A DNA stretch of 27,981 bases from Candidatus Zixiibacteriota bacterium (GCA_041742355.1 JBGSIV010000233.1:1-27981); one strand, 5' to 3'. Numbered from the stretch's first letter, positions 1-27,981 are shown. Numbers and translations are program-made. Notes: generated by a model from the sequence alone, not told the origin.

Positions 1-1
1 C

Positions 2-865
2 GATGACGGCGAGGACGGCGCTGGCGACATTGGATCGTCCGCCGCTTACGGTGGACATGGCGCCGCTGGCCTCGTTGCGGGTACCGCCGCTGACCACGGA
101 GGAGTCGCCGCTGGCGTTGGGGTTGAAGCCGAAAGCGGTGCCATACGCGCCGGAGTTGCTGGCGGTTTCGCCCACGGCGATTTGCCCGCTCGACCGGATA
201 TCACCGATGGAATCGACGCTGAAGACTGTGTCGGTTCCTGAGGCGCCAAAAATGTAGATGCCCTCCGGGCTGATACTGACGCGCCGGGGGCCGGTGGCAT
301 TCGAGGATGCACCATCTTTGGAATCGACCGGATCATAGAAGTCCATTTGGGCAATTCCTGTGCTCCGCGCCGATATCCTGAGACCGACATCTCCGGAGTT
401 GTCGCGAACCTCAATCGCGTTTCCGGAGGTGTCCAGCACCTCGGGATACACAGCAACGCCGCTGTAGATACTTCCGCCCCGGGAGCCGTCGACAGTGGCG
501 ATGCGGAATGAAAAGGGCACGGCGACCATGGCTGCCCGCGGGGTGAGTTCGGGATCCGCGCCGACGGTGATACCCAGATACCTCCCGGTGTCGCTGAACA
601 CTGTGTCCAGTATCGGATTGACAGATCCGAGAACGATCGAGAAGAAGCCCTCGACAGTTGCGACCGACTGCGTTTCGGTCCAAACGGAAGATCCGCCGAC
701 CGGCGCGTCGTAGAGGGTGAGGGTCACCGAATAATTGCCGTCGGGGACGGCCTCACCGGCCGGGTTGCTCAGCCGGCCCTGGTAGTTGAGCTTGGTAGGT
801 GTAGCGGCCGCAGCCCAGGCCACGAGCAGAAGCACGAGTCCCCCTGTCATGAGCGAAGTACGCAT
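2..865 (-). CDS. Secreted surface protein, partial (runs off the left edge): signal peptide, 'NYQGRL' N-terminal domain, then Gly/Ser/Asn-rich beta-helix (YadA-head/tail-fibre-like) repeats
   Basis: Absent from the ORF track because there is no stop in the window. ATG at 865 with GGAGG RBS; the frame stays open to the edge: MRTSLMTGGLVLLLVAWAAAATPTKLNYQGRLSNPAGEAVPDGNYSVTLTLYDAPVGGSSVWTETQ...SGDSSVVSGGTRNEASGAMSTVSGGRSNVAS. Confidence 0.85.
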   Translation of the reverse strand, partial: MRTSLMTGGLVLLLVAWAAAATPTKLNYQGRLSNPAGEAVPDGNYSVTLTLYDAPVGGSSVWTETQSVATVEGFFSIVLGSVNPILDTVFSDTGRYLGITVGADPELTPRAAMVAVPFSFRIATVDGSRGGSIYSGVAVYPEVLDTSGNAIEVRDNSGDVGLRISARSTGIAQMDFYDPVDSKDGASSNATGPRRVSISPEGIYIFGASGTDTVFSVDSIGDIRSSGQIAVGETASNSGAYGTAFGFNPNASGDSSVVSGGTRNEASGAMSTVSGGRSNVASAVLAVI

Positions 866-982
866 AGGAACCTCCGAGAACAGCGAAACGTGTGGATGTA
901 TCTCTTAAGTCTATTGGCGCTGGGTAAGTCCGGATCCCTGCTTAATCCGGAGTAAATGGCTCTTTTGGATCTACGTACCCGA

Positions 983-1010
983 AATATACCCAGGAACGAT
1001 CAAAGGTCAA
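983..1010 (-). promoter_or_regulatory. Putative sigma70 promoter for the leftward secreted-protein gene
   Basis: Minus strand TTGACC-N16-TATATT, about 120 nt upstream of the ATG at 865. Confidence 0.4.
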
Positions 1011-1115
1011 GGAGAATTTTCAGTACTTTTGGAAGCCCCGCGACTCTGCTCAGGTTGCGCACAATCGTGAATATCACCTGACTGAAAACTCAGCACGCTC
1101 CCCCGCTGTTTCTTT

Positions 1116-1143
1116 TCAAGACCGCTTTTCCCCCGGTCGATAA
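1116..1143 (+). promoter_or_regulatory. sigma28 (FliA/WhiG)-like promoter motif
   Basis: TCAAG-N15-GTCGATAA; the same architecture occurs at 3542-3569. Confidence 0.45.
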
Positions 1144-1321
1144 GACTGGTGACCGGGCATTTCCACAATCCGACTCCGTGATCACATTATCCCGTAAACG
1201 CGGTGGTCACCTCTCCGATCATCTCCCGGGCGACTGCAGCGGCACCTGTGCCGCCGCGCCGGAGGGGGAGGTGGGCCGGAGAGCCGGAAGCGGATCAAAA
1301 CTCAGGAGGAGCGAGAGAAGT

Positions 1322-2014
1322 ATGCGCAGAAGCTACGGAATGACATTCGCGATGAGCTTGGGAGTCTTGTGTATCGGCCTCGAGATGATAAGCGGGTGTT
1401 CCGATTCGGTGTCATCGGACGCCACGATGATCGGGGTAGCGATTCAGGCCGGCCCCCCCGGGTGGAACGGCGTGGTGATGGGGGATGCCTCCGACCAGAT
1501 AACGCAGCTCAATGTGACCCGGGCCCGGGTGGTACTGGGCAAAATCGAGGTCCGGGGAACGGACGACACGGTGGTATTCCGGTCGGATGAGAACACCCCG
1601 ATGATCCTCAATCTGGACCTGAGCGGGCGTTTGCAGGTACTATCCCTCGTGCCGGTGGAACACGGCGAGTACAGCTCGGCCCTGATTCGGATCGAACGGC
1701 TGGAGGCGGAAGACTCGACCGTCTGGAAAGCGCACCCCGATGTGCAGAACCACAGTCTCGTGGTCGAAGGGTTCCTCAACGGCGACCCGGGGCAGCCGTT
1801 TGTCTTCAGCACCGGTCTCGATGAAGAAGCTGGACGCGAGTTCGAGCCGGTGATGATTCAGGACAAGGGTTCGACGGTGATCGTGTTCCAGTTCGACTAC
1901 ACCCAATGGTTCCGCGACGATCTGGGCAACCTGATCAACCCGGACAACGGGCAGCTGGCGGCATGGCGCTCGGTGATCGAAGATAATATTGTCAGCAGCC
2001 TGAGCGTACACTGA
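1322..2014 (+). CDS. Putative lipoprotein (DUF4382-like beta-rich domain)
   Basis: AGGAGG RBS upstream of ATG 1322 (the ORF-track start at 1178 is probably over-extended). Basic N-terminus, hydrophobic stretch and lipobox-like ISG-C, then a beta-rich body with a FDYTQWF...LINP motif. Confidence 0.7.
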   Translation: MRRSYGMTFAMSLGVLCIGLEMISGCSDSVSSDATMIGVAIQAGPPGWNGVVMGDASDQITQLNVTRARVVLGKIEVRGTDDTVVFRSDENTPMILNLDLSGRLQVLSLVPVEHGEYSSALIRIERLEAEDSTVWKAHPDVQNHSLVVEGFLNGDPGQPFVFSTGLDEEAGREFEPVMIQDKGSTVIVFQFDYTQWFRDDLGNLINPDNGQLAAWRSVIEDNIVSSLSVH

Positions 2015-2054
2015 GGCTGACCCACCAGGCACTCTCCCTTCTTCCCAGCCACGT

Positions 2055-2088
2055 GCCGGGGCTTCCCCGTGGAAGCCCCGGCTTTCTT
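2055..2088 (+). terminator. Intrinsic terminator or REP-like hairpin after the lipoprotein gene
   Basis: Perfect 12-bp stem GCCGGGGCTTCC-ccgt-GGAAGCCCCGGC followed by TTTCTT. A GTGC tetranucleotide overlaps the stem foot, as in REPs. Confidence 0.6.
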
Positions 2089-2305
2089 GTGCCCCGGCAG
2101 GGGTGTGGACCGGCGGAACAGACGTCGCGGGCGGTACGTTCCACAGGTAACGCAGCGAAAGACTTACCCGGCGGATCGGCAGTTCCAGGAAGAGGAACCC
2201 ACCTTGAGTTGTGGGGCCCAAAGAAGAGTGGGGCACCGGGGAGACACCGTCGAACGGAGGCTCTTCCTGGCAGCAGCCGTGGCAACACGCACCCGATCGG
2301 GCACA
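2088..2305 (+). ncRNA. Candidate multi-branched structured RNA of unknown family
   Basis: Nested stems: 2088-94/2299-2305, 2101-07/2288-94, 2115-19/2138-42, 2146-50/2164-68, 2177-80/2276-79, 2185-94/2261-70 (10 bp perfect), 2198-2202/2211-15, 2216-19/2231-34, 2247-50/2254-57. Confidence 0.45.
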
Positions 2306-2333
2306 TGGAAGCAATGAGAAGGAGTAAACTGGT

Positions 2334-3137
2334 ATGGAGAAGAGGCTGCGCGGGCAGACGGCGATAGTGACCGGAGGCAACACCGGGATCGGCGAAGCGA
2401 TGTGTGAAGCGCTGGGAGCCGAAGGCGCGAATGTCGTGATCAACTACCACAGCCATGAGGAGCAGGCGGAGGAACTCAAGGCGCGGATCGAGAAGGGGGG
2501 TTCCAAGGCGCTGGCGATCAAGGGAGATATATCCAAAGAAGACGCCGTGATCCGGATGGTCGAGCGGGCGGTGGAAACGTTCGGCCGGATTGATATCATG
2601 TGCGCGAACGCGGGGATCCAGGCGGACGGCAAGTCGGTGGAGCTGACACTGGACGAGTGGCAGCGGGTGATCGATGTCAACCTGACCGGGGCGTTCCTCT
2701 GTGCGCGGGAGGCGGCGCGCCAGTTCCTGAAGCAGGGGCTGTCGCCGAAGATCTCGAAAGCGGCGGGCAAGATCATCTTCACGAGTTCGGTGCACGAGGA
2801 GATTCCGTGGGAGTCGGCGCCGAACTACTGCGCCGCAAAGGGGGGCGTGCGGATGCTGATGCGAAGTATGGCGCAGGAGCTGGCGCCGCGGCGAATTCGG
2901 GTGATGGGAATCGGGCCGGGGTCGATCAAGACGAAGATCAACGCGGAGGCCTGGGCGACGAAAGAGAAGGAGCGGGAAGAAGTCGAGCGGTTCATTCCGT
3001 ACGGGCGGTGGGGGGAGCCGGTGGATATCGGGAAAGTGGCGGCATGGCTCGCCTCGGATGAGGCGGATTATATTACGGGGACGACGATATTCGTGGACGG
3101 GGGTATGCTGCTGTATCCGAGTTTCCGGGAAGGGTGA
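2334..3137 (+). CDS. Short-chain dehydrogenase/reductase, glucose 1-dehydrogenase-like
   Basis: TGGNTGIG Rossmann motif, NAG, SSVHE, catalytic YCAAK, C-terminal YITGTTIFVDGGM; AAGGAG RBS. Confidence 0.9.
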   Translation: MEKRLRGQTAIVTGGNTGIGEAMCEALGAEGANVVINYHSHEEQAEELKARIEKGGSKALAIKGDISKEDAVIRMVERAVETFGRIDIMCANAGIQADGKSVELTLDEWQRVIDVNLTGAFLCAREAARQFLKQGLSPKISKAAGKIIFTSSVHEEIPWESAPNYCAAKGGVRMLMRSMAQELAPRRIRVMGIGPGSIKTKINAEAWATKEKEREEVERFIPYGRWGEPVDIGKVAAWLASDEADYITGTTIFVDGGMLLYPSFREG

Positions 3138-3175
3138 GGTTGCATCGACAGAGGCCGAAGCAGTACATTGGGCGC

Positions 3176-3400
3176 ATGGAGTGGTCATACTATCTGAAGC
3201 TGCTGGGGCTGAGTGTCGGGGTGGTGGTGGTGCGGCTCATGCTGGGAATGGGGATGTTTCGGGGGCCGGATGTGGAGTATGTGTTCGACGCCACGAAATC
3301 GGGATGGAAGCGGCTGTCCGTGCTGCTGCTGCTGATCGCGGTGGTGTTCGTGGTGCTGGTCGCGTTGATGGCGTGGTATCGGGCGGAGGGGAATCAGTAA
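3176..3400 (+). CDS. Small two-TM membrane protein (74 aa)
   Basis: MEWSYYLKLLGLSVGVVVVRLMLG...RLSVLLLLIAVVFVVLVALMAWY: two hydrophobic helices and host-like codon usage. Confidence 0.6.
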   Translation: MEWSYYLKLLGLSVGVVVVRLMLGMGMFRGPDVEYVFDATKSGWKRLSVLLLLIAVVFVVLVALMAWYRAEGNQ

Positions 3401-3541
3401 GGGGCATTCGAGCGGCAGACAGCCTGGCCACTGCCTCTTCCACGAGAGTGCCGGTGGAATAACGGATTTCCCGGAGTAACCGCCTCTCCCGCATCGTCAT
3501 TCGGCGCAAAGCACGGCTTTCCGGCGGCACCCGCACTGCTC

Positions 3542-3569
3542 TCAAGTTTCCCCTCCGCCGCGCCGTTAA
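3542..3569 (+). promoter_or_regulatory. sigma28-like promoter motif
   Basis: TCAAGTTT...GCCGTTAA (TCAAG-N15-GCCGTTAA), ending 8 nt upstream of the kinase ATG. Confidence 0.45.
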
Positions 3570-3576
3570 TAGGAGT

Positions 3577-4527
3577 ATGGAGCAAACGTTACCGTACCAG
3601 ATCCTGCACTATGTGCTGGCTGAGCGAATCGCCGAGAGCCGGACCGGGGATGTCTACAAAGCCTGGGACAGCGTGCTGGAGCGGTTTGTCGCTATCAAGC
3701 TGATTAATCCGGAGCTGATGGCCAGTACCGCTTACCGGGCGCAGGTGCTCTCGACGTTGCGCGAACTGGCCGACACCGATCACCCGAATATCTGCTCGCT
3801 CTACGGCGTGCACAAGGTGGACGACGCGTATTTCGTGGCGATGGAGCTCGTGGAAGGGGAATCGCTGCGGGATCGCCTGCGCCGGGGGCCGCTGGATATG
3901 GCGACGTTTCACCGGGTGGCATCGGGAATTGCGGGGGCGCTGAACCATGCGCACCAGCGGGGAATCGTGCACGGCAACCTGACGCCGCACAATATTCTCA
4001 TCCGGGAAGACGGCGAGCTGCGTGTGATGGATTTCGGCTACTGCACGCTGGCGATCGAGCGGGAACGGCCGGACAGCGTAAAGCCGGTCGAGACGGTGCG
4101 CTACCGCTCGCCGGAACATGTCACCGGGGAGGAACTGGGGCAGTCGGCCGACCTGTTTTCGGCGGGGTCGATTCTGTACGAGTGCCTCGCCGGGGCGCCG
4201 GCGTTCGGGGGGGTGTCGGTGCCGGTGATCGAAGAACGCATTCTGAAAGAAGAGCCGGACTTCCGCCTCCTGCAGCCCGACCGCCGGACGCCCGGGGATG
4301 TCGCACTGGTGCTCGAAAAGCTGCTGGCCAAGAAACAGGCGGACCGGTTTTTGTCGACGGCCGAACTGGTGGTGACGCTGACCGAGATCGTCAGTTTCGA
4401 GAAGGCCAGCCCGGTCCGGGAGTTCTTCGAGGTGGCGCCGCGGTCGCCCCGGCAGTACCTGATGCTGTCTTTGCTGGCGGCGCTCCTGATCATATTCTGG
4501 CTGGTTATTACGACCGTCAACCACTGA
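3577..4527 (+). CDS. Hanks-type Ser/Thr kinase-fold protein with a C-terminal TM anchor; probable pseudokinase
   Basis: VAIK, HPNI, MELVEG, DFG, YRSPE and DLFSAG are present. The Gly-rich loop is degenerate (IAESRTGDVY) and the catalytic loop reads HGNLTPHN rather than HRDxKPxN. C-terminal hydrophobic helix. Confidence 0.85.
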   Translation: MEQTLPYQILHYVLAERIAESRTGDVYKAWDSVLERFVAIKLINPELMASTAYRAQVLSTLRELADTDHPNICSLYGVHKVDDAYFVAMELVEGESLRDRLRRGPLDMATFHRVASGIAGALNHAHQRGIVHGNLTPHNILIREDGELRVMDFGYCTLAIERERPDSVKPVETVRYRSPEHVTGEELGQSADLFSAGSILYECLAGAPAFGGVSVPVIEERILKEEPDFRLLQPDRRTPGDVALVLEKLLAKKQADRFLSTAELVVTLTEIVSFEKASPVREFFEVAPRSPRQYLMLSLLAALLIIFWLVITTVNH

Positions 4528-4676
4528 CGCAGCCGTAACCGTCACCCGTTCAGATTCTTCCCTGTCGCAGCGATTACGCGCCCGCACGCGCAATCCCAAA
4601 AAGGTATTTACCCGTCGGGGAAAAAGGGCTATCTTGTGGGGTTTGCGTTCGATACCAACCGAGGAGGCCAACACGC

Positions 4677-7085
4677 GTGTCGACATATAAGATTGTTCAC
4701 AACGGTGAAGTAATTGCGATCCAGAGCCGCCAGTGTGTGATTCCGCTGCGGGATGTGGTCGTATTTCCGCACATGATTTACCCGCTCCTGATCGGGCGGG
4801 AGTTTACAGTTAAAGCGCTGCGCGAGGCGATGGACGGAGACCGTCAGGTCCTCCTGCTCGCCCAGAAGGTGGCCGGGGTGGACAACCCCGAAGCGGGCGA
4901 CCTGTACGATGTGGGCCTGGTGGCGCGCATCCTGCAGGTGATGAAGATGCCCAACGGGACCTTCAAAGTCCTCGTCGAAGGGCTGGTGCGGGCGTACGTG
5001 TCCTCGTTCATCAAGGCCGAGGATTACCTGCAGGTGCGAATCAACGTGCACCCGGCCGAAGAGCCGAACCATGACCGGGAGATCGAAGCCCTGTCGCGCT
5101 CGGTGTCGGAGTTGTTCTCGGAGTACGTGCACTTGAATCGCCGGGTGCCCGACGAAGTGCTGGTCGCGCTGGCGTCGATCGAGCAGTACCACCAGCAGGC
5201 CGATACGATCGCGGCCCACCTTTTGACGCGCAAGGAGACCAAGCAGGAGCTGCTCGAGACGTTCGACATCAAGAAGCAGTTCCTCACGCTGGCGCGGATC
5301 CTCAAGGAAGAAATCGAGATCCTCAAGATCGAGCACAAGATCGACGGGGATGTGCGCGAGTCGATGTCGCGCTCGCAGCGGGAGTTCTACCTGCAGCAGC
5401 AGCTCAAGGCGATCAAGGATGAACTCGGGCAGTTCGACGAGCCGGGGGCGGAAGTCGATGACCTCTACGGCCAGCTCGAGAGCCGTGAGTACCCCGATTC
5501 GGTGGTCGAGAAGGCCGAAGAGGAGATCAAGAAGCTCTCCAAGATGCATCCGTACTCGGCCGAGGCGGGCGTGATTCGCGGGTATATCGAGTGGCTGCTG
5601 GCCCTGCCCTGGGGAGATCACACCGAGGACCGTGTGGATTTCAAAGCGGTGCGGGCAATTCTCGACGGGGATCATTTTGGATTGGAGAAAGCCAAACAGC
5701 GGATCCTGGAGCACCTCGCGGTGATTCGCCTGGCCGGCAAGGTGCGCGGGCCGATCCTCTGCCTGGTCGGGCCGCCCGGAGTCGGGAAAACCTCGGTGGG
5801 GCGGTCGATCGCACGGGCGCTGGACCGGAAGTTCGTGCGCATGTCGCTGGGCGGCGTGCACGACGAGTCTGAGATCCGCGGGCACCGCCGGACCTACATT
5901 GGCGCGATGCCGGGGCGGATTATCCAGGGACTCAAGCGCGCGGGTTCATCGAACCCGGTCTTCCTGCTCGATGAGATCGACAAGGTCGGCGCCGATTTCC
6001 GCGGAGATCCCGCCGCGGCGCTCCTTGAGGTCCTCGACCCGGAGCAGAACAGCACGTTCTCGGACAACTACCTCGAGCTGGAGTATGACCTCTCGAATAT
6101 CCTCTTTATCACGACGGCCAACTCGATGGGAACGGTTCCGCCGGCGCTGCGGGATCGCATGGAGATCATTCGTCTGCCCGGCTACCTCGATTTCGAGAAG
6201 GCGGCGATCGCCCGCGACTACCTCCTGCCGAAGCTGGTCGAACAGCTCGGGCTGAAGAACACGGTGGTGGAATTCAAGCCGGAGGCGATGCTGGAACTGG
6301 TCCACAGCTACACCCGCGAAGCCGGGGTGCGCGAGCTGGAGCGCCAGATGAGCGCGGTGCTGCGCAAAACGGCGGTCGAGGTGGCCGAGGGAAAGAAGCT
6401 GCGGAAACTGACGATCACCAAGCCGAAGGTGCAGACGCTGCTCGGCGCGCCGAAGTATGTCGGCACGAACATCAAGTGCGAAGCGACTGTCGGCTACGCG
6501 GTCGGCATGGCGTGGACGGAGCTCGGCGGCGAGGTGCTGCCGGTCGAGGTCGCGCCGATGTCCGGCAAGGGAAAGCTGACCATGACCGGATCGCTCGGCG
6601 ACGTGATGCAGGAATCGGCGACAGCGGCCCTCTCCTACATCCGCAACCACGCGGTGATGTTCAACCTGAAAGAAGACTTTTTCGAGAAGATCGACCTGCA
6701 CGTGCACCTGCCCGAAGGGGCGGTGCCGAAAGATGGCCCCTCGGCGGGAGTTACCCTGCTGATCGCGATCCTGTCGTCGCTGACTGAAATAGCGGTCCGC
6801 ACCGACATTGCGATGACGGGCGAGATGACCCTGACCGGCGACGTGCTGGCGGTGGGCGGATTGAACGAGAAGCTCCTTGCGGCCAAACGGATCGGGATCA
6901 TGCAGGTGGTTGTGCCGGAAAAGAACCGCAAGGATATCCGGGAGCTGCAGCCGGATCTGCTCAAGGGGCTGCAGATACACTATGTGCGGACAGTCCGCGA
7001 GGTGATTCGCCTGGCGATGGTGAAGGATCCGGTGGTGCGCACCGGCGTGAAGGCGAGTTTCCGGATCGGGGGCGCGGCCCGGTAG
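4677..7085 (+). CDS. lon: ATP-dependent Lon protease (endopeptidase La)
   Basis: LON N-domain (IPLRDVVVFP), Walker A GPPGVGKT, Walker B LLDEIDK, catalytic Ser in PKDGPSAG and Lys in GLNEKLLAA; GAGGAGG RBS before the GTG start. Confidence 0.97.
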   Translation: MSTYKIVHNGEVIAIQSRQCVIPLRDVVVFPHMIYPLLIGREFTVKALREAMDGDRQVLLLAQKVAGVDNPEAGDLYDVGLVARILQVMKMPNGTFKVLVEGLVRAYVSSFIKAEDYLQVRINVHPAEEPNHDREIEALSRSVSELFSEYVHLNRRVPDEVLVALASIEQYHQQADTIAAHLLTRKETKQELLETFDIKKQFLTLARILKEEIEILKIEHKIDGDVRESMSRSQREFYLQQQLKAIKDELGQFDEPGAEVDDLYGQLESREYPDSVVEKAEEEIKKLSKMHPYSAEAGVIRGYIEWLLALPWGDHTEDRVDFKAVRAILDGDHFGLEKAKQRILEHLAVIRLAGKVRGPILCLVGPPGVGKTSVGRSIARALDRKFVRMSLGGVHDESEIRGHRRTYIGAMPGRIIQGLKRAGSSNPVFLLDEIDKVGADFRGDPAAALLEVLDPEQNSTFSDNYLELEYDLSNILFITTANSMGTVPPALRDRMEIIRLPGYLDFEKAAIARDYLLPKLVEQLGLKNTVVEFKPEAMLELVHSYTREAGVRELERQMSAVLRKTAVEVAEGKKLRKLTITKPKVQTLLGAPKYVGTNIKCEATVGYAVGMAWTELGGEVLPVEVAPMSGKGKLTMTGSLGDVMQESATAALSYIRNHAVMFNLKEDFFEKIDLHVHLPEGAVPKDGPSAGVTLLIAILSSLTEIAVRTDIAMTGEMTLTGDVLAVGGLNEKLLAAKRIGIMQVVVPEKNRKDIRELQPDLLKGLQIHYVRTVREVIRLAMVKDPVVRTGVKASFRIGGAAR

Positions 7086-7114
7086 AGGCTCGCTCGGTGA
7101 CATTCAAGTATTGC

Positions 7115-7212
7115 GTAGGGGGCGGCCTCGTGTCGCCCCAAGGTTTCGCGGCAGATGAGGACATCTGCCGCGCACGAATCCTGCACGGACACATTGCGCG
7201 TGTCCGTGGCAC
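7115..7212. repeat. Mosaic of three different REP-like palindromes in the lon-engB spacer
   Basis: GTAG-GGGGCGGC-ctcgt-GTCGCCCC (7115-39); CGCGGCAGATG-agga-CATCTGCCGCG-CAC (7147-75; RAYT-associated family, minus orientation); CACGGACAC-attgcgc-GTGTCCGTG-GCAC (7184-7212). Confidence 0.75.
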
Positions 7213-7251
7213 AAGGCCAACAGAAAGCAAACAGATCGACAGCAAGCGGTA

Positions 7252-7860
7252 ATGGCAGGTTCGGTAAAGATCAAATCATGCGAATTTGTCGGGTCTTTCG
7301 TGAAACCGAACCAGGTTCCGAAGGATATGCGGCCGCATATCGCTTTTGCCGGGCGATCCAATGTCGGCAAGTCATCGCTGCTGAACCGTCTGGTCGGGCA
7401 GAAGCGGATGGCCAAGGTGTCGCAGGATCCGGGCAAGACGCGCGCCCTCAATTTCTTTCTCATCAACGACCGTTTCTACTTCGTGGATCTGCCCGGATAC
7501 GGATACGCCAAGGTGTCCAAGCAGCTGCGGGAGTCGTGGGGAAAGCTGATCGAGGAGTACCTCAACAAGGATACCCACCTGATCGGGCTGGTGCTGCTTC
7601 TGGATTGCCGCCGGGATCCGACCGAGGAAGATTACGAACTGCTCGGCTGGCTGGCGGAGCGGAAAATCCCGGCGATGATTGCGGTGACCAAGACCGACAA
7701 GCTCAGCCGGGACAAGGCCAACCGGAAGGTCGCCGAGGTGCAGCGGGCGTTCGATGCGCCGGCGATCGCGTTTTCGGCGGTGGATGGCACGGGCAAAAAC
7801 GAACTGCTCGGGGCCATATTTGAACTCGTAAACGATCATTTCGCGCATACAAAGGCATAG
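7252..7860 (+). CDS. engB: Ribosome biogenesis GTPase EngB/YihA/YsxC
   Basis: G1 GRSNVGKSS, G2 PGKT, G3 DLPGYGY, G4 TKTDK; conserved position after lon. Confidence 0.96.
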   Translation: MAGSVKIKSCEFVGSFVKPNQVPKDMRPHIAFAGRSNVGKSSLLNRLVGQKRMAKVSQDPGKTRALNFFLINDRFYFVDLPGYGYAKVSKQLRESWGKLIEEYLNKDTHLIGLVLLLDCRRDPTEEDYELLGWLAERKIPAMIAVTKTDKLSRDKANRKVAEVQRAFDAPAIAFSAVDGTGKNELLGAIFELVNDHFAHTKA

Positions 7861-7862
7861 GA

Positions 7863-9140
7863 ATGGCTAAGAACAAAGTTGTCGTTGGCTGCCAGTGGGG
7901 GGATGAGGGTAAAGGCAAGATTGTCGACCTGCTGGCGGCCGAAGCCGATGTCATCGCCCGGTTCCAGGGAGGGGCGAACGCCGGCCACACAATCGTGGTG
8001 GGTGACCGCAAGTATGTCCTCCACCTGATCCCCTCGGGGATCATCCATCCCGGCAAGGAATGTTATATCGGCAACGGCGTGGTGCTCGATCCGTTCGGGT
8101 TGAAAGAGGAACTCGAGGTGCTGCGGAACCAGGGGATCGAATACGCCGGGCGGCTCTGGGTTTCCCCCGCCACCAACCTCGTGCTGCCGTACCACAAGCT
8201 GATCGACGTGATCCAGGAGAACAGCCGCGGCACCGGGTCGATCGGCACGACCGGGCGCGGGATCGGGCCGGCGTACGTCGACAAGGTCGCGCGGCACGGG
8301 ATCCGGGTGGTCGATCTGTTCAGCCCCGAACGCCTGAAAAAACGCCTCGAGTACCACCGGACGATCAAGCAGGAATACCTCGAGGGCTCGACCGACGAGC
8401 GGGCCGATATCGACCGGACGTACGACGAACTGATGAAGCTGGTGCCGATGCTGGAACCGCTGGTGACCGACGTGTCGCTGGCGCTCTACAAGGCGCACCG
8501 GGCCGGCCGAAAGATTCTGTTTGAGGGAGCGCAGGGAACGATGCTCGATGTCGACCTGGGGACATACCCGTTCGCGACCTCGTCGAATACGACGGTGGGC
8601 GGGGCGCTCACCGGGCTGGGGATCGGGCCGCAGATGATCGACGAAGTGGTCGGCGTGATCAAGGCGTACACGACGCGGGTCGGCGCCGGGCCGTTCCCGA
8701 CCGAGCTGGTCGATGAAATCGGCGAGATGCTGCGGCGGTGCGGGGATGAGTACGGTTCGACCACGGGCCGTCCGCGGCGCTGCGGGTGGCTGGATCTGGT
8801 CCAACTGCGCCACGCGGTGCGGGTGAACGGGGTCGACTCGGTCGCGATCACCAAGCTCGATGTGCTCGACGGCATGGAGCAGATCAACGTGTGTACCGGA
8901 TATCAACTCGATGGCGAGACTATAACCGACGTCCCGCTTGACCTGGCGCAGCTGGCCCACGTCAAGCCGATTTACCGCACCCTGCGGGGATGGCAGGGGC
9001 GGACGACCGGGCTGACGACGTTTGCGGATCTGCCGGAGAACGCGCGCCAGTACCTGAACGACCTCGCGAGCGACCTGCAGGTGAATATCGCGATCGTGTC
9101 GACCGGCGCGCGCCGGCACGAGACGATCGCGGTGGGGTGA
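7863..9140 (+). CDS. purA: Adenylosuccinate synthetase
   Basis: [48 protein letters not shown] and TKLDVL motifs. Confidence 0.98.
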
Positions 9141-9156
9141 GCGGAGAGCCGCGGAA

Positions 9157-9633
9157 ATGAAGATACGAAGCATGGTAATCGCGGCGGCGGGAGTGATGCT
9201 GCTGGCGGGGTGCGGGAAGCCGCCGGTGACGGTGGAAACGCCGGCCGAGGCGCCGTCGGCACAGGCCTCCGGCCGCTGGGAGATTGGAGCAAACGGATTG
9301 CAGATTAGAGATATCGAGCCGGGGTATGGCCGCCAGGCCAAGTCCGGGGATGTACTGAAGATGCATTACACAGGCTGGCTGCTGTTGAACGGCACGCGGG
9401 GAACGATGTTCGACAGCTCCCGGGACGGCGAGCCGCTGGTGTTCACGCTGGGCGCGGGGCAGGTGATCGCCGGGTGGGATCAGGGGATTGTCGGGATGCT
9501 GGAGGGGGGTAAGCGGGAGATCATCATCCCGCCGGAGCTGGCCTACGGGCGCCGGGGAGTGCCGGGGGCGATTCCGCCCGGAGCGACACTGGATTTCGAA
9601 GTGGAGCTGGTGGAGATTGTCCCGGGGCGGTAG
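9157..9633 (+). CDS. FKBP-type peptidyl-prolyl cis-trans isomerase, lipoprotein
   Basis: Lipobox [32 protein letters not shown] and [17 protein letters not shown] motifs. Confidence 0.93.
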
Positions 9634-9672
9634 GCGCGTCGCGTCAGTGCGGCCTGCTGCGGCAAAAACCGT

Positions 9673-9700
9673 TTGACATCGGTCGGTCAGTTGCTATTAT
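9673..9700 (+). promoter_or_regulatory. sigma70 promoter for tRNA-Lys
   Basis: TTGACA-N16-TATTAT with an extended -10 TGn. Confidence 0.7.
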
Positions 9701-9741
9701 AGAACGCCACACCCGGTGCGCCATGCATCGGGTTCCCGTAT

Positions 9742-9813
9742 GGGGGTGTAGCTCAGTGGTAGAGCACCTGCCTTTTAAGCAGGGAGTCGATGGTTCGATC
9801 CCATCCACCCTCA
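9742..9813 (+). tRNA. tRNA-Lys (anticodon UUU), CCA not encoded
   Basis: Acceptor stem GGGGGTG/CACCCTC, D arm GCTC/GAGC, anticodon arm CCTGC-CT TTT AA-GCAGG, T arm GATGG-TTCGATC-CCATC, discriminator A. Confidence 0.96.
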
Positions 9814-9986
9814 TATTTTTATTGGGGAATGCTCCCGCGACAAATCCCGGCGACACCTCAGGCTTAGCGGTCCATTGGGATTGACTTGCCCCTGCACCAC
9901 TGTCACCTGCGAATGTTCAGGTTACCGCCACTCTCACCATATTCACCCTGGCTTCACAGCGGCCGGCAGTCTTCGTAGCTGCCCCA

Positions 9987-12038
9987 CTACGGACGCGGCG
10001 CCAGCTCCTTCTGAAGCGCTGTCCGGAGTGCCGGATAGGGCTGCACGAGGCGGGCGACATAGGCCGTGTCCATACCCATGTCCAGAATCGCCCGTATCTG
10101 CTCAACGGCCGGCCCGGTGCGGCGACTTTCGGCGTACCACTGGAAGAGCCTTGTACGTTCATACGCAGCGAGGTCCGGCCCGGCCGCCATGAGCGCGATC
10201 TGCTCTTCAGCTTCTTTGATGCGGCCCAACTTCCGGTTAGCGGAGGCCAGGTTGAAAAGGACAGCCGGTTTGGTCGGGTCGATAGCGAGCGCCTGTTCCA
10301 GATCGTCTACCGCCTCGACGGGCTGCCCATGATACAGGCGCACAACACCGCGATTGCTGTAGGCCGCCGCGTCGAAAGGATTCAGGCCGATGGCCATGTT
10401 CAGGCAGTACATCGCACTATCCCAGTTCTGCGCTCTCATAGTGATTTCGCCAAGGTTGGACCAGGCATTGCCGTACGCCGGATCCTCTCGGACGATTTCC
10501 TCCAGCATCGACCCGGCTTCAGTTATCTTACCGGCGTCCTTAAGCTCCATCGCACGCTCCAGGCGGAACTTGATTGGGAAGGCTGCCTGCCACTCTGCTC
10601 TCACCTGCTGGACTGCTGTCGAGTCACCCTGCTTCTCGTAATAGGTGAGGAGCAGGTAGGGGCCGTTCCGATCACGCAGCGGGTCGAGCGTCAGGTAATC
10701 CTTGAATCGGGCGATCAGGATCTTCGGATTGTTGACCATCGCCACCCTTCCCGAGAGCGATACCAGGGCCAGCACCAACCCCGCAACGGCGATTCTCATC
10801 CCCGACCGGAGCTTAAACGACTCGTCCAGCGTCAGGAGGTAGAACAAGGCCACCGGCCCGACGCCGGCAAAGGAGAACAGGTCCCAGTCGCGTGGCATAC
10901 CGAGCTTGGGATCGAAAACAAAGACCGCTCCCGCCGATGAGATCGACAGCACAATCAGGAAGATCGCACTCCGGTTGGACAGGCTTCGCGATGCCGCTGC
11001 CCTGATCAGCGCGAGTATGAGCAGCCCGGCGCCGGGCAGCAGGAGCACCAGCAGGTTCGCTATGTCCAGAAGATGCGCGCCCGACAGCAGCGTGTAACCG
11101 CCGACAGTGAACTTGTCCGGAAGCGGCGCGATCAATGAGTACCGGAAAAAAGTGCTGGTGCTCCAGGCATACACGAGAGCCCATAGCGCCGGGATAGCCA
11201 TAATGATCCCCAGGGCGGCCCACTTGCTGGTATTCCATCGGCGCATCCGCTGGCCGGCTCGAGTCGGCGCGAGTATCAGGTACACCAGACTGGGGATTAG
11301 GGTCACACCGAGCACATGAAAGAAAACCGAGGCCGAAGCCGGTATGAGCAACCATCCCCGGGCAAGGCGATTCCTGGCAACCAGCAGCCCGACGAGAGCG
11401 TAGCAGCCGACGGAGGCTACGAAGAGCGAGTAATTTTCGACATATCCGAAGAACAGCAGGGCATAGCCGCCGGTGAGCATCCCGACCACAAAGACCAACC
11501 GACGGTTGAATTTCGGAAAGAGCCGCGCGGAAGCCCAGCAAAGCACTCCGGTGAAGATCACGCCGGCGGCAATCGACAGCACCCGAAAACTCAGCAGGGC
11601 CGCCGGCTCGCCTTCTAATCCCGAGAGGTTCTTCACCCACACGTGCAGGAGCGACTCACCGATCTCGCGCGACTTGATCAGGGGACGATTCCCGGCCAGC
11701 AGGCTCAGGGCCGTGTAGCCGTCGCCGAGGAAGTGAGCTTTCGTGCGGAGTACTGTGAACAGGACTGCGGTGACTGCCAGAGAGATCAAGGTCACTGTCG
11801 CTGTAGTCCGGCGGGATGGGATCCCGGCGGGCTCCCGGAACCAAGCCCTTGCGCTCATCCAGACTCCCACGACAGCGAATAACGCTGTGCCGATGACTAC
11901 CGGCAGCGGGAAGTGCGCCCATGGAGCCAGTCCCCACAAACGAGCGTTCGGCAGAAACGACGCGGCGGACAATACGGCCAGGGTGGCCACGAACACGCCG
12001 GCGGTCCATCGGTCCAGGTTTGTTTCATCCCGTTGCAC
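9987..12038 (-). CDS. Polytopic membrane protein (GT-C/TMTC-like architecture) with C-terminal TPR repeats
   Basis: About 12 hydrophobic segments with loop motifs HFLGDGY, FFGYVENY and RDWDLF; TPR-like units (AWSNLGEI, AYSNRGVV, VLFNLASA) at the C-terminus. Confidence 0.8.
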   Translation of the reverse strand: MQRDETNLDRWTAGVFVATLAVLSAASFLPNARLWGLAPWAHFPLPVVIGTALFAVVGVWMSARAWFREPAGIPSRRTTATVTLISLAVTAVLFTVLRTKAHFLGDGYTALSLLAGNRPLIKSREIGESLLHVWVKNLSGLEGEPAALLSFRVLSIAAGVIFTGVLCWASARLFPKFNRRLVFVVGMLTGGYALLFFGYVENYSLFVASVGCYALVGLLVARNRLARGWLLIPASASVFFHVLGVTLIPSLVYLILAPTRAGQRMRRWNTSKWAALGIIMAIPALWALVYAWSTSTFFRYSLIAPLPDKFTVGGYTLLSGAHLLDIANLLVLLLPGAGLLILALIRAAASRSLSNRSAIFLIVLSISSAGAVFVFDPKLGMPRDWDLFSFAGVGPVALFYLLTLDESFKLRSGMRIAVAGLVLALVSLSGRVAMVNNPKILIARFKDYLTLDPLRDRNGPYLLLTYYEKQGDSTAVQQVRAEWQAAFPIKFRLERAMELKDAGKITEAGSMLEEIVREDPAYGNAWSNLGEITMRAQNWDSAMYCLNMAIGLNPFDAAAYSNRGVVRLYHGQPVEAVDDLEQALAIDPTKPAVLFNLASANRKLGRIKEAEEQIALMAAGPDLAAYERTRLFQWYAESRRTGPAVEQIRAILDMGMDTAYVARLVQPYPALRTALQKELAPRP

Positions 12039-12257
12039 GCAGTGTCATTCACCCCTGTACTACAGCGTCTTTTTTGCCTGCGCTACGATAGCGAAGTAGC
12101 CCAAAATAGGGAGCTACCGGCTGCGGCACAACGATAATCTCAGCGAGCGTGACTTGAAGGAGCCTCCTCGAACCGAATGGTTGTTGCGGAATCACAAATC
12201 GCGTCTTAGCTTTGCGGCTGTCGCCACAAGAAGACCTGATAGCACTTGAGGATAAAG

Positions 12258-12763
12258 ATGCGTCACCTGTACACCCATCTGCGATACGCCGGAGCCCTCT
12301 GCGGGATGATAGCCGTCCTGTCGTTCCTGGTGCTGCCGGTCGTGCAGAAGTCGTTTCTCTGGATCGATGCATCGCGGAACGGCACCTGGCTGATTCAGAC
12401 CGTGTTCGCGTCGAGCGGCTTTGAGGGGGGCTGATCGGATTCGCTCTGGTCACGACACTGCTAACTACGGGGGCGAGCGCGCTGCTGTTCCTGTGGAATC
12501 GTTTCAGGCATGGTTCGATCTGTGCGCAGTCGGCGCTCGGGCTGATGCTTGTCCTGCTTGTCTACCTCGTTATCGAAACCGGGAGCACCCGGGTTCTCGC
12601 GGTTGGTTTCTGGATCAGCCTGTGGTCGATGGTGGTGATGGCGTCATTCTCGTGGTTGGTCAATTCGCGCCCGGAAGCGGCTGTGGATCACGTCCGCATC
12701 ACGGTTCCCATTCGAGTGAAGCGTCGGTCATCTGGCTCGCACTCCCAAAGAAAGGACCCGTGA
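12258..12763 (+). pseudogene. Four-TM membrane protein gene split by a frameshift at a G6 run (12425-12430)
   Basis: Frame 1 reads MRHLYTHLRYAGALCGMIAVLSFLVLP...SSGFEGG*. Hydrophobic coding continues in the -1 frame as LIGFALVTTLLTTGASALLFLW...LMLVLLVYL...GFWISLWSMVVMASFSWLV...RKDP*. One extra G gives a 168-aa ORF; GAGG RBS upstream. Confidence 0.65.
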
Positions 12764-12780
12764 CCGAAGCCACGGGCCCT
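12747..12780 (-). terminator. Intrinsic terminator of the LVIVD-dockerin gene
   Basis: Minus strand GGCCCGTGGC-TTCG-GTCACGGGTC followed by CTTTCTTT (cUUCGg tetraloop). Confidence 0.75.
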
Positions 12781-12811
12781 GCACGCATCAATCAGAAATA
12801 GGAACATGCCA

Positions 12812-15800
12812 TCAACAGGCGAAGGGCGCAGCACCTCCCTTGAACAGGTAGTTCACGAGATACGTTAGATCGGATACGATGATCTTGCTGTCGCCGTTGA
12901 CGTCACCATGCGAGGGACATCCCGAACCGGACCCGCCCTTGAACAGATAGTTCACCAAGAAGGTCAGGTCGCTTACGATCACCTTGGTGTCGAGGTTGAC
13001 ATCCCCCCGCTTGACGCAGCAGCAGGCGTCCCCGATCCCATCCTGGTTCGTATCTTCCTGCCCCGAATTAGATACCGTCGGGCAATTGTCCAAGGGGTCA
13101 TTGACTCCGTCCAGATCAAGATCGACGAATAGCGAAAGGACCACCAACCCGAATCCATCTACGAAATAGGCCTTATCGCCGGCGAGGTCAACACCGGTTC
13201 CTGTTCGAGGACTCGGATAACTCCCCATTGCCGAAAGAGCTGAGGGATCACTGGCGTTTATGGCGAGCAGCATGAAGTCCATGGCGGCATACAGCACGCC
13301 CCCCACTATCTTCATGTCACATACCCAATTGTTCGTGGGCAGATTCGTGACGAAGGCTGGGAGTGCTGGATCAGAAACATTCAGCGCTGTAATGCCATTT
13401 AGGAGTGTGCCGATGTACGCGATACTGTCCTCCACAGCGATGCTCAGAGCGGCGCTCGGTGTCTGGTATCGGGAAAGCAGGCTTGGAGCAGAAGGATCTG
13501 AAACGTCGATTATCACAACCCCGGAATCCCGATCAGCAACCATAGCAATATTCCCTATCACCACAACATCCAGCGCATAGTCCTTTGTATCCACGGTCGA
13601 CACGATTGACGGCACCGATGGATTGGAAATGTCGACAATCACCAGACCTGCCTGCCTGGCTGCCAGATAGAGGTAGTTGCCGGATACGGCGATCGCATCT
13701 GTACAGCAGTAATCGAGCTCGCCAATGAGACTGGGAGTGAGCGGATTGGTGATGTCGAGAATCTGTATCGGATTGTCAGCAATATACGCTCTGTTACCCG
13801 AAACTGCGATATCAGAGGCATCGGAGTAGTATGCGGTCGCCCCCCAATTCGCGACAACTTCGGGGGCAGTGGGATCAGAAATGTCGACAACGCTCATATC
13901 GGGAGCAAAACGGGTCGCCACATAAGCATAGTCCCCAGAAACTGCCACCTTTAAGGGTGTGGCGGTTTGGCTGTAACGGCCGGCGAGGTACATCGCCTTC
14001 GGATTTGTACCCAGGTCGATAATCTTCAAGCCACCCCATGCGCCATCCGCAAGATAGGCGTAAGCCCCGTCAACCGTAACATCCCGACCGTCCTCGGTGT
14101 CGAGCACCCAGGCTTCGATCGGAGTCGACGGATCGGTGATGTCGACAATATCCATCCCCGAATGATGATCCGCGACATAGGCAAAATCGCCATCGACTGC
14201 CACGCCTGATGCTCTGAGTGGCGAATTGTATATCCCGAGTTGCGCTGGAGCGGTTGGACTTGAGACGTCTACAATCCGCAGATATTCGTTGTCGACGAGG
14301 TAGGCCGTGCTTCCGACAACGCTAATGTCGAAGAAGCCGAATCCCGGAACAGTATATGAACCAAGCAGTGCCGGCGTAGAAGGAGTGGAGACATCAATGA
14401 TCAGCATCCCCTCATGCTCCGTCGTCAGATAGGCGGTGTTTCCGACCACATCAATCCCAAGTCCTACATTGGCTGCGTACTGCCCCACAAAAGAAGGCGC
14501 AGAAGGGACAGATAGATCTATAATGAAAAGACCCCCGTCACCACCGGCAACATAGGCCAGATTCCCAACAGTCCTTACTTGATAGGCGTCAAGCGGTTGG
14601 TAATTGCCCGCCAGGACGGGTGCCGACGGTACGGTTATATCAATAATCTGAAGGCCGGAGGATCTGTCCGCAACAAGAGCATAGTTTCCGAATACATCGA
14701 CGTCATAGGCATATCCGGGGGTATCGTATCCTCCGACCGACAATGGCGCCGAGTGATCGGTGACGTCAATGATCTGCAGCCCTTCGTTGCCGTCAGCGAC
14801 ATAAGCGTAGCTGCCCGCCACATCGACGCGCATGGCGTCCCCAGGGGTGTCAATGGTCCCGACGAGAGCAAATGGCACGGGATTTGCAACCTTCACAATC
14901 TGTAAACCATCCTCGTTCGCTACGTAGGCGTGACTGCCAGCCACGCTTACGGCCATGGCATCTCCAACGGAATACTCACCCACAGTAACCGGTAACGAAG
15001 GCTGGCTGATATCAATTGCCAACAGCCCGCACCCATTCCCAACAATGAAGGCGAAGTCTCCCAATACGGCTACATCACGAAACCAACCCCAGGCATTCGT
15101 CGGCAGAACCGACGAGACAAGAAACGGCGCCGCTGGGCTGGATATGTCTATGATTTGCAGACCACCTAGTCCGTCGGCAACAAGAGCATGATCTCCGGAA
15201 ACCGCGATTCCATTGGCATACTCCGTTGTCTCGCAGGAACCGATGAGTGTCGGGTTGGTGGGTACGGCAACGTTGACTACCCGCAGTCCCAGGGATCCAT
15301 CGGCAACGTAGGCAAGTGTATCGACGATTTGTACATCCACCGCATTTCCGCCTGGCCAGCCGATAAAACCGAGCAACACGGGATTGGCGGGCGAGGAAAC
15401 GTCGATAACGTTTAGGGAGTTGCCATCAGTCACATAGGCAAAATCACCGACCACCTGCAGACCATGCCCCTGCCACATCCCGTGGCACTCACCGACGATA
15501 ACAGGCGAACTGAGATTGGAGACATCAACAATGAACAGTGTGCCGTTTCCGTTCCCTCCGTCAATATACGCGTAGTCCCCGCTCACATCGATTCTATTGG
15601 CCCCGCCTTCGGGCACAAAGGACGCAAGGTACAACTGCGAGACAAGAACCGGAGCGGATGAAACGCTGATATCGACAATCTGGAGTCCATACGGCATCAC
15701 GCAGAATGCATGATCGCCCAGGATCTTGACATCGCGCATGCCTCTGTACAGCGTGCTCCCCTCGTAAGTGAAAGTAGCATCGTCATTAGGATTAGCAGTG

Positions 15801-15943
15801 GCGCTTGGCGTCATCTGCTCTTCACGCGGAATAGGTCCCGAAGGGAAATTCCCGCGGCGTTCATGAATGGGATCAGTTGCGAAGGCTTGGGGAACAAGTA
15901 GGAGTACCCCAAGTAGCGTGAGACAATCCTGCAATCGGATCAT
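12812..15943 (-). CDS. Secreted LVIVD-repeat beta-propeller protein with a C-terminal thrombospondin type-3 repeat and dockerin-like domain
   Basis: Signal peptide; 21 repeats of about 42 aa (xVxGxYAYVAD..GLxIIDxSxPxxP); DxDxDGxxDxxDNCPxxxNxxQxDxxxDGIGDAC; duplicated GDVNxD..IVSDLTxLVNYLFKGG; GGAGG RBS. Confidence 0.92.
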   Translation of the reverse strand: MIRLQDCLTLLGVLLLVPQAFATDPIHERRGNFPSGPIPREEQMTPSATANPNDDATFTYEGSTLYRGMRDVKILGDHAFCVMPYGLQIVDISVSSAPVLVSQLYLASFVPEGGANRIDVSGDYAYIDGGNGNGTLFIVDVSNLSSPVIVGECHGMWQGHGLQVVGDFAYVTDGNSLNVIDVSSPANPVLLGFIGWPGGNAVDVQIVDTLAYVADGSLGLRVVNVAVPTNPTLIGSCETTEYANGIAVSGDHALVADGLGGLQIIDISSPAAPFLVSSVLPTNAWGWFRDVAVLGDFAFIVGNGCGLLAIDISQPSLPVTVGEYSVGDAMAVSVAGSHAYVANEDGLQIVKVANPVPFALVGTIDTPGDAMRVDVAGSYAYVADGNEGLQIIDVTDHSAPLSVGGYDTPGYAYDVDVFGNYALVADRSSGLQIIDITVPSAPVLAGNYQPLDAYQVRTVGNLAYVAGGDGGLFIIDLSVPSAPSFVGQYAANVGLGIDVVGNTAYLTTEHEGMLIIDVSTPSTPALLGSYTVPGFGFFDISVVGSTAYLVDNEYLRIVDVSSPTAPAQLGIYNSPLRASGVAVDGDFAYVADHHSGMDIVDITDPSTPIEAWVLDTEDGRDVTVDGAYAYLADGAWGGLKIIDLGTNPKAMYLAGRYSQTATPLKVAVSGDYAYVATRFAPDMSVVDISDPTAPEVVANWGATAYYSDASDIAVSGNRAYIADNPIQILDITNPLTPSLIGELDYCCTDAIAVSGNYLYLAARQAGLVIVDISNPSVPSIVSTVDTKDYALDVVVIGNIAMVADRDSGVVIIDVSDPSAPSLLSRYQTPSAALSIAVEDSIAYIGTLLNGITALNVSDPALPAFVTNLPTNNWVCDMKIVGGVLYAAMDFMLLAINASDPSALSAMGSYPSPRTGTGVDLAGDKAYFVDGFGLVVLSLFVDLDLDGVNDPLDNCPTVSNSGQEDTNQDGIGDACCCVKRGDVNLDTKVIVSDLTFLVNYLFKGGSGSGCPSHGDVNGDSKIIVSDLTYLVNYLFKGGAAPFAC

Positions 15944-15991
15944 GAGCCCTCCTCGTCGAGCGGAGTAGAAACGTGTTACTTATTACCTGAC

Positions 15992-16024
15992 TACCTATCA
16001 AATACCTGTCAAATACCCATCAGG
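15992..16024. promoter_or_regulatory. Three 11-bp-period direct repeats (candidate operator)
   Basis: TACCTATCAAA/TACCTGTCAAA/TACCCATCAGG at 15992, 16003 and 16014. Confidence 0.5.
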
Positions 16025-16027
16025 GAC

Positions 16028-16056
16028 AATATAATCTGGATTCCAATTTCAGGCAA
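16028..16056 (-). promoter_or_regulatory. sigma70 promoter for the LVIVD-dockerin gene
   Basis: Minus strand TTGCCT-N17-TATATT. Confidence 0.55.
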
Positions 16057-16099
16057 TCAGATTCAAGGGGAGGCCAATCACTTGAAACAGGCTTATAGC

Positions 16100-16133
16100 A
16101 AGGAAAACCCCCTTGGGTAGGGGGTTTCTTCTT
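16100..16133 (-). terminator. Intrinsic (possibly bidirectional) terminator after the M16 operon
   Basis: Stem AAACCCCCT (16105-13)/AGGGGGTTT (16119-27) with T-rich tails on both strands. Confidence 0.7.
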
Positions 16134-16168
16134 GAACGTGCGGAGCCGAACAGCTTATCTGCCTCGAC

Positions 16169-17662
16169 CTACTTCGCCTCCAGCGTCATCGGATCGCGCA
16201 GCGGCAGAATCGTCACCGGGCCGAAATCGGAGATCTTCTCCGGATGCTTGTCCGAGCCGACTTCCAGGGCATCAGGATCCCCGACAATCAGAAAGACCAG
16301 ATTGTCCGGGTGCAGGTACTTCTGCGCCGCCGCCAGGACATCGTCGGGCGTCACCGCCTGCACGTTCTTCGTGTAGTCCTGCCAGTAGGAGTCGGGCCGC
16401 CCGGTGTACAGGTCATCGGCGAACGTGTTCACCATCATGCTCTTGCCGGCGAACGGATTGACCAGGTTGCCGACCAGGCCGGCTTTGGCGTTCTCGACGA
16501 TATCCGCTTCGCACTTCTCGGTGCGGATGCGCTTGATTTCGTCGACAATCAGCCGTGTGCCGAACGGGCCGGTGGCGTGCTTGGTCTGAAACCACGCGCG
16601 GAACGTGCCCGGGTAGAGCACCGGGCGGTCGAACGCGCTGCCGGAGTTGTAGGCCAGGCCCTCATCGGAGCGCACACGCCGCACGATGCGCGAGGTGAAC
16701 CCGCCGCCGCCGAGGATGTCGTTGGCAACCTCGAGGGCGAACTGCTCGGGGAAGTCGCGCTTGACCCCGACGTGGCCGACCCGGATGCGCGACTGGTTGA
16801 CATCGTCCTTCTTGACAATGTACACGCCCGGTTTGGGATCGAGGATCTGGTCGGGAACCAACGGGAGCTTGAGGTCACGGCTTTCCCAGCCCGCAAGCAG
16901 GGCATCGAGCTTCTTGATGATGTCGGCCGTCTTGAAATCCCCCGAGACGGCGAAGATGAAGTTCTTCGGAAAGAAATACTGCGCGTGGAACGCCTTCAGG
17001 TCTTCCGGCGTGATGGAGGTCACGGACTGCTCGGTCCGGCGCAGGGGGGTGGTGCAGGGGTGGTCGCCGTAGAGGAGGAACTGCCACTCGCGCGATTCGA
17101 TATCGGCGGCCGAAGAGTTGCGCTGGGCCAGCTCGGACAGGATATCGGTCCGGTAGCGGTTGAGCGCCTCGGTATCGAAGACGGGCGCCTGCAGCACTTT
17201 CTTGAAGAGGCCGAGGCCTTCATCGATATCCTTGGAGAGGCAGAAGAGGCTCGCGGTGCCGCGGGTATCCCCGATCCGGACGGAGATATCGCCGGCCAGG
17301 TAAGCCAGGCGTTCATCGAGCTGGGCGGCGGTCATGCCGGGGATGCCGCCGTTGCGCATGAGGTAGGCGGTCATATCAGCCAGGCCCGCTTTCTCCACCG
17401 GTTCATAGATCGAACCGGTGCGGACGAGCACGGTCAGCTCGAACGTCGGGAATTCGTGGTTCTCGACGATAAAGGCGGTGGCGCCGCACTTGAGCGTGTG
17501 CCGGAACTGATCCGGTTTGGGCGGCTGGTAATTCAGGTCCTTGTAGGTCAGCTGGTCGGGGTGGCTGACGATATCGGCTGCCCGGGCGACCGCGAACAAG
17601 CTGCACAGCGCGATCGCGAGCGCCGCCCATCGGCCGAATTGCAGAACAGATCTATGGTTCAT
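16169..17662 (-). CDS. M16B (insulinase family) zinc peptidase, non-catalytic subunit, secreted
   Basis: Start MNHRSVLQF (ATG 17662, AAGGAG RBS; the 607-aa track ORF is over-extended). Signal peptide, no HxxEH (GLADMTAYLM), Gly-rich ILGGGGFTSR and the R/Y pair in RSDEGLAY. Confidence 0.9.
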   Translation of the reverse strand: MNHRSVLQFGRWAALAIALCSLFAVARAADIVSHPDQLTYKDLNYQPPKPDQFRHTLKCGATAFIVENHEFPTFELTVLVRTGSIYEPVEKAGLADMTAYLMRNGGIPGMTAAQLDERLAYLAGDISVRIGDTRGTASLFCLSKDIDEGLGLFKKVLQAPVFDTEALNRYRTDILSELAQRNSSAADIESREWQFLLYGDHPCTTPLRRTEQSVTSITPEDLKAFHAQYFFPKNFIFAVSGDFKTADIIKKLDALLAGWESRDLKLPLVPDQILDPKPGVYIVKKDDVNQSRIRVGHVGVKRDFPEQFALEVANDILGGGGFTSRIVRRVRSDEGLAYNSGSAFDRPVLYPGTFRAWFQTKHATGPFGTRLIVDEIKRIRTEKCEADIVENAKAGLVGNLVNPFAGKSMMVNTFADDLYTGRPDSYWQDYTKNVQAVTPDDVLAAAQKYLHPDNLVFLIVGDPDALEVGSDKHPEKISDFGPVTILPLRDPMTLEAK

Positions 17663-17685
17663 ATCAAAATCTCCTTGGTGTATCC

Positions 17686-19467
17686 CTACTTCTGGGCGCC
17701 CGCTTTGAGTTCCTTGAGATGGTCGTTGGCGATCTTGAGCAGCTTCTCCATCTGGGCCTTTTCTTTCGGGTCGGTGACCTGGTCCATCTGGCCGGAGAAC
17801 ATGCCGATCATCTGCTCGAGCTTGGCGGCATCGGTCATGCCCTTGATCATCCCGACAAACTGGGTGAAACGCGGGTCCTCCGCCTCCTCGCCGGGAGCTG
17901 TCTTGGAGTTGATCAGGAGGACATTGCGCTGATCGTTGGCGAAGTAGGTGTTGGCGACGCGCCGGACATCCTCGGCGGTGACCAGATCGCACATTTTGGC
18001 TTCGTTGTTGGCCTCGGTCCAGTCTCCCTTGGCGGCGTGCGAGCCCAGGGCGAACAGGATACCCATGCCGAACATCATGTCCATCGAGCGGATGTTCTGC
18101 ACCTTCATCTGGTTCTTGACCTTCTGGAGCTCCTCGGGGGTGACCGGGTTGGCCTTGAGATCCTCGATGACCTCGTTGATGGCGGCCTCAAGTTGTTCGG
18201 CGGTCACGCCGGAGACACCGTCGGCGTTGACGCTGAAGGCGCCCGCGTACCGTCGGGAATCCTGGGTGGCGTTCACAGCCAGGTTTTCACCGCCGAACAT
18301 GCGCCGCCCGCCGCCGGCCGAGCTCTTGGCGAGGCCCTTTTCTTCGACGAGCTTCTTGAAGAGCCGTCCGGTCTTCCCGCCCATGACGCCGGAAAGGACC
18401 TGCAGCGGGTAGCTGTCTTTGTGTTTCCACGCGACCGTGTGGTACCAGACCTCGGCCCGCGGACTGCACTCGGCTTCGGCGACCATACGCTTCTCGCCGA
18501 ATTGCTTTTCTTCGAGCGTGATGACATCGGGCGGGGAAACTCTACCGCGCGGGATGCGGTCGAAATACTGGCGGACCATCTTGATCATCTCATCGGGATC
18601 GAGGTCGCCGACAAGGATCATGGTCAGGTTGTTCGGGGCGTAGTAGGTGTCGAAATAGGCGTCGGCCTGCTCTTTCGTGATGCTGCCGAGGTCGGAGGCC
18701 CAGCCGATCACCGACCAGCCGTAGGAGGATGATTTCCAGAACATCGCCTGGAAGTCCTCGTCGATCGATCCGGTCGGGGTCGACTCCATGCTGAGGCGGC
18801 GTTCTTCGCGGACAACGTCCCGCTCGGAGTAGAATTCGCGGAAAACCGGGTCGTTGAAGCGGTCGGACTCGAGCCACATGTAGAGCTCGATCTTGTTTTT
18901 CGGCAGGCGGACAAAGTAGGCGGTCATGTCCTCGGAGGTGAAGGCGTTGAGGAAGAACCCGCCGTTGCGGTTGTACAGGTCGTCGAGCTGGTCCTTGATA
19001 ATGAGCTTGCGCTCCTCGAGGACGAGGCTGTCGAAGACCTTGTCGAGTTCGCGGTAACGCGGGGTTTTGGCCACGGGATCGAGCATGTCGGTGATCTGCC
19101 CGCGGCGGAGGTTCTCGCGCATGATCCGCTCCTCGGCCCGCATGAGCGTGCGCAGGGAGTCGAGCTGGGCCATGATGGCCAGTTCTTTGTCGATGTCGGT
19201 GGTGCCGATCGTTCTGGTCCCCTTGAACATCATGTGTTCGAAGAGGTGCGAAATGCCGGTCATGCCGGGCATTTCGTTGACCGAGCCGACACGGGCCGCG
19301 ATGGCCGCCATGATGGTCGGCGACTCGTGGCGCTCGACCATGAGAACCTGCATGCCGTTATCGAGCCAGTATTCTTTGGCGTCGATATTCTGGGCAGTGG
19401 CGGTCGTGGCGCCGGTGAGGATGAGTGCGGCCAGCAGGGCGGCCGCGCAGAGACAGCGTTGCTTCAT
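17686..19467 (-). CDS. M16B zinc peptidase, catalytic subunit, secreted
   Basis: MKQRCLC signal peptide (ATG 19467, GGAG RBS); inverted zinc motif HLFEH, NAFTSED, ERDVVREERR. Confidence 0.92.
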   Translation of the reverse strand: MKQRCLCAAALLAALILTGATTATAQNIDAKEYWLDNGMQVLMVERHESPTIMAAIAARVGSVNEMPGMTGISHLFEHMMFKGTRTIGTTDIDKELAIMAQLDSLRTLMRAEERIMRENLRRGQITDMLDPVAKTPRYRELDKVFDSLVLEERKLIIKDQLDDLYNRNGGFFLNAFTSEDMTAYFVRLPKNKIELYMWLESDRFNDPVFREFYSERDVVREERRLSMESTPTGSIDEDFQAMFWKSSSYGWSVIGWASDLGSITKEQADAYFDTYYAPNNLTMILVGDLDPDEMIKMVRQYFDRIPRGRVSPPDVITLEEKQFGEKRMVAEAECSPRAEVWYHTVAWKHKDSYPLQVLSGVMGGKTGRLFKKLVEEKGLAKSSAGGGRRMFGGENLAVNATQDSRRYAGAFSVNADGVSGVTAEQLEAAINEVIEDLKANPVTPEELQKVKNQMKVQNIRSMDMMFGMGILFALGSHAAKGDWTEANNEAKMCDLVTAEDVRRVANTYFANDQRNVLLINSKTAPGEEAEDPRFTQFVGMIKGMTDAAKLEQMIGMFSGQMDQVTDPKEKAQMEKLLKIANDHLKELKAGAQK

Positions 19468-19688
19468 AGGTGCTCCCAACTGATCGGATGGGTAGGTTTA
19501 TGGAGTGATTGTATATCGGTCAGACACATGGTGCGTTCCGGAGCTGTGGTTCAATTGCTCCACAATGTATGGCGGGCGGGGGTCCGTGGCAACGGGTTTC
19601 CGGGGGAAGGAAATGCCGGTCAGGCGACCGGGTGCAGCTGTTCGTTTTGCGGGGAAATCGGTCAGAAGGAGTCAGGGGCCGGACGGGC

Positions 19689-19724
19689 AAAATAAAAACC
19701 CGGCAACATCATCCGAAGCCGGGT
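19689..19724 (-). terminator. Orphan intrinsic terminator (end of a candidate sRNA)
   Basis: Minus strand ACCCGGC-N13-GCCGGGT followed by TTTTATTTT, with no minus-strand CDS directly upstream. Confidence 0.65.
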
Positions 19725-19944
19725 CTTTATGTACTAAGTTGGGAAATCAGATCCTAAGTACACTCTCATGACTCTCACTGCTTAATACTCCCATGCCCGG
19801 CAGGAAGTTTCAGCCCCGGGGCAGGATTTTTGACGAAATCCGGCAGTTTTTGTTCGTTCTTGCCAAAAAGCGGATCGGGACGTTAATTGCTTTCCTGTGT
19901 AACGCTTAGATCGCCGCACCCCAGGTGAATTCGGAGAGTACGCG

Positions 19945-21351
19945 ATGGATTACAAAGTCCGCACAAAAATACGGCAGATTGTCATTGATGAGAAGGTCCC
20001 GGTGGGCGCCGAGGTGACCGTCCTCGGGCTGGTCCGCACCATGCGCCGCAGCAAAGGGGTGGCGTTTGTCGAGGTGAACGACGGCTCCTGCCGCCAGAAT
20101 ATCCAGGGAGTGGTCGGCGCTCCTGACCGGGTGACGGATATCGACAAGATCCTGACCGGGGCCTCCGTGCGCGTCCGGGGGAAGCTCATCGAGTCGCCGG
20201 CCAAAGGGCAGAAATTCGAAATCCAGGTCGATACGCTGGAACTGATCGGCGAGGCGGATGCTACCTACCCCTTGCAGAAAAAGGGGCACTCGATGGAGTT
20301 CCTCCGCGAGATCGCCCACCTTCGCCCGCGCACCAACACGTTCGGGGCGGTCTACCGGGTCCGCTCGCGGCTGGCGTATGCGGTTCACAAGTACTACCAG
20401 GATCGCGGCTTCAACTATATCCACACGCCCATTATCACCGCCTCCGACTGCGAAGGCGCGGGTGAGATGTTCCGCGTGACCACCCTGCCGATGGGGCAGC
20501 CGCCCCGGGCCGAGGACGGCAAGATCGACTGGAACGAGGACTTCTTCGCCGCCGAGGCCTACCTCACCGTGTCGGGGCAGCTCGAGGGTGAGCTCCTAGC
20601 GACAGCGCTGGGGGATATCTACACCTTCGGGCCGACCTTCCGGGCGGAGAACTCCAACACGGCGCGGCACGCTTCGGAATTCTGGATGATCGAGCCGGAG
20701 ATGGCCTGGGCGGAACTTGAGGACGACATGGATCTGGCCGAGGACTTCCTCAAGTACCTGTTCCGCTTCGCGCTGGAGGACTGCGCCGACGACATGAAGT
20801 TCTTCAACGAGTGGATCGATCCGGACCACAAGCTGATCGACACGCTCGAAGGGGTAATCCAGTCGGAATTCGTGCGTCTTCCCTATGGCGAGGCGATCGA
20901 GCAGCTCAAGAAGTCGGGGCAGAAGTTCGATTTCCCGCCGGAGTGGGGCGTCGATCTCCAGACCGAACACGAGCGCTGTTTGAGTGAAAAGATTTTCAAG
21001 AAGCCGGTGATCGTGTACGACTACCCGCTGGCGATCAAGGCGTTCTACATGAAGGTCAACCCGGACTGGAAGACGGTGCGGGCGATGGATGTCCTGGTGC
21101 CCCGGGTCGGCGAGATTATCGGCGGCTCCCAGCGCGAGGAGCGGCTCGATGTGCTCAAGAAGCACATGGATATGAAGGGGATCACCAACTGGGATGCTTA
21201 TAGCTGGTATTTCGATATCCGCAAGTACGGGTCGATGCCGCATGCCGGGTTCGGGTTGGGGTTCGAGCGGCTGATCATGTACATCACGGGGATGCAGAAC
21301 ATTCGGGACGTGCTGCCGTTCCCGCGGGTGCCGCGCTGGGCGAAGTTCTAG
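19945..21351 (+). CDS. asnS: Asparagine--tRNA ligase
   Basis: OB-fold N-terminus (NDGSC), HLRPRTN, SDCEGAGEMF, LTVSGQL, motif 2 FRAENSNTARH, EIIGGSQRE, motif 3 GFGLGFER. Confidence 0.97.
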   Translation: MDYKVRTKIRQIVIDEKVPVGAEVTVLGLVRTMRRSKGVAFVEVNDGSCRQNIQGVVGAPDRVTDIDKILTGASVRVRGKLIESPAKGQKFEIQVDTLELIGEADATYPLQKKGHSMEFLREIAHLRPRTNTFGAVYRVRSRLAYAVHKYYQDRGFNYIHTPIITASDCEGAGEMFRVTTLPMGQPPRAEDGKIDWNEDFFAAEAYLTVSGQLEGELLATALGDIYTFGPTFRAENSNTARHASEFWMIEPEMAWAELEDDMDLAEDFLKYLFRFALEDCADDMKFFNEWIDPDHKLIDTLEGVIQSEFVRLPYGEAIEQLKKSGQKFDFPPEWGVDLQTEHERCLSEKIFKKPVIVYDYPLAIKAFYMKVNPDWKTVRAMDVLVPRVGEIIGGSQREERLDVLKKHMDMKGITNWDAYSWYFDIRKYGSMPHAGFGLGFERLIMYITGMQNIRDVLPFPRVPRWAKF

Positions 21352-21527
21352 GCGTCACCTTGAGAGCCATAGCGTCACCCTGAGCGTAGTCGAAGGGTGA
21401 CGCAGCAGATGAGGACATCTGCCGCGCATGGACGCTGGAAGCAGCAGCGTCACCCTGAGCGCCATAGCGTCACCCTGAGCGGAGTCGAAGGGTGACGAAG
21501 CAGATGAGGACATCTGCCGCGCACGGA
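21352..21527. repeat. Tandem duplicated 81-bp composite REP unit (BIME-like), 95-bp period
   Basis: Units 21352-21432 and 21447-21527 differ at 5 positions. Each consists of a half-site GCGTCACC(C/T)TGAG, the palindrome CGTCACCCTGAGCG(T/G)AGTCGAAGGGTGACG, and GCAGATGAGGACATCTGC-CGCGCA(T/C). Confidence 0.88.
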
Positions 21528-21534
21528 TCTGATT

Positions 21535-21566
21535 GACGGTGTGCCGAACGGCACGCCGTTTTTTTT
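21535..21566 (+). terminator. Intrinsic terminator downstream of asnS
   Basis: GACGGTGTGCCG-aa-CGGCACGCCGTT followed by a T run. Confidence 0.8.
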
Positions 21567-21692
21567 GTGTCTGCGGGGAGGGCGCCGCATGCCCCGTTCC
21601 GCAGGGTCTTGCGTGACGCCGAGCGAAGCGAGGGGGAGCGTGTGACCCTGCGGGTGACGCGCCGTGCCGAGAGGCGCGCCGTTCTTTTTCTG

Positions 21693-22625
21693 TCAGTAAG
21701 CTGAGCGCCGGTCGGTTCTCCGCCGCAACTCGCTGGCGTACGACCGGCCTAATGTGTCGCGGTGCTCGGCCACCCAGTCGGTCAGTTTCACGCTTCCGGT
21801 CGCGGGAGCCTCGACATACAGGAGATTATCCATCAGGGCGCCGATCTCCTCGCGCGTCAGGATCAGGTCGCGCACGAACAGCCCCATAACCCGTGTGGCG
21901 GCGTAGCCAAACCACGGCGGGACCGAAACGATTTTTCGCTGCTTCCCGATAATACTTCCGAGCGTAGCCACCAGCTCCTTGAACGTGAAGGCCTCGGGGC
22001 CGACGCAGTTGATCACGACATTGCCGCGGTTGGCCCCCTCGCGCACGGCGATCGTCGCGAGATCATCGACATAGATCGGCTGGAGGCGGTAGGAGCCGTC
22101 GCCGAAGACCCCGAACACGGGGAACGTGCGCAACATCCAGGCGATGTTGTTAACCAGGATATCCTCCTTGCCGAAGAGCACGCCGGGGCGGAGGATTGCG
22201 TGGGGGACGCCGCTCTCGCGCAGGGCTTTTTCGACCGCCGCTTTGCCCCGGTAGTAGGCATAGGGGGAGTCGGCCGAGGGGTTCAGAATGCTGACATGGA
22301 CGATCCGCTCGACCCCGGCGTTGAAGGCGGCCTCGAAGAGAACCGCGCTGTTGCGGACGGCTTCGTCGAAGGTGAAGTCGCCGTGGTTGAAGCGGACCCA
22401 GTAGGTGTTGTAGAGGACGCGGACGCCTTTGAGGTTTTCGACCAGGCGGAGGGGGTCGTTGAAGTGGAAGCGGCGGGCGGCGACCTGTTTGCCGAAGGGG
22501 TTGTGGCGGTGCGGGGAGTTGGTGAGGGTGATGACGTGGTGGCCCTCCTCGAGGAGACGCGAGGCGATGTACGAGCCGGAGTAGCCGTAGGCGCCGGTGA
22601 CAGCGTGAGTTTCGGGGGTGGTCAT
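21693..22625 (-). CDS. NAD(P)-dependent epimerase/atypical SDR (NDUFA9/NmrA-like)
   Basis: VTGAYGYSG Rossmann motif, YYRGK, ILRPGVLFG, QPIYVDDLA. Confidence 0.88.
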   Translation of the reverse strand: MTTPETHAVTGAYGYSGSYIASRLLEEGHHVITLTNSPHRHNPFGKQVAARRFHFNDPLRLVENLKGVRVLYNTYWVRFNHGDFTFDEAVRNSAVLFEAAFNAGVERIVHVSILNPSADSPYAYYRGKAAVEKALRESGVPHAILRPGVLFGKEDILVNNIAWMLRTFPVFGVFGDGSYRLQPIYVDDLATIAVREGANRGNVVINCVGPEAFTFKELVATLGSIIGKQRKIVSVPPWFGYAATRVMGLFVRDLILTREEIGALMDNLLYVEAPATGSVKLTDWVAEHRDTLGRSYASELRRRTDRRSAY

Positions 22626-22808
22626 AGAGTTAGCTCAATCCGTCCTCACGAGGAGTTTTCAACGTGTACAAACCGGGTGATTTGGCTCAAACCGACCGTT
22701 TAGTACGTTAATCGGCGCCAAATTAGCTATTGTATTGCAACAGCTTACACGGCCATTGGTTCGGGAATTGGCTCAAATTGGCTTTTTAGGTCGGGCATTA
22801 AGCTTACG

Positions 22809-24431
22809 TCACTTACCGTCCACGGGATACCATTTGCCAGCTCTGGTTTTGCCCTCGCAGCGAATCATCCCTTCGGCCTGCAGATCAGAAATCAACCTCC
22901 TCAGTTGACCGCGGGTTAGTGACGGAAGTACCTGGGCTAATTCGCTTAGCCGGGTACCCTTCTTCTTGTAGTCTCGAATATGCTTGAGGAGAAGTGCCTT
23001 GTTGGTATCCCGATCCAACCCCCGCCTCCTTGTATATGTACCGCTCTTGCCGACGTAGTCATAAAATCTGCGAGAGAGGCTATATTTGGCTCCCCTTCCT
23101 TTTCCGAATCGCTCCACGACGCCAAGATCTATCAGCCGCGGGATTCTGTCTTTGATCTCAGGGGGAATCTTCTCTTCCCTGTTAATGAAATCGAGAGCCA
23201 GGAACTCGTAAGTGCCGAAAGCAGATAAGGTCTCCTGCCCGACTTGGTCAAGAAACTTGATGAATCCTGGGTCTTCAACTACGCCGTGGAGCACGACCGA
23301 CACGCGATAGTTATCGCTGCCCGTGAAGTCAGGGACGGACTTACTCTCCCGAACACTCTCGCGAAACATAAGGTCGACACCCTGACCCGACCGCTCAACA
23401 AAGCCGCACTTGGACAAGCTCTCCGCAATTCGCCTATTTCTGGGATTGTGACTCCACAAGATGTTTTGGACGGTTACCCCGCACGGCATTCCCCCAGGAC
23501 TTACTATTTCGATTCTGCGAGGGTGCTGCCTCACGAATGTCGAGCCCTGAAGGCGATAGTCCCTATGTGCCACTGCGTTGAGTACGGCCTCTCGAACTGC
23601 GACTTCATTGAAAGTTTTTATATCGCGAACGAACAACCCCTCGTGAAAGTGTTGAGTGTCGTTTCGCAGGTCAATGGCCGCCCAGAGACGCTCATAGTAC
23701 GATAAGAAAGCCTCGCGAAATTCAATTCTCTGGTGGGCCGAACCCGGAGCGTCGTTGGATCTATATTCGAAAACCAACTCAGCAGATGACAGATATTTGG
23801 TGATAGCGGCGCGTTGACCGAGAAGAATCAATGCTGCGTAGGTAATCTGCCCATTCACTACAAGCTCAGCATCACTAAGAAGTTGCTCGACGGAAAGGTC
23901 CCGCAGACCTTGATTAGAGCTCTTTGCAATCCAGAGGTCACGAAATCGATCGACAGCTGTATTGTCGAGATCGGCTACGGATGCGCGGGAACAAATACTC
24001 TCACTAAAATCCGGCCCCGATTCCTCGAATACGCCCCGAAGCATATCCTGCGTCATTGGTTTAAGGCTACCGCCTGCTCGCATGAGGTATTGACCCTTGT
24101 ATTCAATGGGATACCCCTTCGGGCGGGAGGGAACCCTGAACACTAAGACACATCCACAGGGATGAAGCAGCCGGTGCCCAGAAACCTTGATATGCAGTCT
24201 CTCTGTCAGCGTAGATACTGCTGATTCAATGTCAGGAAATGCCTTTGAACCAACGATTCGCCTCGGAATCTTGTCTGTGACTCCAAGGACCACCATCCCC
24301 CCGCCTTCATTCGCGATGGCAACGCAGTACTTGCAAAGCTTCTCGAAGTCGAAGTCATTCTTGGCTTCCTTGAATTCCAGATGCTCGTTTTCAGGAGAAT
24401 TGATAAGCGCTTCGAGTTCCTCAGTATTCAT
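22809..24431 (-). CDS. AlbA_2 (Schlafen-like) domain + RecG-C/HATPase_c_4 domain + C-terminal winged HTH protein
   Basis: Start MNTEELEAL (ATG 24431, GGAGG RBS; the 654-aa track ORF is over-extended). ENEHLEFKEA and AIANEGGGMVVLGV (AlbA_2); REAVLNAVAHRDY, SPGG, NPRNRRIA and ERSGQG (HATPase_c_4); C-terminal wHTH ending GKTRAGKW. Visibly more AT-rich than its neighbours. Confidence 0.9.
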   Translation of the reverse strand: MNTEELEALINSPENEHLEFKEAKNDFDFEKLCKYCVAIANEGGGMVVLGVTDKIPRRIVGSKAFPDIESAVSTLTERLHIKVSGHRLLHPCGCVLVFRVPSRPKGYPIEYKGQYLMRAGGSLKPMTQDMLRGVFEESGPDFSESICSRASVADLDNTAVDRFRDLWIAKSSNQGLRDLSVEQLLSDAELVVNGQITYAALILLGQRAAITKYLSSAELVFEYRSNDAPGSAHQRIEFREAFLSYYERLWAAIDLRNDTQHFHEGLFVRDIKTFNEVAVREAVLNAVAHRDYRLQGSTFVRQHPRRIEIVSPGGMPCGVTVQNILWSHNPRNRRIAESLSKCGFVERSGQGVDLMFRESVRESKSVPDFTGSDNYRVSVVLHGVVEDPGFIKFLDQVGQETLSAFGTYEFLALDFINREEKIPPEIKDRIPRLIDLGVVERFGKGRGAKYSLSRRFYDYVGKSGTYTRRRGLDRDTNKALLLKHIRDYKKKGTRLSELAQVLPSLTRGQLRRLISDLQAEGMIRCEGKTRAGKWYPVDGK

Positions 24432-24448
24432 GATTTCCTCCCAACACC

Positions 24449-25321
24449 CTACTCGGGTCGGTGCTTCCCCCGCATCCTCCCCAACTTCTCCACAAACTCC
24501 CTCGCCTCCCTTTTCGACAACCCCTGAGCCACTAGTTCCTCCTCGGTCGGTGCGAAATCGGTCAGGCGGGAACGCAGGATCGCTATCTCCGGCCCGGAAA
24601 AATGCAGGGCGTTGAACTGGTAATCCATAAACGCCTCGTACGCGATCGGCACCACCGCTTTGACCATATCGGCCATCACCAGCGCGTACGCGCGGATCTC
24701 CTGCTGGGCATGAGGATCGAGCCGCAGGCCGAGGAAGTGGAAGAGGTTGTGCAGATCGATCTTCCAGTACCACTCGGTGTACATCGAGAGCGGCAGGCCG
24801 ATCCGGGCGATCTCTCGCGCGAGGCCGGCATCGACCAGCGCCATGTACTCGGCGAAAGAGTCGGCTTGAGTCTTCTGGAGAAATTCGACAAACCGCTGCT
24901 TGAGCTCCTCGGGGACCTCATCCTCGGCGCGCCCCTGTTTGTTGACCGTCGACTGGAAGCGGATCTCCTCTTTCGGCGGGATGTAGAACTCCTCTTTCAT
25001 CACCGAGTAGCGTCCGGAGTACTCGTTGACATTGGCGGTGCGGTGGCGGATCCACTGCCGCGCGACAAAAATCGGGAGTTTCACGTGGAACTTGAATTCG
25101 ACCATCTCGAACGGCGTCGTGTGGCGATGGCGCATGAGGTAGCGGATGAGGCCGCGGTCCTCGGAGACCTTCTTGGTGCCGGCGCCGTAGGAGACACGGG
25201 CGGCCTGGACAATGGCGTCGTCGGAACCCATGTAGTCGATGAGGCGGACGAAGCCGTGGTCGAGGACCTTGAATTCCCTGTCGAGCAACTGGTCGGCGGT
25301 CGTGTTTTCGGTGTGGGCCAT
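24449..25321 (-). CDS. thyX: FAD-dependent thymidylate synthase
   Basis: ATG 25321 with GGAG RBS; AARVSY, HTTPFE and the ThyX motif RQWIRHRTANVNEYSGRY. Confidence 0.96.
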   Translation of the reverse strand: MAHTENTTADQLLDREFKVLDHGFVRLIDYMGSDDAIVQAARVSYGAGTKKVSEDRGLIRYLMRHRHTTPFEMVEFKFHVKLPIFVARQWIRHRTANVNEYSGRYSVMKEEFYIPPKEEIRFQSTVNKQGRAEDEVPEELKQRFVEFLQKTQADSFAEYMALVDAGLAREIARIGLPLSMYTEWYWKIDLHNLFHFLGLRLDPHAQQEIRAYALVMADMVKAVVPIAYEAFMDYQFNALHFSGPEIAILRSRLTDFAPTEEELVAQGLSKREAREFVEKLGRMRGKHRPE

Positions 25322-25394
25322 GGTTTTCTCCGGAGTTTGGGAAAGAATATAGGGGAGCGATAGGGACGGGGCAAGGAGTTTGGGGGGAAGATCT

Positions 25395-25585
25395 GTGTAC
25401 GGCAGATGTCCACATCTGCCGTACACGGTGAGGAGTCACAATATGTGATTGACCCGCGGTTGGCTGGCGCGTGTTATTGGATGTATCATTTGCTGAACCG
25501 TCTATTTGTGGCCGGCAGATGTCCACATCCGCCGCGCACGGGAATACAAGCAGTATGTGACCGGCAGATGTCCACATCTGCCGGT
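25395..25585 (+). repeat. Three REP palindromes upstream of RAYT
   Basis: GTGT-ACGGCAGATGTCCACATCTGCCGTACAC (25395-426, perfect 15-bp stem), GTGG-CCGGCAGATGTCCACATCCGCCG (from 25508), GTGA-CCGGCAGATGTCCACATCTGCCGGT (from 25557). Confidence 0.9.
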
Positions 25586-25598
25586 AGAGGAGGTCCCA

Positions 25599-26129
25599 GT
25601 GGCTGTACGACGACGCCTGCACTTGACCGGTCCCGGCACAGCCTTCCTCACAACGGTCATACAGAATTGGGAGCCTGTCCTTTCGGTAGCGCCATTCGGT
25701 CGAGCTGTGCTTGACCAATTCGGCGAGACAGCCCAATTCTATCGCGTTGCCATTGTCGGCTACGTTCTGATGCCATCGCACCTGCATGCAGTCGTCGGCC
25801 TGGAGGACCAGGGAATGACATAGCCATTCATGCAATCGTTCAAGATTCTCAGCTCGAAACGACTCCGCCGGCTCATGCCAGTGGAGTGCTGCCGGAAGTT
25901 CGAAGAGAGCGGCGAATTTCGTTTGTGGAAGCCACGGTTCGATGAACTCACTCTCACATCTGAAGACCAGTTCCGCGTGAAACTCAATTATGTCCACGAG
26001 AACCCGGTCCGGGCGGGTCTGGTCAGTCGGCCCGAGGAGTGGAGCCTTTCGAGCGCTTCGGAATGGTCTACAGGTGTACCTGGGATCTTGCCTGTCAGTC
26101 GTGACTTCTCTTGGATGAAGAGGGATTAA
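25599..26129 (+). pseudogene. rayT: REP-associated tyrosine transposase (RAYT/TnpA-REP, Y1 HUH) with an in-frame amber stop at 25821-25823
   Basis: GAGGAGG RBS + GTG 25599; FLTT, YVLMPSHLH (HUH), FMQSFK, LWKPRF, catalytic-Tyr motif NYVHENPVRAGLV...EW.LSS. Both track ORFs are in the same frame, separated only by the TAG. Confidence 0.9.
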
Positions 26130-26130
26130 C

Positions 26131-26158
26131 GCGGCAGATGTGGACATCTGCCGTACAC
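26131..26158 (-). repeat. REP palindrome downstream of RAYT, inverted relative to the upstream copies
   Basis: Minus strand GTGT-ACGGCAGATGTCCACATCTGCCGC. Confidence 0.9.
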
Positions 26159-26198
26159 GGCTCCAGCGGGCTCCTGTCCCACTGAACCCAAAATGTGA

Positions 26199-26227
26199 TT
26201 GACGGTCCTCCCCCGTCGATCTATCCT
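26199..26227 (+). promoter_or_regulatory. Putative sigma70 promoter for the PRTase-dprA operon
   Basis: TTGACG-N17-TATCCT. Confidence 0.55.
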
Positions 26228-26275
26228 TCGGCGGGATACGAAGGATACGGGATACATCCGCCGTAGGTCATAAAC

Positions 26276-27163
26276 ATGCGGGGAGGCATGGTTACAATCG
26301 CACGGCCGCCGGCCAGCCGCACAACGCTGGCATGGCACGAACTGCAGCAGATACAGACCAACGAGTGGGTGCTCAAACTCCGCCCGCCCTACTACGGGCA
26401 GGTGTTCGATGATATCCTGCCGGAAATCAACGCCAGGTCCACCACCGGCTGGCGCGTGGCCAAGAGCGGGATGGTCGCCTGGGCGGTGTTTCGAGATCTC
26501 TCGGCGCGCGAGATCGCCCTGATCAACGATTTCGCCCGGGACTACGGCCAGTACGTGCTGCTCGGAATGAACGCGAATATCGAGGGGTATTTCCTGGAAG
26601 ATCTCGACGGCTGCCTCGCGCTGGACTACAACTTCGCCGACGGCCACAGCCGGTCGTACACGCAGGTCGGCGAACTGGTGTACCACGCCAAGTACCGCAA
26701 GTCGATCGCCGCCGCGGAGGAACTCGGACGGCGACTGGCCGAAGCGATCCACCGCGTGCCGACCTTCGGCTGCGAGGGGCAGCGGTGTATTTCGTATGTC
26801 CCGCCGGGGCGTCACAAACGGTTCGATCTCCCCCGCATTCTCTCTAAGCTCCTCGTGGAATACGGGTGGTGCACGATGCCCCTGCGCGACTATGAGCCGC
26901 TGGTGAGCCCCGAACTGGCCCCGGCCAAGCCGGATTTCAAGCGGCTGACAATCGGCGAGAAAATCCGTGTGTGGGAACGTCTGCTCGGACGCGGGGTGAC
27001 CTTGTCATCGGGCGTAGCCGGGGCGGTGGTGTATGTAATCGATGACCTCTACCAATCGGGGGTAACGATGTGGTCGTATGCGCGGTATTTGAAAGCGGCG
27101 GGGGCGAGCGGGGTGTTCGGGCTGGTGTGCGAGAAATCGCGCGGGGACAGGGACAACCGATGA
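26276..27163 (+). CDS. ComF-like phosphoribosyltransferase (PRTase) with an extra N-terminal domain
   Basis: GELVYHAKY, YVPP, PRPP-binding loop VYVIDDLYQSGVT followed by YLKAAGASGVFGL; ATGA overlap with dprA. Confidence 0.82.
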   Translation: MRGGMVTIARPPASRTTLAWHELQQIQTNEWVLKLRPPYYGQVFDDILPEINARSTTGWRVAKSGMVAWAVFRDLSAREIALINDFARDYGQYVLLGMNANIEGYFLEDLDGCLALDYNFADGHSRSYTQVGELVYHAKYRKSIAAAEELGRRLAEAIHRVPTFGCEGQRCISYVPPGRHKRFDLPRILSKLLVEYGWCTMPLRDYEPLVSPELAPAKPDFKRLTIGEKIRVWERLLGRGVTLSSGVAGAVVYVIDDLYQSGVTMWSYARYLKAAGASGVFGLVCEKSRGDRDNR

Positions 27164-27981
27164 GCCGCGAAGTAGCGATCATCCAGCTCATGCTGACACC
27201 CGGCGTGGGGGCGCGGTCGATGGCGCGGCTGCTGATGCGACTGCGATCGGAGCGTTACGCGGTGGAGGATTTCGCGGCCGCGCCGGTGGCGGAGCTGATG
27301 TACGAGTTCGGGCTGCCGCAGATGGCGGCCGAGGCGATGCTGGCGGCGCGCGATGAAGCGGAGACGCTTGCAAACACGCTCGCGGAGCACGAGGTGGGCA
27401 TGATCACGCTGGCCGATGAAGCGTATCCGGCCAACCTGGCGCGGCGGTTGGGGCGAATGGCGCCACCGGTGCTCTTTGCACGGGGGGATTCGGGGTTTCT
27501 GGGGCGGCCGATGGTCGGGTTTGCCGGTGTGCGCGAGGGGAGCGAAGCGGGACTGGCTTTGGCACAGGAGATTGCCTCGGCGTTGGCCCATGACGGCGTG
27601 AATGTCGTCAGCGGCTACGCGCCGGGAATCGATACGGCAGCACACTTCGGAGCGGTGAGTGCAGGAGGGACGACGACAGCTGTCCTGGCGTCCGGGATAC
27701 TGCACTTCTCGCCCCGGGGGGAACTGGCGGCCTTCTGTGATGAGAACAACCTGCTCGTCGTGTCGGAGTTCTTCCCCACCATGCCGTGGAAAAGCCACAG
27801 CGCGATGCAGCGCAACAAGACGATCGGCGGACTCGTAGGAAGCATGGTGATTGTCGAATCCGGGGCTGCCGGCGGGACGTTTGCGGCCGGGACAACGGCG
27901 CTGGAGATCGGCTGCCCGCTCTACGTGATCGATTGGCCGGAGCCGCAGCCGGGTGCGGCGGGCATCGGCGAGTTGATCCGG
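27160..27981 (+). CDS. dprA: DprA/Smf-family DNA-processing protein, partial (runs off the right edge)
   Basis: Not in the ORF track. MSREVAIIQLMLTPGVG (HhH/SAM-like), YPANL...PPVLFARG, VVSGYAPGIDTAAHFGA, VSEF, AMQRN, VIVESGAAGGT. Confidence 0.92.
   Translation, partial: MSREVAIIQLMLTPGVGARSMARLLMRLRSERYAVEDFAAAPVAELMYEFGLPQMAAEAMLAARDEAETLANTLAEHEVGMITLADEAYPANLARRLGRMAPPVLFARGDSGFLGRPMVGFAGVREGSEAGLALAQEIASALAHDGVNVVSGYAPGIDTAAHFGAVSAGGTTTAVLASGILHFSPRGELAAFCDENNLLVVSEFFPTMPWKSHSAMQRNKTIGGLVGSMVIVESGAAGGTFAAGTTALEIGCPLYVIDWPEPQPGAAGIGELIR

What the first reader, a model, noticed from the sequence alone, without database searches (positions are those of the whole stretch)
2088..2305. Unannotated ~218-nt multi-branched structured RNA candidate in front of the SDR gene
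Seen: nearly the whole spacer folds into nested helices. These are a closing stem TGTGCCC/GGGCACA plus GGGTGTG/CGCACCC, two 5' hairpins (GGAAC/GTTCC; GGTAA-cgcagcgaaagac-TTACC), and a domain closed by CGGC/GCCG and a perfect 10-bp CCAGGAAGAG/CTCTTCCTGG that encloses three small hairpins. The G-U pair favours the + strand. It starts right after a terminator/REP hairpin and ends 28 nt before the SDR start. I could not match it to 6S, SRP, ydaO, c-di-GMP, B12 or TPP signatures. Inference: a novel cis-regulatory RNA, an sRNA, or the RNA of a non-autonomous mobile element.
Basis: partly seen in the sequence, partly recalled or inferred. Interest (0 to 1): 0.7.

Follow-up and report, generated by a model that had tools for sequence, protein, structure and literature searches.

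The report
Ordinary spacer with a decayed repeat
This stretch is an ordinary gap between two genes, not a conserved folded RNA: its centre is a worn copy of a short palindrome repeated across this genome, its proposed helices are broken in a close relative, and the rest likely holds the start signals of the dehydrogenase gene behind it.

Summary
The whole-element folding z-score is -1.9 to -1.6. Of 79 arbitrary 218-nt tiles from the same window, 10 to 12 do as well.

There is no Rfam match. I found no homologue in the own genome, in 284 other genomes of the phylum, or beside 80 metagenomic relatives of the SDR gene.

The only comparative data are low-depth contigs of a close relative in public runs. 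They show 25 substitutions and one deletion across 2088-2291. All 9 substitutions that can be tested at predicted pairs break the pair, and none is compensated. The terminator just upstream keeps its pairing.

The core (about 2186-2245) is a diverged copy of a repeated palindrome, here called REP-B (CCCACCATrAATGGTGGG plus flanks). It has 37 exact cores in this genome and occurs in 14 of 40 relatives. The relative carries a near-canonical copy at the same spot.

No small ORF in the spacer survives in the relative.

A GGAACA-N16-CGTT site (2115-2140) is a candidate ECF-type promoter. It would place half of the proposed RNA upstream of the transcript.

Verdict: an ordinary spacer, of low interest.

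The parts
2055..2089 (+). Intrinsic terminator of the upstream gene (1178-2014): a 12-bp GC-rich hairpin with a 4-nt loop, followed by TTTCTTG.
   Evidence: terminator scan: 2 found, 0.2 expected in shuffles. The single change in the related lineage (2074 A>G) turns an A-T pair into G-T, so the pairing is kept.
2115..2140 (+). Candidate ECF-sigma-type promoter GGAACA-N16-CGTT (inferred).
   Evidence: It is the only match to GGAAC-N16/17-CGTT on either strand of the window; 0.41 are expected per window and 33 of 100 shuffles have at least one. The format is the same as mapped sigH/sigE promoters of C. glutamicum (PMC10012870, passages read). Both boxes are unchanged in the related lineage, and its 2120 A>C gives GGAACC. 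Against: the genome-wide count of 86 is at chance level. No TSS data exist.
2177..2194 (+). 5' arm of the long interrupted stem (CGGC, GTT, CCAGGAAGAG). It overlaps the 5' flank (GAGAGGAA-like) of the repeat copy.
   Evidence: One substitution (2192 G>A) in the related lineage breaks the pair with C2263.
2186..2245 (+). Diverged copy of the genomic palindrome family 'REP-B'. It consists of the flank AGAGGAA, the hairpin CCCAC-CTTGAGTT-GTGGG (2198-2215), and a 3' half GTGGGGC(C/A)C.. that appears twice (2211- and 2228-).
   Evidence: Local alignment to three repeat copies scores 43, 39 and 30; 200 shuffles gave mean 21.5, sd 2.4, maximum 31. The two best hits of a REP-B profile in the whole window are 2190-2203 and 2228-2243, with weak E-values of 1.5 and 7.7. 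The related lineage has CCCACCATCAATGGTTGGG here, one mismatch from the family core. The family has 37 exact cores in the genome.
2261..2279 (+). 3' arm of the long interrupted stem (CTCTTCCTGG, AGC, GCCG).
   Evidence: No substitution in the related lineage.
2319..2336 (+). Shine-Dalgarno GAAGGAG and the ATG of the SDR gene (2334-3137). They lie outside the proposed structure.
   Evidence: Pfam adh_short_C2 matches at E 2.5e-62.

Best explanation
The 218 bases are an ordinary intergenic spacer whose predicted helices are not kept in a close relative; its core (2186-2245) is a diverged copy of a palindrome repeated across this genome, and the remainder likely serves as promoter and 5' leader of the SDR gene.

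Shown:
- The upstream gene ends in a strong intrinsic terminator (2055-2082).
- The centre of the spacer is derived from the REP-B repeat family.
- The spacer is single-copy and has no detectable homologue.
- It diverges at least as fast as the flanking coding DNA.
- Substitutions in the related lineage break the proposed pairs.

Inferred:
- Transcription of the SDR gene starts inside the spacer, possibly from the GGAACA-N16-CGTT site at 2115-2140. In that case the 5' strands of the two closing stems at 2088-2107 (whose partners lie at 2288-2305) would not be in the RNA at all.
- The roughly 185-nt leader would then carry a repeat-derived stem-loop (2177-2279), which may incidentally affect mRNA stability.
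- The multi-branch appearance comes from a GC-rich sequence of about 65% G+C, an embedded palindrome, and a few chance inverted repeats.
For: Folding energy:
- Whole element z is -1.88 with 8 of 200 shuffles as good, and -1.59 in my run.
- 12 of 79 background tiles reach z <= -1.6 and 10 of 79 reach z <= -1.9.

Rfam:
- No family reaches its gathering score in the region; the only match in the window is a tRNA at 9742.
- At E <= 10 in 1950-2450 there are 2 weak hits, both outside 2088-2305.

No homologue found:
- Own genome: BLAST finds only the element itself, with the next hit at E 0.0098 over 52 nt. nhmmer's next hit is E 0.21.
- 0 of 40 relatives match at E <= 0.001.
- In the 284 other genomes of the phylum the best per-genome E is 0.0029, on 25-41-nt pieces. 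31 genomes have E <= 0.1, close to the 28 expected by chance.
- The one SDR ortholog among 40 relatives (G005, 58% identity) has a 70-nt AT-rich upstream region without the element.
- Beside 80 metagenomic SDR relatives (best 47% identity), nhmmer finds nothing and the best blastn E is 0.21.
- A covariance model of the 3' domain finds only itself in the own genome (next E 5). In 107 family genomes the best E is 0.04 per genome. Of the three best hits, one lies inside an RRM-protein ORF and one holds a canonical REP-B core; the third (G096) holds a related CCCAC...GTGGG hairpin.

Related lineage in public runs (X5 contig 2041-2199 and X4 contig 2141-2291):
- There are 25 substitutions and a 1-nt deletion in 204 nt.
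- 9 of 9 testable substitutions at MFE pairs break the pair, and none is compensatory.
- Three of them hit the GGGTGTG/CGCACCC closing stem, and one hits the 10-bp helix.
- Threading the window's 3'-domain fold onto the variant costs 15.5 kcal/mol (-45.6 to -30.1).
- A second relative (X4, 479-nt contig) shares only 2229 onward and has at least 71 unlike letters before that point.

Repeat origin of the core.

No coding potential:
- In the relative, TTG2204 becomes ATC and an in-frame TAA arises at 2222-2224.
- GTG2211 becomes GTT, and the deletion at 2092 shifts the two long frames.
- Pfam finds nothing for the 104-aa frame.
Against: - Substitutions fall somewhat less often on predicted paired positions than expected: 10 of 25 against 60% (one-sided P = 0.036).
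- The arms of the long stem carry 1 substitution in 37 nt. The enclosed 66 nt carry 13 (Fisher P = 0.016) and the rest of the spacer carries 11 in 101 nt.
- The 3' domain keeps z = -2.87 in both lineages through a re-arranged interior. A selected stem around a fast-changing insert is therefore not excluded.
- The + strand folds clearly better than the - strand.
- The comparative data are two contigs of 151-158 nt at depth 2-2.3 from two runs of one study. I assume they are one lineage because they share 2160 A>G and 2166 A>C. Single differences at this depth can be sequencing errors.
- No sigma-70-like promoter was found in the spacer. The ECF-type site is not enriched genome-wide, so the promoter part of the explanation is unproven.
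Confidence: 0.75

Rival explanations
1. A lineage-specific structured 5' leader. The 103-nt domain 2177-2279, a 17-bp interrupted stem closing a variable interior, would be a selected RNA element that controls stability, processing or translation of the SDR mRNA.
For: The 3' domain has z = -2.87 in both the window and the related lineage. The arms carry 1 substitution in 37 nt against 13 in 66 nt for the interior (P = 0.016). The + strand folds better than the - strand. The last 105 nt before the SDR start show only 1 difference in a second relative (2259 G>T).
Against: The domain boundaries were chosen after the fact, and 6 of 270 fixed tiles do as well. The one substitution in the arms breaks a pair. 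The interior is a copy of a genomic repeat, which would explain both the hairpin and its fast turnover. No structural homologue turned up in 107 family genomes. The arms are not significantly more conserved than the rest of the spacer (1 of 37 against 11 of 101). The SDR ortholog in G005 has no such leader.
Confidence: 0.1
2. A small non-autonomous mobile element (MITE-like). It would be bounded by the 10-bp inverted repeat CCAGGAAGAG/CTCTTCCTGG and inserted in front of the SDR gene.
For: A perfect 10-bp inverted repeat flanks 66 nt that contain a repeat-family hairpin. A second relative differs completely upstream of 2229. The genome is rich in repeat elements.
Against: The 86-nt unit is single-copy in the genome by BLAST, nhmmer and the covariance model. 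Only the 18-nt hairpin and its short flanks recur. Other REP-B copies lack these inverted repeats. About 2.6 such inverted repeats per window are expected by chance. I saw no target-site duplication in the flanks when reading.
Confidence: 0.06
3. The spacer encodes a small protein or leader peptide. One candidate is the 37-codon frame from TTG2204, which follows a GAGGA box and ends at TGA 2315-2317 inside the SDR ribosome-binding site.
For: The frame 2069-2317 is open. GAGGAACCCAyC followed by a start codon is a real translation-start context in a relative (the response-regulator gene in L032).
Against: In the related lineage TTG becomes ATC and an in-frame TAA appears at 2222-2224. GTG2211 becomes GTT, and a 1-nt deletion at 2092 shifts the longer frames. 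Similarity to the repeat copies runs through indels that are not multiples of three. Pfam finds nothing.
Confidence: 0.02

Closest known systems
REP / BIME elements (repetitive extragenic palindromes and their mosaics, best known from Enterobacteria and Pseudomonas; recalled, no paper read here)
   Same: The core is a short imperfect palindrome with conserved flanks. It is present in tens of copies per genome, lies between genes, often occurs in clusters with other palindrome families, and varies between close relatives at the same locus.
   Different: The copy in the window is decayed, with 3 mismatches to the 18-nt core pattern. It is solitary rather than part of a mosaic. No link of this REP-B family to a RAYT transposase was tested. 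Earlier AI notes link a RAYT to a REP of this genome, without giving the repeat's letters.
ECF sigma (sigH/sigE-type) promoters, GGAAC-N17-18-cGTT, as mapped in Corynebacterium glutamicum (PMC10012870; abstract and passages read)
   Same: GGAACA-N16-CGTT at 2115-2140 has the same letters and spacing as the mapped promoters of cg0378, clgR P2, cg2380 and dnaK. The genome has 28 Sigma70_r4_2 matches.
   Different: This is a different phylum. There is no TSS, no cognate sigma factor and no genome-wide enrichment (86 sites, at chance level). The distance to the start codon (about 190 nt) is longer than for most of the listed promoters.
Orphan riboswitch candidates and structured 5' leaders (Rfam 'Cis-reg' class)
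   Same: The position is the same: between a terminator and a gene, on the sense strand, with several predicted helices.
   Different: There is no conservation, no covariation, no outlying folding energy and no Rfam match.

Membership tests
Any Rfam 15 family | A covariance-model score at or above the family's gathering threshold | tested here: not met
   the only match in the window is a tRNA at 9742-9813; at E <= 10 there are only mir-1954 (15.2 bits against 99) on the terminator hairpin and P26 (11.9 against 36), both outside 2088-2305.
Conserved structured non-coding RNA (generic: riboswitch, leader or sRNA) | Homologues in related genomes or at orthologous loci | tested here: not met
   Searches found none in 40 relatives, 284 genomes of the phylum, 80 metagenome loci and 107 family genomes (covariance model). 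The G005 ortholog lacks the element. Only near-identical strains in public runs hold it.
Conserved structured non-coding RNA (generic) | Base pairs maintained by compensatory changes | tested here: not met
0 compensatory changes, and 9 of 9 testable substitutions at MFE pairs break them. This rests on one related lineage at low depth.
Conserved structured non-coding RNA (generic) | Folding energy beyond the genomic background | tested here: inconclusive
   The whole element is not an outlier. The 3' domain has z -2.87, in the top 2% or so of fixed tiles, but its boundaries were chosen after the fact.
Conserved structured non-coding RNA (generic) | Transcribed as a defined RNA | not testable with these tools
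   no RNA run is listed among the holders.
REP-type repeated extragenic palindrome (applies to the core 2186-2245 only) | Many copies of a short palindrome with conserved flanks in one genome | tested here: met
   37 exact cores CCCACCAT[AGT]AATGGTGGG with the consensus flanks GAGAG.AA and CCACAGGAGA. The reversed-pattern control gives 0. 14 of 40 relatives have 1-9 copies.
REP-type repeated extragenic palindrome (applies to the core 2186-2245 only) | The window's copy is significantly similar to the family | tested here: met
   alignment score 43 against a shuffle maximum of 31. The related lineage has a copy with one mismatch at the same place. The strict profile gives only weak E-values of 1.5 and 7.7.
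REP-type repeated extragenic palindrome | A cognate RAYT (TnpA-REP) transposase | not tested
   Earlier AI notes mention a RAYT/REP locus in this genome, without giving the repeat's letters. It was not examined here.
MITE | Multiple copies of the whole unit bounded by terminal inverted repeats | tested here: not met
   the 86-103-nt unit occurs only once in the genome.
ECF-sigma-dependent promoter | -35 GGAAC and -10 CGTT at 16-17 nt spacing, upstream of and oriented towards a gene | tested here: met
   the site at 2115-2140 on the + strand is the only match in the window. The format follows PMC10012870.
ECF-sigma-dependent promoter | A mapped transcription start, a cognate sigma factor, or a regulon | tested here: inconclusive
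   The genome-wide count of 86 is at chance level. Only 1 of 23 ECF-type sigma genes has a strict site within 1 kb upstream of its domain hit. No RNA data exist.

The most novel reading that the evidence does not exclude
A copy of a genomic palindrome has been domesticated as a leader element. Under this reading the 17-bp interrupted stem 2177-2194/2261-2279 is kept almost unchanged between lineages, while its 66-nt repeat-derived interior changes at 20% of positions. It forms a selected hairpin in an ECF-sigma-driven SDR mRNA and sets that mRNA's stability or processing.
Probability: 0.08. Interest if true: 0.35.

Novelty: not a real feature. Interest (0 to 1): 0.1.

Why it matters
This result removes a false lead. 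A GC-rich spacer containing a repeat hairpin can look like an ornate RNA to the eye. Here the one related lineage on hand, together with a background distribution of folding scores, argues that it is not one. The useful by-products are modest: a second conserved palindrome family (REP-B) shared by several genera of this uncultured phylum, and a candidate stress-type promoter for an accessory SDR gene.

Tried and rejected
- **Rfam:** searched at gathering threshold and at E <= 10; nothing in the region.
- **DNA searches for a homologue:** BLAST or nhmmer against the own genome, 40 relatives and 284 other genomes of the phylum gave only chance-level short pieces.
- **Synteny:** I looked for relatives of the upstream protein (5 of 40 relatives) and of the SDR (1 of 40). 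None has the element next to it.
- **Metagenome loci of SDR relatives:** 80 loci, best 47% identity; nothing by nhmmer or blastn. The first attempt failed because the machine was busy.
- **Covariance model of the 3' domain**: no credible hit. The G110 hit is inside an RRM-protein ORF, and the G112 hit is another REP-B hairpin.
- **Sequencing runs:** no RNA holder is listed, so expression is untested. X11 laid nothing and X9 covers only 2260-2345.
- **K-mer test for a high-copy mosaic:** 11-mer counts across the spacer are at background level. The spacer is therefore not built of fresh repeat modules; only the diverged core is repeat-derived.
- **Sigma-70 promoter scan:** 0 sites.
- **Sigma-54 and Bacteroidetes-type promoters:** I looked by eye only, using recalled consensus sequences, and found no site with canonical spacing.
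- **ECF-site enrichment and autoregulation test:** negative.
- **C158 look-alike of the 3' domain** (E 0.35): it lies inside a long ORF and is a REP-B core plus chance similarity.
- **Earlier-findings look-ups by place and by sequence:** nothing near the region or resembling it.
- **Literature:** no paper in the searched library holds both 'Zixibacteria' and 'extragenic palindromic'.
- **Not run:** a genome contigs pattern scan and a protein homology search of the 82-aa frame. Searches made them unlikely to add anything.

Full report
**What is there**

The window has a 278-aa gene of no known family at 1178-2014 and an SDR gene at 2334-3137 (Pfam adh_short_C2, E 2.5e-62). They are separated by a 319-nt spacer. 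At 2055-2082 there is a 12-bp GC-rich hairpin followed by TTTCTTG, an intrinsic terminator by the consensus scan.

The finding covers 2088-2305. The element ends 28 nt before the SDR start codon, which has a GAAGGAG box 8 nt upstream.

**Is the fold more than chance?**

- ViennaRNA gives -93.1 kcal/mol for the + strand, z -1.88, with 8 of 200 dinucleotide shuffles as good. My own run with 100 shuffles gave z -1.59.
- The - strand gives z +0.10.
- As a background I folded 79 arbitrary 218-nt tiles of the + strand of the same window, most of them coding. 12 of 79 reach z <= -1.6 and 10 of 79 reach z <= -1.9. The whole element is therefore not an outlier.
- Perfect inverted repeats of at least 10 bp with loops up to 100 nt occur 13 times in the window, against 2.6 +/- 1.8 after block shuffling. 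Most of the excess are terminator or repeat hairpins with short loops. A 10-bp pair with a 66-nt loop is what the chance level allows.
- Only the 3' domain 2177-2279 stands out somewhat: z -2.87, with 1 of 100 shuffles as good. Its boundaries were picked after the fact, and 6 of 270 fixed 103-nt tiles reach that value.

**Known families**

Rfam 15 at gathering thresholds finds only a tRNA at 9742-9813. With E <= 10 on 1950-2450 it lists two chance-level hits, both outside the element.

**Homologues**

- The element is single-copy in its own genome of 4.37 Mb in 310 contigs. BLAST finds only the element itself, then a 52-nt piece at E 0.0098. nhmmer's next hit is E 0.21.
- None of 40 relatives has a match at E <= 0.001.
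- In the 284 other genomes of the phylum the best per-genome E is 0.0029. 31 genomes have E <= 0.1, close to the 28 expected by chance, and all matches are 18-41-nt pieces.
- The SDR gene has one ortholog among the 40 relatives (G005, 58% identity). Its upstream region is 70 nt, AT-rich, and unrelated.
- Paralogs or relatives of the upstream gene are followed by other sequences.
- Eighty metagenomic loci with SDR relatives (best 47% identity) contain nothing similar.
- A covariance model of the 3' domain finds only itself in the own genome. In 107 family genomes the best E is 0.04 per genome, which is chance level across that many genomes. Of the three best hits, one is inside an RRM-protein ORF and one is another copy of the repeat described below; the third (G096) holds a related CCCAC...GTGGG hairpin.

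**The core is a copy of a genomic repeat**

- The 52-nt own-genome piece led to three loci sharing GAGAGGAACCCACCATGAATGGTGGGCCAC.
- A regular-expression survey showed that the genome is full of 18-nt palindromes of at least three families.
- The family relevant here, which I call REP-B, has the core CCCACCAT[AGT]AATGGTGGG with the consensus flanks GAGAG.AA and CCACAGGAGA. There are 37 exact cores in the genome.
- The same core is found in 14 of 40 relatives, 1-9 copies each, with 0 hits to the reversed control pattern in any genome.
- Local alignment of the spacer to three copies scores 43, 39 and 30. Across 200 shuffles the mean was 21.5, the sd 2.4 and the maximum 31.
- A strict profile of the 37 copies places its two best hits of the whole 28-kb window at 2190-2203 (5' flank plus left arm) and 2228-2243 (right arm plus 3' flank). 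Their E-values are weak, 1.5 and 7.7.
- Read directly, 2211-2227 and 2228-2244 look like two successive copies of the right half.
- So the first of the three small hairpins enclosed by the 10-bp helix (2198-2215), and much of what surrounds it, are a decayed REP-B copy.
- An 11-mer census shows that the rest of the spacer is not made of fresh high-copy modules.
- According to earlier AI notes on this genome (not checked by me), it is a Zixibacteria assembly with mosaic intergenic repeats, a RAYT/REP locus and REP-targeting IS1111-type elements.

**Comparative test**

No RNA run is listed among the holders, but several DNA runs hold near-identical sequence. All runs laid are contigs.

One related lineage is represented by two contigs: one in X5 (2041-2199, depth 2.3) and one in X4 (2141-2291, depth 2). 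They share 2160 A>G and 2166 A>C in their overlap. Relative to the window this lineage has 25 substitutions and a 1-nt deletion (at 2092) within 2088-2291. That is about 13%, compared with 3.5-8% in two coding contigs of similar depth from the upstream gene.

Mapping the substitutions on the structure:
- On the MFE fold, 15 are unpaired, 9 break their pair, 0 keep it, and 1 has a partner that is not covered.
- Three of the breaks are in the GGGTGTG/CGCACCC closing stem, whose 3' strand is unchanged.
- One break is in the 10-bp helix (2192 G>A opposite an unchanged C2263).
- Four breaks are in the three small hairpins.
- By contrast, the one change in the terminator hairpin (2074 A>G) preserves pairing as G-T.
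- Threading the window's 3'-domain fold on the variant raises its energy from -45.6 to -30.1 kcal/mol.

At the repeat hairpin the relative reads CCCACCATCAATGGTTGGG, one mismatch from the REP-B core. This confirms the origin of that segment and shows that the window's copy is the more decayed one.

A second relative, a 479-nt contig in X4 at depth 6, matches only from 2229 onward. It has 71 unlike letters before that point, of which the last 30 are shown. They contain other CCCAC/GTGGG palindromes. The breakpoint between relatives therefore lies in the repeat cluster.

**Points in favour of some constraint**

- Substitutions hit MFE-paired positions 10 times in 25, where 60% of positions are paired (one-sided P = 0.036).
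- The arms of the long stem carry 1 change in 37 nt, against 13 in 66 nt for the interior (P = 0.016) and 11 in 101 nt elsewhere.
- The variant's 3' domain also folds with z -2.87, through a shortened stem and a re-arranged interior.
- This keeps a small probability alive for a selected long hairpin.
- The arms are not significantly more conserved than the rest of the spacer, and the high rate in the interior is what a decaying or turning-over repeat copy would show.
- The data are thin: one lineage, with depth about 2.

**Coding potential**

Several frames are open, as is usual at this G+C content. One of them is a 37-codon frame from TTG2204 behind a GAGGA box. In the relative:
- TTG becomes ATC, and TAA arises in frame at 2222-2224.
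- GTG2211 becomes GTT.
- The deletion at 2092 shifts the two long frames.

The similarity to other repeat copies also runs through indels that are not multiples of three. The spacer is not a small-protein gene.

**How the region most likely works (inferred)**

- The upstream gene terminates at 2055-2089.
- The SDR gene then needs its own promoter. No sigma-70-like site is found, although this organism does use canonical ones: TTGACA-N17-TATTAT lies in front of the tRNA.
- The string GGAACA-N16-CGTT at 2115-2140 is the only match to GGAAC-N16/17-CGTT on either strand of the window. 0.41 matches are expected per window, and 33 of 100 shuffles have at least one.
- It has the exact format of mapped sigH/sigE (ECF) promoters of Corynebacterium glutamicum (PMC10012870; abstract and passages read).
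- The genome has 28 Sigma70_r4_2 matches.
- Both boxes are unchanged in the relative, whereas three changes fall at 2120, 2123 and 2129, next to or between the boxes.
- Against this reading: the genome-wide count (86) is at chance level, and only 1 of 23 ECF-type sigma genes has a strict site upstream.
- If the site is used, transcription would start near 2147-2150. The 5' strands of the two closing stems (2088-2107) would then not be in the RNA. The leader would be about 185 nt long with a repeat-derived stem-loop. I give this promoter about one chance in three.

**Comparison with known kinds**

The core belongs with REP/BIME-type repeated extragenic palindromes (recalled knowledge; no paper read). 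It meets the copy-number, palindrome and extragenic criteria, but the transposase link was not tested. The whole element fails the tests for a conserved structured RNA on homologues and covariation. The folding-energy test is inconclusive and transcription is untestable. It also fails the multi-copy test for a MITE.

**Verdict**

This is an ordinary intergenic spacer. The proposed 218-nt multi-branched RNA is not a real conserved feature, with confidence of about 0.75. The residual novel reading, a domesticated repeat hairpin as a leader element, has a probability of about 0.08.

Noticed in passing
own genome, e.g. G000 C262:4350-4520, C30:24996-27590, C74:2951-8741: A palindrome family 'REP-B' (CCCACCAT[AG]AATGGTGGG with flanks GAGAGrAA / sCACAgGAGA) has 37 exact cores in this genome. 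It occurs at 1-9 copies in 14 of 40 related genomes of several genera, and a reversed control pattern gives 0. An identical 18-mer kept across genera suggests a protein-recognised site.
   Followed up: partly
G000 C158:27362-27379 (minus strand): One exact REP-B core lies inside a 736-aa open frame that begins with a signal-peptide-like N-terminus. It reads through in frame (..EEDPTINGGPQMPGK..). This looks like a repeat copy inserted in a coding region.
   Followed up: no
own genome; e.g. L008 (G000 C289:24920-27944) 1200-1900: The 10-mer TTGGGTTCGT occurs 131 times in the genome, where about 8 are expected. It is spaced at roughly 60-130 nt in non-coding mosaics together with several hairpin families. 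This is probably the mosaic repeat family of an earlier AI note.
   Followed up: no
window 21372-21580 and 25389-25600: There are clusters of inverted repeats of at least 10 bp and 103-nt tiles with folding z of -3.4 to -4.0. They are likely repeat-hairpin clusters.
   Followed up: no
window 360-462: This is the lowest folding z-score of all 270 tiles (-4.07). It lies within a 288-aa open frame on the minus strand (2-865) that has no Pfam match.
   Followed up: no
window 9672-9700: A canonical sigma-70 promoter TTGACA-N17-TATTAT lies about 40 nt upstream of the tRNA gene at 9742-9813. It shows that this organism uses standard -35/-10 boxes.
   Followed up: no
coded run X4, 479-nt contig matching window 2229-2636: A second relative shares the SDR gene and the last 105 nt of the spacer (1 difference there). 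Immediately upstream it has an unrelated palindrome-rich sequence, so the breakpoint lies inside the repeat cluster.
   Followed up: partly
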